The notes under the pieces are model-generated. The model made no database searches and was not told the DNA's origin. It saw only the letters and a program-made list of their open reading frames with translations. From the NCBI GenBank assembly GCA_035380285.1, contig DAOSXE010000015.1, positions 1,927 to 65,926 on the forward strand: a DNA stretch of 64,000 nucleotides, in the 5' to 3' direction. The position numbers were made by a program, and so were the translations under genes. The stretch comes from a bacterium (GTDB taxonomy: Bacteria > Auribacterota > Erginobacteria > Erginobacterales > DAOSXE01). Every line of letters starts with the position of its first letter. Position 1 is the first letter of the stretch. This document shows, piece by piece, positions 1 through 64,000 of this stretch.

Positions 1-531
1 ATCCTCTACCTGCGGCAGCACAAGGGGAAAACCCCGGAAGAAGAGCTCAAGGGGGACCGGCCCCTCGATGAGGTCCCCGCCGACCTCGCCCCCGGTCTGG
101 TGGCGAGCTACTACAACAAGATCAGTCCCGTCGGCGAACCGGTCCGGAGGACCGTGGAAAGCGACGTCTATTTCCGGCTCAACAACGACGAGGAAAAAGT
201 CGAGCGCCTGGGCCTGAAGGCCCCCCTGAGCATCGTCTGGGAGGGCCTGATCCTGATCCCCTCGGACGGCACCTACTATTTCGCCACCGAGTCCGACGAC
301 GGATCCTGGGTCTTCGTGGACGACAAGCTGGTGGTCGACAACGGGGGCAACCACGGCAACCAGTACGTCTCCGGCGAAATCGAGCTCACCGCCGGGTACC
401 ACCGGTTCCGGGTCAAGTACTTCGACAGCGCCTGGGGGGCCTGGATGAAGCTGGTCTGGACTCCCCCCGGGGGCGCGGAGGCTCCCATTCCCGCCGACCG
501 CCTGCTGCACTCGAAAGCTGAGGAGAGCTGA
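1..531 (+). CDS. PA14 domain-containing protein, C-terminal part (5' end upstream of window)
   Basis: Frame 1 is open from base 1 to the stop at 529-531. GLVASYYN...DGTYYFATESDDGSWVFVDDKLVVDNGG...GYHRFRVKYFD matches the PA14 pattern. Confidence 0.7.
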   Translation: MLYLRQHKGKTPEEELKGDRPLDEVPADLAPGLVASYYNKISPVGEPVRRTVESDVYFRLNNDEEKVERLGLKAPLSIVWEGLILIPSDGTYYFATESDDGSWVFVDDKLVVDNGGNHGNQYVSGEIELTAGYHRFRVKYFDSAWGAWMKLVWTPPGGAEAPIPADRLLHSKAEES

Positions 532-556
532 CCCGGACCGGGTGCCGGGAGACGGA

Positions 557-1282
557 TCAGGAATAACGGCCGGCCGCGGCGTTGATCCGGACCCGGAGAA
601 CGTCGCGGAACATCCGCAGGGAATCGCGGACCGGGCTGACGGTCGAGCCCTCGGCGTTGAGCCATTTCACCGGGACCTCGCGGATGCGGTAGCCGAGGCG
701 ACGCGCCAGGTACAGCATCTCCACGTCGAAGCTGAACCCGTCGATCCGGCAACGGGGGGCGATGGACGACATGGCGGCGCGGGTGAAGCATTTGAATCCG
801 CACTGGGTGTCGGCTATCCCGCCGACGGCCACGGCTCGGACCAGCCCGTTGAAGACGCGGCCCATCACCCGGCGGTAGAAGGGCTGGCGGACGACCAGGT
901 CGGAACCGGAAAGGTTGCGGGAGCCGATCACCACGTCGTACCCTTCCTCCAGGAACGGGAAAAATTTCTCCACTTCCTCGATCGGGGTCGAAAGGTCGGC
1001 GTCGGAGAAAAGAACGAATTCGCCGGAAGCCGCGGCGGCGCCTTCCCGGACCGTGTACCCCTTGCCCCGGTTGAGCTTGCGGTCGACCACGGTCAGGGGA
1101 AATCCGGGGGGGCGCCAGGCCTGGGCCGCGGCGGCGGTGGCGTCGGTACTGCCGTCGCTGACCACGATCACCTCCACGGAATAGTCGCGGCCGGAAAAAT
1201 ACCCGCGCAGGCGCTCCAGGGTGGGGACCAGGCGCGCCTCTTCGTTATAGGCGGGCACGACCACGGAGAGACGGACGCTCAC
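557..1282 (-). CDS. Family 2 glycosyltransferase (polyprenol-phosphate hexosyltransferase-like)
   Basis: 241 aa. N-terminus LSVVVPAYNEE...VIVVSDGSTD and a DAD motif are typical of GT2. The start overlaps the def stop by 4 nt. Confidence 0.8.
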   Translation of the reverse strand: MSVRLSVVVPAYNEEARLVPTLERLRGYFSGRDYSVEVIVVSDGSTDATAAAAQAWRPPGFPLTVVDRKLNRGKGYTVREGAAAASGEFVLFSDADLSTPIEEVEKFFPFLEEGYDVVIGSRNLSGSDLVVRQPFYRRVMGRVFNGLVRAVAVGGIADTQCGFKCFTRAAMSSIAPRCRIDGFSFDVEMLYLARRLGYRIREVPVKWLNAEGSTVSPVRDSLRMFRDVLRVRINAAAGRYS

Positions 1283-1782
1283 AGGATCACCCCCTGTTCC
1301 AGTTTCCTGAGCTTGCCCGCGATCAGTTTACGGGAGAAGAACCCGGCCCGGTCGCTGATCAGCACCCCCTCCAGGTGGTCGGTCTCGTGCTGGATGATCC
1401 GCCCGAACAGACCGGAGCCCTCGATCTCCCGGCTCTCCCCCTCCAGACCCCGGTAGCGGATCCGGACGGTGCGGTCGCGCTCGATCTCCACGTAGATCCC
1501 GGGAAGGCTCATGCACCCTTCCTCCGCCGTTTCCCGGCCTTCGCCGCCCAGGATCTCGGGGTTGACGAAGACCTGGAAGCCGGCGCCGTCCTGGGCATCG
1601 AGCACGAATAACCGGCGGGAGTCCCCCACCTGGGTGGCGGCCAGGCCGACCGCCTGGCTGTAGTAGAGGGTGTCGCGCATCCGTTCGACCAGGGCGCGCA
1701 GATCGGAATCGAACCGTTCCACCTCCCGGGCCTTTTCCCGTAGGACCGGGTCCCCGTAAATCCTGATCGGAATCGCATTCAT
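1279..1782 (-). CDS. def: Peptide deformylase
   Basis: All three Def motifs are present: GLAATQVG, EGCMSLPG, HETDHLEG. I chose the ATG at 1782 ([12 protein letters not shown]) because it forms an ATGA overlap with the thiD stop. The track ORF extends to 1815. Confidence 0.9.
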   Translation of the reverse strand: MNAIPIRIYGDPVLREKAREVERFDSDLRALVERMRDTLYYSQAVGLAATQVGDSRRLFVLDAQDGAGFQVFVNPEILGGEGRETAEEGCMSLPGIYVEIERDRTVRIRYRGLEGESREIEGSGLFGRIIQHETDHLEGVLISDRAGFFSRKLIAGKLRKLEQGVIL

Positions 1783-2609
1783 CTCGGTTCCTCCGCCGCC
1801 GCGGCGGCTTTCCATCCGACCGTGGCCGCGCCCGCGCCCGGGCGGCGGCGAAACCCGATCGCTCTACACATATACGCCTTGGCCTCCTCGGCGGCGGCGC
1901 GCGCCTCAAGGCCGCGGGCCAGGCCGGCGGCCAGGGCGGCGGAGAAAGTGCATCCGGTGCCGTGGAGCGGCTCCTCGGTCAGACGCGGCGAGCGCAGCCA
2001 GCAGGCCGACTTCCCGTCCCAGAAGAGGTCGTCGGCCGGCCCCGAACCGTGGCCGGCCTTGACTACGACGGCGGCGGCGCCGAAACCGGCTATGGCCCGG
2101 GCGGCGGCCAACATCTCCCCGGCGTCGGCCACCGGGAACCCCGCCAGGATCCGGGCTTCCTCGAGATTGGGAGTGACGACGCGGGCCAGGGGAAGCAGCT
2201 CCGAGATCAGCGTCCGCACGGCTTCCTTTTCCAGGAGCCGATCGCCGGAGGTGGCGACCATGACCGGATCCACCACCAGGTTGGGAAGCTTCAGGGAACG
2301 GATCCGCGCGGCCACCTCCCGGATGATGCCGGCGTTGGCCAGCATCCCGGTCTTGACCGCCGACGGGTGCATGTCCCGCGCCACCGCCTCGATCTGAGCG
2401 CCGACGAAATCCGGCTCCAGGCAGACCACCGCCTCGACCCCTCTCGTGTTCTGAGCGGTGACCGCGGTGACGGCGGTGGTCCCGAAAACTCCGAACGCCT
2501 CGAAGGTCTTGAGATCGGCCTGGATCCCGGCCCCGCCGCCGGAATCGGAACCGGCGATGGTGAGCGCGCTGTACACTTTCTCCGCCATGACCGCAGAAGA
2601 ATAGGCCAA
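1779..2609 (-). CDS. thiD: Hydroxymethylpyrimidine/phosphomethylpyrimidine kinase
   Basis: [33 protein letters not shown] and [16 protein letters not shown] are ThiD (PfkB-family) hallmarks. The start is uncertain: TTG at 2609 or ATG at 2588. Confidence 0.85.
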
Positions 2610-2742
2610 GGAAGGTGCTTTTTCAAAACAAAACCCTCCCTCCCCGGCAGGCCGGGCGAATACGGCGGGGCATTTCGGCGGAAACGGATAAAAACCGGGG
2701 GCACGTCCGCCCGCGGATTCGCGCGCCGGGGGACGTTTATTT

Positions 2743-3282
2743 TCAGCCGAGCAGGAACCCGCCGGTGTAGCGGACCGACTTCGTGTCCTGAGAGGGCAGG
2801 TTCCAGTCCCGGATCCAGCGGATCGGGCGGGGGCCGCCGCCGCAGACGGGGAACGCGCCGGCGGCCGAACAGAGCGCGTCGACCCAGAAACCGCAGGCCT
2901 CGAGGGCGAACAGCCGCCGGAGGGGCCGACGGCACTCCTCTCCCTCGGCGCACCCCCGCGGACAGACCCGGCACGGCCCGCTGGCGTAGGCGGCGAGGAC
3001 GGCGAAACCTTCCCCGCGCAGGGCTTGCGCCGTCCGGGCGATGAAGGGATGGACCCGGTTCTGGGAGAGTTCGTCCTCGTCCGCTTCCAACTGGACGACG
3101 AGGAAACCGCGGGCGCGGGAGAGAAGCTCCCGCGTCGTTTCGACCGCGGGCGCGTAGGGCGGGCACCCCTTCCACCCCCTCAGGATACCGGGGCAGGAGG
3201 GAATCGTCCCCTCGGCCGTGCGGTAGGGGATGCGGCAGAACCGCTTCACCCGCTCGGCGACGACGGAGGACAGCGGAGGCAT
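2743..3282 (-). CDS. Cys-rich predicted metal-binding protein (DUF2284-like)
   Basis: Only the C-terminal ~180 aa of the 502-aa track ORF looks genuine (RFCRIPY...CPGILRGWKGCPPYAP...CRVCPRGCAEGEECRRP). The first ATG is at 3282. Protein-like sequence continues upstream to about 3430 without an obvious start codon. Confidence 0.5.
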   Translation of the reverse strand: MPPLSSVVAERVKRFCRIPYRTAEGTIPSCPGILRGWKGCPPYAPAVETTRELLSRARGFLVVQLEADEDELSQNRVHPFIARTAQALRGEGFAVLAAYASGPCRVCPRGCAEGEECRRPLRRLFALEACGFWVDALCSAAGAFPVCGGGPRPIRWIRDWNLPSQDTKSVRYTGGFLLG

Positions 3283-3500
3283 CAGCCCGGCCCGGAGAAC
3301 GCCGGGGGCCAGCGCCGGGTCGGCGGCGTGCCGTCGCTCCAGGAGGGCGCCCAGTGCCTCGGCGCGGCGGTCGTAGAAATCCGCGAAGTCCGCGGTGGCT
3401 CCGGCGGCGGAGACGGGGGCGAGCCGCCGGGATTGCCGGATGTATTCCCGCGCCGTGCCGATTTCTCGTCCTCCGTTGTCGGCGACGGGCACGGGCGCCT

Positions 3501-4532
3501 CTAGAAACGGACCCCGGCGAAGCCGGTCACGGTGTTCATCCGGAAGTCGAACGCCTTGTCGAACTTTTCCCGCAGCTCCTCGATTTCGTCCGGGTCGCGG
3601 TCCAGGGCGTTGACCTCGCCGTCCGTACGGAAGTGCAGGTACGCCCCTCCGAAGAACAGATCGACCGCCTCCGAAACCGGGAACTCGATCCGGGCGCTGA
3701 GGCGGTAGGTGTCGAAGTCGATGTCGAGGTCCTTTTCGTGGCGGGTCTTGACGGGGAAATGCTCGGTGGAGCCGTTGTAGGAGAAAAAACCGTAGCGACC
3801 GGAGAGGACCAGGCGCACGCCGTCGGCGGGGCCGAGGGTAAGGTCGCCGCCGGCCCCGAGCACCGGAAGACCGATCCCGCCCCAGCCGTCGGTCTGGCCG
3901 CCGATCACGTACTCCACCGGGGGCTCCTCGTAGACGGTGGTCCCCCGGGGGGGGCCGTCGTCGAGATCGTACTTGCCGAAAATGCCGATCAGCCCCAGGT
4001 AGATCCAGGGAACGAGCGCCACCGATTCCGCGGGTTCGAAGGTGAAGGGGGTGAAAGCAAGATCGATCTCGACCAAACCGGAATCGAGCGAGGCCGTGAA
4101 CTCGTCCCCTTCCGGAATCATCATGTGGTCGTAGCTCTTCCCCCGGTATTCGATGTCGTCGTCGATCCCGATGTAGTAATCGCGGTTGGCCACGGCATCG
4201 GCGTCGGTTCTGAAGTAGGAAGCCTCGAAACTGAGGGTGAAGTATTTCCATTCCTTCTCCACCGCGATGCCGAAGATGGGAACCCGGTCGTTGAGGCCGA
4301 GGTCGTCCAGGGAATACGTGGAACCCTCGCTCTCCCTTCCGATCAGCTCGTAGTACGGGCGGACGGTCTCGGTCACCTCTCCCTCCAGTTCGGAGACCAT
4401 TCCGCCCCCGACCGAAATCAGCCAGCCCCGATCGATCCCGTCGTCGCGGCCCCAGCGAAAAACCCCGGTCCCGGCCCGGGCGGAAGCGGCCCAGCAGCCG
4501 GCGAGGGCGACGGCGAAAAGCAATCTATTCAT
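3501..4532 (-). CDS. Outer-membrane beta-barrel protein
   Basis: Signal peptide MNRLLFAVALAGCWAASARA, alternating-hydrophobic beta-strand pattern, and a C-terminal ...GFAGVRF with terminal Phe typical of OMPs. Confidence 0.6.
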   Translation of the reverse strand: MNRLLFAVALAGCWAASARAGTGVFRWGRDDGIDRGWLISVGGGMVSELEGEVTETVRPYYELIGRESEGSTYSLDDLGLNDRVPIFGIAVEKEWKYFTLSFEASYFRTDADAVANRDYYIGIDDDIEYRGKSYDHMMIPEGDEFTASLDSGLVEIDLAFTPFTFEPAESVALVPWIYLGLIGIFGKYDLDDGPPRGTTVYEEPPVEYVIGGQTDGWGGIGLPVLGAGGDLTLGPADGVRLVLSGRYGFFSYNGSTEHFPVKTRHEKDLDIDFDTYRLSARIEFPVSEAVDLFFGGAYLHFRTDGEVNALDRDPDEIEELREKFDKAFDFRMNTVTGFAGVRF

Positions 4533-5298
4533 CGGCGTTCTCCCGGTAGGTTTCCAACCGGTCCTCGCCGGGGAAAAATTCCAGGAGTTCGGGCCGGCCG
4601 TCCAGAAGCCGGATCAGCGTGTAGCGTTTGACCCAACAGCCGGTGTTGCCGTACGTCCCCTCCGGGAACGAGGACAGCTCCGGACAGTGGGTGTGCCCGA
4701 GAATAACCAGGTCGTCACCCTCCCGCAGATACTCCCGGGCGCGGACCCGGTAAGCGCCCAAAACCTCTTCGGTGGCCCGGGTAAGCTCGAACCGGCGGCT
4801 GCGGGCGGAGATAAACTCCCCCAACGGCACTCCGGCCGCCGGGGGGAGGAGCCGGTACAGCCGCTGGAGCGCCGGGTTGCGCAGGAGCCGATGGAGAAAA
4901 CGGCTGCCCCGGTCCCCGGGCCGGATCCCGTCGCCGTGCCTGACCCTCACGTTCCTCCCCTGGAGCTTTCCCCGGAACTCCCGGTCGTGGACGGTGACGC
5001 CCACGGTCTCGCTGACGAACGGCCCCAGGGCGAAATCGTGGTTGCCCTGACAGTAGTGGACCTCAACCCCGGCCTCGACCAGAGAGCGGAGGGCGTGGAG
5101 AGGACGGAAATAGTCGGGCCGGACGGCGTAACGGTATTCGATCCAGAAATCGAAGAGGTCGCCGACGATGAAGATCCGGGAGGCTCCCCCGCCCCACTTT
5201 CTCAGAAAGGACTCGAGGGCGGCGCCCCGGCCCTCGCCCCCCTCGATGCCGATGCCCAGGTGGGCGTCCGAAACGAAATAAATCGGCTTTGACGGCAC
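4525..5298 (-). CDS. lpxH: UDP-2,3-diacylglucosamine diphosphatase-like metallophosphoesterase
   Basis: Calcineurin-like motifs appear in LpxH order and spacing: FVSDAHLG, VGDLFDFWIEY, GNHDF, HGD, GHTH. Confidence 0.6.
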   Translation of the reverse strand: MPSKPIYFVSDAHLGIGIEGGEGRGAALESFLRKWGGGASRIFIVGDLFDFWIEYRYAVRPDYFRPLHALRSLVEAGVEVHYCQGNHDFALGPFVSETVGVTVHDREFRGKLQGRNVRVRHGDGIRPGDRGSRFLHRLLRNPALQRLYRLLPPAAGVPLGEFISARSRRFELTRATEEVLGAYRVRAREYLREGDDLVILGHTHCPELSSFPEGTYGNTGCWVKRYTLIRLLDGRPELLEFFPGEDRLETYRENADE

Positions 5299-5397
5299 TG
5301 GTTCGTTCCCCGGCGTTGCCGATACCCGAAAACCGGACCATCCTGCCGGCCCGGCCTGTTATAACCATACCACAGATCGGACGGAAACGCAGGAGAC

Positions 5398-6210
5398 CTA
5401 CTTCAGGTAATAGAGCCGGGGGTTCTCCCCGATCCGCACGCTCAGTTCGATATAGGGCTTGATCGAACTCATGGCGATCTTCCCCATCAGAACCTCCTCC
5501 ACCTGGAAGATCCCGGTGGCGTCGCGCATGTCGATGGCGATTTCCAGGGGTTTGGTCTCTCCCCGCTTGAGCTCGACGCTGGTCACGCTCAGGGCCGAAT
5601 ACGCGTGGATATCCCCCACGGTGGGATCGTGCTTGCGCTTCACCGCCGCCCGGGCGCGGCCGTACTCCATGTCGCAGCCGTCGGATACCAGCATGATCCC
5701 GGATTCGATCGAGTTGACCTTCATGTGGGCCATGTGACCCATGATGCATTCGAAGATATAGGAACGCAGGATGTAGACCTTTCCCTCGTCCGGATAAATA
5801 TCCCGAAGCACTTCGAAGATGAACGGATCCCCGACGCGGGTGGAATTGATCTCGTGGTCCTGGCGCCCGATCGACATGCCCAGATCGTGAAGAAACGCCG
5901 AAACCGTCAGCACCACCTGGGCGTCCTCCACATCGCCCGAACCCTCCCTGACCACGGTGGGGTCGACCCCGGACTCGGCCAGAATGCCCACGATCTTGAG
6001 GGCGTTGAGGGTGGCGATCTTGGCGTGAACCCGGCCGTGGTCGTTGAACCCGTAGCGCTCGACCGAAACCACGTTGCAAAACCCCATCAGCCGCTCCAGC
6101 GCCTTCAGCGAGAGCAGGCGCTCCAGAGCGCGGCGGGCCTTCCCTTCCGATTTCTCCAACAGTTCGACGTCGAGCTTCTTCTCGAACTCGCTCTTCGCGT
6201 ATTCCGCCAT
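5398..6210 (-). CDS. HD-domain metal-dependent phosphohydrolase
   Basis: 270 aa with HGRVHAKI ... FLHDLGMS (H...HD signature). Confidence 0.65.
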   Translation of the reverse strand: MAEYAKSEFEKKLDVELLEKSEGKARRALERLLSLKALERLMGFCNVVSVERYGFNDHGRVHAKIATLNALKIVGILAESGVDPTVVREGSGDVEDAQVVLTVSAFLHDLGMSIGRQDHEINSTRVGDPFIFEVLRDIYPDEGKVYILRSYIFECIMGHMAHMKVNSIESGIMLVSDGCDMEYGRARAAVKRKHDPTVGDIHAYSALSVTSVELKRGETKPLEIAIDMRDATGIFQVEEVLMGKIAMSSIKPYIELSVRIGENPRLYYLK

Positions 6211-6344
6211 TCTAACCTCCTGAGTCCGTCCGCCGGGACGATCGTGCTCCCGGGCCCGTTCTTCTCCGTTCGATCATAGTATATCCGGGGAGACTCGGCG
6301 GCGCGGGAAAAATTTGCCGGGACGGGGCACGGGTTTTCTGCTTT

Positions 6345-6373
6345 TTGACATTATGGAGGGAAAATGGTAATAT
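6345..6373 (+). promoter_or_regulatory. Sigma-70-type promoter candidate for the 6412 gene
   Basis: TTGACA (6345-6350), 17-nt spacer, TAATAT (6368-6373). A GGAGG Shine-Dalgarno sits ~8 nt before the ATG at 6412. Confidence 0.5.
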
Positions 6374-6411
6374 TTAAATCAGTCCATTCAATCCTTAACG
6401 GAGGCTCTTTC

Positions 6412-8775
6412 ATGCAAAAGTCTTGGTGGGCAGCAGCGGCGGCAACGGTCCTGATTCTCGCGCCCGGGGAATCCGGGGCGGCCGGCTACGTTCCCGACTA
6501 CTCCACCTACCTGGGCGGCGGCCTCAACGATACCGGCGGCGATATAGCCGTCGAAGACGGTTCCGTCTATGTCTGCGGAATGAGCGCGTCCGCCGATTTC
6601 CCCACCGTCGCACCCTACCAGGCGGGACTGCCCGGGTTCATCAACGCCGTCATCTCCCGTTTCGATTCGGACGGGAACCTGGTCTTTTCCTCCTACCTGG
6701 GAGGCTCGACCATCGACGCCGGTATCGGGGTCGCCGTCGATGAAGGGGCGGTCTGCTTGGTCGGCTATACGATGTCGTTCGATTTCCCCACCGTCGACCC
6801 CTGCCAAGCGAACCTGGAGGGTTTTCTGGACGCTTTCGTGGCTCGTTTCGACTCCGGGGGCGACCTGATCTTTTCTTCCTACCTGGGAGGGTCCGACGAA
6901 GAGCAAGCGTTCGGTGTCGCCGCCTCCGGCGGCGACATCTACATCGCCGGATTCACCACCTCCACCGACTTCCCCGTCGTCGGAGCATGGCAGCCCGCTC
7001 TGGCCGGGGGAACCGACGCCTTCGTCGCCCGGTTCCAATTCAACCCTTCCAGCAGTCTGGCCTATTCCTCCTACCTGGGAGGGACGGGAGACGACAACGC
7101 CGAGGGTATCGCGGTGGATGGAGGCGTGCTTGGAGTAGGCGGCTACACCGATTCCCTCGATTTTCCCACCAGCGACCCGCTGCAGGGCGCCCTGGCGGGA
7201 GGCTGGGACGGATTCGTTTCCGCTATCGACTTAAACCCCTCGGGCAGCCTGGTTTTTTCGTCGTACCTGGGCGGGAGCGAAGACGATTACGTCTTCAGGA
7301 TCGCCGCCGATAACGAAACCCTCTACCTGAGCGGATCGACGGATTCGACCGATTTTCCCACCGTCAACCCATTTCAGGCCTTCCTGGGCGGCAATGCCGA
7401 CGGCTTCGCCGGAGCCATCGCGCTCAACCCCTCGGCCGCCCTGATATTCTCCTCCTATCTGGGCGGCTCCGGCGACGACGACGCCACGGGGCTGGCCGTC
7501 GAAGACGGAGACATCATTCTGACCGGAGACACCGATTCCCAGGATTTTCCCACTGCCCATCCGTTCCAGCCGGGAACGGCCGGTGGCTTCGACGCCTTCG
7601 CCGCCCGCCTGGCTCTCTCCCCCGCCACGGCCTTGGTCTTTTCGTCATACCTGGGGGGAAGCGGGGACGACAGCGCCATGGGTGCCGCCGCCGAAGACGG
7701 CATCATCTATCTGGGGGGCTGGACCGAATCCACCGACTTCCCGACCGTCAACCCCTTCCAAGCCGCGGCGGCGGGAGGGGCCGATTTCTTCGTCTCCCGT
7801 CTGGTACCGGCCCCACCGACCCCGACCCCGACCGCCAGCACCGCACCCACCTGTTCCCCCAGCGCGACGCCGACGGCCGCGCCCTCCTTCTCTCCCACCC
7901 CCTTCCTCCCCTCACCCCCCACCCCCTCCCCGACCCCATACTCCTCGCCGACGCCCGCCGGGCCTCAGCCCACACCTTCCGCGGCACCGGCCACTCCTCC
8001 CTTCCTGGTTCTGGGCGCCGGCGATTATTCCGGCAACGGCCGGAGCGACATCGCCGTTTTCCGCCCCGCCACCGGGGCATGGAAAGTGCGCGGCCTGGGC
8101 ACCACCTACTTCGGCGGCGGCACCGACATCCCGGTTCCCGGAGATTACGACGGCGACGGGGTCACCGACGTCGCCGTCTTCCGCCCTTCCCGCGGTCTAT
8201 GGTGGGCCAAGGGAGTCACTCGGCTTTATTTCAACCTCGGAGACATCGGTCCCGATACCCGACCCGTTCCGGCGGATTACGACGGAGACGGCAGAACCGA
8301 TCCCGGAATCTTCACCGCCGGAGCGGCTCTCTGGGCGGTCAAGGGCGTCAGCCGATTCCACTTCGGCGCGGCCGGCGACCTGCCCGTGCCCGGAGATTAC
8401 GACGGAGACCTGGCCGCCGACGTTGCAGTCTGGCGCCCCGCCACCGGCCTCTGGGCGGTCCGGGGGATAACCAGAAAATTCTACGGGGTCGACGGAGACA
8501 TCCCCGTCCCCGGCACTTACACCTGGTACGGGGGCGGGGGCGGCCCCTTCCGAACCGAATTCGCGGTCTTCCGACCTTCCCGGGGAGTCTGGCTGATCAG
8601 CGGCGGTCCCAAATACTACTTCGGCGTGACCGGCGACCGTCCTCTTCCCGGTAAATACGTCGGGGGCGAACACGACACCCTCGGCATCTTCCGGCCCCCG
8701 ACCGGGCTTTGGGCCTTGCGAAGCATGACCAAGGTCTTCTACGGCCTTTCCGGAGACGATCCGGTTACCCGGTAA
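6412..8775 (+). CDS. Secreted repeat protein: SBBP-type beta-propeller repeats + Pro/Thr linker + FG-GAP/VCBS-like repeats
   Basis: Start chosen at MQKSWWAAAAATVLILAPG (signal peptide, good RBS). About 8 repeats of FSSYLGGSxxDxxxGxAVDxGxxYxxGxTxSxDFPT, a PTPTP-rich linker, then about 7 repeats of GDYDGDGxxDxAVFRPxxGxW. Confidence 0.75.
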   Translation: MQKSWWAAAAATVLILAPGESGAAGYVPDYSTYLGGGLNDTGGDIAVEDGSVYVCGMSASADFPTVAPYQAGLPGFINAVISRFDSDGNLVFSSYLGGSTIDAGIGVAVDEGAVCLVGYTMSFDFPTVDPCQANLEGFLDAFVARFDSGGDLIFSSYLGGSDEEQAFGVAASGGDIYIAGFTTSTDFPVVGAWQPALAGGTDAFVARFQFNPSSSLAYSSYLGGTGDDNAEGIAVDGGVLGVGGYTDSLDFPTSDPLQGALAGGWDGFVSAIDLNPSGSLVFSSYLGGSEDDYVFRIAADNETLYLSGSTDSTDFPTVNPFQAFLGGNADGFAGAIALNPSAALIFSSYLGGSGDDDATGLAVEDGDIILTGDTDSQDFPTAHPFQPGTAGGFDAFAARLALSPATALVFSSYLGGSGDDSAMGAAAEDGIIYLGGWTESTDFPTVNPFQAAAAGGADFFVSRLVPAPPTPTPTASTAPTCSPSATPTAAPSFSPTPFLPSPPTPSPTPYSSPTPAGPQPTPSAAPATPPFLVLGAGDYSGNGRSDIAVFRPATGAWKVRGLGTTYFGGGTDIPVPGDYDGDGVTDVAVFRPSRGLWWAKGVTRLYFNLGDIGPDTRPVPADYDGDGRTDPGIFTAGAALWAVKGVSRFHFGAAGDLPVPGDYDGDLAADVAVWRPATGLWAVRGITRKFYGVDGDIPVPGTYTWYGGGGGPFRTEFAVFRPSRGVWLISGGPKYYFGVTGDRPLPGKYVGGEHDTLGIFRPPTGLWALRSMTKVFYGLSGDDPVTR

Positions 8776-8782
8776 GCCCGCG

Positions 8783-8816
8783 GCGCCGCCCGGGGAGGTT
8801 CGTCTCCGGGCGGCGC
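8783..8816 (+). terminator. GC-rich stem-loop downstream of the 6412-8775 gene (no U-tract)
   Basis: An 11-bp perfect stem (8783-8793 pairs with 8806-8816) with a 12-nt loop, 8 nt after the stop codon. No T-run follows, so terminator function is uncertain. Confidence 0.3.
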
Positions 8817-8839
8817 GCCGGCGGAAACCCGAAATTTCC

Positions 8840-8867
8840 TTGCATTTCGGGCCGATCCGTCTATCCT
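8840..8867 (+). promoter_or_regulatory. Candidate promoter upstream of fusA
   Basis: TTGCAT (8840-8845), 16-nt spacer, TATCCT (8862-8867). Confidence 0.3.
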
Positions 8868-8925
8868 GTTGCGCCCCTGTCCCCGTTTCGACGAGCCGGA
8901 CGGGGCCAACACGCGGAGCAATGCG

Positions 8926-11019
8926 ATGACCAGAGAAATACCAATCGAAAAAGTCCGAAACATCGGGGTCATGGCCCACATCGACGCCGGGAAAACCACG
9001 GTGACGGAACGCATCCTTTTCTTCACCGGCCGCAGCCATAAGATCGGAGAGGTACACGACGGCGAAGCGACCATGGACTGGATGGTTCAGGAACAGGAAC
9101 GCGGGATCACCATCACCTCGGCGGCCACCACCGCCTTCTGGAAAGGCCATAGAATCAACATCATCGATACCCCGGGCCACGTCGACTTCACCGCGGAAGT
9201 CGAGCGTTCGCTCCGGGTCCTGGACGGGACCGTCGCTCTCTTCTGCGCGGTGGGCGGCGTCCAGCCCCAGTCGGAGACGGTATGGCGCCAGGCCGAGAAA
9301 TACATGGTCCCGCGTATCGCCTTCATCAACAAGATGGACCGGATCGGGGCCGATTTCGACGGCGTGGTGAAGGAAATCGAGGTGACCCTGGGGGCCAACC
9401 CGGTTCCGATCGTGATCCCGATCGGGGCGGGCGCGGAATTCGAAGGCGTCGTCGATCTGATCGAGATGAAGGCGATTTTCTACGACGAGGCGCCCGTCGG
9501 GGCGCGGATCCGGGAAGAAGCCGTTCCGGCCGAGCTCAGGGAAAGAGCGGAAGCCGCCCGGGAGTTTTTAGTCGAACGGGTCAGCGAACAGGACGACGCC
9601 CTCATGGAGAAATACGTGGGGGGACAGGAACCCTCCCGGGACGAACTGACGGCGGCCCTGCGCGGGGCCGTCATCCGCGGGGAGGTCATCCCGGTCCTCT
9701 GCGGCGCCGCGTTCAAGAATAAGGGCGTCCGCCGGCTGCTCGACGCCATCGTCGATCTTCTCCCCTCCCCCCTCGACCTGCCCCCGGCCATCGGCACCCG
9801 CAAGGAGGAGAACAAGGAGATCATCCGCCACCCTTCCGAGGACGCCCCGCTGGCCGCCCTGGCCTTCAAGATCATGGCCGACCGGCACCTGGGGAAACTG
9901 ACCTACCTGAGGGTCTACTCGGGGGTGCTCGCCAACGGGTCGTTCGTCTTCAACTCCAACCTGGAAACCAGGCAGCGGGTGGGGCGGATATTCCTCATGC
10001 ACGCCAACAAGCAGCAGGCGGTCGACAATTTGAGAGCCGGCGAGGTGGGGGCGGTGGTCGGCCTGGCCGAGACCAGGACCGGAGACACCGTCTGCGACGA
10101 GGCGCACCCCATCATCCTGGAAAATATCGATTTCCCCGCCCCGGTGATCGGGGTGGCCGTGGCCCCCGCCAGCCGGGCGGACCGGGATCGCCTGGCGGCG
10201 GCCCTGAGCCGCCTGGCCGACGAAGACCCCACCTTCACCGTCCGCACCGAAGAGGAGACGGGCGAAGTGATCATCTCGGGCATGGGCGAACTGCACCTCG
10301 AGGTCATCGTCGATCGGCTCAAGCGCGAATTCAACGTCGCGGTCGAAGTCGGGCAACCCCAGGTCGCCTACCGGGAGACGATCCTGGGGGATATCGAGCA
10401 CCGTTACCGCCACGTCAAGCAGACCGGAGGCCACGGCCAGTTCGCCGACATCATCTTCCGGATCGAGCCGGGCCAACCCGGCGAAGGCTTCCAGTTCTTC
10501 AACGAAATCCGGGGGGGGAACATACCCCGGGAATACATTCCTTCGATCGAACGCGGGGTGGTCGACGCCATGGCCCAGGGACCCTACGCCGGATTTCCCA
10601 TGGTCGACATCGTTTATACCGTCCTGGACGGATCGGCCCACGAAGTCGACTCCTCGGACATGGCCTTCCGCACCTGCGCCGCAGTCGGCTTCAAGGAAGC
10701 CTGCCGCAAGGCGGGCCTGCAGCTTCTGGAACCGATGATGAGCGTGGAGATCGTCACCCCCGAAGAATATATCGGCCCCCTGACCGGGAGCATCTGTTCC
10801 AAGCGGGGAAAGGTAACGAGCCTGATCCACAAGGCCACGCACTGCGTCCTCGCGGGCCAGGTGCCCCTGGCCAACATGTTCGGCTATTCCTCGGAACTGC
10901 GCACCATCACCAGCGGCCGCGGCGATTTTTCCATGCATTTCGAACACTACGCCGCCGTGCCCTTCTCCCTGGCGGAGGAGATCGTGGAACGACGGCGCCG
11001 GGAAGAGAAAATTCCCTGA
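8926..11019 (+). CDS. fusA: Translation elongation factor G
   Basis: [34 protein letters not shown] and a full-length EF-G layout. Start chosen at [12 protein letters not shown] (8926); the track ORF starts at 8869. Confidence 0.95.
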
Positions 11020-11088
11020 AGCGGCGGCCGCGAGGGGGCCCGGCGGAAAAAAACCGGCTCCCCGGGGGAGGGAACCGGTCGTGGAGCT
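10915..11088 (+). repeat. Direct repeat copy 1 (174 bp): authentic fusA 3' end + spacer + 7 nt matching the tRNA-Ala 3' end
   Basis: By base-by-base reading it is identical to 21573-21746. It covers the last 34 fusA codons plus stop, 62 nt of spacer and TGGAGCT. Confidence 0.9.
11047..11078 (-). terminator. Hairpin + T7 terminator copy inside repeat copy 1, positioned to terminate the island operon
   Basis: Same sequence as 21705-21736. On the minus strand CCGG..CTCCC-CCG-GGGAG-CCGG is followed by TTTTTTT. Confidence 0.4.
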
Positions 11089-11281
11089 TTGTCCCTCGAT
11101 CTCAAACTTACTTTGACAACGAAAATGCGCCTACCGGAACATACGATTCGTGAAGTGTGGTTTACTTCACGACCGCGTGCGAGTATCGAGCCGCTCAGCA
11201 CGGGCGCGCAATAACCAGTGTCCTTTACCGTGCTGGCATATCATCACCGCTTTCCAGACCATAAGTACTCACTCGCTGAGT

Positions 11282-12310
11282 CTACGGCACCATCCTCGCG
11301 AAGTAAGGGTAGAGACGAGAGTACCGCTCGTAGTTGCTCATCTTGGCGATACTAACTTCCTCCGAGTCATCACCCTCAGTTAGATACCCTAGAGCGGTAA
11401 CACATACTGTCCCGTCTCCCGTTTCGGTCGGCAGAATTTCTTCGAGCTTCAGACGCTCCTTCGTGCTCAGCACCGGAACATCGATCTCATCGATCAAGCC
11501 CGAAGCAGTCACATAGAGGGGGCTCGTAGCCTTAAAGTGACCAAGCAACGCATCTCGGTTATTCTCCGGACAGAACACCCCTGTTATGCTTAACATAATT
11601 GTACCATCCGAGTACTTTGCCACCTGTAGCGGAAGAAAAGTCTTCGGCTTACTGCAAGCGCTCTCCAGAACCGATAGCACCATATGACTGAGCAACCATG
11701 GGAAGTTCTCCTCTTTGAAGTTCTCCCATGTGAACAGGTCATGGTCATAGGATACTTCTGCGACTGTCATGGCCTTCAGGTAATCATCTCGAAACTCATT
11801 GAAATCTTTCTTCTTGTAGGACGGAAGTATCTGCTGATGGCGCCGAAGCTTGACCTCCCTATATACCGGGGTCTCCGCCATGAGCGTTACCCGCAGCACA
11901 CTCCATTCAAGAGCCTGACGTGCGATACCGGACACTTCTGTCAACTCTTGTCGCCCAGCATCAACGTAATCCACCCACACAATCGTTGGTTTTTCGCTGG
12001 GAAACAGCGTTGACAGGAATTCCTCAAACCGACAGGACAGAAGTTTCACTTTTTTTGAACACTGGTGGAATTTCTGTCGCCTGTACGTCTCACCATCACT
12101 CTCAACCGACACCATGTCAAGGTTCGGGAACACGTTGCTCAGCAACCTGAAGTCTTCAAGAAACGGACCTCCAAACCCGATATACAAATGCTCTTTCAAG
12201 CTATGTGTGAGTTCAAACGTACGCAGCAACTCGACCAAGACCAAGCGATCAATAGCCTTGTTGGATCGCAAATGATATGCTGGATGTTTTGGTTTTCTGA
12301 GCCAGGTCAT
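11282..12310 (-). CDS. Hypothetical protein, last gene of the island operon; N-terminus weakly Rossmann/methyltransferase-fold-like
   Basis: 342 aa. The start overlaps the upstream gene by 4 nt. The pattern LYIGFGGPF ... MVSVESD ... VKLLSCRFEEFL ... TIVWVDYVD resembles beta1-beta4 of a class I MTase fold. I recognise no catalytic motif. Confidence 0.5.
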   Translation of the reverse strand: MTWLRKPKHPAYHLRSNKAIDRLVLVELLRTFELTHSLKEHLYIGFGGPFLEDFRLLSNVFPNLDMVSVESDGETYRRQKFHQCSKKVKLLSCRFEEFLSTLFPSEKPTIVWVDYVDAGRQELTEVSGIARQALEWSVLRVTLMAETPVYREVKLRRHQQILPSYKKKDFNEFRDDYLKAMTVAEVSYDHDLFTWENFKEENFPWLLSHMVLSVLESACSKPKTFLPLQVAKYSDGTIMLSITGVFCPENNRDALLGHFKATSPLYVTASGLIDEIDVPVLSTKERLKLEEILPTETGDGTVCVTALGYLTEGDDSEEVSIAKMSNYERYSRLYPYFARMVP

Positions 12311-13740
12311 TCCCTCGCCTCCTCAAGGATCACGTCAAAGCACCTCGCCCCAACATTGGATGGATTTCTGTCGGGGCTATCAAAGATGTACTGTGAAACA
12401 CGACGCACATCCCTGACAGCACGGGTAAAGACTATTCGCTCCGTCGTCTTCTTCTTGTCCGGTCGCGGTAACACAGGTTTGTACTGTTTGCCTTTCACGG
12501 CACCGCGCGTCGCAGTCATGTGCAATTTCAATGCTCGAGTTCGAATCTCGTCAAGCGTCGCTTTGTGTGTTGATCTCATCTCACATCGAGACTTGGCAAC
12601 GAGATCCTTACCTTTCCATTGGTTAGTGTACTGAGTGAACATCTTTGTTCCCTCAATCATCTTGTCACGCACCTGCAGGTAAAGAGGAGATGAGGCCTCG
12701 ATCCCTCTTTTGGTTGTCGTCATAGGCAAGAGATTCGCGTCATCCGCACTGAATATGACAATCCCCGATATCGCAATGAATTGCATGTGGTATTGCGGCA
12801 CTCCCGAAACTCCCCACCCAGTCAAAGGCGTCTTGTCACAGTAAACTACAGTTCGGTCGTTGCAGATCACAGTCCACCCGGCCTCTGCAGAAGAATACCG
12901 CTCCTTGTAGTTCTCAAGGCCTTCGTCTGCCTCCTCTCGGCTGGGGATCGGGCTCGTGAAACCCACAACAAGGAACACATCAACCCCATCGTGTTTCCCT
13001 TCGTAGATAAAGGGCATTATCGGGTGCTTCGATCTCACCGCTTCCTCCGCGAATAGCAGGCTTATGCTCCTAGGAGTTACCGCCTTTCCGTTGATACGGA
13101 CTTCAAACCCCTTGCCAATGATGTACGCATAGTGCGTCGCTACGGCCTCACGAAACGCTCTCTCAAAGGCTCCGGATTCGAATTCCGTACGCACGGATGA
13201 GTAAATACTTCTGATTTCAAGTGTGGTACCAAGAGTTTCTGCTGGCTTGATCGCGACTACGGGAATCAACCAGTCATCCTCTTTTGATATCCACTGCGGT
13301 GATAGCCGCAAACGGTAAGAACCGTCCTTCGCATGTGTTCTGATTGTGCAGTCCGCTCCCATCTTGAAGATGGCGCGCTTCATCCCAATTCCATACGTAC
13401 CGATGGTTTTTTTCCCCTTGTCTATGTCCGCTTTAATCCGTCCCATGCGAAAGGCGTAGTCATGGTATCTCACCGGTATCCCCCCACAGTTGTCTTCAAT
13501 CCTGAAGCGCGTCCCGTCAAACTCAATACTTGCCCAATATCCCTCGTATGGGAGACGCCTAGAAAGTTGCCGTTTCGTTTCAGCCCGCTGAATACCATCT
13601 ACACAGTTATCCAGCAGATCCAGGATCGCATCCTGAAGCTCGATGTCCCTTGTTAGCATATGTACGAAAAACGACTTGACCGGATTGGCCGGAATGTGTG
13701 GGATCTTCCTAAGATGCATCTGAGTAACCTCCTTATTCAA
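12307..13740 (-). CDS. GHKL (Bergerat-fold) ATPase, MORC-like / HATPase_c_3 type
   Basis: N-box AILDLLDNCVDG, G1 box EDNCGGIP, G2 box IGTYGIGMKRAIF. 477 aa, with a ~220-aa uncharacterised C-terminal half. Confidence 0.75.
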   Translation of the reverse strand: MNKEVTQMHLRKIPHIPANPVKSFFVHMLTRDIELQDAILDLLDNCVDGIQRAETKRQLSRRLPYEGYWASIEFDGTRFRIEDNCGGIPVRYHDYAFRMGRIKADIDKGKKTIGTYGIGMKRAIFKMGADCTIRTHAKDGSYRLRLSPQWISKEDDWLIPVVAIKPAETLGTTLEIRSIYSSVRTEFESGAFERAFREAVATHYAYIIGKGFEVRINGKAVTPRSISLLFAEEAVRSKHPIMPFIYEGKHDGVDVFLVVGFTSPIPSREEADEGLENYKERYSSAEAGWTVICNDRTVVYCDKTPLTGWGVSGVPQYHMQFIAISGIVIFSADDANLLPMTTTKRGIEASSPLYLQVRDKMIEGTKMFTQYTNQWKGKDLVAKSRCEMRSTHKATLDEIRTRALKLHMTATRGAVKGKQYKPVLPRPDKKKTTERIVFTRAVRDVRRVSQYIFDSPDRNPSNVGARCFDVILEEARE

Positions 13741-14914
13741 TAAACTCCTTCATGCGACTAAGTACGCTTTCTGCCAGAATCGGGCTGATGCTATTCCCGA
13801 TCTGTCTAAAGCTGTGCCACTTCGTCGAGTCGAACTGGAACCAGTCGGGGAAGCCCTGCAACCGGGCCGCTTCCCGGGGAGTAATGACGCGCGGCTCTGT
13901 GGGGTGAATTGGCCGAAGGGCTTGGTAGCTTCCATGCTCCGGGTCTGAGCCCGATCTTAGAGTCGGACAGAACCCCTTCCGTGCCAAACGCACAGCTCGC
14001 GAAGGCCCGTCAATGGCTCCCTCCGCCAGCTTGGCGAATCTCTCCAGAACGGTTTTCGTATGCCGTGTACCAAGACAGCCTGAAACGCGGTTCTCGTCTT
14101 GCAAGCGCCTAATCGCCTCCAGATCGCCAACACCCTCTGGTATCTTGTCGCGAATCCTTTCCCAAAACGGGCCGCTGTTGTGAGGCGTTACTGTGCGCCA
14201 ACTCTGGGCTTCTTGCTGCCACTCAGGACTGATCTTCTGGCGAAGACCTAGAAGTGCCGTCCCAACGTTGACTTTCGCGACGTTGGCAGGGGGCGCAAAA
14301 CAATCCTTCGTCAACCCGTTCGCACGCCCCACAACAATACCAATAAAGAACACTCGTTCTCGACTTGTTGCCGCGCCGAAATCCGATGCTTTGAGAATAA
14401 TAGGACCGAGGTTTATGTAGTTAGCCACTCTGGCCAACGCATTCGCGCGAACTTCGTCGAATTGAGAGTCCCGTATGCCTAGCACGTTCTCAGCAATGTA
14501 AAACGTGGGTTGAAGCTCCGCCACCAACCGAAAGAAGTGGTCGAACAGGTTGTTGCGCGCGTCATTTGGTTTGCGGCGACCGATTCGACTAAAACCCTGG
14601 CATGGCGGTCCACCGATAACCCCATCAATTCCGTTGATGTCGATTTGGGCCTTCTCAATAAGTTCTGCGCCTGTGAGTTCAGCAATGTTTGCATCAACGT
14701 ATTCGTATTTAGGGAAGTTCTTCTTGAAAGCGGATTTGGCTTGGGCATTGTTATCCACGGCTGCGGCAATCTGGAAGCCTGCGCGCGCTGCACCGAGAGT
14801 CAACCCTCCCACACCGCAGAACAAGTCAATGACCGTCGGCATACCTTCTGTTCCCTTCGCCGTTTTTCTGTTACCCGTGAAGCTCAGATCCGTCTCTATT
14901 CTTAACTGTATCAA
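13733..14914 (-). CDS. dcm: DNA (cytosine-5)-methyltransferase
   Basis: Motif I DLFCGVGGL, motif IV GGPPCQGFS, motif VI ENV, motif VIII SRERVFFIG, motif X QIGNSISP. The true start may be the internal MPTVIDLF. Confidence 0.9.
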   Translation of the reverse strand: MIQLRIETDLSFTGNRKTAKGTEGMPTVIDLFCGVGGLTLGAARAGFQIAAAVDNNAQAKSAFKKNFPKYEYVDANIAELTGAELIEKAQIDINGIDGVIGGPPCQGFSRIGRRKPNDARNNLFDHFFRLVAELQPTFYIAENVLGIRDSQFDEVRANALARVANYINLGPIILKASDFGAATSRERVFFIGIVVGRANGLTKDCFAPPANVAKVNVGTALLGLRQKISPEWQQEAQSWRTVTPHNSGPFWERIRDKIPEGVGDLEAIRRLQDENRVSGCLGTRHTKTVLERFAKLAEGAIDGPSRAVRLARKGFCPTLRSGSDPEHGSYQALRPIHPTEPRVITPREAARLQGFPDWFQFDSTKWHSFRQIGNSISPILAESVLSRMKEFIE

Positions 14915-15313
14915 TCACAGGCACTCCTCAAATCCATCTTCTGAAAGAATCGCTAGCCTTCCCCCTCTGCGAATCCAAGTGGCTATTCTCTTCACATCTC
15001 GGCCTTCACCAAACGCTGGGGTGCGCCTCCGAACGGCGCATTCCCAAATCACGAGAACACGCCAGCCCATATCTAGCAGTTTGCCTCGCACGCACAAATC
15101 TCGCAATCTGTTGCGTTTAATCTTCTTATTCCAAAACTGCTGATTGCTCTTTGCCTTCGGCCTTCGACCACATTCATGCCCATGCCAGTAGCATCCGTGG
15201 ACGAACACAACAGTCTTATGCCCGGCTAGAACAATGTCAGGTCGGCCCGGTAGATTCCTGGCGTGTAACCGATACCTAAAGCCTTCTCCAAACAGCGTCC
15301 TACGCACCTCCAT
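14915..15313 (-). CDS. vsr: Very-short-patch repair endonuclease (N-terminally short)
   Basis: GFRYRLHARNLPGRPDIVL...VFVHGCYWHGHEC...FWNKKIKRNRLRD...GWRVLVIWEC is the Vsr signature. It abuts the dcm start. Confidence 0.85.
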   Translation of the reverse strand: MEVRRTLFGEGFRYRLHARNLPGRPDIVLAGHKTVVFVHGCYWHGHECGRRPKAKSNQQFWNKKIKRNRLRDLCVRGKLLDMGWRVLVIWECAVRRRTPAFGEGRDVKRIATWIRRGGRLAILSEDGFEECL

Positions 15314-15386
15314 TTCCGGGCCTGTGTTTTTCCCCGATTCGCAGCCATGATCTTGTGCCGAGTCTCAGCATTTACTCGGTCCACCA

Positions 15387-15653
15387 TCAAGACTTCCCTG
15401 CCCTTTTGTCCCGTTGATGCACTTTGTTATGACAAACGATGCACAATGTCTTCAGGTTCCCTTCAATATTTACGCTGCCCTTCACGTGATGCTCGATGTG
15501 ATGCAACTCCAAGTGTCGCGGATCGAACGGGTTCCATTCGTCGTGCGCCCACGCGCAAAACCGGCACTTGTCCCCGTCGCGCCGAAGCAACGGAAGCAAG
15601 CCGAACACACAGTTCAATCGCTTGTCCGACATAGAGATGTGGGGCGACCGCAA
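15387..15653 (-). CDS. Small HNH endonuclease
   Basis: CRFCAW...LELHHIEHHVKG...NLKTLCIVCHNKVH (HNH/Zn-ribbon pattern). 88 aa. It overlaps the 3' end of the upstream gene by 40 nt, or 19 nt from the internal Met. Confidence 0.75.
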   Translation of the reverse strand: MRSPHISMSDKRLNCVFGLLPLLRRDGDKCRFCAWAHDEWNPFDPRHLELHHIEHHVKGSVNIEGNLKTLCIVCHNKVHQRDKRAGKS

Positions 15654-16720
15654 CCTGCAATCTCACCAACCGCCTGACCGACAACAGCGTATGTGTCATA
15701 GCTCGGTATCCGGAGCATTGGACCGGTGAAAGACGCACAAAGAAGAGGTACTCGTTCGCGTAGATGTGCAGACCCCAAATCTCCTCCGCCAATCTTCACA
15801 CCATGGTCAGCCACTACGAACACCCAATCGCCAGAACGAAGAAAATCCAAGAATGACTGTAGAAAAGCGTCAAACCGCTCAAGGGTTCGCCAGCACGCCG
15901 ATGCATCTCCCATGTGGGCATAACGGTCAAAATCCTCCAGATTGACCATGATAAATGCCTCGTCCTCCGCCGCTGTAACCTCTGCATTCAACAGCTCAAA
16001 GCACTGCTCGTCTCGCTCAGTTCGTACTGCCATATTCGCTGGCAAGGATAGGATTTCCTGCACCTTGCCGTTGACTATCCGTCTCCATCCAAGCGGCACG
16101 AATTTCTGCAGCAGAGACTCTCCATCGATCATCTGAAAGAAGTCACGCCGTAGTTCTTCAACCGGTTCTCCGCCACGCAACGGTCTTGCAAGCACCTTCT
16201 TCACGCATAACTCCGCTGATGCATCCAACATGCAGCGGAGTGCCTGTGCGACTTTATATAGACACTCACGGGGCACGACAATTTCATCTGCACTCACGAC
16301 CACAGTGCTGTCGAGCCCCCTATAGAGCATTATTGCCCCAGTTTGCAAATGTTCGAGCCACAACTCCGGGAGAACATCCCTGCCCCTTCCCTGTTTGTTG
16401 CCAATCAACTTAACTCCACAATTATTGCCAAGCTTCATCAGAACATCACGCGGTAGCGGTTCCGAGGGTATAGGGTGAGGTTGTTTAGTTATCCATCCGA
16501 ACATCTCGCGATGTCCTTCCTCCGATCCCACCGCGACTGACGCTTGTCTCATCACATGTCCACGACCCGTGACCGCAGCATCCAATCCCATATTAAAAAG
16601 GACTGGAAGAACGGAGATTTTGCGGCCGTACTGTTCGCACAGAGTCCCTAGGGTGCTGGTCTCACCGCCGTCAGGAGCAACTCCAAAACCATCTACAACG
16701 ATCACAAAAACGCGCGACAT
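15614..16720 (-). CDS. Phosphopentomutase (DeoB)-like metalloenzyme of the alkaline-phosphatase superfamily
   Basis: Blocks are collinear with E. coli DeoB as I recall it: RVFVIVVDGFGV (RAFIMVLDSFGIG), GHREMFG (SGHWEIAG), VLARPL (VIARPF), NLEDFDRYAHMGD (NFVDFDSSWGHRRD), VVADHG (LTADHG), HLRERVPLL (HTREHIPVL). Confidence 0.7.
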   Translation of the reverse strand: MSRVFVIVVDGFGVAPDGGETSTLGTLCEQYGRKISVLPVLFNMGLDAAVTGRGHVMRQASVAVGSEEGHREMFGWITKQPHPIPSEPLPRDVLMKLGNNCGVKLIGNKQGRGRDVLPELWLEHLQTGAIMLYRGLDSTVVVSADEIVVPRECLYKVAQALRCMLDASAELCVKKVLARPLRGGEPVEELRRDFFQMIDGESLLQKFVPLGWRRIVNGKVQEILSLPANMAVRTERDEQCFELLNAEVTAAEDEAFIMVNLEDFDRYAHMGDASACWRTLERFDAFLQSFLDFLRSGDWVFVVADHGVKIGGGDLGSAHLRERVPLLCASFTGPMLRIPSYDTYAVVGQAVGEIAGCGRPTSLCRTSD

Positions 16721-18534
16721 CAGGATTCAAATTTTCTGATTCGCAGGTTAACGAATTCAACAACTTTCCGCCAAAGACTGGCGATTGAAACTTTGCTGCC
16801 AAGCGAGAGTTCTCCTTCATACTGAAGAAGAAGAGGAATGATCGGTATAGTTACCTTTAGCTTGTCCGTAACAGAAATATCAGACTTCAGCACAGTGGAA
16901 GTAACGGAGACCCGTTCTGCGACCTTAGGCAAAATGGCTGAAGATTTTATGGTGTCACAGAGCGTCGCTAACACCTCTCTGGATTCTTCAAGCAGCGCTT
17001 TCATCTCCTCTGTTTCAGGCTCATGGTCCATCGCTGAGACGAATGACTCGACAACAACATCCCGGGCCGTTCTCGCCTCTGATACCGCCTCTGTAGCAGC
17101 GATCTTCCCTGCCATCTGAAGTTGTTCGTATTCCATGACAGACGCGACGACTCTGCCCCGTATCTCTAGGATATCTTCCTCAAGCCGCTGGATGCTTTTG
17201 GGTCGGTCCTCGACTCTCAGGGTATCTTCAGTGCGTTTGAGAAGGACGAAGTCCTTGCGTAGATTATCCCGAATATCTTCCAGCCTCTGTTTCTCTACCG
17301 GTATCCCGTTAGCCACTGTTTCGTCCTTCCTCTCTTCACAGGATCTGGGAACGCCGACGATTCTCCTCACATCGGTCAGAATATCCTTTGGGGCCGATGC
17401 CTCGGAGACAGCGCCAAGAATATGCACCAATGCTGTCACGCTCGAACGTATCCGCTCTGGGTCCGAAAGCAACCCGCGTCCCATTTGAATCATCACGTCC
17501 GCACCAAATGTCTCAACGTTCTGAAATATTTCTTCGAGGAAAATACTTCCCGAAGAAACAGCGAAGCATGGTCTGAGACCATACTGATCGCCCTGTAGCT
17601 TTTCGATTTCCTCCTTCAATATTGCTTGCTCATACGGAAAATCCTGGGTGAACGGCCCTGTGTAGACAGCATCTCCACCTGCAAGTCGCGAAAGTAGGGC
17701 AATTACCTGCTCCGCTAGGTAGTGCGTGCTCTTGCGCGTCAATACACCCCGGCCGATGTTGTTCACAACGAATGCTGTCTGACCATCACACGTATCGATC
17801 ACATGCCTGACAGCCGAAAAACCCATCGCGATACAGTTGAGGGTAAAACCACAAACGCCATGGCGCTGTCCATCCTCGACCAAGCGCAAGGATGTCTCCA
17901 CATCTGCGGTTGCATTCATGAAGTAGCCCAACTTGCGCCCCGTTTTCTCTTGGGCTGCAGTAACTACGGTTTCAATGGCCTGTGCGCGTTGTCCAAATGG
18001 ACTACAACTTGGGGACACGAGCAACTCGTCGTCAATCACGTAGTCAACACCACCCTCCAATGCTCTTTGCACTGTTGGGAGAATATCAGATAGACTCATG
18101 CGCAACCGCGGTTTCAGGATGAGCCCCAGAAGCGGCCGTTGGGAAACACCAAGAAGCTTCCTAATCCCTGATACACCATACCTTGGCCCCTTGTATTCAT
18201 CGAGGCAAACTTTGGGCAATGCCAGATCCACCACGGCAAATCGCTTCAGCGCTGAAAAGACAGAGCAATAGCACACACTCCCTAGGAGCATGGCGAGACC
18301 CGTACCAAGTCCAGCAGAACAAGGCGGCAGGGACAAAAGCACTTCAAGCTCGTTCTTGGATTGATCAATCTCACGAACATCGAGAATCTCTGGGTCTTCG
18401 TGAAATTCACAAGGCTCATCGGTACGTCGCAGCGGAATCGTTCCGGTGCTGCCTAGATCCATCGCAGCGAGGAGTTGCTTCAGCCCCTTCTCACGGTTTT
18501 CTAGGATCATGTGAAGTGTTACAGTTGCATGCAT
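16720..18534 (-). CDS. Divergent RuBisCO large-subunit-like protein (RLP) with ~240-aa C-terminal extension
   Basis: N-domain AAMDLGSTGT. Barrel blocks GPRYGVSGIRKLLGVSQRPLLGLILKPRL, GGVDYVIDDE, TGRKLGYFMNAT, LSRLAGGDAVYTG, AVSSGS, MIQMGRG are collinear with RuBisCO/RLP blocks. IDDE replaces KDDE. Confidence 0.75.
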   Translation of the reverse strand: MHATVTLHMILENREKGLKQLLAAMDLGSTGTIPLRRTDEPCEFHEDPEILDVREIDQSKNELEVLLSLPPCSAGLGTGLAMLLGSVCYCSVFSALKRFAVVDLALPKVCLDEYKGPRYGVSGIRKLLGVSQRPLLGLILKPRLRMSLSDILPTVQRALEGGVDYVIDDELLVSPSCSPFGQRAQAIETVVTAAQEKTGRKLGYFMNATADVETSLRLVEDGQRHGVCGFTLNCIAMGFSAVRHVIDTCDGQTAFVVNNIGRGVLTRKSTHYLAEQVIALLSRLAGGDAVYTGPFTQDFPYEQAILKEEIEKLQGDQYGLRPCFAVSSGSIFLEEIFQNVETFGADVMIQMGRGLLSDPERIRSSVTALVHILGAVSEASAPKDILTDVRRIVGVPRSCEERKDETVANGIPVEKQRLEDIRDNLRKDFVLLKRTEDTLRVEDRPKSIQRLEEDILEIRGRVVASVMEYEQLQMAGKIAATEAVSEARTARDVVVESFVSAMDHEPETEEMKALLEESREVLATLCDTIKSSAILPKVAERVSVTSTVLKSDISVTDKLKVTIPIIPLLLQYEGELSLGSKVSIASLWRKVVEFVNLRIRKFES

Positions 18535-18543
18535 AATCGATCC

Positions 18544-19113
18544 TTAGTGCTTAACGTCAATGACTTTGCCATCTACAAGAAAGGTTCCGCTCGTCAAGTG
18601 GTACACCTGCGGTATTGCACTTCTCAGTTTTATCTTATCCTCTGAGAACAATTCTTTATCGATATCTGCTGCAACGACCAATCCAACAACAACGTGGTGG
18701 TTTCCTGCCTCCTTGTGCCATTGCAGCTTACATTCCAGATTGACTGCACATTCTGCTATCCGCGCGGGCTTCACCTTGTTCCTCGCATATGGTGTCAATC
18801 CCGTTTCCTCAAACTCATCCACGGCCGGCGGATACTCGTTAGCAGCCTGGTAAAGTTGAGTCAGAATCTTGCTCGTAGGAATTCCTACCACAAACTCGCC
18901 GGTCTTTGAGATATTCTTGAAGGTGTCAGACTTTGGCGAGATACCAAGCGCAACCATCGGGGGGCACGTCGAACACGGCGTGAACATAGCGTAGGGTGCC
19001 AAGTTCTTAACCCCCGCTGTGTCGACCGTTGACACGAGTACAACAGGGGACGGCTGAACCAAGTAGACAACTTTTGCAACTTTGTCTAAGACCTCGATCT
19101 TCTGATACTTCAT
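18544..19113 (-). CDS. Flavin reductase-like (FMN-binding split-barrel) protein
   Basis: 189 aa. PSPVVLVSTVDTAGVKNLAPYAMFTPCSTCPPMVALGISPKSDTFKNISKTGEFVVGIP matches the flavin reductase-like domain pattern. Confidence 0.7.
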   Translation of the reverse strand: MKYQKIEVLDKVAKVVYLVQPSPVVLVSTVDTAGVKNLAPYAMFTPCSTCPPMVALGISPKSDTFKNISKTGEFVVGIPTSKILTQLYQAANEYPPAVDEFEETGLTPYARNKVKPARIAECAVNLECKLQWHKEAGNHHVVVGLVVAADIDKELFSEDKIKLRSAIPQVYHLTSGTFLVDGKVIDVKH

Positions 19114-21059
19114 CTTGTATCTCCTCTCATCTGATCTACCATTTCAACCAAATCCGCAAAAACAAGGTCTGGCCGGGAATCATGCGTGCGTCGAGCCACA
19201 TCTTCAGCAGTACTTATCCCTCCAAGAACAAGGCAAGCCAACGCTCCAGCCTTTCTGGCTGCTGCTATGTCAGTATCGAGCGAATCCCCAATTACGGCTA
19301 CCTCTTGCGGTTTCATACCCATAAGATGAAGTAGAAGGCGAAGCGAGAAGTCATTTGGTTTCCCCACGACAAAGGGCGATTTGCCAGTTACTGTTTCAAT
19401 TGCAGCCACAATCCAGCCAGTTCCGGGCTTGTCCATACCCGGAGCAGCGAACACACGATCCCGGTCCGTGCATACGAACTCCGCACCCTTCAAAATTGCT
19501 CGCTGGGCTGCCACTAGGTCGGCATATATGAAATCCTTTGAATAGCCAACGACAACTGCGTCAATGTAACCAGTGTGATCATTGGCGGCGATATCCATGC
19601 CACCGCAGGCGAGCAACTCAGGTAGTGCTGGTGCTCCACCCAGCACCAAGCAACACCTGTATCCCTTAGTGCGGCAATACTCGGCAGCGGCAATAGTGGA
19701 CGTCATGATATGCCGCGGGTCCGCTATCACGGCCATCTGGCCGAGTTTGTCTGCTAACTCCTGCTGCCTTCTTACGCTCGTGTTTGTCAAGAAGCCAACT
19801 GTAACGCCAGATTGTCGCAAAATGCGAATGGCCGCGAGGCTGGCTTCTATCGGCTTGTCTCCTTTATAGAGAACACCGTCGAGATCCAGCACAACTCCCC
19901 GTTTTGAAGCCAGATCCCGCAGCTTATCCGTGGACTTTACTGGCACCCTCGGATGGCGTGGCTCGCGTGGGCGTGAACATTGGATCGTATAGAGCGACCT
20001 CACGGCGGTATTCCAGGATAGCTTGTACTCTTCATGGCCGCGCATGAAATCAACTTCCTGTAGCCCGTTATCGCAAGCCCATCGAATCGCTTCACCCAAT
20101 AGCACTAGCCCCGGAGAACAATCGTCTAACGCCAAATCAAAGGATGTGTTCCAGTCATAGTATCTGCCACCACGGATGAAGCCCATCCGATAAGCAACTA
20201 TGTTGCCGTTCAGAAGCAGATGAAAAAGACAGAAATTCCCGGTTCCGGCGAAATCTTTCGCAACGTCATGAATGAAGCCTCTGCGCCTTGTGTCGGCAAA
20301 TGCTTGGACTCCGTGAATACTGTCCCAACGAGTATCATGGAGATCAAATAGACGTTCGAGGGTTTCATGGTCGTAATCCCGGACAACTTGGAGTTCTACC
20401 TTGCCGCGGCGGCGCAGAGCCCGCATCTTGCGGTTCAGCATTCGCCGCCGGTTTCTTGTCCGTGACTTAAGATACTTATCCCAAGAACAACCAAGTTCTA
20501 TATACGGCGCATCCTCTGCCCTGACAATAACCGGTGATAGACCGCAATCTTGAAGTGCACGTGTTACAATGTGCAAGGTGACGTCATCTTGCCGTATGTT
20601 TTGTAGCCTTATTTCATCCCATTCCAAATGGTCGCACATCGCGGCTGCGATGCGGTCGATAGGATCACATGCAAAGGCCGAGAAGACTCCGCCTAGGTAG
20701 TCACTACAACAATCAGAAAGAAGCGTAAGGATCGTATGGGATCCTACGCGTTTGCGCATCAGAGGCAGAATGGCAAGAACGTCATCTCCCAGCGCGGCCC
20801 AGAAGATGGACAATTCCCTGTCAGAACCGAAGTGGCCCCACCAGTACGAAAGCCAACGTGGATCAACCGAGACTGGAAGGTTAGGCTGTTTTTCAAGGAT
20901 CTTAACCCAGTGAGGGTAGATTGCGGACCACTCCTCATTGCTCCTCACAACACCGACCTGGGCCCTACGATAGTCGCGTTCCGTCGACATGTAGTTACGC
21001 AGGGAATATTGCCAACTTGTCTGTGATGCATCCAGCCAGCTATCGCTGCACATCATCAC
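19110..21059 (-). CDS. Fusion protein: GNAT-type (FemAB/CelD-like) acyltransferase + HAD-IIA (NagD-like) phosphatase
   Basis: The N-terminal ~360 aa end in VDFMRGHEEYKLSW (CelD/BioF2-like GNAT pattern). The C-terminal part has VVLDLDGVLYKG, FLTNTS, VGKPN and IGDSLDTDIAAARKAGA, which are HAD motifs I-IV of the IIA subclass. Confidence 0.7.
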   Translation of the reverse strand: MMMCSDSWLDASQTSWQYSLRNYMSTERDYRRAQVGVVRSNEEWSAIYPHWVKILEKQPNLPVSVDPRWLSYWWGHFGSDRELSIFWAALGDDVLAILPLMRKRVGSHTILTLLSDCCSDYLGGVFSAFACDPIDRIAAAMCDHLEWDEIRLQNIRQDDVTLHIVTRALQDCGLSPVIVRAEDAPYIELGCSWDKYLKSRTRNRRRMLNRKMRALRRRGKVELQVVRDYDHETLERLFDLHDTRWDSIHGVQAFADTRRRGFIHDVAKDFAGTGNFCLFHLLLNGNIVAYRMGFIRGGRYYDWNTSFDLALDDCSPGLVLLGEAIRWACDNGLQEVDFMRGHEEYKLSWNTAVRSLYTIQCSRPREPRHPRVPVKSTDKLRDLASKRGVVLDLDGVLYKGDKPIEASLAAIRILRQSGVTVGFLTNTSVRRQQELADKLGQMAVIADPRHIMTSTIAAAEYCRTKGYRCCLVLGGAPALPELLACGGMDIAANDHTGYIDAVVVGYSKDFIYADLVAAQRAILKGAEFVCTDRDRVFAAPGMDKPGTGWIVAAIETVTGKSPFVVGKPNDFSLRLLLHLMGMKPQEVAVIGDSLDTDIAAARKAGALACLVLGGISTAEDVARRTHDSRPDLVFADLVEMVDQMRGDTR

Positions 21060-21064
21060 TCCTG

Positions 21065-21262
21065 TTACTTGCTTTTTTCTTCCCGGGCGGCGAGATTCTC
21101 CTCAATCATGCGTGACACAATCCAAGAGAGCGAACGCTCCTCTTTCTCCGTCAACTCTTCCAAGATTTCTTAGACTTGCGGGGTAACTCGGACGCTCAGG
21201 AGTTTTATTTTCAGTTCAACCTTGTGCCTTTTCGTAGGGTGTACGACGTCATGCATTTGCAT
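21065..21262 (-). pseudogene. Ribbon-helix-helix (CopG/Arc-like) regulator gene interrupted by an in-frame TAA
   Basis: My translation is MQMHDVVHPTKRHKVELKIKLLSVRVTPQV*EILEELTEKEERSLSWIVSRMIEENLAAREEKSK*. The internal TAA is at 21170-21172. The strand-helix-helix pattern is continuous across the stop. The gene ends 5 nt before the 649-aa gene, which has an AGGAG RBS. Confidence 0.55.
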
Positions 21263-21330
21263 GCTGATTTTAATAATATATGATGTGTATGCTGTGTGAT
21301 GATAGTAGAAAGAAGAAGGATCCGATAAAC
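21263..21330 (-). promoter_or_regulatory. AT-rich putative promoter region of the island operon
   Basis: This is the most AT-rich stretch in the window (minus strand ...CATCATATATTATTAAAATCAGC-ATG). Several TATATT/TATTAT -10-like hexamers lie just upstream of the RHH start. I found no clear -35 or SD. Confidence 0.25.
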
Positions 21331-21572
21331 TGCTTTCTGTATGCCCATTAGTCGATTGATTAGTCCACCCGTCAGATGCTATAAATTGAGGCGCAGGTCA
21401 CGGGACTTTTGGAGTATGCCCAGAAGGAACGTCTGCATCGTGGAGAAGTTTACGGAATTCATGACAGCATGGAAACCGGGCTGACCGGTTTTCAATGCAA
21501 TGATGGATCGGGGAGTCAAATGCGCTGCTCGCGTGGCTCCCTGACCGCTTCGGGCGTAACCCACTCGGCGGG

Positions 21573-21677
21573 GGCCGCGGCGATTTTTCCATGCATTTCG
21601 AACACTACGCCGCCGTGCCCTTCTCCCTGGCGGAGGAGATCGTGGAACGACGGCGCCGGGAAGAGAAAATTCCCTGA
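21573..21677 (+). pseudogene. Orphan 3' fragment of fusA (last 34 codons + stop) inside repeat copy 2
   Basis: It encodes [34 protein letters not shown]. The upstream sequence in the same frame has no resemblance to EF-G. Confidence 0.85.
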
Positions 21678-21704
21678 AGCGGCGGCCGCGAGGGGGCCCG
21701 GCGG

Positions 21705-21736
21705 AAAAAAACCGGCTCCCCGGGGGAGGGAACCGG
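21705..21736 (-). terminator. Rho-independent terminator candidate downstream of tRNA-Ala
   Basis: On the minus strand a hairpin (outer CCGG/CCGG, inner CTCCC-CCG-GGGAG) is followed by T7 (plus-strand A-run 21705-21711). It starts 4 nt after the tRNA 3' end. Confidence 0.45.
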
Positions 21737-21739
21737 TCG

Positions 21740-21812
21740 TGGAGCTGAGGGGATTCGAACCCCTGACCCCATGGCTGCCAGCCATGTGCTCTCCCAGCTG
21801 AGCTACAGCCCC
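21740..21812 (-). tRNA. tRNA-Ala (anticodon GGC)
   Basis: A 73-nt cloverleaf folded by hand: acceptor GGGGCUG/CAGCUCC with the G3:U70 alanine identity pair, D-arm GCUC-AGCUGGGA-GAGC, anticodon loop CU-GGC-AG, T-arm AGGGG-UUCGAAU-CCCCU, A73. No CCA is encoded. Confidence 0.95.
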
Positions 21813-21826
21813 GATCAATCGGGTCA

Positions 21827-21854
21827 ACTATAGCCGCGGAGCCGATCTAGTCAA
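21827..21854 (-). promoter_or_regulatory. Sigma-70-type promoter of tRNA-Ala
   Basis: Minus strand: TTGACT (21849-21854), 16-nt spacer, TATAGT (21827-21832), 14 nt before the mature 5' end. An A/T-rich tract lies upstream. Confidence 0.55.
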
Positions 21855-21926
21855 ATAAAAACTGCAGCGCCGTTCCCGACGCTGCCCGGGGCCGCGGGTT
21901 GTGGTATACTCAAAAGGCGGGAACCC

Positions 21927-23465
21927 ATGAACCGGATACTGCCGATAATCTGCTTGAGCGCGGCGATAGCGGGCGGGGGCTGCTCCGCCGAGGATAAGCC
22001 GGCGGCGGGGGCGGGCGAACGGAAGCCGGTCCTGGCGGGCTCCTACTATCCCGCCGACCCCGGCGAACTCAAACGGGAAGTGGATGCCCTGCTTGCCGCC
22101 GCCCCCGAAGTTTCCGTTCCCGGGAGGCTGCTGGCCGTGGTCGCTCCTCACGCCGGTTACGTTTATTCGGGACCCACCGCCGCCGCCGCCTTCAAGGCCG
22201 TGCGGGGGAGGAAGATCGCCACGGTCGTACTCGTCGGCTGCGCCCACCGGGTCGGCTTCCCCGGCGTCTCCGTCCCCGATTTCTCCTCTTACCGGACCCC
22301 CCTGGGGGCGGTGCCGGTCGATTCGGTTCTGGCGGAGCGGATCCGGGCGGCCGCCCCGGAGATTGTCAGCATTCCCGGGGTCCACCGCAGCGAACCCACC
22401 CTGGAGGCGGAGATCCCCTTCATCCAGACGGTGCTCCCCGACGCCCGGATCGTGCCGGTTTTGATCGGGGATGCGCCGCCGGCGGCCTTGGCCGCGCTGG
22501 GAACGGTCCTGGGCGACATTCTCAGGGACGATCCGGAAACGATCGCGGTCTGCAGCACCGATCTCAGCCACTACCCCGGCGTCGAAGACGCGGCCCGGGT
22601 CGACCGGCAGACGCTTGAAGCCGTGGCGGCGCTCGATCCTTCCCGTCTCGACCTGGTCCGGGAGCGCTTCGAAGGCGGGAACGTTCCCAACCTGGTCTGC
22701 GTCATGTGCGGATTCCGGGGGGTCAAGGCCGTCGTTGCCGCGGCCCTCCGGGCCGGGGCCGACGGAGCCGCCGTCATCGCCTACGCCAATTCGGCCGATT
22801 CCCCGGCGGGGAACCCCGACTCCGTGGTCGGTTACGGCGCGGTGGCGATTTACGATTCCGAACGAGACCGAGCGGACAATCAGGAGGAGCAGCCCATGAA
22901 CACCGCCACCGACGCAAATCTCTCGCCGAAGGCCCGGGCGGAACTGCTGAAGACGGCCCGCGAAGCCCTGACCGCGGTCGTCAACGGCAGGCCGCTTCCC
23001 GATTCCCCCATCGACGACCCCGAACTCCAGGGGCACCGGGGCGCGTTCGTCACCCTCAACGAAAACGGGGCCCTGCGCGGGTGCATCGGCCAGTTCACCG
23101 CCGACGAGCCCCTCTACCGGGTGGTGCGCACCATGGCCCGCGAAGCCGCCCTCCACGATCCCCGTTTCGTCCCGGTCTCCCCCGCCGAAGCGGACCGGAT
23201 CGACATCGAAATCTCGGTTCTCTCCCCCATGCGGCGGATCTCCGATCCCCTCCGGGAGGTGGTGCCGGGCAAACACGGCATCTACATCCGGCGGGGGGCG
23301 CGGGGGGGCACCTACCTGCCCCAGGTCGCCACCGAACACCACATGGGACTGGAGGAGTTCCTCTCCTCCTGCTGCGCCCACAAAGCCGGCCTGGCTCCCG
23401 ACGCCTGGAAAGACCCGGAGACGGAGGTCTACGTCTACACCGCCGAGGTCTTCGGCGAGGAGTGA
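21927..23465 (+). CDS. Fusion of MEMO1-like (AmmeMemoRadiSam system protein B) and AMMECR1 (system protein A) domains
   Basis: N-half: AGSYYPADPGEL...VAPHAGYVYSGPTAAAAF...STDLSHY. C-half: GAFVTLNENGALRGCIG...HGIYIRRGARGGTYLPQVA. The N-terminus is hydrophobic, MNRILPIICLSAAIAGGGCS. Confidence 0.8.
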   Translation: MNRILPIICLSAAIAGGGCSAEDKPAAGAGERKPVLAGSYYPADPGELKREVDALLAAAPEVSVPGRLLAVVAPHAGYVYSGPTAAAAFKAVRGRKIATVVLVGCAHRVGFPGVSVPDFSSYRTPLGAVPVDSVLAERIRAAAPEIVSIPGVHRSEPTLEAEIPFIQTVLPDARIVPVLIGDAPPAALAALGTVLGDILRDDPETIAVCSTDLSHYPGVEDAARVDRQTLEAVAALDPSRLDLVRERFEGGNVPNLVCVMCGFRGVKAVVAAALRAGADGAAVIAYANSADSPAGNPDSVVGYGAVAIYDSERDRADNQEEQPMNTATDANLSPKARAELLKTAREALTAVVNGRPLPDSPIDDPELQGHRGAFVTLNENGALRGCIGQFTADEPLYRVVRTMAREAALHDPRFVPVSPAEADRIDIEISVLSPMRRISDPLREVVPGKHGIYIRRGARGGTYLPQVATEHHMGLEEFLSSCCAHKAGLAPDAWKDPETEVYVYTAEVFGEE

Positions 23466-23523
23466 ACCCCGGCGGGGCGGCTCCTCCCGGTTCCGGTTTC
23501 ATCTGGATTCCGGGCGGCGAATA

Positions 23524-26214
23524 ATGCGAGAATCCTTTCGTCCGAAACGGATCCCGATGAACCCGCGTAAATCATTCACAATTTCGGCCCTGATAATCGC
23601 GGCCGCGGCCGTCGCCGCCGCCGTGGTCTTTCCCACCGAAACCGCCCGTTTCGACATCCCCGTGGCTTTCACCTTCAGCGGGGAAGACCTGCTGGTCGTC
23701 GAGAAAAACGACAACACCATCCTGCGGCTGCGCGGGTTTTCCCCCGGTGCCCCGATGCACCTGGAGGAGGAGCGGGCCATCGAACCCGACGACGACCGTT
23801 TCTACTACATGGTCAGGGACCTGTATCCGGCCCCCGGGGGGGTCATGGTCCACAGCTACATCTACGACCGTCGGACCACCGACTTTCTGGGCTACCGCTT
23901 CAACCTCTACCGGGATATCGCCCGGGCGCCCGAAACCGTCTTCACCATTTTCCTCAAGGAACCCGACGAATCCCCGGAGCTGCGCTACGCCGCCGGGCCC
24001 GGGGGGCGGCATTATTTCGCCAACAACTGCCGGGGACAACGTTGCGTCTGGCGGCTGCCGGAGGATGCCCGGGGAGTGGTCATGACAAACGGCGTTCCCC
24101 CCGCGGAGATCCAGGAGTTGGGCGACCGCAACGGCGAGTTCGGGTACTGGATGAGCCTCTTCGTCGACCCGGAGGGGACGACATACCTCTCGTCCGGCGA
24201 AGACGACCAGATCGTCCGGTTCGACTCCGAGGGCAAGCGGCTGAGGGCGTGGGGACGACCGGGACGGGAGCGGGGGGAACTTCTGGCCCCGGTGGACGTT
24301 TTCCTGCTGGCGGAGGCTCCGGGAGGGGAACCCCGGTTGACCGTGGCCGGAACCGGCAACCGCGACTGGGTCTGTTTCGACCGTGAGGGGGAACCCGTCC
24401 GGGTCATAGAACCCCTGGAAAAAGGGTATCCTTACATCGATATCCTGGTGGGAAGGATCTTCGATATCGCGGGGAGGAACCTCAGCTACGACCTGGCCAA
24501 CAAGTGCCTGGTCGTCGCGGGTCCGACCTTCGAAGCCGTCGAGGTCTTCCGCAGGCCCGCCCGGCTCCGGACGGTCCTGCTCTGGCTGGGGGCGGGGCTG
24601 CTGGTCCTGCTGATCGCCGCCCGGGACCGCCTGGCCGCCCTCTGGAGACGGAGGAGGATTCCGGTTTTTTTCAAGATCATGCTTATTTTCGCGCCGCTGG
24701 TGGTGGGGGGGTTCCTCATCAGTTCCCGGGCCCGCAAGATCAGCTACCAGGCCTACCTGGAGGAGTCGAGGCTTCGTTCCGCCAACCTGGCCCGGGCGAT
24801 CCTCAACAGCGTCCCCGTCGAGGAACTGGAGAACATCAACCGGCCCGAAGACCGGGGAAGCGAAACCTACGAGAAGATATTCGCCGCCGCCGACCGCCTG
24901 ATCGACCGCAAAAACGTCCCCCAGACTCCGAAGTGGATCATCCATAAGATCGCGGGGGGACGCTATTACTTCGGGATCAACAGCTGGAGAGGCCCCATCT
25001 TCGAGCCTTTCATCGTCCCCGCCCAGCGCAGGATGTTTCTGGACGCGCTGGTGAAGAAGGAGCCGGCCTGGGGGCGGTTCGTCGACGACCAGGGGGAGTG
25101 GGTGAGTTACCTCCTCCCCGTTCTCGATCGGCACGGCGAAGTCATCAACGTCATCGAAATCTACCGGTCCACGGAGGAGATGGCCCGGATAGAACAGGAG
25201 ACCTTGAGCAGGGTCAAGGAAAACGCGGTTCTGATCGTGATCTCCTTCACCCTGCTGGCCCTGGTCTTCTCCTGGCTGTTCGTGCGGCGCCTGAAGCGAC
25301 TGACCGTGGAAACCCGCGAAATCAGCCGGGGCGATTTCAGCCGGCGCGTCGATTCCCGGGCCCGGGACGAGGTCGGCGACCTGGGCCGCGCCTTCAACCA
25401 CATGGCCGAGGACCTGAAGAACTACACCCGGGAACTGGAGAAAACCACCGCGGAGAAGGAAAAGATCCAGAGCGAACTGCGCCTGGCCCACCAGATTCAA
25501 CAGGACATCCTTCCCCACGTTTTTCCCCCGGAGGTGGCTTCACAAAAAGTCGAACTCTTCGGCAGAATGGTGCCGGCCCGGGAGGTGGGAGGCGATTTTT
25601 ACGACTACATCATGATCGACGATCATCACATCGGAGTGGCCATCGCCGACGTTTCCGGGAAAGGGGTTCCCGCCAGCCTCTTCATGATGGTCACCCGGAC
25701 CCTGCTCTTCAGCAACGCCTCCTTCAACCGGGAAGCGGCCGAAACCATCGCCAAGGTCAACCGGCTCCTCTGCCTCAACAACACCTCCTGCACGTTCGTC
25801 ACCCTGTTTTATTTCGTCTGCGACCTGAGGACGGGCCGTTTGGAATACTGCAACGCCGGCCACAACCCGCCGGTGGTGCGCAAGGGCGGGGCCGTCCGCC
25901 TCCTGCGCGAGCCCGGAGAAACGGGGCAGCCGGCCCTGGGGATACTGGAGGATGCGGACTACCGCCAGGGGCGTATGACCCTCGATCCGGGAGACGTTCT
26001 CCTCCTCTACACCGACGGGGTCACCGAGTGGCACAACCGCGACAACGAGCTCTTCGGAGAAGAACGGCTGCTGCGGGCGGTGGCCGAAGCGGGCGACCTC
26101 CCCGCCCGCGACCTGGCCGCGACGGTTTTCGCCAAGCTGGAGGCCTTCGGGGGGGAAGTCGAGCAGTTCGACGACACCACGATGCTGGTTTTCAGATACC
26201 TGGGACATCCCTGA
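23524..26214 (+). CDS. Membrane sensor phosphatase: extracytoplasmic domain + HAMP + PP2C/SpoIIE (RsbU-like) phosphatase
   Basis: N-terminal TM segment, ~330-aa external domain, second TM, a HAMP-like segment (RRLKRLTVETREISRGDFSRRV...DEVGDLGRAFNHMAEDL), then VGGDFYDY, IADVSGKGVPASLFM, YTDGVTE. Confidence 0.8.
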   Translation: MRESFRPKRIPMNPRKSFTISALIIAAAAVAAAVVFPTETARFDIPVAFTFSGEDLLVVEKNDNTILRLRGFSPGAPMHLEEERAIEPDDDRFYYMVRDLYPAPGGVMVHSYIYDRRTTDFLGYRFNLYRDIARAPETVFTIFLKEPDESPELRYAAGPGGRHYFANNCRGQRCVWRLPEDARGVVMTNGVPPAEIQELGDRNGEFGYWMSLFVDPEGTTYLSSGEDDQIVRFDSEGKRLRAWGRPGRERGELLAPVDVFLLAEAPGGEPRLTVAGTGNRDWVCFDREGEPVRVIEPLEKGYPYIDILVGRIFDIAGRNLSYDLANKCLVVAGPTFEAVEVFRRPARLRTVLLWLGAGLLVLLIAARDRLAALWRRRRIPVFFKIMLIFAPLVVGGFLISSRARKISYQAYLEESRLRSANLARAILNSVPVEELENINRPEDRGSETYEKIFAAADRLIDRKNVPQTPKWIIHKIAGGRYYFGINSWRGPIFEPFIVPAQRRMFLDALVKKEPAWGRFVDDQGEWVSYLLPVLDRHGEVINVIEIYRSTEEMARIEQETLSRVKENAVLIVISFTLLALVFSWLFVRRLKRLTVETREISRGDFSRRVDSRARDEVGDLGRAFNHMAEDLKNYTRELEKTTAEKEKIQSELRLAHQIQQDILPHVFPPEVASQKVELFGRMVPAREVGGDFYDYIMIDDHHIGVAIADVSGKGVPASLFMMVTRTLLFSNASFNREAAETIAKVNRLLCLNNTSCTFVTLFYFVCDLRTGRLEYCNAGHNPPVVRKGGAVRLLREPGETGQPALGILEDADYRQGRMTLDPGDVLLLYTDGVTEWHNRDNELFGEERLLRAVAEAGDLPARDLAATVFAKLEAFGGEVEQFDDTTMLVFRYLGHP

Positions 26215-26345
26215 TGGCGGGAGAAACGCGGCCGGAGTACACTAAAGGCGGGGAGCGGGGCGCCGGGAGCCGGGAATGAAGCGGACCGAACGCCGATCGA
26301 ACACGCCGGGGACCCAACCCGGCGACGAAGAGAAACGAGGCTAGC

Positions 26346-27425
26346 GTGGGGGCGAAACGTCTCAAGGCCGATCCCGAAAGCATCGATTTCATTTTGGCGG
26401 CCAGTCTCCTGGCCCGTCAGCAGCGGGGCAACCACGCGGGATACTACGCGCTGGCGGCGCTGAGCCGGCTGTTGGAAAAAAACCTTCCCGGAGAGACGGG
26501 GCCGATCGAGGCCATGAACATCCGGCGGCGGCTGGACCGCCTGATCGGAGAAACCGAGTTCCCCGCCGAAATCGCCGCCAAGGTCTACGAGAACTGGAGA
26601 CCGATCCGGCCCTTCCTGGAGAAAAAAATCAGCATGGTACCCTCCCACCGCATGCGCCGGATCCGGCTTTTCGTCGAGTTGGTGGCATGGGTTTTCGAAA
26701 ACTACGCCCGGGTACCGGTCTCCGAAGTCGTCCGGGAGATGACCGTGGCCGACCTCGCCCGCCTGGAGCAGGGTTTCGGGTTCAAAGTCAGGGAGACCAA
26801 ACAAAAGAAACGGGAATTCCAGGGCTTCGCTCTCGCCGACTTCGACGACCTGCTCCGAATGCGCAAGCGCCTGGACGAGGCCGCGGGCGCCCTGGGCGGC
26901 TTGCTGGGCGACCGGGGAGGCCTCAGGCTGGGCCCCAGCCTGAGCGCGGTCGATTACACCAGTTCCTGGGTGGCCCTGACCTGGTGGGACAACCCCTTGG
27001 GCGAACCGGACGGCGAAGCCGGGTTTCGGGTCATGGCCACCACGGAAACGATCACCGCCGGCTTTTTCCTGGGCGCCGAGAGTACCCGCACCCGGGAGCG
27101 TTATTACCGGCGCCTGGGATCGGGCGAACTCGCCGGCTCCCTGGAGCGGTTCGCGGGAGCGGGGGGAACGTTCTTCGACTTTTTCTGGACCTGCAACCAG
27201 GACGAACGCCGTCCCATCGACGCGCCGGAGCAACTCCGGCCCAAGATAGAGGAGACACTGGCGGAACTCGCCTCCCTCCCCCCTCCCTACCCCGATACCC
27301 CGCTGCTGCCGGGCTGGGCCTGGACCCGTGAAGAAGCGGCGGGAATGCGGGAGCGCATCCTCCCCCTGGCCGCCGGGGCCTTCGGCCCCTGCGCCGCCTT
27401 AACGGCGGCCCTGGCCGGTCAGTAA
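26346..27425 (+). CDS. Hypothetical protein
   Basis: 359-aa ORF (GTG start) with protein-like composition. I recognise no motif. Confidence 0.45.
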   Translation: MGAKRLKADPESIDFILAASLLARQQRGNHAGYYALAALSRLLEKNLPGETGPIEAMNIRRRLDRLIGETEFPAEIAAKVYENWRPIRPFLEKKISMVPSHRMRRIRLFVELVAWVFENYARVPVSEVVREMTVADLARLEQGFGFKVRETKQKKREFQGFALADFDDLLRMRKRLDEAAGALGGLLGDRGGLRLGPSLSAVDYTSSWVALTWWDNPLGEPDGEAGFRVMATTETITAGFFLGAESTRTRERYYRRLGSGELAGSLERFAGAGGTFFDFFWTCNQDERRPIDAPEQLRPKIEETLAELASLPPPYPDTPLLPGWAWTREEAAGMRERILPLAAGAFGPCAALTAALAGQ

Positions 27426-28066
27426 CTGCCCCCGGAGAGTTTGAAGAGCCAGAAATCGGTGGGAACGGTCAGTTCTTTCTCCTCCTCGCCGGGAACGTCC
27501 TTGACCTCCAGCACTTCCCGCTTCGGAAACCAGAACTCCCTTCCCTCGGAAACGAGACAATAGGCGCGATCGGTTTCCCGGAGGATCCGGGCGCGCGCGG
27601 CGGTGAAGGCCTGGTCGTCCTCGCTCGGGTTTTCCAGGCGGCGGAGTTTGAAGTTGTAGTAGTTTTTCTGGATGACGAACCGGCAGCGGTCGTCCTCGAT
27701 CGGTTCGATCTCGGAAAAACAGACCCGGGGCAGAAACATCTCCCGGCCGTCGATTTCGACGCAGAGGGCGTCCTGTTCCTCCCTGACCAGGCGCCCGACG
27801 ACCTCGACCACATCTCCCAGGATCGAACCTTTGACCCCGGTGGCCTTCTCTTTCAGCCCCCTCATTTCCGCCCGCTTGGCCTCGAGGACCGATTCGAGGA
27901 TTTCCATCTCGTAGATGCCCTGCTCCGCCCGCAGACAGGAACGCACGGCTTCTTCGGGAATCCAGACCTTGCCTCCCCCCAGGTCGACCAGGCTGGCTTC
28001 CTCGGTGCGGATCAATACCTTGAGACGGAGACGGACGTAGCGTTCTTCCTCGGGCATCGAGATCAT
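27419..28066 (-). CDS. Hypothetical protein with three internal repeats, last gene of the T2SS-cargo gene run
   Basis: Start chosen at MISMPEEERY (28066); the N-terminal part of the 324-aa track ORF overlaps the giant gene. Three related segments: ASLVDLGGGKVWIPEEAV, ALCVEIDGREMFLPRVCF, AYCLVSEGREFWFPKREV. Confidence 0.55.
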   Translation of the reverse strand: MISMPEEERYVRLRLKVLIRTEEASLVDLGGGKVWIPEEAVRSCLRAEQGIYEMEILESVLEAKRAEMRGLKEKATGVKGSILGDVVEVVGRLVREEQDALCVEIDGREMFLPRVCFSEIEPIEDDRCRFVIQKNYYNFKLRRLENPSEDDQAFTAARARILRETDRAYCLVSEGREFWFPKREVLEVKDVPGEEEKELTVPTDFWLFKLSGGSY

Positions 28067-28131
28067 CCCCCCGACGGTTTCCGGGTTTACCCGAAGCCCA
28101 TGGTAGCAGAAGCCGGCGCCGGGACCAAGTC

Positions 28132-31100
28132 CTACCGAAGCTCGGAGTAAGGGCTTTCGGGAACCACCTGGTTCTCCAGATCGGAAACGGGGCGGAAGGT
28201 GGTGACCACCGCGCCCGGGGAATAGCGGTGAAGGCGGATCTCCTGGTCCCACGCCCCGGATTTCCCCCAGCGCAGATCGGGGTCGGGATCGGCCCAGGTT
28301 TCGGCGGGAACGTGCCCGGCATGATCCACTCCGGTCCACGTCACCTCCAGCTCCGTCCCTCCCACCGTCAGCACCATCCCGTCGTCGATCCACCGGTAGT
28401 CGCCCTGCAGGTGCCAGCGCACGATCCCCTGGCCGGGAAGGGTATCCTTGACTTCGATTCTCCTGTCTCCGGTCTTGTAGAGAACTACCTCGCGGCGCCA
28501 GCTCAGCGCTCCGACCGTGGAAACGGTGACGCTGCGGGACAGTTCGGAAGTGTCTTCCCAGGTCTCGGCCGCCGCCGGCGGGTAGGTGCCGCCGGTCTCG
28601 ACCAGGTTATGGAGTTTGAACGACGGATTGGAGTAGTTCATGGTCACCCCGGTGACGAACTCCTCGGGACCGACCCCCAGGCTGAGGATATCGTTGCCGA
28701 AGCCGTACCGGTCCTGGCCGCTGCCGGCGACCTGGGCGCCGAGGTCGAGCATGAGGAAAAGGGCGTCGGACCCGGACCCCGACCGGTGGATGACCTTGTC
28801 CGGGGTATCCACCAGTTGCGCCAGGGACTCGTCGTAGACTCCCGCCAACGATTGTCCCGGCATCATCGGCCGGGAGAGCACGCCCCCGGGGCAGTCCCCG
28901 TCGGCGGGCGCCTCGGGAACGAGATCTTCGTTCAGGAACCAGTAGAGGTAGACGGGGTTCATGTACACGGCGAACGGCCCCATCTGGGTGCCGGGGTAAC
29001 CGTAATCGTTGCGGCCGTAGGCCACCACTTCATGGCCCCGCGCGTACTCGAAGGCCTGCTGCAGAAGCCATTTGGCCCGCGCCGCGGCGGACCGGTGCTC
29101 GGGCACGTCATCGTCCAAAACCGCGGTGGCGGCGGCCAGGACTTCGAGGAAACGGTCGGTGAAGGCCTGCAGGTAATCCTGCCCGTAGGCGGGCATGAAC
29201 CCGTTGGGAGGGAAGGTCTCGATCAGGAGACAGACCTGGCGGTAGAAGTTGTCCCGCCACCTCTTGCCTTCCCCGTCCTCCACCGGGATCTCCATCCGGT
29301 TGGAGTAAAGGGCGACCCGCAGCATTTCCCGGATGAAGAGCCCCTGCCAATAGCGCGAGTTTTCGGGCAGGGTCCAGGTGTCGTCGTAACTGAGGAGCCG
29401 GTTGGCCCAGGCAATCATCTCCCGGCCCGGCTCTCCGCCGACGATATACCCCACCACCGCGTTGAGTCCGCAGACCGTCCCCTGCGCATAGTTCCCGGTA
29501 GAAGCGACTTCGCGGCGGTCCAGGGCCAGGCGGACGAATTTCTTCTCGATCTCGGCGCGCTCGGCCGACGAGAAAATCCCGGAGGCGGCCAGGGCCAGGT
29601 AGGCCTCGGCGACGTCGGAGATGCCCCGGGAGGTGGAGGTTCCGCCCCAGTCGAAGGAGGAATCCCGGACCAGGGCCAGCAGGTTCTCGCGAAAATAGTC
29701 GGCGCAGGGCCGGTACCCGGTCGCCAGATAGATGAAAGCGGTGTTGGGGAGATAGTCGTAAAGCGCGAACCGGGCGTCGGACGCCCCCAGGTTGCCGTCG
29801 AAGTTCTTGAAGTAGCACCCGGTGGCGAAATCGATCCAGTCGGCATAGTCCTCCACGGTCAGGCTGGAAATAAACGAGGCCCTCAGGGGGGAGGCCGGGG
29901 AATAATTGCCGTTGGTTTTTCCGGGGGTGCCGAAGTTGGTGGTGGTGCCCACGCTGTAGGTGGAACTGCTCAGCGCCCGGGCCCAGTTGGACTTGGTGGA
30001 ACCGCTCACGTCGGGGTCGAGACGCTCCATCGAAAATCCTTCCTGGGTGGTCACGAACCAGCCGGCGGAACTGCAGTCCACCGTATCGATGGTCTTACCG
30101 GAGTCGTCCTTCAAGACCAGCTTGTCCCCGCTGCCGCCGCACGTCAGCGTACTGGTGGCCTGGGCCCGGGCGCCGTTGGCCTGAACCGGAACGCTCAGGG
30201 CGCTGTTGGCGACGACCACGTAGAACGCCCCCACCGGGAGTTCGTAGCTCTTGAGCGAGATGCTCCAGTTTTCGGAATCGTTGTTCAGGGTCCAGTTTTC
30301 CACCTGCTGGGCGGCATCCCCGTAATTGGCGATCTCGATCCAACAGTAGGTGGGCTGATTCAGGGTGCCGGCGTAATTGATCTCGTTGATGACCAGCTGG
30401 CTGCTGCCGCCGCTGGAAGTGGGAGCCGGCACGGGAGTGGGAGTGGGGATGGGGGTGGGGGGAGGCGTGGGGGTGGTGAGGGTGACCCCGAACCAGGTCC
30501 GGTAAGCTTCCTTGTAGGTTTCCTGGAGGAGTCCGTAGGCCAGGGTCTGCCCTTCCGGCCGATACGGTTCCGGCGGCTCCAGGTCCTGAAGATCGTATTC
30601 CGCCTCCGCCGCGGCCGAGGCCCCGGCGGCCGCGCCGGATACCGGGGTGGGAACGACCGGGGGAAGCCAGCCCGCGCGGGCGAAGGGAGTGGGAGTGGGG
30701 GTGGCCCCGAACGTGTTCAAGTCCTCTATGTCGGGGGCGTACCAGACATGAACGCCGCCGTCTCCGGAAGCGGCGAAGACCATGTCGTCCTCCACCGCCA
30801 GCCCCTGCAGCGGGGCGCCCCCGGCTTCCAGCCTGCGCGCCAGGCGGAACCCGGGCAACTCCCAGACATAGAGGGAGCCGTCGTGACAGGAGGCGTAGAG
30901 AAACCCCCGGGCGGCGGCGGCGCCCGTAACCTGGTCCCGGCAGTCGTCGAGGATTTTCAGGGGAGCGAACTCCAGGGACCAGACATAGACATTCCCGTCC
31001 GAGGAGGAAAGGTATATCCGGTCGGCGTCGGTCGCCACCGAGTTCAGGTCGCTTTCGGCGCCGGCCAGCTCCGCCAGGGGCGCTCCGGTGGTCCGGTCCC

Positions 31101-33924
31101 AGACGTAGAGCGAGTACTCCGAGCCGCCGGTGGCGGCGTAAAGCCGTCCGGCGGCGGCGTCGACCGCCGTCACCCAGCCCCGGGACACCTGCCATTCTTC
31201 CTGCTGCTGAAACCCGTTCCGGTTCCAGGCGTAAACCCGGCGGCCGGTGGTGCCGGCGTAGACCATGCCGCCGTAAGCCGCCACTCCCTCCACCGGATCT
31301 CCGATGCTGGTCTCGCCGCGCAGGGAGCGCACCGGTTTCAGGGCAAGCCGGTCCCATACGTAGACGTTCCCGTCGTCGCTGCCGCCGTAGATGTAGCGGT
31401 CGTCGGCGGCGACCGAGATTATGGCCCCGGCGTTGGGGTAGGAGCAGCGGGAGCGGCGGCTGAAATCGTCGCGGTCCCAGATATAGACGTTGCCGTCCTC
31501 GTTCCCCCCTACCACCGAGCGGGAATCGGCCCAGACGGCCTCCATCCAACCGCTTCCGCCCTCGAGCACCGCCACTTCTTCGAACGGCGCGGGGGTGACG
31601 CTGGGCACGGCCAGCAACTGGGGCGCCGGGGTCGGAGAAAAGGGCGGAGTCCCCGCCGGCGCCGCCCCGCCGGAGGGGGAAACCGTGGGAACGGGGGTCG
31701 GGGAGCCGGGCGGCGTGGAGGCCGGGGTGACGGCGGCGGTCGGCGTCGGCGCGGGGGCTTCCGGGGACGGGGAAGGAACCGACTTCGCCGGCACCTGCAG
31801 CCAACGGTCGTAGTAGGTGTTCCCCTCGACGTCCACGTACCATTCGCGGTCGACGGCGTCGATAACGGGGGGGGGATACACGGCGGTGCGGCCGGCCGCC
31901 GCCCGGGTCGGGAGCTCGGTCAGGATTTCGAAGGAAACGTCCAGATAATCGCCTTCGGCTACGATAAAAGCGGGGTCGGTCCCCAGTTGGAGCTTGACCA
32001 TGACCGGCGCGGCGGGGACGGCGGTGCGGTCGGTGTAGGCGGTGAATTCCTGACAGTAGTCGTAGGTGCGCGCCAGCCACTCCCCGTTGTCGGCCCGGGC
32101 GACGATCCATTTCCAGCCCTTCTGCCCGGCGGCGCGGGTCTCCTTGAGATCGAGATCGGTCACCCGGCTCAGGGAGAGAGGAACGGCGCCGTACTCCGGG
32201 GTCGGAGTGGCGCTGGCGCTGGGGGTGGCGCTGGGGGTCGGGGTCTTGTACCCCTCCGGCGTCGGAGTCGGAGTCGGCGTGGGCGGGCTGGGGGTGGGGG
32301 TATGGTAACCGAAAGGAGTCGGCGTCGCGGTGGGCGCGGGAGTGGGAGTGGTCGGCGGAGTCGGAGTCGGTTCCGGGGTCGGGGTGGGGCGCGAAGAGAC
32401 CGGGGAACACAGCTCTTCGTCGCTGTAGCAGATGCCGTCCCTTCCCAGCCAGAAACGGGACGAGGCCGGAGCGCCCGGGGGCAGGTAGATCCTGGTCTGG
32501 GCGACTTGGGCCTCCCCTTCTTCGAGATAGAAGTACTGGAGGTCCAGGTAATCGCCGGCTTCGATCCGGGGATCCTCGGAATCCTTCTTGATGACCAGCG
32601 AAAGCACCGCGTCCGCGTCCAGCTTGGGCCCGGGACCGGCAAAGGAGTTGAGGCTGTCCTTGACCGAGGCCAGGGGCACATCCTCGCCCGGGGCCTCCAG
32701 GCGGTATTCCCACCCCCAACTCAGGGAGGCGCGGGGCCGGGCGATGGAGAGCGTGTTGATCTGAAACGCCGCCAGGGGGGTGGCGCAGTAGGCCGGAGTC
32801 GGCGACGGCGACGGGGGAACCGTCGGCGTCGGCGCCGCCTGACAGAGGGAGACGTCCCGGTAGAGGACCCCCGTGGAATCGGGGTACCCGACCAGAGGAG
32901 CGGTCGGGTCCAGGTCCAGGGCAGGCAGGGCGATGCTGACGGCGGAACTTCCGGAACCGGTGGCGTAATCGATCTCCAGGGTGTCCCCGGGCTCGATCAC
33001 GATGTTCCCGGAGTACCCGGGATTTTTTATGATGGTCAGGCGCAGGGGGCGGTCGTCGGTGAAAACGGCGGCGACCCGCATCTGGTTGAGGTTGTCGGTG
33101 ACGTAGGCCAGGGTGGTCCTGCCGTCGGCGGTCTGGAGCAGATAGCCCCACCCGTCGGTTGAGGTGCTCCGGGGGTGGGAGAGGCTGAGGGCGTTGATCC
33201 ACCGGGCCCGGAGGGGTTCGCGGCCGGAGCAGTAATCGGGGGTGGGGGTCGGCGTGCCCGGAATCCGGGTGGGCGGGGGCGTCGGCGTCGTCAGGTAGGG
33301 CGTCGGGGAGGTCGGCCAGATGCCGAAGGCTTCGAAATAGAACTGCCGGTAGGCTTCGTCGAGGAGGGACCGGGCCAGGGTCCCGTTCTCTTCCCGGTAA
33401 GGATTCCGCGGGTAGACGGATACCCGGCGCTCGGCGCCTTCGGGCGTGGTGATGACGACGACGATCTCCTCGCTTTCGTCCCGGTGCAATCCGCCCCGGG
33501 CGGCCGCGGCCGCGGCCGCGGTCGGACCCGGGCTGGGGGTGGGGATCCGGCTGGGCGTGGGCACCGGCGTGGGCGGCGTGGCCAGGACCACGCCGAACGC
33601 CTGGAAATAAAACTCCTTGAAGCCCCGGCCGAGCAGGGAATAGTCCAGGCTCCGGTTTTCGGGCCGGTAGTCCTCCCGGGGCTCCACCATCGTCTCGCGG
33701 GTCTCCCCCGAGGGCTCGACCACGACCACGTCCACCTTCTCCGCGCCCCCGCCGTGGAGCCCCAGGCCGGCCTCGCGGGAGGCGCCCGGAACTCCCGGCA
33801 CCCGGAAGACCCGGCCGGGAGAGGGCGAGGGAGACGGCGTCGGGGACTCGGCGCCCTCGCTCCGGAGAGGGGACAGGGCCGCGGCCAGGAGCGCCCAGGC
33901 GAAAAAGAGCGGCCGCGCCTTCAC
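28132..33924 (-). CDS. Giant secreted multidomain protein (1930 aa): novel repeats, WD40/PQQ-like beta-propeller, lamin-tail domain, tentative heparinase II/III-like C-terminus
   Basis: Signal peptide MKARPLFFAWALLAAALSPLRSEG. PT-rich linkers. Seven blades of the xDGNVYVWD type. LTD pattern LVINEINYAG...CWIEIANYGD...WTL. The start overlaps the gspM stop by 4 nt. Confidence 0.8.
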   Translation of the reverse strand: MKARPLFFAWALLAAALSPLRSEGAESPTPSPSPSPGRVFRVPGVPGASREAGLGLHGGGAEKVDVVVVEPSGETRETMVEPREDYRPENRSLDYSLLGRGFKEFYFQAFGVVLATPPTPVPTPSRIPTPSPGPTAAAAAAARGGLHRDESEEIVVVITTPEGAERRVSVYPRNPYREENGTLARSLLDEAYRQFYFEAFGIWPTSPTPYLTTPTPPPTRIPGTPTPTPDYCSGREPLRARWINALSLSHPRSTSTDGWGYLLQTADGRTTLAYVTDNLNQMRVAAVFTDDRPLRLTIIKNPGYSGNIVIEPGDTLEIDYATGSGSSAVSIALPALDLDPTAPLVGYPDSTGVLYRDVSLCQAAPTPTVPPSPSPTPAYCATPLAAFQINTLSIARPRASLSWGWEYRLEAPGEDVPLASVKDSLNSFAGPGPKLDADAVLSLVIKKDSEDPRIEAGDYLDLQYFYLEEGEAQVAQTRIYLPPGAPASSRFWLGRDGICYSDEELCSPVSSRPTPTPEPTPTPPTTPTPAPTATPTPFGYHTPTPSPPTPTPTPTPEGYKTPTPSATPSASATPTPEYGAVPLSLSRVTDLDLKETRAAGQKGWKWIVARADNGEWLARTYDYCQEFTAYTDRTAVPAAPVMVKLQLGTDPAFIVAEGDYLDVSFEILTELPTRAAAGRTAVYPPPVIDAVDREWYVDVEGNTYYDRWLQVPAKSVPSPSPEAPAPTPTAAVTPASTPPGSPTPVPTVSPSGGAAPAGTPPFSPTPAPQLLAVPSVTPAPFEEVAVLEGGSGWMEAVWADSRSVVGGNEDGNVYIWDRDDFSRRSRCSYPNAGAIISVAADDRYIYGGSDDGNVYVWDRLALKPVRSLRGETSIGDPVEGVAAYGGMVYAGTTGRRVYAWNRNGFQQQEEWQVSRGWVTAVDAAAGRLYAATGGSEYSLYVWDRTTGAPLAELAGAESDLNSVATDADRIYLSSSDGNVYVWSLEFAPLKILDDCRDQVTGAAAARGFLYASCHDGSLYVWELPGFRLARRLEAGGAPLQGLAVEDDMVFAASGDGGVHVWYAPDIEDLNTFGATPTPTPFARAGWLPPVVPTPVSGAAAGASAAAEAEYDLQDLEPPEPYRPEGQTLAYGLLQETYKEAYRTWFGVTLTTPTPPPTPIPTPTPVPAPTSSGGSSQLVINEINYAGTLNQPTYCWIEIANYGDAAQQVENWTLNNDSENWSISLKSYELPVGAFYVVVANSALSVPVQANGARAQATSTLTCGGSGDKLVLKDDSGKTIDTVDCSSAGWFVTTQEGFSMERLDPDVSGSTKSNWARALSSSTYSVGTTTNFGTPGKTNGNYSPASPLRASFISSLTVEDYADWIDFATGCYFKNFDGNLGASDARFALYDYLPNTAFIYLATGYRPCADYFRENLLALVRDSSFDWGGTSTSRGISDVAEAYLALAASGIFSSAERAEIEKKFVRLALDRREVASTGNYAQGTVCGLNAVVGYIVGGEPGREMIAWANRLLSYDDTWTLPENSRYWQGLFIREMLRVALYSNRMEIPVEDGEGKRWRDNFYRQVCLLIETFPPNGFMPAYGQDYLQAFTDRFLEVLAAATAVLDDDVPEHRSAAARAKWLLQQAFEYARGHEVVAYGRNDYGYPGTQMGPFAVYMNPVYLYWFLNEDLVPEAPADGDCPGGVLSRPMMPGQSLAGVYDESLAQLVDTPDKVIHRSGSGSDALFLMLDLGAQVAGSGQDRYGFGNDILSLGVGPEEFVTGVTMNYSNPSFKLHNLVETGGTYPPAAAETWEDTSELSRSVTVSTVGALSWRREVVLYKTGDRRIEVKDTLPGQGIVRWHLQGDYRWIDDGMVLTVGGTELEVTWTGVDHAGHVPAETWADPDPDLRWGKSGAWDQEIRLHRYSPGAVVTTFRPVSDLENQVVPESPYSELR

Positions 33925-34481
33925 TTGCGTTCCGCCCCCTGGTTTTTGAGGGGCTCGGCCGAAATGATCGTCGCCTCGACGTCGAGCAGGTCGTCGTTCT
34001 TGCGGTTGAGAGCCACGGTCAGTTCCCGGATCACCTGGCTGCCTCCGTTCTGGTACTCGACGGCGTAGAGAAAGTCCACCAGTTGATCCAGGGGGACCCC
34101 CGCCAGCTCCACCTGCAGCTCCACCACCTTATACAGGTCGTGCACGGTCCGGTTGCGGGTGTTCATCTTGGTCAGTTCGGCCGCCGGGGCCTTCTCCGCG
34201 GCCAATTTCTCGATCAGGCCCTGATTCAGCACGGTTTCGCCGCCCACCCCGCCCATGCCCCGGAGGATCTGGTCGGTTTTGGACCGCAAGACCGCGTACT
34301 TGCGGTGGAGACGTTCCATCTTCTGCAGGGAGATCTCCTGCTCTTCGATCCGTTCGTTGACGCCGACCCATTGGTCCCAGAGCGAACCTTCCCGCAGGAA
34401 AAGAAACCAGACCACGGCGATGAGAAGAAACCCGCCGCCGCCGACGAGCACCGTCCGTTTTTCCCGTTGCTTGAGGGCCAT
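33921..34481 (-). CDS. gspM: Type II secretion system protein M-like (bitopic assembly protein)
   Basis: 186 aa, single N-terminal TM (LVGGGGFLLIAVVWFLFL). It follows the gspL-like gene, which is the basis for the call. Confidence 0.5.
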   Translation of the reverse strand: MALKQREKRTVLVGGGGFLLIAVVWFLFLREGSLWDQWVGVNERIEEQEISLQKMERLHRKYAVLRSKTDQILRGMGGVGGETVLNQGLIEKLAAEKAPAAELTKMNTRNRTVHDLYKVVELQVELAGVPLDQLVDFLYAVEYQNGGSQVIRELTVALNRKNDDLLDVEATIISAEPLKNQGAERK

Positions 34482-34484
34482 CCG

Positions 34485-36113
34485 TTACTCCTGGCGGATA
34501 AGGGGAATGGTGTAGGTGAACTCGACCGTCACCGTCTTCGCCCCGTCTTTCCTGGTCTTGGCCGGGCTTTCCTTGAGTTGGTCGCCGATGAACAGCGCCG
34601 AGGACTGAATCGCCTTCTTGATCAGTTCGGCGGTGCCGTAATTCTCGGTGCGGGCCCGCAAGCGGACACGGTCCTGGTTGATGTCGAGTTCGACCACCTG
34701 GACCTTGAGCTTGTCGGGAATGACCCGGCTCAGTTCCAGGAGGGCGTCCAATCCGGAAATGCTGCTGAACTCCCGGTAGTAATCGAAATTATCCCGCATC
34801 TCCTTCAGGGAATCCTCCATGGCCTGCAGCTCGCGGCCCCGGGCCTGCTGGGCCTGTTCGGGGAAAGCCGAAGCCAGAATTCCGGAGATGCGGGCCTGGA
34901 GAGCGGCCGATTCCGTCTCCTTCGCCCCCATCCTCAGGTGCAGGGAAACGGCGAACGCGGCCAAGAGGCCCAGAATCAACCCCAAGGTGATCAGAAGGCG
35001 CCGGCGGACCGCTCCCCACGAACCCGCCCAGGTCAACTCCTCCTTGCGGAAATTCACCCGCCGGCCCTCCCGGCCCACGGCGAACGAGGCCATCCCCATC
35101 GCTTCCCCGGCCCCGGGGAGGCGGTGCTTTCCTTCCCTGACGCCCGTCCAGGGATCGGCCGGCTGCGAGGCGCCCCCCGCCAGCCGCTCCAGGGACTCCC
35201 GCAACCCGGGGAGGTCCGCGCCCCCTCCGGTCAGGAGCAGCCGGTCCGGCGGCCGGCCCCCGGTCGCGGCGCCGGCGGTGTGCAGGGTCCGGGAAATCTC
35301 GGCTTCGAAACGGGCCAGACAGGCGCTCACGGCCGCTTCCACCTTCCCGGCTTCGGGGGCGCCCAGGCCGACCCCGCGTTTGAGGCTCTCGGCTTCGGGA
35401 AACGGGGCCCCCGTCTCCTTCATGACGGCGGCGGTGACGGTATCGCCCCCCCAGGTGAAACTTCGCAGCAGCACCAGGCGCCCGTCCTGGAAGAACCCGG
35501 CCGAGGTGTGCGCGGCCCCGACCTCGAGCAGGGCGGTCACGCCGGAGTCGAGAATCTGCCCTCCCCGGCGGCAGGCGTCGGCGAGACCGGGGAAATCGAC
35601 TCCGATCCCGGCGGGGTCGATCCCGGCCTCGGCCAGAAGTTCCAGTTGGCCGGCCAGGAAATCCTTGCGGGCGGCGACCATCATCACCCTGGTCTTGCCC
35701 TCTTCCAGGACTTCCTGAGGCCAGAAGTCGATGACCACCTGGTCCAACGGGAAGGGTATGTGCAGTTCCGCCTCCGAGGAGATGACCTGTTCGATCAGGT
35801 TGAGGCGGGTGAAGGGGACGACCAGGCTGCGCAGGAAAACCCGGTGCAGGGGCAGGGCACAGACGGTCACTTCCGCCCGGGGCGCCTTCGGGGAAAAAAG
35901 CTCGCGCAGCGCCGCGGCCGTTTCTTCCCGTCCCGGCGCCGCGGGGGCGGTCCGGGCGATCGCGGCGGAGCGGGCCCAGGAAACCCGCGGAAGCCGGCCC
36001 CGGGCGCGGCGGGCCACCACCGCGCGAACGGCGGTGGTGCCGATGTCGATCCCCAGCGCGCTGCCGGGGATATCGGCCCGCTGCCTCATTTTTTCCAAGA
36101 AGTCTTTCATCAT
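34485..36113 (-). CDS. gspL: Type II secretion system protein L-like (PilM-type actin-like ATPase domain + TM + PilN-like domain)
   Basis: ALGIDIGTTAVRAVV and LLLTGGGADLPGL are actin-like fold motifs. There is a mid-protein TM segment (LLITLGLILGLLAAFAV) and a C-terminal periplasmic domain. Confidence 0.6.
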   Translation of the reverse strand: MMKDFLEKMRQRADIPGSALGIDIGTTAVRAVVARRARGRLPRVSWARSAAIARTAPAAPGREETAAALRELFSPKAPRAEVTVCALPLHRVFLRSLVVPFTRLNLIEQVISSEAELHIPFPLDQVVIDFWPQEVLEEGKTRVMMVAARKDFLAGQLELLAEAGIDPAGIGVDFPGLADACRRGGQILDSGVTALLEVGAAHTSAGFFQDGRLVLLRSFTWGGDTVTAAVMKETGAPFPEAESLKRGVGLGAPEAGKVEAAVSACLARFEAEISRTLHTAGAATGGRPPDRLLLTGGGADLPGLRESLERLAGGASQPADPWTGVREGKHRLPGAGEAMGMASFAVGREGRRVNFRKEELTWAGSWGAVRRRLLITLGLILGLLAAFAVSLHLRMGAKETESAALQARISGILASAFPEQAQQARGRELQAMEDSLKEMRDNFDYYREFSSISGLDALLELSRVIPDKLKVQVVELDINQDRVRLRARTENYGTAELIKKAIQSSALFIGDQLKESPAKTRKDGAKTVTVEFTYTIPLIRQE

Positions 36114-36131
36114 CTTCGCGTCGCCGCCGGC

Positions 36132-37409
36132 CTACTCGCTTTCCGTCGTCGGTATCCAGGGGGATTCCACTTTCCACCGGAGAATGACCATCCGCTCGTC
36201 CAGGCGGTGGACCAGGGCCCGCACCCGGCAGGTGGCGCGGGGGGGGCGTCCGGGAGAGTCTTCTCCGCCCGGGCTTCCCCCGACCCGTCCCTCGGATATG
36301 ATTGTAAAAAAATCGCTTTCGACCTTGAACCGCTTTTCCAAACCCGGCGGCAGATCGCAGTCCAGTTCGCCCAGCGACGTTTCGTCCAGCTCCTCGAAAG
36401 GAAGCTCGTCCCGGGCCTGGGCCAGGCACTGGGCCGCGTCCAAGGCGTCGTCCTCGTATTCCTCCCCCAAACTCCTCAGTCCCAGGGCGATCACCGGGAC
36501 CGAGGCGGTGTTAAGGTTGATATAGCCGTCAGAGTATACTGTAAAGTACGAACGAAACCCCGAAAATGGTTCATCTTCGCCGGAAGGTTCGGACTCCTCG
36601 GAGCCTTCCGCGCCCTCCAGCCGGATTTCCTCCGGGGCCGGCCCCAGAAACAGGTACCGGGTCATATCCTTGATCAGACTGATCTCCCCCGGCGTTTCCA
36701 TCGGGGCTTTCTTGATCGTGTACCCGGGATCGCCGAGGCTGTAATCGCTCTTCCCCCGGTCGTTGGACGTGATCCAGTTGGCCAGATTTCCGGAAATGTC
36801 CTCGGCGTTCTCCAACTCCAGGTACTCGAAAAACCAGGTGAGAACGTCGACCATCTTCTCTTCCTCGGGCCAGGGGTCGTCCTCGTCCCGGTCGGTCCCC
36901 TCCCCTCCCGGTTCGGGGTCGGGGCTGGTCCCGGTAACGGTCGATCCCTCGTCCCCCCCACCCTCCCCTTCGTCCTTGCTCTCCCCCTCCAGTTTGGAGA
37001 TCAGACCGGTGACCTCCTTGACCCCTTTTTCTTCCTTGATGAGGAGGTTGATGTTGAACTTGCGGTCCTCGTCGACGACGGCGAAGGCGAAACCGCCCCG
37101 GCCCAGCTCGACTTCGGACTGGGCCACGGCCCAGGGATCGATCAGCGAGTCGTAGGGCTTGGCTTCCATCTCCCCCTGCGCTTCCCCCGATTCCTCCAGG
37201 TCGCTGAGCTTGTCCTGCGCCAGCAGGTCCATGGCTTGAGCCACCCCGGCTCGGGCCAGGCAGTACGCTTCTTCGCTGTCGCGGAAGGCGGAGGCCATCC
37301 GGGCGTCGAGGCTGATCAGGTAGGAAAACTGCAGCACCAGGACGGCCAGAACCGCCGCCATGAAAACCACGACCATCAGCACCGCGCCGTTCTGGGAGGA
37401 AACGCGCAT
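36132..37409 (-). CDS. gspK: Type II secretion minor pseudopilin K
   Basis: Start at MRVSSQNGAVLMVVVFMAAVLAVLVLQFSYL, forming an ATGA overlap with gspJ. The GspK-like YINLNTASVPVIALGL motif is present. Confidence 0.65.
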   Translation of the reverse strand: MRVSSQNGAVLMVVVFMAAVLAVLVLQFSYLISLDARMASAFRDSEEAYCLARAGVAQAMDLLAQDKLSDLEESGEAQGEMEAKPYDSLIDPWAVAQSEVELGRGGFAFAVVDEDRKFNINLLIKEEKGVKEVTGLISKLEGESKDEGEGGGDEGSTVTGTSPDPEPGGEGTDRDEDDPWPEEEKMVDVLTWFFEYLELENAEDISGNLANWITSNDRGKSDYSLGDPGYTIKKAPMETPGEISLIKDMTRYLFLGPAPEEIRLEGAEGSEESEPSGEDEPFSGFRSYFTVYSDGYINLNTASVPVIALGLRSLGEEYEDDALDAAQCLAQARDELPFEELDETSLGELDCDLPPGLEKRFKVESDFFTIISEGRVGGSPGGEDSPGRPPRATCRVRALVHRLDERMVILRWKVESPWIPTTESE

Positions 37410-38095
37410 CACCGATCCTCCTCCGGCGGCGCCTTGCTCCCTCCGGCCGGAACCCAGGCGGCGACGGAAAACCGCCGGACATCCTCCTCTTCGTCGGAGG
37501 GACCGAAGCCGACGGTGACCTTGACCGCCGTGGGCAGCGCCTCTTCCTCGAGGATATCCCATTCGTCCTGCCAGGCTTCCTCCTCGGGGCTGTAGTATTT
37601 GAAATCGAGGGAGCGGACGCCCTCCGCCAGTATCATCTCCTCCCCGCCCTCGAACGGTTCGTCCAGGCTGTAGCAGGGAGCGACCTTGGCCATGAGCTTG
37701 TCTTCTTCCCGATAGTAGGAAATCTCCCAGGTGTCGTAACCGGGGGTGTCCTCCCGACCGGAGCGGAGGAAGGTGGTGGTGATGAAGCTGATCCGGTCCG
37801 ACTCGAAACCGCCCGCCCAGAGATCGTCGGTCAGAAATAGGTTTTTAACGTCGTCTTCGTCCTCTCCCGCATAAAAAGGAACGTAGATGCCGCTCAATTC
37901 CCGCTCCAGCCCCCCCAGCACCACCCGCGCCGCCTGGTAGGCGTCGGAACCGGTGCGGTAGCGGCGGCTGGAGCCGACCACGGTGGAAAAGGACCAGTAG
38001 ACCGAGGAAAGGATCACCGCGGTGAGGGCGGCGGCGATCAACAGTTCCAGAATGGTGAACCCGGCTTGCCCCGGGGAGGCGGCGCTCTTATTCAA
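37409..38095 (-). CDS. gspJ: Type II secretion minor pseudopilin (GspJ-like)
   Basis: Prepilin N-terminal motif GQAGFTILELLIAAALTAVIL. Size and gene order fit GspJ. Confidence 0.6.
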   Translation of the reverse strand: MNKSAASPGQAGFTILELLIAAALTAVILSSVYWSFSTVVGSSRRYRTGSDAYQAARVVLGGLERELSGIYVPFYAGEDEDDVKNLFLTDDLWAGGFESDRISFITTTFLRSGREDTPGYDTWEISYYREEDKLMAKVAPCYSLDEPFEGGEEMILAEGVRSLDFKYYSPEEEAWQDEWDILEEEALPTAVKVTVGFGPSDEEEDVRRFSVAAWVPAGGSKAPPEEDR

Positions 38096-38507
38096 CCGGC
38101 TTCTCCTCGGGTTCCGGGTATTCGAGGTTGACGATATAGGTGGAGAAGGCGACCTTCCTCCCCTCTTCCTCCCCTCCCTCGGGGAACGAAACCCCCTCGA
38201 CCTGGGCCAGGGATTCGGCCACCTCGCCGACCGCCGCCTTCCAGCGCAGATGTTCCCATTCCTCCACGACCCCGCCGTAGTCGCCCTGGGCGGCGGGAAG
38301 TCCGATCGCCTCCACCGTCGCCAGAGCGGAAGCGGCCGCCAGCGTTTCTCCGGTGCGTTCCTTGGATCGGGCGAAATTCTTCAGGACCGAACCGTGGGTG
38401 AGCAGGAGGGGGGAGAGGGATATCCCCAGCAGAGCGACCGCGACCATGACCTCGATCAGGGTAAACCCCCGGGCCCCGGGAAACGACTTCTCAGCCCTTG
38501 ATCTCAA
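38088..38507 (-). CDS. gspI: Type II secretion minor pseudopilin (GspI-like)
   Basis: Prepilin motif ARGFTLIEVMVAVALLGISL. 139 aa. Confidence 0.6.
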   Translation of the reverse strand: MRSRAEKSFPGARGFTLIEVMVAVALLGISLSPLLLTHGSVLKNFARSKERTGETLAAASALATVEAIGLPAAQGDYGGVVEEWEHLRWKAAVGEVAESLAQVEGVSFPEGGEEEGRKVAFSTYIVNLEYPEPEEKPVE

Positions 38508-38967
38508 CCTCGCTTCTCCCCACGTACGGTTTGAGGTTGATGATGTAGCGGCGGCCGAAATCGTCGGCGCTGCGCAGCACGATCTCGGCCCCGTCCGAAT
38601 TTCCGCCGGGATAGAAGTAGATCGGGGAGGAGACCGTTCCCGAGAGCCGCAGCCCCTCGGGGATGGCCTGGGGGGCGCCCAGCCGGCCCGGGACCGTTTC
38701 CTGGGAACCGTCGGCGCCCAGGCGCCCCAACCGGAAGGTCTTGTCGTTGCGGTCGAGGTAGACCAGGTAGATCCGGCCCTCGAGGACGGCTCGGGCCCGG
38801 GCGTAGTCCAGGGTGCCGGCCAGCCGCCGGGTGAACCCCACCGCCTTGCGGGAAGAGATCAGCCCGGTGAACCGGGGGAAAACCACCAGGGCCAGCACTC
38901 CGATCAGGGCGGCCACGATCGCCAGTTCCAGGAGGGTGAACCCCCGGTTTTCGGGGCGGCGGCGCAT
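38491..38967 (-). CDS. gspH: Type II secretion minor pseudopilin (GspH-like)
   Basis: Prepilin motif NRGFTLLELAIVAALIGVLA. 158 aa. Confidence 0.6.
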   Translation of the reverse strand: MRRRPENRGFTLLELAIVAALIGVLALVVFPRFTGLISSRKAVGFTRRLAGTLDYARARAVLEGRIYLVYLDRNDKTFRLGRLGADGSQETVPGRLGAPQAIPEGLRLSGTVSSPIYFYPGGNSDGAEIVLRSADDFGRRYIINLKPYVGRSEVEIKG

Positions 38968-38988
38968 GACGTCGAGGGCTCCCCGGCC

Positions 38989-39408
38989 TCAGTTGGCGAT
39001 ATCCTGGTTCTCGCCTTCGCCGCCGGGGGACGCGTCCTTGCCGTAGGAGACGATGGTGTAATCGGCTCCCTCGGCCCCGCCTTTCGTGTAGATGTAGGCG
39101 TTCCCCCAGGGATCCTTGGGAATCTCCTGCTTCTTCAGGTAGGGCCCCGACCACCCGTCCGTGCTTCCCTCGGCCCGGACCAGGCCGTCGAGACTGCCGG
39201 GATAGTCGTAGACGTCGGCGTAGTACATCTCCAAGGCGTCGGCGAACGCCTGGATCTGGGCCTGGGCGGCGGCCTGCTTTCCCCGCCCGATGCGCTTCAT
39301 GAAAGCCGCCCCCACCACCGCGGTCAGGAGCCCGATGATGGCGATCACCACCATCAGCTCGACCAGGGTGAACCCCGCGGACCGTTGTCGTGCGTTCTTT
39401 CTTTTCAT
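38989..39408 (-). CDS. gspG: Type II secretion major pseudopilin G
   Basis: SAGFTLVELMVVIAIIGLL plus the GspG-specific PKDPWGNAYIY...VSYGKDASPGG. Confidence 0.85.
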   Translation of the reverse strand: MKRKNARQRSAGFTLVELMVVIAIIGLLTAVVGAAFMKRIGRGKQAAAQAQIQAFADALEMYYADVYDYPGSLDGLVRAEGSTDGWSGPYLKKQEIPKDPWGNAYIYTKGGAEGADYTIVSYGKDASPGGEGENQDIAN

Positions 39409-39500
39409 GCTACCTCCCCCCGGCGCCGGAGAGAGACCCGGAGGGTTTCCCCGCCGCGCTCCCGGCGCCGGTTTTCGTTTTGTTCGTCACGAGCGTCTTC

Positions 39501-40721
39501 CTAGATCTGAATATCGGACATCTGCAGAATCGGCAGCAGGATGGAGATGACGATAAATCCCACCACCACCCCCATGAACAGGATCATGATCGGCTCCAGC
39601 ACCGTGGTCAGAACGCTGACCGAAGCCTCGACCTCGTCTTCGTAGGCCTGGGCCATCTTGAAGAGCATGTCCTCCAGAGCCGCGCTCGACTCCCCTACCG
39701 AGAGCATGTGCACCACGATCGGGGGGAACACCCGGCTCTGCCGGAAAGGCTCGGCGATGGATTTCCCGGCCCTGACCGCGTCCTTGGCCTGTTCGATGGC
39801 CTCTCCCACCGCCTGGTTGTTGACGATGTTCTTGACGATGTCGAAGGAGTGCAGGAGCGGCGTCCCGCTGGAGAGGAGGATGCCCAGCGTGCGGCTGAAA
39901 CGGACGATGGTGAGCTTGCGGAAAATGGGGCCGAAGATGGGGATCTTGAGCTTCCAGCAGTCCACCAGGTACCGGGCCCGCTTGCCCCGGGACCAGACCC
40001 GGTAGATCAGATATACCCCCCCCAGGACCAGGAGAATCAACCACCAGTATTCCTGGACGAGCGTGCTGGCGTTGATCAGGATCCGGGTGGGCAACGGCAG
40101 CGCCTTCTCGGTGTCCTCGAAGAGGACGATGATGGTGGGGACGACCTTGATCAGGAGAAACGCCACCACGAGCACGCCCACCATGGATACCACCACCGGG
40201 TAGAGCATGGCCCCCCGGACGGTGCTGCGCAGCTTGAGGTTCTTCTCCGCCAGGTCCGCCAGACGGCCCAGCACCATCTCCAGCGCCCCCGCGGTTTCGC
40301 CGGCCTTGACCATGTTGACGTAGAGGGGGGAAAAAATCCGGGGATGCTCGGCCAGGGCGTCGGCGAAGGTGGAGCCGGCGTTGACCTGGTCCCGGATCTG
40401 GATCACCACCCGCTTGAGGGGGTTGCCTTCGAACTGTTCGATCAGGGCGCTCAGGGAGGGGACCAAAGGCATCCCCGCCCCAACCAGGGTGGAGAGCTGG
40501 CGGGTGAAGACGGAGACGTCGGAGGCCTTGATCCTCCCCAGGATGCGGGAGACGTTGACCTCGCTCTGCAGCCCGATCTTCTCCTCGCTGCGGACGATCT
40601 CGGTCGGGTAGAGGGCCTGGCGCCGGAGTTTGGTGCGGGCGTCGGCCGGGGAATCGGCGTCGATGATCCCCGTCACCTGGCTCCCTTTCCCGTTCAATGC
40701 CTTGTATTCGAAAACCGCCAT
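39501..40721 (-). CDS. gspF: Type II secretion inner-membrane platform protein F
   Basis: 406 aa with the duplicated GspF/PilC layout: two cytoplasmic domains and three TM segments. Confidence 0.85.
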   Translation of the reverse strand: MAVFEYKALNGKGSQVTGIIDADSPADARTKLRRQALYPTEIVRSEEKIGLQSEVNVSRILGRIKASDVSVFTRQLSTLVGAGMPLVPSLSALIEQFEGNPLKRVVIQIRDQVNAGSTFADALAEHPRIFSPLYVNMVKAGETAGALEMVLGRLADLAEKNLKLRSTVRGAMLYPVVVSMVGVLVVAFLLIKVVPTIIVLFEDTEKALPLPTRILINASTLVQEYWWLILLVLGGVYLIYRVWSRGKRARYLVDCWKLKIPIFGPIFRKLTIVRFSRTLGILLSSGTPLLHSFDIVKNIVNNQAVGEAIEQAKDAVRAGKSIAEPFRQSRVFPPIVVHMLSVGESSAALEDMLFKMAQAYEDEVEASVSVLTTVLEPIMILFMGVVVGFIVISILLPILQMSDIQI

Positions 40722-40758
40722 CCGTCTTCCCGTCCCGTTCGCCGGGCCGCTCCCGGCT

Positions 40759-42486
40759 TCAGACCTCGATGATATCTTCCTGCGTGACCCGGATCACTTC
40801 CTCGACGGTCGTCTCTCCGCTCACGACCTTGCGGGCCCCGTCCATTCTCAGGGTGCGCATCCCCCGCTTGAGGGCGGCGCGCTTGATCGTGCCCACGTCC
40901 ACCCGCTCCACCACCATCCGCCTGATCTCGTCGTCGACCAGCAGCAGTTCGAATATGGCCGAACGCCCCATGTAGCCGGAATGAAAACACTTCTCGCATC
41001 CCTTTCCCCGTACCAGGGGGCGCCCCTCGAGCTGGTCGAGGGCGAGGCCGATGCTTTTGAGTTCCTCCTCGCTGGGCGCGTAGGACTCACCGCAGTGGGG
41101 GCAGATGGTGCGGACCAGGCGCTGGGCCATGATCCCCACCACCGAGGAAGAGACCAGGTAGGGCTCGACTCCCATGTCGATCATCCTGGTGATGGCCCCG
41201 GCGGCGTCGTTGGTGTGGAGGGTGCTGAAGACCAGGTGGCCGGTCAGCGAAGCCTGGATGGCGATTTCGGCGGTCTCGGTGTCGCGCATCTCGCCGACCA
41301 GGACGATATCCGGGTCCTGGCGGAGAATCGAGCGCAACCCGTTGGCGAAGGTGAGGTTGATCTTGGGAGCGACCTGGATCTGCCCGATCCCGGGCAGCTG
41401 GTACTCCACCGGGTCCTCGATGGTGATGATGTTCTTGTCCAGGGAGTTCATCTCGTGCAGAGCGGCGTAGAGCGTGGTGGTCTTTCCCGACCCCGTGGGC
41501 CCGGTCACCAGGATGATGCCGTGGGTGAGTTTCAACAGCCGGCGCAGGAGCTTAAGGCCGTCGTCGCCCAGCCCCAGATCGTGGAGCCCGAACAACTGGC
41601 TGGACTTGTCCAGGAGCCTCAACACGATCCGTTCCCCGAACGAAACCGGGATGACCGAGACCCGGATATCGATCTCCCGGTCGGTGATCCGGATCTTGAT
41701 CCTGCCGTCCTGGGGGAGGCGCTTCTCGGCGATGTTGAGGTTGGCCATGATCTTGACGCGGGAGATGATCGAGGACTGGTACTGTTTGGGCGGGCTGAGG
41801 ACCTCGTAGAGAACGCCGTCGATCCGGTAGCGGACCCGCAGGTCCTTTTCGAAGGGTTCGATGTGGATATCGCTGGCCCGGGCCTTGACCGCCTCGAAGA
41901 TGATCAGGTTGATCAATTTGATCACCGGGGCCTTGGCGGCGATGTCCAGAAGGTCCTCGGCGGCGTCGGTGATGGTCACCATCTCCGGAGCGTCTTCGTC
42001 TTCCTCCAGCCCCTCCAACATGGCCTCGGCGGCGCCGTCGGCGTGTCCGTAGCAGCGGTTGGCGATCCGGACGATCTCCTCGGGCACCGAGACGATCACG
42101 TCCAGGTTGCGGTCGAGAAGAAGGCGGAGGTCGTCCAGAGGCTGAACGTCGAGGGGGTCGGCCATCGCCACCTTGACCGTTCCGTCGGCGGACGCACCCA
42201 GGGGGATAAGCCGGTTGGCCAGAAGAAAATTGAGCGGGACCCGGGAGACCAGCGCCTTGTCCACGCGCTCCTCGGTCAGGTGCTCCTCGAAGGGGAACCC
42301 CAGGCATTCGGCCAGGGCCCGGCGGACCTGGCTGTCCCGAACCAACCCGGCTTCGATCAGTTCCTCGGTCAGCGACCGGCTTTCGCCCGGAGACCATTTA
42401 TCCAGAACCTTGTCCAGAGCCGGCCGGGCGAGGGCGCCGGCGCCGACCAGCTTCTCGGCTACTTCCTTTTCCAGAACCTCGTTCAT
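40759..42486 (-). CDS. gspE: Type II secretion ATPase E
   Basis: Walker A GPTGSGKTTT, Asp box, Walker B ILVGEMRD, His box, and the tetracysteine CPHC...CEKC motif. Confidence 0.9.
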   Translation of the reverse strand: MNEVLEKEVAEKLVGAGALARPALDKVLDKWSPGESRSLTEELIEAGLVRDSQVRRALAECLGFPFEEHLTEERVDKALVSRVPLNFLLANRLIPLGASADGTVKVAMADPLDVQPLDDLRLLLDRNLDVIVSVPEEIVRIANRCYGHADGAAEAMLEGLEEDEDAPEMVTITDAAEDLLDIAAKAPVIKLINLIIFEAVKARASDIHIEPFEKDLRVRYRIDGVLYEVLSPPKQYQSSIISRVKIMANLNIAEKRLPQDGRIKIRITDREIDIRVSVIPVSFGERIVLRLLDKSSQLFGLHDLGLGDDGLKLLRRLLKLTHGIILVTGPTGSGKTTTLYAALHEMNSLDKNIITIEDPVEYQLPGIGQIQVAPKINLTFANGLRSILRQDPDIVLVGEMRDTETAEIAIQASLTGHLVFSTLHTNDAAGAITRMIDMGVEPYLVSSSVVGIMAQRLVRTICPHCGESYAPSEEELKSIGLALDQLEGRPLVRGKGCEKCFHSGYMGRSAIFELLLVDDEIRRMVVERVDVGTIKRAALKRGMRTLRMDGARKVVSGETTVEEVIRVTQEDIIEV

Positions 42487-42504
42487 CGCCTTTCTCCCGC
42501 CGGC

Positions 42505-44937
42505 CTACTGGCGCAAGCGCGCGGTCCCCCGTTTCGTCTCTTCCTCGTCGGGGCGGCCGAAGGTTACCCGGGGCAGGTTGTTGAGGAACCCCAGGGCGCT
42601 CCCGGAATCGGTTTCGGCCGGAACCGCCTCCGGCGGTTTTTCTTCGGAAGCGGCCGTCTCCGGTGCCGGTTCCGCGGGGGCGGAAACTTCCTCCGGCGCC
42701 GGTTTCGCCTCGGAAACGGCGGCTTCCGGGGCCTCGCCCGCGGGGGGCGCGGCCTCCGATTTCTCCTCGTACGCGGCCGCGGGAGCGGGCTCTTCCTCCT
42801 CCCCGGCGGCCGCCCGTTCTTCCCGGAGGACCCGGTCGAAGAAGGCGGAACCGGAATTCTCTTCCCGGTAGATGCTCTTGAGTTCGTCGAGGCGCTCCTG
42901 CTGCTTGCGCCGCGCCTCTTCTTCCCGCAGCCGGGTCTCGTTTTCGTCCTCGGAGAGGCGCAGGTCGATATAGGGCATTTCGTGCCGTTTCATCGCGGTC
43001 AGATCGGCGATCTGCTGGGTGGTTTTGACCACCCGGGGCGTGATGAAGACCAGGAGGTTGCGCTTGGCGGTGGTGTTGGTCTCCCAGCGGAAGAGATATC
43101 CCAGCAGGGGGATGTCGCCGAGGAAGGGGATCTTGTCCTCGGTCTGGGTCTTTTCGTCCTGGATCAGGCCGGAGATCACGATGGTGTGGTTGTCCTTGAC
43201 GATGACGTTGGTTTCGGTGATGCGCTTGTAGGTTTCCGGGGTCAGGTAGTACCCCGACACCGATTGACCGATGATCGACGAAATCTCCTGGCTGATCTCG
43301 AGCCGGACCATGCGGTCGCGGCTGATGTGGGGGGTGATCTTGAGTTTGATCCCCACGTCCTTATACTCGATGTCCTGATAATCGTTGTTGTTGTCGTTGC
43401 TGTTGATCTCGATCTTGCTCACGTAGGGGATGTTCTTGACCACTTCGATCGACGCTTCCTCGTTGTCCATGGTCAGGACCTGGGGAGTGGAGAGGATATC
43501 GACGTCCTGGTTGGTCTGAAGGGCATGGATGAGCACGGCCAGGTCGGGGATGCTGGTGCCGGTGCCCGCCATCTTCTGAACGAACCCCATGGTCCCCCCG
43601 GAAAGGCCGCTGGTGACGATGGCGGTGGGATCGGAGGCCTGAGCGGCGAGCATGGAGGAGAGGGCGTTCCCGCTGGAAGACCAGCTCGAACCTCCGTAGC
43701 CCTGGGCGTTGCTGCGGCCGGCGCCCATGGAAGAATAACCCTGCCCGGTGGGAAGCCCCTGGGTCTGCCCCTCGTTGCCGATCGACTGGATCTCGACGCC
43801 GAGTTCGAAGGACTTGTCGTAAGCGACTTCGGCGATCAGGACCTCGACCAGGACCTGGTCGCGCATGATGTCCAGCTGCTTGATGATGTTCTGCAGGGAG
43901 GCGTAATCCTCGGGGGTGGCGTCGATGATCAGGGAGTTGGTGGCCTTGTCTTCGCTGATGAGGGGGACGACCTCCCCTCCCGTGGTTTTGCGCTTGCCGA
44001 TGACGTTGTTGAGGACCTTGGATATCTCTTCGGCGTCGGAGTTCCGGAGAAAATAAACGTGGATGTTGGTGCGTTCGGTTTCGACGTCGAGCTTCTTGAT
44101 CAGTTCGATGACCTGGCGGGTGTCTTCGGAGTTGGCGAGGATGATCAGGGAGTTGGTCCGTTCGTCGGCGATGAGCTTGAGAGTCGATTCCGTGGGCTGC
44201 AGCTGCTGGCGGTTGCGGCGGCGGGGGGTGGGGGGCGTCCCCGGAACCGTTCCGGCTTCCTCGATGACCTGGGTCAGTTCCGCCGCCAGGGTCTCGGCGG
44301 CGGCGTAGCGCAGGGGCAACACCGTGATTCGGGTCTCGTAGCCGGGAACGTCGAGTTCCTTGATGATCTTGACCAGCCGGTGGATGTTGGAGGAAACGTC
44401 GGTCACGATCAGGGTGTTGGTCATGGGATAGGGGATGACGCTGGCCTCCTTGGAGAAGAGCGGCCCCAGGGCGGCCCGGACCTTCTCGACCTCGGCGTAC
44501 TCCAGGGGAATGAGCTGCGTGATCAGGGTGTCTTCGGGCACGATCTGTTCCAGGTTGTCGCCGACCGCGGTCTGGATGTTCCTCTGGCTGCCCAGGCGCT
44601 TGGTCGAGACCTTGATCACTTTCCCCGAGGGGACGGCGGTGAACCCGCGCACTTCCAGGATCGATTCGAAGACCTTGTAGGCCTCGTCCAGGGGGATCAT
44701 GGTGGGGGAGATGACGGTCACCGTGCCCCGGACGTCGTTGTCGACGATGAAGTTCTTCCCGGTCAGATCGCTGATGTACTTGATGACCAGCCGGATGTCG
44801 ACGTTGTCGAAATCCATGCTGACCATGCCTTCGTCGTCCGCCGGCTGCTGCGCCCGGACCGGCCTCCCGGGAAAAGCCAGTCCCAGGAGGCAAAGAAGGA
44901 GGACGGGTAGTGTGCGGATTCCGTGGTTTTTTCTCAT
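42505..44937 (-). CDS. gspD: Type II secretion secretin D
   Basis: Signal peptide, N0-N3-like domains, secretin core (...VSGLIQDEKTQTEDKIPFLGDIPLLGYLFR...LLVFITPRVV), and an acidic/Ala/Pro-rich C-terminal tail. Confidence 0.9.
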   Translation of the reverse strand: MRKNHGIRTLPVLLLCLLGLAFPGRPVRAQQPADDEGMVSMDFDNVDIRLVIKYISDLTGKNFIVDNDVRGTVTVISPTMIPLDEAYKVFESILEVRGFTAVPSGKVIKVSTKRLGSQRNIQTAVGDNLEQIVPEDTLITQLIPLEYAEVEKVRAALGPLFSKEASVIPYPMTNTLIVTDVSSNIHRLVKIIKELDVPGYETRITVLPLRYAAAETLAAELTQVIEEAGTVPGTPPTPRRRNRQQLQPTESTLKLIADERTNSLIILANSEDTRQVIELIKKLDVETERTNIHVYFLRNSDAEEISKVLNNVIGKRKTTGGEVVPLISEDKATNSLIIDATPEDYASLQNIIKQLDIMRDQVLVEVLIAEVAYDKSFELGVEIQSIGNEGQTQGLPTGQGYSSMGAGRSNAQGYGGSSWSSSGNALSSMLAAQASDPTAIVTSGLSGGTMGFVQKMAGTGTSIPDLAVLIHALQTNQDVDILSTPQVLTMDNEEASIEVVKNIPYVSKIEINSNDNNNDYQDIEYKDVGIKLKITPHISRDRMVRLEISQEISSIIGQSVSGYYLTPETYKRITETNVIVKDNHTIVISGLIQDEKTQTEDKIPFLGDIPLLGYLFRWETNTTAKRNLLVFITPRVVKTTQQIADLTAMKRHEMPYIDLRLSEDENETRLREEEARRKQQERLDELKSIYREENSGSAFFDRVLREERAAAGEEEEPAPAAAYEEKSEAAPPAGEAPEAAVSEAKPAPEEVSAPAEPAPETAASEEKPPEAVPAETDSGSALGFLNNLPRVTFGRPDEEETKRGTARLRQ

Positions 44938-45016
44938 GCGGTTTCCCCTGCTCGATGTTGGCTCTGTAATCGGCTTCGTTTCCCGGGCCCGCGCGGGCGC
45001 CCGTTGCCGATTCGTT

Positions 45017-45970
45017 TCATTGCGTCGGATCCAGTTCCTGGTCCTGGACCAGATATTCCAATTGAACGTGCCGGTCCCCCCGGAGGACGTCGACGACCAC
45101 CGTCTGCGCGTCCTGGATCTTGAGGAGGATGTCCATGGCTTCCTGTTTGCCGGTGATGGTCAACCCGTTGACTTCCTGGATCACGTCCCCCTCCCTCACC
45201 CCCAGCTTGTAGGCCAGGTGCTCCCGGGGCAGGACGACGATCTCGTAACCGGAGGCCGGCCCCCGGGTCCGCCCCTGGGGCGGATACCAGGGACGGCACC
45301 CCACCGTCCGCAGGGAGCCGATGACGTCGTCGGGGACCAGCCGGAAGTTCTCCCCCCCGCGGGCCAGCTTCTCCAGCATCTTCTCGTTGACCAGCTTCCA
45401 CATCCCCCGGCGGCTGACCAGCCAGCGGTTCGGCCCCAGTTTCTTGAAGACCCGGGAAAAATGGAGCCGGTTTTCCGGGACCGGGATGTGGCCGATGAAC
45501 GACGAGATCACGTGGCGGCGGCCGTTGTTCTCCAGGGTGACGTCGATGCGGTCGATTTCGACCACCCGCCAGCCCCGGATGACGTCGTCGAGGCGGTAGA
45601 TCTTCTGGGTCTTGCTGGCCAGGTCCTCGATGATCGCCCAGCTGCGGCGGGGATCGTCGAAGACCGAGGTTCCCTTGAGTTCGAGGCGGGGCGGCGGCGC
45701 CGTCGGGGGCGGCGGGGTCGGGGGCGCTTTTTCCTCGGGCGGCTGGAACTTGGTCTGCCAGAGGTTGCGCGCGAGGATGGCGCCGTAGTAGCCGGGGCCG
45801 GGAGCCGAAGCTTCCCCCCCGGAGCCGCCGTCGTGCTCGTAGGTCACCGACGCGCCCACCTCGCCGGCGCGGGGCGGAACGACGATGGTCCAGATCAGAT
45901 ACCCCACGCCGGCGGCCAGGACGATCCCCAGGAAGTAATTGACGAAGCTGATGTAGCGGCGCGGTATCAC
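45017..45970 (-). CDS. gspC: Type II secretion protein C-like (TM + PDZ domain)
   Basis: N-terminal TM (FVNYFLGIVLAAGVGYLIW), Pro-rich linker, C-terminal PDZ-like LGVREGDVIQEVNGLTI. The start overlaps the anti-sigma stop by 4 nt. Confidence 0.6.
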   Translation of the reverse strand: MIPRRYISFVNYFLGIVLAAGVGYLIWTIVVPPRAGEVGASVTYEHDGGSGGEASAPGPGYYGAILARNLWQTKFQPPEEKAPPTPPPPTAPPPRLELKGTSVFDDPRRSWAIIEDLASKTQKIYRLDDVIRGWRVVEIDRIDVTLENNGRRHVISSFIGHIPVPENRLHFSRVFKKLGPNRWLVSRRGMWKLVNEKMLEKLARGGENFRLVPDDVIGSLRTVGCRPWYPPQGRTRGPASGYEIVVLPREHLAYKLGVREGDVIQEVNGLTITGKQEAMDILLKIQDAQTVVVDVLRGDRHVQLEYLVQDQELDPTQ

Positions 45971-46713
45971 TCCCCCCCCTCCGTCCCGGCGGCGGCCGAG
46001 GCCGCGCGCTCGCGGCGGACCCGCCGCGCCAGTTCGTCGACCTGGAACGCGGGGGGGAGCAGGACCGCTTCGCCCTCCCGCTTGCGGCCGGCATTGAGCA
46101 GGAACCGGAAATCGCCGTGGAGGTCCCTGACCAGCTCGCGGTAGCGGGACCCGGGGGAGAGCGTCCGGGTGAGGGAGAGGGCCCGCCCCTGAAGGTCGCG
46201 GGAAACGATGTCCTCCAGCAGTTCGTCCCAGGTCCCGTAGCCGCCGGCCTCCAACCGGTCCAGGACCTCCTCCACCTGCTCCAGGTAGTCGACCAGGACC
46301 GCGTCCGGGTCGCGGACGGGCGACGGGGAAAACGTCAGGGCCTCGGTGAAGGAGGGAGCCGGCCGGCGGACGAGGAAAAACCAGCCCGTCCCGGCCAGCA
46401 CGACGACGGCGGCGGCCGCCGCCGCCACCCGCGCCAGGGGAAGAATCGGAAAGACCGGGGGCTTTTTAAGTTCCTGTTCCAGCCGCTCCACCACGGCGTG
46501 GTCGGCGGCGGGGGAGAACACGGGGGGAGCGGCGGGGAGAGACTCCCAGGCCCGGGAGAGTTCCTCGCGGTAAGCCCGGCAGCCGGGGCAGTCCTCGAGG
46601 TGCTCGCGGACCCGCTCGGAAAAGCAGTCGGGCCCCGCGATCCCCAGGATCCGGTCCCGCAGGAGTTCCCGCACGGATCGACAATTCTCAGGTTGTTTCT
46701 TCATTCCCTTCAT
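45967..46713 (-). CDS. Anti-sigma factor (zf-HC2 type, single TM)
   Basis: N-terminal C..H...C..C zinc-finger pattern (CRSVRELL...HLEDCPGCRAY) and a central TM (AAAAAAVVVLAGTGWFFLV). It overlaps the sigma gene. Confidence 0.7.
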   Translation of the reverse strand: MKGMKKQPENCRSVRELLRDRILGIAGPDCFSERVREHLEDCPGCRAYREELSRAWESLPAAPPVFSPAADHAVVERLEQELKKPPVFPILPLARVAAAAAAVVVLAGTGWFFLVRRPAPSFTEALTFSPSPVRDPDAVLVDYLEQVEEVLDRLEAGGYGTWDELLEDIVSRDLQGRALSLTRTLSPGSRYRELVRDLHGDFRFLLNAGRKREGEAVLLPPAFQVDELARRVRRERAASAAAGTEGGE

Positions 46714-47290
46714 CGAGGTAGCGGCTCAGGCGCAGGCGGAGGTGCTCCAGGGCGTAATGCAGCCGCGACCTCACCGTCCCCGGCGGGACTCCGGTAACTT
46801 CGGCGATTTCACGGTAGGTCAGCCCGTTGATGCGGTTCAAAACAACCACCTCGCGGTGCGCCGCGCTCAATTCCCGCAATTCCCGGTCCAGCATTTCCCG
46901 GAACTCGGCGGCGGCGGCCTCGTCGCCGGGGCCGGGCCCCGGATATTCCAGCAGGTCCCCGTGGGTCGTTCCTTCCTCCTCTTCGGACGTCAAAGGCGCG
47001 TCCAGGGACCAGGTCCGTTTGCGTTTCATGCTCCTCAATTCGTCGCGGCAACGGTTGGCGGCGATGGCATAGAGCCAGGTCTTGAATTTTTTCCCCGCCC
47101 GGAACTTCGGCGCTCCGCGAAACACCCGTATGAACGTATCCTGATAAGCCTCCTGGGCCCGGTGGTAGTCCCGGATCATTCCCACCATGAACGCCATCAG
47201 GGGATCCCGGTAGCGTCCCATCAGCTCTTCCAATGCGCCCGTGTCTCCGCCGGCGCAGCGTTCGATCAGTTTCTCGTCGGTTTCAATCAT
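46688..47290 (-). CDS. ECF-type RNA polymerase sigma-70 family factor
   Basis: Region 2 (YQDTFIRVFRG...FKTWLYAIAANRCRDELR) and region 4 (VVVLNRINGLTYREIAEVTGVPPGTVRSRL). Confidence 0.85.
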   Translation of the reverse strand: MIETDEKLIERCAGGDTGALEELMGRYRDPLMAFMVGMIRDYHRAQEAYQDTFIRVFRGAPKFRAGKKFKTWLYAIAANRCRDELRSMKRKRTWSLDAPLTSEEEEGTTHGDLLEYPGPGPGDEAAAAEFREMLDRELRELSAAHREVVVLNRINGLTYREIAEVTGVPPGTVRSRLHYALEHLRLRLSRYLDEGNEETT

Positions 47291-47295
47291 CTCTT

Positions 47296-47322
47296 ACTAC
47301 GCCCGAAGACGGCAACCGGTTC
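47296..47322 (-). promoter_or_regulatory. Candidate ECF-type (AAC...CGT) autoregulatory promoter
   Basis: Minus strand: TGAACC (GAACC at 47318-47322), 16-nt spacer, CGTAGT (47296-47301), ending 5 nt before the sigma ATG. This would make the transcript nearly leaderless. Confidence 0.3.
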
Positions 47323-47436
47323 ATCCCTGAAGAGAAGCGGGCGGGTTTTTCTTCCCTTCGCGAAGAAAATCAGTATCTTATGGCTTCAATCGGCTTTTGT
47401 TAATCTAATTATACCCGAACCGGAAAGGACTTCGTC

Positions 47437-48066
47437 ATGACCAGTTCCTACCGACTGATCCTGGCCTCCGTCTCCCCCCGCCGCAATCAGCTTCTGCGGA
47501 GCGCGGGACTCCGCTTCGAGACCCGCCCGGCCCGGACCGACGAAGCGACCTTTCCCGGCCGGCCGGCCCGGACGGTGGAATACAACTCCCGTATCAAGGC
47601 CGAGGCCGTCGCGGAAACCGATCCCGGGGCGATCGTCATCGGCTCCGACACCGTGGTCTTCCGCCGGGAGATTCTGGGGAAACCCGCCGACCTCCGGGAA
47701 GCCCGGCGGATGCTGGCCGAACTGGGGGGCAAAAGCCACAGCGTCTTCACCGGGGTGACCGTGATCTTCCCCCGTCCCCGGGAAACGGTCACGGGTTGCA
47801 GCGAAAGCCGGGTCCGGTTCAAGCCCCTCGACGACGAGACCATCGACCGTTACTTCGCCCTGGTCGATCCGCTGGACAAGGCCGGGGCCTACGCCGTTCA
47901 GGAGCACGGCGAACTCCTCATCGACCGGGTCGAGGGCTCCTACTCGACCGTGATCGGGCTCCCCCTGGAGTCCCTGGTCTCGATTCTCGAACGACACCCC
48001 GGATCGGGCCTTCCCGCCGACGGACTGAAACGGCTGGTCGCCGAACTGGGCAACCCCTTCGGCTGA
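47437..48066 (+). CDS. maf: Maf-family nucleoside triphosphate pyrophosphatase
   Basis: LILASVSPRRNQLL, GSDTVV, KAGAYAVQ, STVIGLPL. Confidence 0.85.
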   Translation: MTSSYRLILASVSPRRNQLLRSAGLRFETRPARTDEATFPGRPARTVEYNSRIKAEAVAETDPGAIVIGSDTVVFRREILGKPADLREARRMLAELGGKSHSVFTGVTVIFPRPRETVTGCSESRVRFKPLDDETIDRYFALVDPLDKAGAYAVQEHGELLIDRVEGSYSTVIGLPLESLVSILERHPGSGLPADGLKRLVAELGNPFG

Positions 48067-48133
48067 CCCGAACTCCGGGGGAAGGCGGAAAGAGGCATGA
48101 CTTGAAGCCGACGTTCGAAGGATATCGCGAACA

Positions 48134-48952
48134 ATGACGCCGCAGGCGATCGCGGGGCTGGCGGCGGCGGCGCTCGTCGCGGCGGCGGCGGGCCGCGCCG
48201 CGGAGTATCGGGACGGGACGTTCTTCGGAATGGCCCGTGACCAATCCTCGAAAACCTCGATCAAGCTTGAGGTGACGGTTCGACAGGGCAGAATCCGCGA
48301 CATCGTCTTTCTGCAAACGCCTTCGTATCGGAAAAACCAGGCCGAAGCCGAGTTGATGCGCCAGCGGATCCTGGCGTCCCAGGAGACCGGCGTCCTTGCC
48401 ACCGCCATGACCACCGCCCCTTCGCGCCTGGTCCGGGAAGCGGTCGCGGACGCGCTCTCCCGCGCGGACCCGGCGCCCGAGGCGTGGAGCGGGCCCGCGG
48501 AAACCGGCCCGAGAATCGAAATCGACACCACGCTGGGAACCATGGAAGCGGTCCTCTACCCGGCCCTGGCGCCCCTGACGTCGGAGAAGTTCCTTGCCCT
48601 CGTCCGGGAAGGATATTATGATAAATGGATAGTGCGAAAGACGATCGCCCGGACCCTGCTCCAGGTCGCTCCCGGAACCGGGAGCCGGGTGGAGGGGGGA
48701 GTTCAGGCACTGGAGCCGCCGGCCGCGGGGGCCGGTTTCGATCGGGTGGGAATGATCGGAATATCGCGCGACGAGGTCCCGGGGTTCGTGGTCAACGCCG
48801 CCAGGGCGCCGTGGTTGGACGGGCAGTACGTGATCGTGGGAAGAATAACCCGAGGGTTCAAGATCATCGCCGAGATCGCCTTGAACGGGGGGACCCTCGG
48901 GGAAAACACGGAGATAACGAGCATCCGCCCGGCCGGGGCCGCGCGGGATTGA
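48134..48952 (+). CDS. Cyclophilin-like peptidyl-prolyl isomerase domain protein with N-terminal FMN_bind-like segment
   Basis: IEIDTTLGTMEAVLYPALAPLTSEKFLALVREGYYD ... APWLDGQYVIVGRITRGFKII resembles cyclophilin blocks but is divergent. The N-terminus YRDGTFFGMA...IKLEVTVRQGRIRDIVF is FMN-binding-domain-like. Confidence 0.5.
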   Translation: MTPQAIAGLAAAALVAAAAGRAAEYRDGTFFGMARDQSSKTSIKLEVTVRQGRIRDIVFLQTPSYRKNQAEAELMRQRILASQETGVLATAMTTAPSRLVREAVADALSRADPAPEAWSGPAETGPRIEIDTTLGTMEAVLYPALAPLTSEKFLALVREGYYDKWIVRKTIARTLLQVAPGTGSRVEGGVQALEPPAAGAGFDRVGMIGISRDEVPGFVVNAARAPWLDGQYVIVGRITRGFKIIAEIALNGGTLGENTEITSIRPAGAARD

Positions 48953-48953
48953 G

Positions 48954-50414
48954 ATGAAAGCACGGGCCATCATCGCAGGGATTCTGGCGGGAACGCTCGG
49001 GGGCGCCGCGGCGGTTCCGGGGTTCACCGTGAAAACCGGCGAAAACGGCGGATTCGCCCATTGGGGCGACGGCGGCGGCACCATATTCTACGAAGTGGCG
49101 GACCCAACCGAGGCGATCGGAGACCGGGAACTGAACCGTATCGAAACCGCCTTCCAGACCTGGGCCGCGCCTGCTCACGGAACCGTCCGTTTCGTCTTCA
49201 CCGGCCGCACCCGCAGGCCGCGGGCCGAAAAAGACGACCGCAACCTCCTGGTCTGGCGGAAAGATTGGCCCTACGGGGCCGACAACCTGGCGATGACCAC
49301 CACCTGGATGAACCCGGAAACCGCCGCCATCGACGAAGTGGACATCGAGTTCAACGCCCGCGACTACGACTGGACGGACGGCGGACCGGTCGATCTTCTC
49401 ACCGTCGCCCTCCACGAAATCGGCCACCTGCTCGGCCTCGGACATTCCTTCTACGCCGAAGCGGCGATGCACGACTCCCTGCCGCCGGAACATCCGATCA
49501 AGCGGACGCTGAGCCGCGACGACCTCGACGCCGTGGCGTTTCTCTACCCGGTGCGGAACTGTCATTTCTCGGTCTATCCCCTCGCCCCCGCCCGCCGGAG
49601 CCGGGCCGAGGTCTCCCGGCTCCCCGGGCCCGGCTCACCGTCCTTTCAGCGTTCGATCGCCCTGGCCGCCGTCGACGCCGACCGCGACGGCGTCGTCGAC
49701 CAGGTCGCGGCGGCTTGGAACGGCGCCAATGGGCGCCCCCGGTTCGAAGTCCGGGATTTCCGGCCCGACGGCCCCGGCCGTTATCCCCTGGTCCTGGGGC
49801 CCGTCGCTCCTCCCGAACTGAAGGGAGTGCGGGCCTTGGCCGGGGTCGACCTCGACGGCGACGGTTTTGTCGCCGAACTGGCCGCCGTCACCGGCGACGG
49901 GGAACGGGAGACGGTGCGGTTCTTCGATCTTCTCGATCCGGCCGGGGGCCCGGCGGCCGAACTCGATCTGGGACGTTCCCCCGCCTGCAACGTGGTGGGG
50001 ATCGCCGCTCTCAACGTCCCCGGGGAAGCGGCGCTGGCGATCCTGCGGGCCGAGCGCGACGGTTTCCTGCTGGAAATCGTCCCCCTTCCGGACCCCGGCG
50101 AAAAACGGCGCGCGGAACCGACCGCCAGCCTGCGCCTTCCCGGCTTCGGGAACGGTTCGCGTCTGCTGGGGATAGCTTCATCCCCCGACGCCGACGTCCG
50201 GGAACTGCTCTTTCTGGAGTACTCGCCGGAAGACGGCGCCTGGATACACGGTTTCGACCTGGAAAGGGATCTTTCGGGAGCCGTGACGGACCTTTCCTAT
50301 AATTCGTCGTTCCCCGCCGGGGAAGAATCCGGCGCCCTGCTCTACCGGATGGCGGTGATGGATCCCGACCGCGACGGCTGGGCCGACGAGCTGGTCATCC
50401 TCGGCGTTCACTGA
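48954..50414 (+). CDS. Secreted matrixin-like (M10) zinc metalloprotease with C-terminal FG-GAP-like repeats
   Basis: Signal peptide; HEIGHLLGLGHS (HExxHxxGxxH); C-terminal DADRDGVVD / DLDGDGF / DPDRDGWADE repeats. Confidence 0.75.
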   Translation: MKARAIIAGILAGTLGGAAAVPGFTVKTGENGGFAHWGDGGGTIFYEVADPTEAIGDRELNRIETAFQTWAAPAHGTVRFVFTGRTRRPRAEKDDRNLLVWRKDWPYGADNLAMTTTWMNPETAAIDEVDIEFNARDYDWTDGGPVDLLTVALHEIGHLLGLGHSFYAEAAMHDSLPPEHPIKRTLSRDDLDAVAFLYPVRNCHFSVYPLAPARRSRAEVSRLPGPGSPSFQRSIALAAVDADRDGVVDQVAAAWNGANGRPRFEVRDFRPDGPGRYPLVLGPVAPPELKGVRALAGVDLDGDGFVAELAAVTGDGERETVRFFDLLDPAGGPAAELDLGRSPACNVVGIAALNVPGEAALAILRAERDGFLLEIVPLPDPGEKRRAEPTASLRLPGFGNGSRLLGIASSPDADVRELLFLEYSPEDGAWIHGFDLERDLSGAVTDLSYNSSFPAGEESGALLYRMAVMDPDRDGWADELVILGVH

Positions 50415-51241
50415 TCTTCCCGGGCGGGAGCGCCTAGCTCCAGATACGAACAGGCTTCGGGCAGAAACCGCTCGATCTCCCGGATCCGGTCGGCGGTGGC
50501 GGGGTGGGTGGCCAAAAACTCCGGAGGTTCGGTCCCGGGGGCACGCATCATCCTCTTCCAGAAAGGGACCGCCTCCCGGGGATCGTATCCGGCCCGGGCG
50601 GTCAGGATGAGGCCGATCCGGTCGGCCTCGTACTCCTGGGTGCGGCTGTAGGGCAGAAGAATGCCGATCCTGCTTCCGAGGCCGTACGCGGCCAGGGCCA
50701 GCGCCCGGGTGGTCTCCGGCTCGTCCTCCAGAGCCGCGGCGAGGGCGACGGCCCCCATTTCCGCCAGGAGCAGCTGGCTGAGGCGCTCGTTGCCGTGGCC
50801 GGCGATGGCGTGCGCGATCTCGTGACCGATAACCACCGCCAGGCCGTCGACGTTTTCGGTGTAGGGCAGTATCCCGGTATAGACGGCGATCTTGCCCCCC
50901 GGAAGACACCAGGCGTTGGCGGTCTCGTCGTCCTCGATGAGGGTGAACCTCCATTGATATCCGGCGATCCGTTCCCCGTAGCCGAGTTCGCGCAGGAAAT
51001 CCTCGGCGGCGGCGGCCAGGCGCTTGCCCACCCTTCTCACCTGCCCCGAAGCCCGGGGGTCCGTGGAGATCTCCGACTGGGAGAGAATCTCCCGGTAGGA
51101 CGCGATCCCCAGCCGTTGCACCTCGTCGTCGGAGAAAAGGCTGAGCTGGCTGCGGCCGGTGTGGGGGACGGTGGCGCAGCCGATAAGCGCGGCGGCCATG
51201 GATGCCGCCGCCGGAAAAAGCGACCGGGCGAGACGGTTCAC
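50408..51241 (-). CDS. M48-family zinc metallopeptidase (lipoprotein-like)
   Basis: HEIAHAIAGH plus a downstream E (YSRTQEYEAD), and an N-terminal LIGCATV lipobox-like signal. Confidence 0.75.
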   Translation of the reverse strand: MNRLARSLFPAAASMAAALIGCATVPHTGRSQLSLFSDDEVQRLGIASYREILSQSEISTDPRASGQVRRVGKRLAAAAEDFLRELGYGERIAGYQWRFTLIEDDETANAWCLPGGKIAVYTGILPYTENVDGLAVVIGHEIAHAIAGHGNERLSQLLLAEMGAVALAAALEDEPETTRALALAAYGLGSRIGILLPYSRTQEYEADRIGLILTARAGYDPREAVPFWKRMMRAPGTEPPEFLATHPATADRIREIERFLPEACSYLELGAPAREDQ

Positions 51242-53019
51242 GGGAAAACCGCTCCTTCCCCGGCGGGGCGGACCCGGAAAACGCGCGCCCCCACCCCTTC
51301 GCCCGGGTCGAAACGTTCGGCGATCGGATAGAAGCTCGTCAACGAGGCCGGTTCGTAATTAAGCCGGTACAGCAGGGTTTTTTTCAGATCGCTCAGTTTC
51401 CGGATGTGAGCGGGCTGGGGGCCGATGACGGTATTGCCCCGAATGGCGAAGCGGTCGTGGAGAGGGTCGACCGCCGTCACCGCGAAACAACGGGTGTTGA
51501 TTTCGAGAAGATCGACTCCGCGCTCCCGCAACCGCCTCCAGGCCGAATCCTCGTCCAACCAATATACCCGGTTGACGTCCACGTCGATCCGTTCGGGGGT
51601 GGTCAAGGGCCGCAGGGAAGTCACGGCCCGGATGAAGAAACCCTGATTCCACGGGGCGAAAATCACCTCTCCCGGGCGGGTGAGGGGCGCCAGGCTCCGA
51701 TAGAGTTCATATTCCACCTGGGAGCTGCTGGTTCCGGCCGTGCTCCAGCACCAGAACGCGGACAACGCCGCCGGGACCAGAAACCACGCGTACCGCCAGG
51801 CGCGGCGGGGCAGGAAGAAAAACCAGACCCAGACCGGCGCGGCGGCCGCCTGGATGCGGGTGGCCCACAGCGACGCCAGGGAAGGCCCGCCCGCGAAGAA
51901 AACGGCTGCGAAGGGCATCTCCAGCCCCAGGAAGGAGGCCGCGGACGGTGCCAGCAGGTTGAGGGCGACGAAACCCAGACCGGCGGCGGCCGCGGCCAGA
52001 CCGGGACCGAGACCGATGCCGGCCAGGGCGACGCCGGCCAGGGCGGCCAGGGCCGGATCGAGAAGACGCGCACCCCGGTTGACCGCGAAGGCGACGGCGG
52101 CGGCGGTGAGCGCCACCACCGCGGGGAAAAACTCCCGGCGGGCGGCGGAGCGGTACAGGCCCCAGGGAACCAGGAAAAGAAAGAGCCCGTAGCGGTTCCA
52201 CAGCCCGTTGGGCGGGAAAGGCTGAAGGTCACCCACCCCGATCCTCACCTGGGCGGCGAGGTCGATGCCGCGGACCCGGGCGGCCAGGGGGGCCAGCCAT
52301 TCCAGAAGGCGGGCCTGAAAGAGCAGCCCGAGCCCGGCCAGGAGCAGGACCAGGCCGGCGAAATACAGAAACGGACCGAAGCGGCGGCGAGAAGACCGTC
52401 CCAGGGCGCGCGCGGGAACGTACAAAAGCGCCGCCAGAAGCCCCCCGGCCGCCAACGGCCCCACCATGAGGCCGGCCCCGAGCGCAAGCACCGCGGTCGC
52501 CCCCCAGAAGAGCCGGCTCCCGCCCCGTTCCCAGGCGGCGACGGCCCCCAAAAACACGAGGGTCAGTGGCAGCCCGGCCAGGTCGTGGGAGAAGTTGGCC
52601 AGGCAGAGGGTGAGCGGAGCGGGAAGAAAGGCGAAAACCAGGCCCGCCCACCACCCCGACTCCCTCCCGGCGCAGCGGCCGACCCACACCGCCACCAGCA
52701 GCGCCGTCAGGGAAGACAGGAGCACGCCGGTCAGAACCACGGCGGCATAGAGGGGGGCTCCTCCGAAAAACAGCCCGGGAAACCGCAGCAGCCAGAACGT
52801 CGGATCGAACGGAGAGAGACGCTCGCTTCCCCCGGCCACGCCGTAATAGTACCAAATCTCGATCAGATGAGACGCCTGCCAGCCGTTGCGCAGAAAGAAA
52901 GCCGCGTTGAGAACGGCGCGGACGGCGAAAGCGGCCGCGAAGACGGTCCACCAAGGGAACCGCCTATCGTCATCCGGCCGTTCGAGCCCGGGAAACGCTG
53001 TCGGATTCGTCTTCTTCAT
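51238..53019 (-). CDS. Polytopic membrane protein, possibly a GT-C-fold glycosyltransferase
   Basis: 593 aa with more than 10 predicted TM segments and a ~170-aa soluble C-terminus. It lies immediately downstream of a GT2 gene. The function is inferred from context only. Confidence 0.4.
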   Translation of the reverse strand: MKKTNPTAFPGLERPDDDRRFPWWTVFAAAFAVRAVLNAAFFLRNGWQASHLIEIWYYYGVAGGSERLSPFDPTFWLLRFPGLFFGGAPLYAAVVLTGVLLSSLTALLVAVWVGRCAGRESGWWAGLVFAFLPAPLTLCLANFSHDLAGLPLTLVFLGAVAAWERGGSRLFWGATAVLALGAGLMVGPLAAGGLLAALLYVPARALGRSSRRRFGPFLYFAGLVLLLAGLGLLFQARLLEWLAPLAARVRGIDLAAQVRIGVGDLQPFPPNGLWNRYGLFLFLVPWGLYRSAARREFFPAVVALTAAAVAFAVNRGARLLDPALAALAGVALAGIGLGPGLAAAAAGLGFVALNLLAPSAASFLGLEMPFAAVFFAGGPSLASLWATRIQAAAAPVWVWFFFLPRRAWRYAWFLVPAALSAFWCWSTAGTSSSQVEYELYRSLAPLTRPGEVIFAPWNQGFFIRAVTSLRPLTTPERIDVDVNRVYWLDEDSAWRRLRERGVDLLEINTRCFAVTAVDPLHDRFAIRGNTVIGPQPAHIRKLSDLKKTLLYRLNYEPASLTSFYPIAERFDPGEGVGARVFRVRPAGEGAVFP

Positions 53020-53109
53020 GGTCCGGACGGCGCCGGCATCCGGGCGCCGGGGCGCTCCCGGCGCCCGGATGCCAGTATACCAGAGAATGACCCGCGCGCG
53101 GGCACGGGC

Positions 53110-53847
53110 TCATCGGGGAAAATCGTAGAAAAACCGGTCCGCCAACCGGTCCGCTCCCCCCCTCAACGCCGCCCCGACCAGCCAGGGGCGGCGAAGCAGG
53201 TACCAATCGCCGAAATAATCGAACTTGCGGCAGGAGGTGGTGATAAAGGCCCGGTACAGGGTCCGGAATCTTCGGCCGGTGCGACGGCCGTGGGCGCGCA
53301 GCCGACGGGCAAAGTCGATATCCTCGCCTACGCGGCGACCGGGATCGAAACCGCCCACGGCTTCGAAATCGCGGCGGCGGCACCAGAACAGACCCGCCGA
53401 AAGCCCGATCGGGACCGAACAGTAGATGAGAAGCCCGGTCAGCGCGATTCCCAGGGAAAGCCGTTCGGGCCGGATCATGACGCCGCCCCCGACGCACCGG
53501 GGGTTTCGCAACTTCCGTTCGATCTCGGAGAGCATGTTGTCGGACATGACGCTGTCGGCATCGACGGTCACCAGGATCTTCCCGCGGGCGAGACGGGCCC
53601 CGGCGTTGCGGACCAGGGAAAGGTTCCGGGCGTTTTCGACCGCCACCTGCGCTCCTCGGGCCCGGGCGATCTCCCCGGTCCCGTCGGTGCACCGGTTGCA
53701 GACCACGATGGTTTCCACCGCGCCCGGGCAGGCGCGCGAGGCGCGGGCGGTGGCATCGAGGCAGGCGCCGATCCGCTCGCTCTCGTCCCGGGCGGGAACC
53801 ACAACGGAAAAAAGAGGCGCGAAGGTTTGTGCGGGAACGGCCGTCAA
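53110..53847 (-). CDS. Family 2 glycosyltransferase
   Basis: FSVVVPARDESERIGACLD ... VTVDADS (GT2 N-terminal fold and DxD). Confidence 0.75.
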   Translation of the reverse strand: MTAVPAQTFAPLFSVVVPARDESERIGACLDATARASRACPGAVETIVVCNRCTDGTGEIARARGAQVAVENARNLSLVRNAGARLARGKILVTVDADSVMSDNMLSEIERKLRNPRCVGGGVMIRPERLSLGIALTGLLIYCSVPIGLSAGLFWCRRRDFEAVGGFDPGRRVGEDIDFARRLRAHGRRTGRRFRTLYRAFITTSCRKFDYFGDWYLLRRPWLVGAALRGGADRLADRFFYDFPR

Positions 53848-54842
53848 TTATCCCGAGGCTCGCCGCCGGGCCTGAAGAGGTCGAGGAAACGGTCCTCGTA
53901 TTCCTCGTAGATTCCCCAGTGATCGAGTTCGGCCTTGAGGTGAGCCGCCAGGGCCAGATCCCGTTCCACCTGCTTGAACAGCTCCTCGATCCGGGCGATT
54001 ACTTCCCCCGGCACCGGCTCGTCCTCGTCCCATTCCTCGTCGTCGGAATAGGCCAAACCTTCCTCCCCCTCATCCATTTCCTCGAAATCCTCGTCGTCCA
54101 TGGGCATCAACGAGGCCATGGTCTCCTGGGCTTTCTTCCCCATTTCCGCCACTTCCTGATCGAAACGGACGATCGCTTCTTCGAACCCCCCGGCTCCGAA
54201 GGGCAGGTTGAGAAACTTGGTCAGAACCTGAAGCAGCGTCCTGGACGTGCGGGGGTTTTCGAAATTGATCGTATAATAGGGGACTTCCCCCAGAAGACAC
54301 ATGCCGGGCAGGTTTTCCCGGGCGGCGGCGCCCAGGAGGAGGCCGTTCAGCCCGCTGATCTGCCCGGTCTTGAGCAGGCGCATTCCCGCCTGGCGCAGGT
54401 GGTCGCGGAGTTCGGGGCTGTTGGCCACCCCCCAGAAACCGGGGGTCTCCCGATGCTGGATGGGGCTGGGAGCGGCGGCGAAGGTTATGATCCGGTACAC
54501 CCCCATCCGCCGGGCCAGGCCGATCGCTTCGGCGGCCATCCGGGCCTGATGGGAAACGTCGGGCTGGGCGTCCCCGGAGAGGAGGATGAGGTCACCCCCG
54601 GAATAAACGTTCTTCCAAAAATAAAAATTGGTTTCCGGAAGGTTGGGGACACGGGCCAGACCGGCATCGACCTCGATGCTGTTGGGGGCGAAATAGTCCT
54701 CGGCGTGAACGTAGGCAAAACGCTCAGCTCCCAGAACCTCGATCAGATACGAGACGATCTGGGAGGCCACGTACCCCATCCCCGGCCATGCGGCCAGGAG
54801 TTGGGGGTGCTTGAGACGAGGATTTTTCAGATAAGTGATCAT
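53844..54842 (-). CDS. PAC2-family protein
   Basis: Start chosen at MITYLKNPRLKHPQLLAAWPGMGYVA. The N-terminal pattern is PAC2-like and the C-terminal tail is acidic. Assignment is from memory of the family. Confidence 0.45.
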   Translation of the reverse strand: MITYLKNPRLKHPQLLAAWPGMGYVASQIVSYLIEVLGAERFAYVHAEDYFAPNSIEVDAGLARVPNLPETNFYFWKNVYSGGDLILLSGDAQPDVSHQARMAAEAIGLARRMGVYRIITFAAAPSPIQHRETPGFWGVANSPELRDHLRQAGMRLLKTGQISGLNGLLLGAAARENLPGMCLLGEVPYYTINFENPRTSRTLLQVLTKFLNLPFGAGGFEEAIVRFDQEVAEMGKKAQETMASLMPMDDEDFEEMDEGEEGLAYSDDEEWDEDEPVPGEVIARIEELFKQVERDLALAAHLKAELDHWGIYEEYEDRFLDLFRPGGEPRDN

Positions 54843-54856
54843 CGACGTTCGCCGTT

Positions 54857-55069
54857 TCAGAAGAACCAGAGCAGGAAGGCAAGGACCGCCGACCCGACCA
54901 GAAGCGCTCCCAGCCAATGTCTCCAGCCGTACAGCAGACCGGTGAGCGGGCCGACCGGCTCTTCCAGCAGCTCCCCGCAGTAGATGCAGTTCAGGTTTTC
55001 GTCCGGGGTGGGCTGGCCGCAGTGAGGACAGCGCACCAGCCCCGGTCCGGGGTCATTTCCCCTTCTCAA
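54857..55069 (-). CDS. Small zinc-ribbon membrane protein
   Basis: CPHCGQ...CIYCG followed by one TM (ALLVGSAVLAFLLWFF). 70 aa. Confidence 0.45.
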   Translation of the reverse strand: MRRGNDPGPGLVRCPHCGQPTPDENLNCIYCGELLEEPVGPLTGLLYGWRHWLGALLVGSAVLAFLLWFF

Positions 55070-56414
55070 GCTTCTCGGCCTGGCGTTCGTAATCCCTGGC
55101 CGCGGCCTCGTGTCCCCGGGCGCGGCTGATCCGGGCCACCAGTTTCAGGGCCTCGATCTTATCCCGGAGAAACGAACCCTCGGCGGTCTTGGTCGCGGCC
55201 CGGGCCAGCTGGACCGCGCTTTCGGACATGCCCCGCTTGAACTGGGCCTCGGCCATATTGACCAGGACCAGGGTGTTGCCGGGGAAAGTCACCAGCAGCT
55301 GCTCCAGGACTTCCTTGGCCGCGGCCAGGTCTTTTTTCTTCTCCAGTTCGAGGGCGAGCCCGGTCAGGCAACCGAAGACGTCCAGGTTCTTCCCCAGAGC
55401 TTCGCGGATACGTCCGTGAACCCCGAGCTTGAATTCGTCTCCCAGGCCCCGGTAGGCGGCTTCCAGGATGCTGTGGGCGTGAAGAACCTCCATGGGGTAG
55501 TAGAACGGGGTTTCCGAGAGACCGTCTTCGGTCAGTTCCGCGGCTTTCTTGAATTCGCCCTTTTTCAGGCGATATTCCCCCATGGCCAGCTTGGAACGGG
55601 AATCCCAGGGCTCGCGCTTCTGCTTCTGGATGGCGCGGATCCGGTCCAGCCAATCCTTGGCCTCGTCCAGCTTCTCCTCCAAAAGGCAGAGTTCGGCCAG
55701 CTGGATCATGGCTTGATAGGATTCGGGCTCCGTTTTCAGGATCCTGTTGAAGGTGCGGCGGGCGGAGGCGTAATCGCCGAGGTCGAGGTAGGCCAACCCG
55801 ATCCACTTGACCGCGTCCATGTCGTCTTTCCTGATCTTCACCGCCTGCGTCAGGAATTCGATCGCGTCCTTTTTTCTGCCCACTTTCATGTAAAGACGCC
55901 CCAGGTCCTTGATCCGCCGGTGGGTGGCGCCGAAAACCCGGATCGCTTCCTTGAGGTTCTGAATCCCCTGCTGATGTTCGTCCATGACGAAATAGAGCTC
56001 GTAGAGGGCCGCGTACGAGCGCTCCTTCAGGGGACTGGTCCGGGGTATGTCCTTGAAGACGGCGACGGCCTCGGGAAGCTTTCCCCTCCGTTTATATATC
56101 CGGGCCAGGCGCACGTGCGCCGACCAGCTCTCCCCTTCCTTGACCAACTGCTTGTAGAGATCCACGGCGGAAGCCGATTTCCCCATCTCCTCATACACGC
56201 CGGCCAGCTGTTCCCGGATGAGCCGGTCCCGGGGAAAGACCGAGAGCGCCAGCTTCAGCACCGCCACCGCCTGCTCGTGCTCGCCCCGGCGGGCGAGCAG
56301 CGTGGCCAGGTGTTTATACGGCCCGTCCAGGCTGGGCCGATCGACGATTCGGTCCCGGACCTCGCGTTCCTTGGCCCCCTTCAATTTCAATTCCAGATCC
56401 TTGATCGTTTTCAT
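55053..56414 (-). CDS. Tetratricopeptide-repeat protein
   Basis: Multiple 34-aa TPR-like units (..A...L..A......A...LG.....G.....A...). Start chosen at MKTIKDLE. Confidence 0.7.
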   Translation of the reverse strand: MKTIKDLELKLKGAKEREVRDRIVDRPSLDGPYKHLATLLARRGEHEQAVAVLKLALSVFPRDRLIREQLAGVYEEMGKSASAVDLYKQLVKEGESWSAHVRLARIYKRRGKLPEAVAVFKDIPRTSPLKERSYAALYELYFVMDEHQQGIQNLKEAIRVFGATHRRIKDLGRLYMKVGRKKDAIEFLTQAVKIRKDDMDAVKWIGLAYLDLGDYASARRTFNRILKTEPESYQAMIQLAELCLLEEKLDEAKDWLDRIRAIQKQKREPWDSRSKLAMGEYRLKKGEFKKAAELTEDGLSETPFYYPMEVLHAHSILEAAYRGLGDEFKLGVHGRIREALGKNLDVFGCLTGLALELEKKKDLAAAKEVLEQLLVTFPGNTLVLVNMAEAQFKRGMSESAVQLARAATKTAEGSFLRDKIEALKLVARISRARGHEAAARDYERQAEKLEKGK

Positions 56415-56567
56415 CCTGACCCCCTTGGACGGTTGCAACTTTGATTTTCAGGATAGCGCAGCCCGAAGAAGCCAGGGAAGCAAAAAGCCTCGGCCCGGCG
56501 TTCGCGGCGTCGGCGACCGGGGCGCGGGAGGCGGGGCCGGGGCCCCGCCTCCCGCGCCGGGGAGAGG

Positions 56568-57911
56568 TCAATACTCGTAGACGCTCCCGCCGATGAATTC
56601 CCGCAGAAGGGAATCGGCGGGGATGACGGAATCGTCCTCGAGAACGTCGACCTGTTCCAGCCAGTCGAGGCAGCGACGGGCCCGGGCATGGGCATCCTCG
56701 CGGCCCGGAGAGGCAGCGAACGCCTCCACCGCCCGGCGCAGGCTCTCGTACGTGTATTTCTTATGTACGGGAAGCTCGTACGGCAGATAGCCGTTGATGA
56801 CCGCGTCGGCCTCCTTGATGAAGGGAACGATGTACTTTTTTTCGGAATCCCGGACGTAATGCCAGTGTCCCACCGTCATTTCCGGGGAGTAGTTGCGGTG
56901 GAGGTTGTCCCGGACCATCCGCCGCAGGAGCCGGATGTCGGTCCAGGGAACGAAGTTCCCGTCACTGCCGGTCAGCTGACAGATCGCCTCGATATACACC
57001 CGGAACTGGCTTTTGCGGGGTACGCCCCGGGTCACCTGGTCGTGGAGGCCGTGGAGCCCCTCGACCACCAGGATTTCCCCGGGTGCGAGCTGCATCGTCT
57101 TGCCCGTTTCCTCGCGGCGGCCGGTTTTGAAGTTATAGACCGGCACCACCGTTTCTTTCCCGGCCAGGAGATCCTTAAGGTTCCTGTTGATGGTGGCGAT
57201 GTCCAGGGCCCCGGGCGTTTCGAAATCATAGTCGCCGTATTCGTCCCGGGGCTGGTCCTTGAGGTTCCAGAAATAATTGTCCAGGGCCAGAAGCTGCAGT
57301 TTTTCGCCCGCGGTCCGCAAGGCCTCGCAGATCTTCATCGTGGTCGTGGTCTTGCCCGAAGAACTCGGTCCGGCCACGATCACGAGCCTGATCCGGTCCC
57401 GGTGGGAGAGGATCTCGCCCGCGATTTTCCAGATCGCGCCCTCGTAGGCGCGGTTCACGTCGCGGATGACCTCCCCGTACCCTCCGAAAGCGAGTCTCCG
57501 GTTGATCCCCTCGATGCTGTCGACGTCGCGTTCACGGTTCCAGGACCGCGACCGGGTCACGATTTCCATGCGGTAGAGCTCTTCCCAGGTCACCCCCGGC
57601 GAGGAAGCCTGCTTCGGAGAGGGCTTCGTGCCCGCGCTCTTCTTCGCCGCCGTCTTTTTCGCGACCGCTCGCTTGACCGCGGTTTTCTTCGGGGACACCT
57701 TCTTCGCGGCGGTTTTTTTGACCGCGGCTTTCTTCGGGGGCGCCTTCTTCGCGGCGGTTTTTTTGACCGCGGCTTTCTTCGGGGGCGCCTTCTTCACGGC
57801 GGTTTTTTTGACCGCGCTCTTCTTCGCCGCCGTCTTTTTCGCGACCGCCTGCTTGACCGCGGCCTTCTTGGGGGCGGCCTTCTTCGGGGCCGCTTTCTTC
57901 TTGGTCGGCAT
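56568..57911 (-). CDS. Uridine-kinase-family (PRK-type) P-loop kinase with N-terminal histone-H1-like Lys/Ala repeat tail
   Basis: Start at MPTKKK, with an AGGAGG RBS 5-6 nt upstream. About 100 aa of AAPKKAAVKKTAAKK repeats. Kinase motifs: VAGPSSSGKTTT, LALDNYFW, DFETPGALD, VPVYNFKTGRRE, ILVVEGLHGL. Confidence 0.7.
   Translation of the reverse strand: MPTKKKAAPKKAAPKKAAVKQAVAKKTAAKKSAVKKTAVKKAPPKKAAVKKTAAKKAPPKKAAVKKTAAKKVSPKKTAVKRAVAKKTAAKKSAGTKPSPKQASSPGVTWEELYRMEIVTRSRSWNRERDVDSIEGINRRLAFGGYGEVIRDVNRAYEGAIWKIAGEILSHRDRIRLVIVAGPSSSGKTTTTMKICEALRTAGEKLQLLALDNYFWNLKDQPRDEYGDYDFETPGALDIATINRNLKDLLAGKETVVPVYNFKTGRREETGKTMQLAPGEILVVEGLHGLHDQVTRGVPRKSQFRVYIEAICQLTGSDGNFVPWTDIRLLRRMVRDNLHRNYSPEMTVGHWHYVRDSEKKYIVPFIKEADAVINGYLPYELPVHKKYTYESLRRAVEAFAASPGREDAHARARRCLDWLEQVDVLEDDSVIPADSLLREFIGGSVYEY
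57621..57905 (-). repeat. Coding tandem repeats (45-bp unit and variants) encoding the K/A-rich tail
   Basis: The unit TCTTCGCGGCGGTTTTTTTGACCGCGGCTTTCTTCGGGGGCGCCT occurs back-to-back at 57701-57745 and 57746-57790, with a partial third copy. A second ~40-bp segment recurs at about 57636 and about 57806. Confidence 0.75.
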
Positions 57912-57953
57912 CAATACCTCCTGGATGCTCATCCGCTACGGCTGCAGAAGGGT

Positions 57954-57988
57954 ACGCCCGGGCGGCCGCAGCCGGGCCGCCCGGGCGT
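57954..57988 (-). terminator. Perfect 13-bp GC-rich hairpin between the H1-like gene and the kinase gene
   Basis: ACGCCCGGGCGGC (57954-57966) pairs with GCCGCCCGGGCGT (57976-57988) around a 9-nt loop. No U-tract. Confidence 0.3.
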
Positions 57989-57991
57989 TGA

Positions 57992-58012
57992 CCCGCGCCC
58001 GGCGGGCGCGGG
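57992..58012 (-). terminator. Second perfect 9-bp GC hairpin
   Basis: CCCGCGCCC (57992-58000), loop GGC, GGGCGCGGG (58004-58012). Confidence 0.25.
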
Positions 58013-58030
58013 AACTGTGCGTACTCGGTG

Positions 58031-58303
58031 TTACTTTTTCTTGGCAGACTTTTTGGCGGCTTTCTTCGGAGCCGCTTTCTTGGCCACTGCCTTCTTGGGG
58101 GCGGCCTTCTTGGCGACGGCCTTCTTCGGGGCCGCTTTCTTGGCCACGGCCTTCTTGGGGGCGGCCTTCTTCACCGCGGCTTTCTTCGGGGCCGCTTTCT
58201 TGGCCGCGGCCTTCTTCGGCGCCGCTTTCTTGGCGGCGGCCTTCTTCGGCGCCGCTTTCTTGGCGGCGGCCTTCTTCGGGGCGGCTTTCTTCTGGGCGGG
58301 CAT
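58031..58303 (-). CDS. Histone H1-like repetitive (KKAAPKKAAA) nucleoid-associated protein
   Basis: Start at MPAQKK, with an AAGGAGG RBS 6 nt upstream. 90 aa, almost entirely 10-aa KKAAPKKAA(A/V) repeats. Confidence 0.75.
   Translation of the reverse strand: MPAQKKAAPKKAAAKKAAPKKAAAKKAAPKKAAAKKAAPKKAAVKKAAPKKAVAKKAAPKKAVAKKAAPKKAVAKKAAPKKAAKKSAKKK
58052..58291 (-). repeat. Coding 30-bp tandem repeat array (about 8 units)
   Basis: Repeating GCCGCTTTCTTGGCNNCGGCCTTCTTCGGN on the plus strand. Confidence 0.75.
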
Positions 58304-58675
58304 CGTCTGCCTCCTTGGTGTTGCCATGGCTGCCGAAACCCTCACCCGGACAGCGACAGCCGCTCCGCCCGGGCGGGCCGGCCGGACACGAAAACCGGCC
58401 GGACCCTACTATTCTCTTTCTTGGCGCCAAGTTTTATTCCTTCCCCGCATGTTGTCAACATTGATTTCGCATCGATTTTTTAAAAGCGGCGGCCGGGGCG
58501 CGAACCCGGGCGCGCGACGACGACCGGGCGCGGGGGCGGAGCGGGGAGCGGACTCGGACGGCGAACGGCGGGGGCGGCGGGGCGGGGCCGACTTTTTCTC
58601 GACAACAACGCGCCGGCTGGTAAAAGATATCTCTTGGAAAACGAACCGAGAAAATCCCATCGGGAAACATCGAGG

Positions 58676-59056
58676 ATGAAAATCACCGCCATCGTCGCCC
58701 GCGGACGCGACGCCGGGACCAGGTTCGAGGAGGTCGAACTCGAAGAACACGAAATCGACGAGGGACCGGGCTCGCCGGTTTTGAGCGCCACCGAGCGCCT
58801 CCCGGCCGGGCGCGCCACCTTCATGAACATCCCCCGGGGGTGGCGCTGGGATTGGCACTCCTCTCCTACCCGGGATTTCGTCTACGTGGTCGAGGGGCAG
58901 GTCACCGTCACCGTGGGAACGCGAGGAGCCGAGGAGAGCCGATCTTTCGGACCCGGAGAACTGTTCTGTTTCGACGACCCCGTGGGGCGGGGCCATCGGA
59001 CGACGGTGGACCGGGCCAGCCGCCTGGTGCACATCCAGGGACTGAAGGATTCCTGA
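58676..59056 (+). CDS. Cupin-like small protein
   Basis: 126 aa from MKITAIV. WHSSPTRDFVYVVEGQVTVTVG...GPGELFCFDD resembles a cupin beta-barrel. Confidence 0.45.
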   Translation: MKITAIVARGRDAGTRFEEVELEEHEIDEGPGSPVLSATERLPAGRATFMNIPRGWRWDWHSSPTRDFVYVVEGQVTVTVGTRGAEESRSFGPGELFCFDDPVGRGHRTTVDRASRLVHIQGLKDS

Positions 59057-59161
59057 GGCGGCGGGGGGGCCCGGCGCGGCTTTGCCGCTTGAGCGCGCGG
59101 CCGGAAAGCCGTAGTATCGGAGCCGGGGGCCGAAACCAGAGCCGCATCCGGAGAATAAAAA

Positions 59162-59872
59162 ATGTACGACTTTCTCTTGCCCGATCACTGGGTCTTGATC
59201 CTCCGCATCCTGGCGGCGGCCGTCCTGGGTGGAGCCGTCGGTTTCGAACGCGAACTGCACGGGCGCGCCGCCGGGCTCCGAACTCATCTCCTGGTCAGTA
59301 CCGGCGCCGCCGCCTTCACGATCCTCTCCACCCACGTCGCCGAATTCGGAGTGGCGTGGGGAGGCGGGTTCAGCAGGGTCACCGATCCGGGCCGGATCGC
59401 CGCCCAGATCGTTACCGGCATCGGATTCCTCGGAGCCGGAGCCATCATCAAGGAGGGGTTCACGGTCCGGGGTCTGACCACCGCCGCCTGCCTGTGGGTG
59501 GCGGCCGCGATCGGCATGGCCAGCGGGGCCGGTTTCCTTCTCATCGCCGCGGCGGTGACGGCCATCTCCCTGGGCGCCCTGATCGGGCTGAATTATTTCG
59601 AAAAACTCCACCACCGGGACATCTACCGCGACCTGACCGTCGTTCTCCCCAACGACGCCGACGTCACCGGTCTCATCAACCTGGTGAAGAGAAAGCAGAT
59701 CAGGATCCTGTTTTTCGATTTCACCCGCGACTACCTGACCCACACCACCACCGCCCAGATGTCGCTCAAGCTTTCCCACCGGGGCCAGGCGGAGCAGTTG
59801 TCCCACGACATCATCATCTCCCTGGAAACGAGCGGCATCCCCCTGAAATCGATCACGTGGTCGCATCCGTAA
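59162..59872 (+). CDS. mgtC: MgtC/SapB-family membrane protein
   Basis: ILRILAAAVLGGAVGFERELHGRAAGLRTHLLV is the MgtC N-terminal signature. There are 4-5 TM segments and a soluble C-terminal domain. Confidence 0.8.
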   Translation: MYDFLLPDHWVLILRILAAAVLGGAVGFERELHGRAAGLRTHLLVSTGAAAFTILSTHVAEFGVAWGGGFSRVTDPGRIAAQIVTGIGFLGAGAIIKEGFTVRGLTTAACLWVAAAIGMASGAGFLLIAAAVTAISLGALIGLNYFEKLHHRDIYRDLTVVLPNDADVTGLINLVKRKQIRILFFDFTRDYLTHTTTAQMSLKLSHRGQAEQLSHDIIISLETSGIPLKSITWSHP

Positions 59873-59978
59873 CCTCCCCCGCCGGGAAGACGGGAGGGAG
59901 GAGGCGAAGCGCGGACGAAGGTTCCGAAGGCCGGTCGCGGCCGGGTTCCGGAGCCGAAAGAAATTGCAAGGAGCGGTT

Positions 59979-60248
59979 ATGAAACACGAGGAGCTCAACC
60001 GGCGCCTGGAAGACCTGCACCGGGAACTGGCGGGCAGCGCGGAGCTGGACGAAGAGACCCGAAAGAACGTGCAGACCCTGATGGGCGACATATCCCGGCT
60101 CATGGACGGGAACGCCCGAAACGACGGCGGCGGGGGGTCCCCGATAGAAGCCGTCGAATCCCAGATCCGGGCGCTGGAGGTGCAACACCCGAAGCTGGCG
60201 GCCGCCCTGGGGCGCATCGTGGACATGCTCAGCGGCATGGGCATCTAA
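59979..60248 (+). CDS. DUF4404-family protein
   Basis: MKHEELNRRLEDLHRELAG...DEETRKNVQTLMGDISRLM...HPKLAAALGRIVDMLSGMGI fits the DUF4404 pattern as I recall it. Confidence 0.55.
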   Translation: MKHEELNRRLEDLHRELAGSAELDEETRKNVQTLMGDISRLMDGNARNDGGGGSPIEAVESQIRALEVQHPKLAAALGRIVDMLSGMGI

Positions 60249-60254
60249 ACCCTT

Positions 60255-61034
60255 ATGCGCGGCCCCATGCTCGTCGCCCACCGGGGGGCCTCGGCCGCGG
60301 CCCCCGAAAACACCCTGGCCGCGGTGCGGGCGGCCTGGGAGGCGGGGGCCGACGCCGTTGAAGGCGATTTCCGCCTGACGCGGGACGGGGTCGTCGTCTG
60401 CATCCACGACGCCACCACCGCCCGCACCGCCGACATCGATCTGACCGTGGCCGCGGCGCCCCTGGCCCGGCTGCGGGAAGCGGACGTCGGCAGCGGCAAG
60501 GGACGGCGCTGGGCCGGAGAACGCATCCCCACCATCGACGAAGTCCTGGACGCCGTGCCCGCGGACAAGACCATCCTGATCGAGATCAAGGACGGCCCCG
60601 GTCTCGTCGTCCCCGTCGCCCGCGCCCTCAAGCGGGCGCTCCTGCCCCCCGAGCGCGCCGTGATCATCGCATTCGATCCCGCCGTGATCCGCCGGGCCCG
60701 GGAGGTCATGCCCGCGACGCGGCGCTACTGGCTGACCGGCCCCGAGGGATGCCGGACGGCGGAGGCGCTGGCCGGGTTCCTGGAGAAGATCGGCGCCGAC
60801 GGAGCCGGGTGCCGTGTTCACCGGGGAATCGACCGGCGGTTCGCGGCGGCGCTGCGGAAAAGAGGCAAGGAGCTGAACGTCTGGACCGTCGACCGGGCCG
60901 ACGCCGCCCGGCGGCTGGCCGCGGCCGGGGTCGATTCCATCTCCACCAACCGCCCGGGCCCGATCGGAGAGGCCCTGGAAGCGGCCGGCCTGCGAAAGGC
61001 GCGCCCCGGGGGCCCCGGAGACTCAGGAGGCTGA
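60255..61034 (+). CDS. Glycerophosphodiester phosphodiesterase family protein
   Basis: VAHRGASAAAPENTLAA...AVEGDFRLTRDGVVVCIHD (the HRG/ENT/E-D/HD pattern of GDPD). Confidence 0.8.
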   Translation: MRGPMLVAHRGASAAAPENTLAAVRAAWEAGADAVEGDFRLTRDGVVVCIHDATTARTADIDLTVAAAPLARLREADVGSGKGRRWAGERIPTIDEVLDAVPADKTILIEIKDGPGLVVPVARALKRALLPPERAVIIAFDPAVIRRAREVMPATRRYWLTGPEGCRTAEALAGFLEKIGADGAGCRVHRGIDRRFAAALRKRGKELNVWTVDRADAARRLAAAGVDSISTNRPGPIGEALEAAGLRKARPGGPGDSGG

Positions 61035-62039
61035 AATCGACCCGGCCCGGGGCGGTGGGGTCGCCGCCGCGGCGCGGTAGAGGGAGACCACGGCCCCGAT
61101 CACCCGGCGGCTCTCCGACAAGGGGTAGCGGGGGGGAGCGTCGTCCAGGATCGATTCCTCCATCGCCTCCACTTCGCAGAGATACGGATCGACCTCCTCG
61201 GTTTCGATGATCTCCTCGCGGTCGTCGGGGAAGACCCGGATGATCCCGCTGGTTTTCCCGTCGAGGTTGGGCTGGAAGGGGTTGGGGAGGATCAGGCGCC
61301 CTCCCTCCCCCACCACCTCGGCCCCGACCCGGTAGGGGAGGCAAAACCCGCAGTCGAACTGGACCAGGGTCCCCGAAGCCATCAGGAACTGGCCGGCGAA
61401 GAGGCAATCGACCCCCGCGGCGTTGTGCTTCATGGCGCCCGCGAATTCCACGACACGGGAGGCGTCCAGGCCCAAAGCCAGAGAGACGGGGTAGACGCCC
61501 ACGTCCCAGAGACACCCGCCCCCCAGTTCGGGGCACAGCCGGATATTCCCGGAGTCCTCGGACAGGGTGAAGGAATAATGGGCGCGGATCAGGCGCAACC
61601 TCCCCACGGCGCCGTCCTCGACCAGTTCGCGAAGGGAGAGAAACTGGGGGTGCATGCGGTACGCCATCCCCTCCATCAAAACCCGGCCGGCGGCGCGGGC
61701 GGCCGTTTCCAGTTCCCGGAGCCGGGCCGGGTCGAGGACCAGGGGTTTTTCGCAGAGAACGTGCTTGCCCGCCGTCAGGGCCCGGAGGGTCCATTCGTAG
61801 TGCAGGCTGTTGGGAAGCGGGATGTAGACGGCGTCGATCCCGTCGGATTCGATCAGCTCCCGGTAGGAGCCCGCCACCCGGGGGATGTTCCAGAAGGAGG
61901 CGAACTCCTCGGCCCGGGATCGATCCCTCCCCGCCACCGTCACCAGCTCGGAACGCTCCGAAGTCGCGAGCGCCGGAATCAACCGGCGGTTGACCCGGGC
62001 CGTGGAAACGATCCCCCAACGCACCTTGTCGCCGTTCAT
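61023..62039 (-). CDS. Gfo/Idh/MocA-family NAD(P)-dependent oxidoreductase
   Basis: VRWGIVSTARVNRR..., CEKPL, and a C-terminal alpha/beta domain typical of the family. Confidence 0.8.
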   Translation of the reverse strand: MNGDKVRWGIVSTARVNRRLIPALATSERSELVTVAGRDRSRAEEFASFWNIPRVAGSYRELIESDGIDAVYIPLPNSLHYEWTLRALTAGKHVLCEKPLVLDPARLRELETAARAAGRVLMEGMAYRMHPQFLSLRELVEDGAVGRLRLIRAHYSFTLSEDSGNIRLCPELGGGCLWDVGVYPVSLALGLDASRVVEFAGAMKHNAAGVDCLFAGQFLMASGTLVQFDCGFCLPYRVGAEVVGEGGRLILPNPFQPNLDGKTSGIIRVFPDDREEIIETEEVDPYLCEVEAMEESILDDAPPRYPLSESRRVIGAVVSLYRAAAATPPPRAGSISAS

Positions 62040-63232
62040 GCCCGCACCTCCCTTGACTCTCCCGCGGAAATAAGCAGGCGCACTCCCTCCCGCGCGATTT
62101 CCAGTTCTTCATCGTTGGGAACGACCAGGATCCGGATCCGGGAAACGGAAGCGGCGACGTCGGCGCACCGGCTTCCGTCGGCCCGGCGGTTCAACTCCGG
62201 ATCGAGCCGCACCCCCGCGAACTCCAGCCCCCGGCAGGCTTCTTCCCTGACCGCCGGGAGCGTCAAACCGACCTCGTCGGTGAAGATCAAGGCGTCCGCG
62301 CCGCCGAGCAGGGCCAGGTAACCTCCTATATAGAGCCGGAGACGGTGGAAGTAGGCGGCGACGGCCAGAGCGGCGTCGGGAAGGCGACGGCGGCCGAGCA
62401 GGTCGCCGAGATCGCCGGAATCCCCGGAGAGCCCCAGCAGCCCGGACTCCCGGTTCAAGATCCGGGACACCCGGCCGGGCGACAATCCGGATCGGACCAG
62501 GGCCAGGACCGCCTCCGGGTCGATATCCCCGCTGCGGGTGGCCATCACCAGCCCCTGGAGCGGGGAGAATCCCATGGAAGTGTCGAGCGGACGGCCGGCG
62601 GCGATCGCCGCCGCGCTGGACCCGCCCGTCCCCAGGTGGCAGGCGACCAGGCGCAGCTCGTCTTCCCGTCTCTGCAGGAAACGGGCGGCGGCGGCGACCA
62701 CCGACCGATAGGACAAGCCGTGGAAGCCGAACTTGCGCAAACCGCAGCGGCGGGCGAGATCGCGGGGCACGGCGTAGACCGCGGCCTGGGGCGGCAGCCC
62801 GGCGTGGAAGGAGGTGTCGAAACAGGCGTACTGGGGAAGACCGGGGTAGCGGTCCCGCGCGGCTTCGATCACCGCCAGCGAGAGGGGGTTGTGGAGGGGG
62901 GCCAGGGACAGGCCTTCCCGCAGCCGTTCCAGGGTTTCGGGTCCGATGAGGGCCGGAGCCGGAAAGGCCGTTCCGCCGTGGACGACACGGTGCCCGACCG
63001 CGTCCGGTTCCAGCCCCCGGGACCGCAGCTCCCGGAATACCTCCCCGGCCGCGGACCGGTGGCCGCGGCTATCGGCATCCGCAGGGAGAGACCGGCCCCG
63101 GTCGCCTTTTGCGGAAGGGCCGATCCCTCCGACCCGGCCGGAAGCGGAAGCCACGGGGTCCCCCTCCCCCCGGGTTTCGAAGAGTTTCCAGGAGAGGGAC
63201 GAGGAGCCGCAGTTGAGAACCAGGATATCCAT
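62036..63232 (-). CDS. ackA: Acetate kinase
   Basis: Start at MDILVLNCGSSSLSWKLF (63232). Motifs HRVVHGG, FDTSFH, FGFHGLSY, HLGTGGSS. I rejected the 117-aa N-terminal extension of the track ORF. Confidence 0.8.
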   Translation of the reverse strand: MDILVLNCGSSSLSWKLFETRGEGDPVASASGRVGGIGPSAKGDRGRSLPADADSRGHRSAAGEVFRELRSRGLEPDAVGHRVVHGGTAFPAPALIGPETLERLREGLSLAPLHNPLSLAVIEAARDRYPGLPQYACFDTSFHAGLPPQAAVYAVPRDLARRCGLRKFGFHGLSYRSVVAAAARFLQRREDELRLVACHLGTGGSSAAAIAAGRPLDTSMGFSPLQGLVMATRSGDIDPEAVLALVRSGLSPGRVSRILNRESGLLGLSGDSGDLGDLLGRRRLPDAALAVAAYFHRLRLYIGGYLALLGGADALIFTDEVGLTLPAVREEACRGLEFAGVRLDPELNRRADGSRCADVAASVSRIRILVVPNDEELEIAREGVRLLISAGESREVRA

Positions 63233-63458
63233 AGCCGAACCGGGGCAAGCATATCCTTTCCGCCCCCGGGGGAGAACCTTTTTCAGGTGGTGTCTCCCCC
63301 CCCCGCCGGACCGGGAAAAGCGAATTTTATTGCGGGACGAATCCGGTCCATTATAATCACAAAAAAATCCGTTAAACCATTTCCGAAACGGCGGGGAGGA
63401 TCTCCTGTCCTCCCGGTCCCCCCCTTCCTCGGCGAAGCGCAGGGGGAAAGGATCGATA

Positions 63459-64000
63459 ATGAATTCATTGCTGCGAAACTGCGGGATCGTATTGTTCTCT
63501 TTAACCGCGGCCGCGGGGACGGCCCGGGCCCTGGAGGTCGAGTTGACCGGGGCGGAAACGGTCAGCCGCTGCGAGGCCGACACCTACTACATCTCCGTCG
63601 GGAACCCCGCCTGGACCGCCCACACCGCGGAGAACATCGTCCTGGTCGACACGGTCCCCCCCGACGGATTCGTCTTCCAGAACGATTCCGCCTCCATCAC
63701 CACCCCCCAGGGCTCCCTGTCCGGAAGCGGGGCCAACCCGGGGATTTCCGGGAGTGACCTGACCTGGGACCTGAACGCCCTTTTCGGATCCAGCATCACC
63801 CTGGCGCCCGGCGACACCCTGGATATCGAGTTCGCCCTGGAGATCGACTGCGACGGCAACAGCGGCCAGAACGACCTGACGGTCAGCTACGACTTCCCGT
63901 TCCCCGTGCCCCAGTCCGATACCGAGGCTCTCTTCATCACGGTGATGCCCGGGGACATCAACCTCCTCAAGACCCCGGTGACCCAGGAGGCCGGGATGGG
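63459..64000 (+). CDS. Secreted DUF11-like repeat-domain protein, N-terminal part (3' end beyond window)
   Basis: I translated the frame from the ATG at 63459 and it is open to the window end. Signal peptide MNSLLRNCGIVLFSLTAAAGTARA. The YYISVGNP...NIVLVDTVPPGF...L.PGDTL.IEF pattern is DUF11-like. It is absent from the ORF track because no stop is reached. Confidence 0.6.
   Translation, partial: MNSLLRNCGIVLFSLTAAAGTARALEVELTGAETVSRCEADTYYISVGNPAWTAHTAENIVLVDTVPPDGFVFQNDSASITTPQGSLSGSGANPGISGSDLTWDLNALFGSSITLAPGDTLDIEFALEIDCDGNSGQNDLTVSYDFPFPVPQSDTEALFITVMPGDINLLKTPVTQEAGM

Follow-up and report, generated by a model that had tools for sequence, protein, structure and literature searches.

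How can a metabolic kinase come to carry a histone H1-like tail, what might the tail do there, and how is it related to a small, stand-alone Lys/Ala protein encoded just upstream? To our knowledge, nucleoside kinases have no nucleic-acid substrate, and H1-like lysine-rich tails of bacteria have so far been described mostly on proteins with an existing role on DNA or granules. The two genes lie on the minus strand of a 64-kb stretch of DNA from an uncultured bacterium, called the window here. A sequence-only reading of it had proposed that the H1-like gene was duplicated and fused to the kinase. The kinase gene comprises the following features.

56568..57911, minus strand: gene for the tailed nucleoside-kinase-like protein, 447 aa (ORF list; exact match to P0001)
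57917..57922, minus strand: Shine-Dalgarno sequence AGGAGG of the kinase gene, 5 nt 5′ of the ATG (sequence; start-codon survey)
57597..57911, minus strand: polycationic Lys/Ala/Pro/Val/Thr tail, codons 1-105, predicted to be disordered (composition; HC2 profile; AlphaFold)
57632..57896, minus strand: 45-bp (15-codon) tandem array, 5.9 copies, encoding the tail (TRF score 274)
56571..57587, minus strand: kinase core, residues 109-447 (Pfam PRK; PDB matches; AlphaFold; Foldseek; motifs)
56793..57380, minus strand: PRK/Udk P-loop domain, residues 178-373 (Pfam PF00485)

The 447-aa product, whose N-terminus is MPTKKK, is identical to NCBI HOO77696.1, where it is named 'nucleoside kinase'. That a repeat-encoded start of about 100 aa is followed by a complete kinase of the PRK/Udk fold, as the sequence-only reading had it, is confirmed by the 45-bp array, by Pfam PRK and by AlphaFold and Foldseek. 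Within the core, the PRK/Udk P-loop domain has a helical extension at either end; in the AlphaFold model the N-terminal one is about 65 aa long and the C-terminal one about 70 aa, and the pLDDT of the core is 80-97. PF00485 is matched with E 1.1e-22 (81.2 bits; cut-off 22), uridine kinases in the PDB match the kinase by sequence at 8e-13, and in Foldseek each of the best 30 matches is a uridine-cytidine kinase, with E of about 1e-10, a target TM-score near 0.7 and 21-26% identity. The fold, the P-loop, the catalytic Asp motif and the lid arginines are common to Udk/UCK enzymes (3asz, 1ufq, 1udw), and the motifs GPSSSGKTT (P-loop), DNYFW and RLLRRMVRD, including the Asp of DNYF and the lid Arg, are invariant over 35 homologues. 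Unlike Udk/UCK, however, the window kinase has the two helical extensions, stays far under the equivalog cut-offs for uridine kinase (95.2 vs 220.3 bits for TIGR00235 and 91.9 vs 180 bits for NF004018), and has Gly at the base-specificity position, its FKTGRR standing opposite FRAHTR in the phmmer alignment to 3w8r. This residue, G264, is invariant in the clade; the base-specificity residue of UCK is His117 in human UCK2 and Tyr93 in the Thermus enzyme. Its motifs and predicted structure make it most likely that the protein is an active kinase of nucleoside salvage, with the Udk fold and from a family so far uncharacterised. As a possible guide to the substrate, conserved operon partners were sought by a Pfam census of the same-strand downstream neighbour at 81 loci of the ATP-cone orthologues described below, and nothing recurrent emerged; ClpS stood there at 4/81 and SurE at 3/81.

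Residues 1-105 of the kinase include 37 K, 29 A and 11 P and have a net charge of +38. The H1-like character ascribed to them at first reading is borne out by the Pfam HC2 profile (PF07382), which the tail passes with 45.2 bits over residues 3-102 against a cut-off of 40 in a composition-driven match; the matches to NCBIfam NF038052 and NF038053, likewise driven by composition, are both far under cut-off (43.5 vs 80 and 30 vs 135). AlphaFold gives residues 1-100 no secondary structure and a pLDDT of 40-54 (means of 10-residue blocks). At the DNA level the 45-bp array has 79% matches and is also found by TRF as 2.9 copies of a 90-bp period (score 334); together with the 30-bp array of the small gene it makes up all the tandem repeats scoring at least 80 across the 64-kb window. 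Tails are found in 38 distinct homologues with cores 62-81% identical, are 24-133 aa long and cannot be aligned with each other, and their DNA periods differ by lineage (45, 27, 48 or 18 bp, or none). The 38 tails contain 37% K+R and 1.5% D+E, and their cores 14% and 15%. Such a pattern in sequence suggests that the tail is kept under selection for charge or composition.

Upstream of the kinase gene, the following features were found in the small gene and in the 119-nt spacer.

58031..58303, minus strand: gene for the small stand-alone Lys/Ala protein (ORF list; 90-aa gene calls on L001 and L002)
58056..58291, minus strand: 30-bp (10-codon) tandem array, 7.9 copies, encoding the small protein (TRF score 325)
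58310..58315, minus strand: Shine-Dalgarno sequence AGGAGG of the small gene, 6 nt 5′ of the ATG (sequence)
58431..58458, minus strand: candidate promoter of the small gene, TTGACA-16 nt-TAAAAC (picked by eye)
57954..58012, minus strand: two strong GC-rich hairpins in the spacer, with 9-bp and about 14-bp stems (RNA fold)

The small protein has 90 aa, the N-terminus MPAQKKAAPKK and the repeat form (KKAAPKKAAA)n, and its origin from about eight 30-bp units, as first described, is confirmed by the array, whose copies show 85% matches. It contains 37 K, 37 A and 9 P among 90 residues, with a net charge of +37, and scores 32.4 bits against Pfam HC2, under the cut-off of 40. The mechanical ORF list starts this gene at the GTG at 58345, giving 104 aa. 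Two ORFs on the plus strand over the region (663 aa, and 278 aa beginning FFAAVFF) were discarded as mirror-frame artefacts of the GC-rich periodic sequence. A homologue search with the small protein returned no stand-alone orthologues and just 17 compositional matches, which are K/A tails on SWIB, ribosomal L30, dodecin and Hc1 proteins; the exact 90-aa sequence is absent from the protein collection searched, and neither a second paralogue nor further K-rich proteins were found within the window. In a sister species (L003), whose kinase core is 78% identical, a positional orthologue of 45 aa lies at 5729-5866, preceded by a TTGACA box and followed by a hairpin, as at the window locus. There the box is followed by 18 nt and TAAAAA, and this matches the relative position of the candidate promoter in the window; a promoter scan gave no sites passing its criteria, the TTGACA candidate included. 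The spacer folds with -70.1 kcal/mol (z -3.4; none of 200 shuffles was as stable), its hairpins have no U-tract, and the hairpin at the corresponding position in L003 is long and perfect. The two window hairpins are possibly a terminator, an attenuator or an RNA-stability element. Known RNA elements in the leader and spacer gave no match at gathering thresholds, the best being at chance level (E 0.54), and all terminator-like scan matches fell on the plus, non-coding strand within the repeats and were set aside as by-products of the repeat sequence. Probably, the small gene is under its own promoter, with the strong hairpins setting the kinase gene apart, and it would encode a separate H1/Hc2-like polycation, probably a nucleoid-associated protein.

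Is the tail really a part of the kinase, and are the repeats real? The arrays differ among assemblies by the following units.

57751..57796, minus strand: exactly duplicated, polymorphic 45-bp unit KKAPPKKAAVKKTAA, the position of the indel inside the array being arbitrary to within one unit (cluster members P0122 and P0123; DNA alignment)
58250..58279, minus strand: 30-bp unit absent from L164 (DNA alignment)

The KKAPPKKAAVKKTAA unit is present once in L164, twice in the window and three times in L163, and the small protein of L164, as called, has 80 aa, one 30-bp unit fewer. Across 1.9 kb, six assemblies, which may lack full independence, differ by whole-unit in-frame indels and by no SNPs. 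The expectation that repeat length varies between strains is supported by the assemblies, with the caveat that the differences could partly come from collapse or expansion by the assembler. Units are missing from L164 only, and there from both arrays. The ATG at 57911, 5′ of the repeats, is the sole start codon of the kinase with a Shine-Dalgarno sequence in the start survey; the ATG at 57932, which would open a longer ORF, has none, and tail-less relatives proper have no K-rich frame 5′ of the core. Because this sole Shine-Dalgarno start precedes the repeats and 38 homologues keep polycationic tails, the tail is almost certainly translated as part of the kinase, as the first reading had assumed. 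That the real start instead lies 3′ of the repeats, leaving them outside the protein, or that the repeat structure is an artefact of assembly, we regard as very improbable. A version of 333 aa at NCBI (P0121) does begin at M115, but the contig on which it was called is, at about 10 kb, similar to the broken one, and the short form would lose the conserved W109 and Y113; moreover, none of the downstream starts has a Shine-Dalgarno sequence, and with GTG107 as the start W109 would be preceded by just two residues, compared with 5-8 in tail-less homologues. Contig L084 starts within the array, and therefore the repeat does break assemblies, and repeat counts vary among them. Yet the window repeat sequence recurs in the separately deposited assemblies L001, L002 and L083, and partially in L084, the two-copy form is present in at least three assemblies, all differences are whole in-frame units, and the exactly repeated stretch, of just 90-135 bp, should fit inside one short read of the typical 150 nt. 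The 45-bp and 30-bp arrays are not obviously an assembly artefact.

Did the tail then arise from the small gene? The duplication and fusion proposed at first were not demonstrated, synonymous sites of the two genes agreeing at chance level, and the shared start context offered as a sign of duplication turned out to be merely the consensus ribosome-binding site, AGGAGG-N4-9-ATG occurring 10 times in the window. That the small gene was recently duplicated into the kinase was rejected: the local DNA alignment of the two scores 81.5, compared with 79.4 ± 7.9 under synonymous-codon resampling, where 114/300 sequences score as high. Over their first 66 nt the genes share 54 identities, against an expectation of 50.2 ± 2.2; upstream they do not align beyond the Shine-Dalgarno sequence. 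Both arrays have a common KKxxx pentamer register, and apart from this periodicity of the peptides they show no common signal. In L003, tail and small protein are unlike in composition and codon choice. Most tailed relatives are without an adjacent small gene. Since the synonymous match is at chance level, the pair in L003 is mismatched, tails occur without the small gene and the tailed kinases are not monophyletic, duplication followed by fusion, within the small clade of the window, is possible and unproven; that the small gene was derived from the tail is equally possible.

More is learned from what other members of the family carry at the same place. Among loci whose cores are at least 62% identical, 19/34 have a K-rich tail, against 0/134 among more distant ones, at least 94 of which have an ATP-cone at that N-terminal position. 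These ATP-cone orthologues, from Elusimicrobiota, Anaerolineae, Kiritimatiellia, Lentisphaerota, Marinimicrobia and others, share the kinase core at 43-53% identity and have an add-on of about 105-120 aa at the junction where the window kinase has its tail; theirs is a folded nucleotide-binding domain (PF03477), whereas that of the window is a disordered polycation, and no Pfam match to the ATP-cone is found in the window kinase. In literature searches we found no description of a family combining an ATP-cone with a Udk-like or uridine/nucleoside kinase. The tailed kinases form one clade in 0/200 bootstraps, and many members of the Auribacterota-type clade have neither ATP-cone nor tail. In our reading, the family carries an N-terminal ATP-cone in most phyla, the Auribacterota-type clade is without it, and in at least two sub-lineages of this clade, the window's included, a disordered Lys/Ala/Pro tail with a net charge of about +10 to +48 stands in its place. 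Many close relatives work without the tail, so it is apparently dispensable for catalysis.

What, then, does the tail do? With moderate confidence, we favour two separate genes for low-complexity polycations of one kind typical of the lineage, one for a salvage kinase whose tail would act as a non-specific polyanion anchor and the other for an H1/Hc2-like small protein. The tail would bind DNA or RNA, and possibly polyphosphate, non-specifically, would gather the kinase at the nucleoid or on RNA, and would lengthen and shorten by slippage or unequal recombination of its short in-frame DNA repeats. Binding and localisation are inferred by analogy with the H1-like tails of bacterial Hc2, AlgP/PhaF, Ku, TopA and DdbA. 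A metabolic kinase has no obvious need of nucleic-acid anchoring. The tail might instead be a largely neutral product of slippage, or an 'entropic bristle' for solubility, with no specific binding and no relation to the small gene. Neither its sequence nor its length nor its repeat period is conserved, it has apparently come and gone more than once (in none of the 200 bootstraps are the tailed proteins monophyletic) and is wholly absent from close relatives, and copy number varies among near-identical genomes. Its composition is tightly constrained, however, with almost no acidic or aromatic residues in 38 tails, the frame stays open for up to 133 codons in lineages whose cores are only about 62-70% identical to that of the window, and drift of a GC-rich repeat would not maintain a Lys frame, which makes the neutral explanation rather unlikely.

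It is also conceivable that the tail is no passive anchor but a regulatory electrostatic switch in place of the lost ATP-cone, which folds onto the acidic core or drives oligomerisation or condensation, and which polyanions (nucleic acid, polyphosphate, nucleotides) release or engage; salvage activity would then follow the state of the cell's polyanions. The tail does stand at the exact N-terminal position of the ATP-cone and has a similar length (68-133 vs about 105-120 aa), and the ATP-cone is known as a mobile nucleotide-sensing domain that works through oligomerisation (PMC9110341, PMC11226230). The mean net charge of the core is -6.0 in tailed and +0.4 in tail-less kinases, with -3 to -6 in the window clade and +3 in its tail-less sister, but this correlation is computed without phylogenetic correction and the tail-less P0064 is equally acidic. 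AlphaFold shows no confident contact between tail and core, and those clade members lacking both add-ons also speak against such a switch, which we consider quite unlikely. A longer shot still is that the tail is the functional successor of the ATP-cone, an RNA/DNA/polyphosphate switch on oligomerisation, condensation or activity of the kinase, with the 90-aa polycation acting in trans and slippage tuning it.

The preferred reading, of a non-specific anchor, has several parallels in other bacteria. Hc2 (HctB; PF07382) of Chlamydia is similar to the window proteins in its Lys/Ala-rich, pentamer-based repeats and in size polymorphism by repeat number, its size variation coming from the number of lysine-rich repeats (PMC2848022), and Chlamydia and the window organism both appear to belong to the PVC group; the window organism was placed in Auribacterota by the closest relatives of the kinase gene, a single gene. 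In comparison with Hc2, the match of the window proteins is compositional, and one copy is fused to an enzyme. AlgP and PhaF of Pseudomonas resemble the window kinase in having a disordered K/P/A tandem-repeat domain on an unrelated folded domain. The KPAA tail of AlgP binds DNA and is associated with polyphosphate granules, its repeat region is a mutational hot spot, and the tail of PhaF is thought to anchor granules to the nucleoid (PMC9239181). Their tails, however, are C-terminal on structural or regulatory proteins, while that of the window is N-terminal on a metabolic P-loop kinase, and the repeat units differ. Actinobacterial Ku, TopA, HupB and DdbA also have polycationic low-complexity tails, which modulate DNA binding or processivity: DNA binding of Ku is modulated by lysine-rich PAKKA repeats (PMC3553676), the high processivity of TopA comes from lysine repeats (PMC7398561), and DdbA of Streptomyces is a fusion of a DksA-like and an H1-like domain (PMC3643593). 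The host domains of these four already act on DNA or RNA polymerase, whereas the host in the window is a nucleoside kinase.

What does this mean for the family and its hosts? A widespread family of kinases with an ATP-cone and a Udk-like core is brought to light. The arrays are short, in frame and variable among metagenomes, and therefore make a tractable natural series for relating tail length to function. If the tail were indeed the successor of the ATP-cone, the separately expressed 90-aa polycation would be a competitor or a co-condensing partner, and slippage in repeat number would tune the switch from strain to strain. That a metabolic kinase keeps an H1-like tail under compositional selection suggests that polycationic disordered tails may serve as a general, fast-evolving localiser or regulator of enzymes in this little-known PVC lineage, and this suggestion is strengthened by the position of the tail, where relatives have their allosteric ATP-cone, and by its apparent repeated gain.

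Two neighbouring genes of the window encode Lys/Ala-rich sequence, the one as a stand-alone small protein and the other as the N-terminal part of a kinase:

56568-57911, minus strand: kinase gene, 447 aa, ATG-CCG start, product MPTKKK...
58031-58303, minus strand: small gene, 90 aa, product MPAQ(KKAAPKKAAA)n...KKK

The small protein (Lys 37, Ala 37, Pro 9; net charge +37) is encoded by a 30-bp tandem array of 7.9 copies (matches 85%, score 325), and residues 1-105 of the kinase, the tail (Lys 37, Ala 29, Pro 11; net charge +38; zero acidic residues), by a 45-bp array of 5.9 copies (score 274, or 334 as a 90-bp period); no other tandem repeat in the 64-kb window reaches a score of 80. The sequence-only reading, which had described the repeats and the kinase fusion, was thus accurate in this respect. 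Each ATG is preceded by AGGAGG, at a distance of 6 nt in the small gene and 5 nt in the kinase gene, and the 119-nt spacer from the former to the latter contains two strong hairpins (-70 kcal/mol, z -3.4) without a U-tract. By eye, a candidate promoter, TTGACA-16-TAAAAC, is found 5' of the small gene; a promoter scan of this region returned 0 promoters, this candidate included. Elsewhere, the window has one tRNA gene (21740-21812, minus strand), its sole Rfam match at the gathering threshold, and at about 63459-64000 (plus strand; 1-453 of locus L001) the start of a very large gene, whose product has 3,774 aa in the parent contig and which runs past the window end.

What kind of enzyme carries the tail? 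Pfam PRK (PF00485) covers residues 178-373 (E 1.1e-22, 81 bits vs a cut-off of 22), and uridine and uridine-cytidine kinases come closest in sequence among solved proteins (E about 1e-12). An AlphaFold model, built with 35 homologues in the alignment, has a confident core (pLDDT 80-97) and no predicted structure over residues 1-105; in the PDB, its top matches are without exception uridine-cytidine kinases (target TM-score about 0.7), with phosphoribulokinases and pantothenate kinases ranking next. Throughout the clade, P-loop, DNYFW aspartate motif and lid arginines do not vary, and the kinase therefore appears capable of catalysis. It is, however, no canonical Udk (Udk equivalog score 95 bits vs a 220-bit cut-off), and has additional helical extensions at both ends, about 65 aa N-terminally and about 70 aa C-terminally. 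Unlike UCK enzymes, its clade has an invariant Gly aligned with the base-specificity residue of UCK2 and ttCK. NCBI names the identical protein 'nucleoside kinase'. At L165 626-1348 (minus strand), two genes upstream of P0004, the tail-less sister kinase, lies a gene for a nucleoside phosphorylase (PNP_UDP_1), which fits a role of the kinase in nucleoside salvage. Downstream of the window kinase (53844-56438, minus strand) follow a TPR protein of about 455 aa and a proteasome-assembly-chaperone-like PAC2 protein, and this kinase-TPR-PAC2 order is kept clade-wide, tail or not (L001, L003, L165, L166).

Is the tail really translated? It is very unlikely that the true kinase start lies downstream of the repeats. 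Among in-frame ATG/GTG/TTG codons up to residue 118, a Shine-Dalgarno sequence stands in front of the 57911/57914 pair only; GTG107 lacks one and leaves 2 residues before the conserved W109, vs 5-8 in tail-less homologues. The comparative evidence is stronger than that from start codons. Among the 80 closest database homologues, with cores 62-81% identical, N-terminal tails of 24-133 aa occur in 38 distinct versions, which are mutually unalignable yet all polycationic (30.5% K, 6% R, 1.5% D+E; K+R 14% and D+E 15% in the cores of tailed homologues). Their DNA repeat period is 27 bp in L003 (a sister species), 48 bp in L090 and 18 bp in L098, and none is detectable in L100, L105 and L166. The Lys frame thus stays open as the tail sequence changes, which speaks for translation of the tail and for selection on its charge. 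A 333-aa version of the kinase at NCBI (P0121) starts at M115 and comes from a contig of about 10 kb; as another contig, L084, begins within the 45-bp array, this version is probably the result of a broken contig.

Kinase loci were gathered from 185,579 species-representative genomes and JGI metagenomes. Among the 134 loci less than 62% identical to the window kinase (Elusimicrobiota, Anaerolineae, Kiritimatiellia, Lentisphaerota, Marinimicrobia, Spirochaetota, Hydrogenedentota and others), at least 94 by a strict pattern, and more by eye, carry an ATP-cone (PF03477), about 105-120 aa long, at the junction where the window kinase has its N-terminal tail, and none has a K-rich tail. The clade at least 62% identical, whose named members are Candidatus Auribacterota (Erginobacter, Euphemobacter, Tritonobacter, Aureabacteria; PVC group), lacks the ATP-cone; a K-rich tail is present in 19 of its 34 loci, and 14 have essentially no extension. 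A neighbour-joining tree built from the cores groups the window kinase with P0002 and P0003 in 200 of 200 bootstraps, and P0004 joins them in 148; the tailed kinases are monophyletic in none. Therefore, tails arose at least twice, disappeared repeatedly, or both. The combination of ATP-cone and Udk-like kinase, the latter extended by helices at both ends, is itself a widespread family of many phyla (L007-L082, L106-L162; e.g., L014, L023, L027, L077), appearing in databases as 'nucleoside kinase', 'uridine kinase' or, probably spuriously, 'response regulator SirA', and a literature search found no paper in which the ATP-cone and a uridine or nucleoside kinase are connected. One MAG, SRP090828_co4_59, has two paralogues, the tailed L003 (core 78% identical) and the tail-less L008 (50% identical), which begins at MTDA just ahead of the core, so that the tailed copy may be a specialised duplicate; the 64-kb window holds no second copy.

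Did the tail arise from the small gene? The sequence-only reading proposed duplication of an H1-like gene and its fusion to the kinase, of which the fusion stands, and recurs, whereas for duplication there is no signal beyond the common peptide periodicity. A collinear alignment of the two arrays spans 214 nt in a common KKxxx pentamer register and scores 81.5 vs 18.9 +/- 2.9 for codon-order shuffles; random synonymous re-encoding of both peptides, however, gives 79.4 +/- 7.9, with 114 of the 300 resamples at or above the observed score, meaning that synonymous sites match as by chance. The first 66 nt of the two genes show no excess likeness (54 identities vs 50.2 +/- 2.2 expected). Nor does the shared start context speak for duplication, since the window has 10 instances of AGGAGG-N4-9-ATG and the upstream regions have nothing in common beyond the Shine-Dalgarno sequence. 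In L003, the small protein is K/A/V with AAG codons and the tail K/T/G/S with AAA runs, and the two look dissimilar. The small gene and the tail may have a common origin, in either direction, but the sequences do not show one.

The small gene has a positional orthologue in L003 (45 aa, MPAKKKAVKKAAKKPVKK...KKK), with a TTGACA box 5', AAGGAGG ahead of the ATG, a long perfect hairpin separating it from the kinase gene, and the gene order of the window (DUF4404 upstream, TPR gene downstream). In the third member of this small clade (P0002; L166-L168), the kinase has its own TTGACA-17-TAGAAT immediately 5', and there is no small gene in the 385 nt upstream; at the tail-less sister locus L165, GFO_IDH_MocA adjoins the kinase. 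The 5-kb flanks of every tailed kinase of the large clade lack a K-rich ORF. The window species and L003 have this adjacency, which was not observed in the third member; it may serve a function (co-transcription through the hairpins) or reflect history. Three P0002 contigs, of at least four similar places, come from different samples and end 310-385 nt 5' of the kinase (L166 1-330, L167 1-275, L168) in short dispersed repeats such as GCGCAGCGGGAGCGATCCT, AGCGCAGCGAGGGACGATACT and CGGCGGCACGATCCTAC; an assembly-breaking repeat probably lies just beyond.

The predicted variation in repeat length is indeed found between assemblies. Over 1.9 kb aligned from the small-gene promoter region to the kinase stop codon, six assemblies have 0 SNPs and differ solely by in-frame repeat units: relative to the window, L163 has one more 45-bp unit, and L164 has one fewer and in its small gene also lacks a 30-bp unit, giving an 80-aa protein. 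As a caveat, all six are short-read assemblies, and in the sole one with a reduced unit number both arrays are shorter. Within the 90%-identity cluster of the kinase, the KKAPPKKAAVKKTAA unit is present three times in P0122, once in P0123 and twice in the window. Hc2 provides a precedent for such variation (PMC2848022).

What, then, could the tail do? A search with the 90-aa protein matched K/A tails on SWIB, L30, dodecin and Hc1 domains and nothing else, so such tails are mobile add-ons. All bacterial H1-like Lys/Ala/Pro tails studied to date bind polyanions, to our knowledge; polyanion binding is therefore deemed the most likely activity. Lysine-rich PAKKA repeats tune DNA binding of Ku (PMC3553676), lysine repeats give actinobacterial TopA its high processivity (PMC7398561), and in DdbA an H1-like domain is fused to a DksA-like one (PMC3643593). 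Polycationic tails are not confined to kinases in this lineage, because on other Auribacterota-type contigs a protein of about 120 aa with a Lys/Ala/Arg-rich C-terminal tail (...KKKGGARRAGKAGKAAPAAEKAAPKAKKAAPKAKKARRRKKSKKKAA), whose small N-terminal domain has no Pfam match, is encoded about 2.7 kb 5' of tail-less kinases:

L095 221-592, plus strand: K/A/R-tailed protein
L093 about 2211-2351: K/A/R-tailed protein
L096 798-2372, plus strand: Lys/Ala/Arg-rich C-terminal about 105 codons

A more interesting alternative is that the tail takes over the function of the ATP-cone as a regulatory switch, given its identical position and similar length. Tailed cores are also more acidic among P0001-P0080 (mean net charge -6.0 vs +0.4 in tail-less ones; Mann-Whitney p about 1e-9), but this comparison is confounded by shared ancestry and carries no phylogenetic correction. 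It is also possible that the tail is neutral or promotes solubility, as tails come and go freely. We lean, by a modest degree, towards non-specific binding of the tail to nucleic acid or another polyanion.

A literature search found no description of an H1-like tail on a Udk-like kinase. The fusion is real, recurrent and compositionally constrained, and it belongs to the known phenomenon of lysine-rich low-complexity bacterial tails evolving by repeat slippage; here, a tail that binds would hold a salvage kinase to the nucleoid or to RNA.
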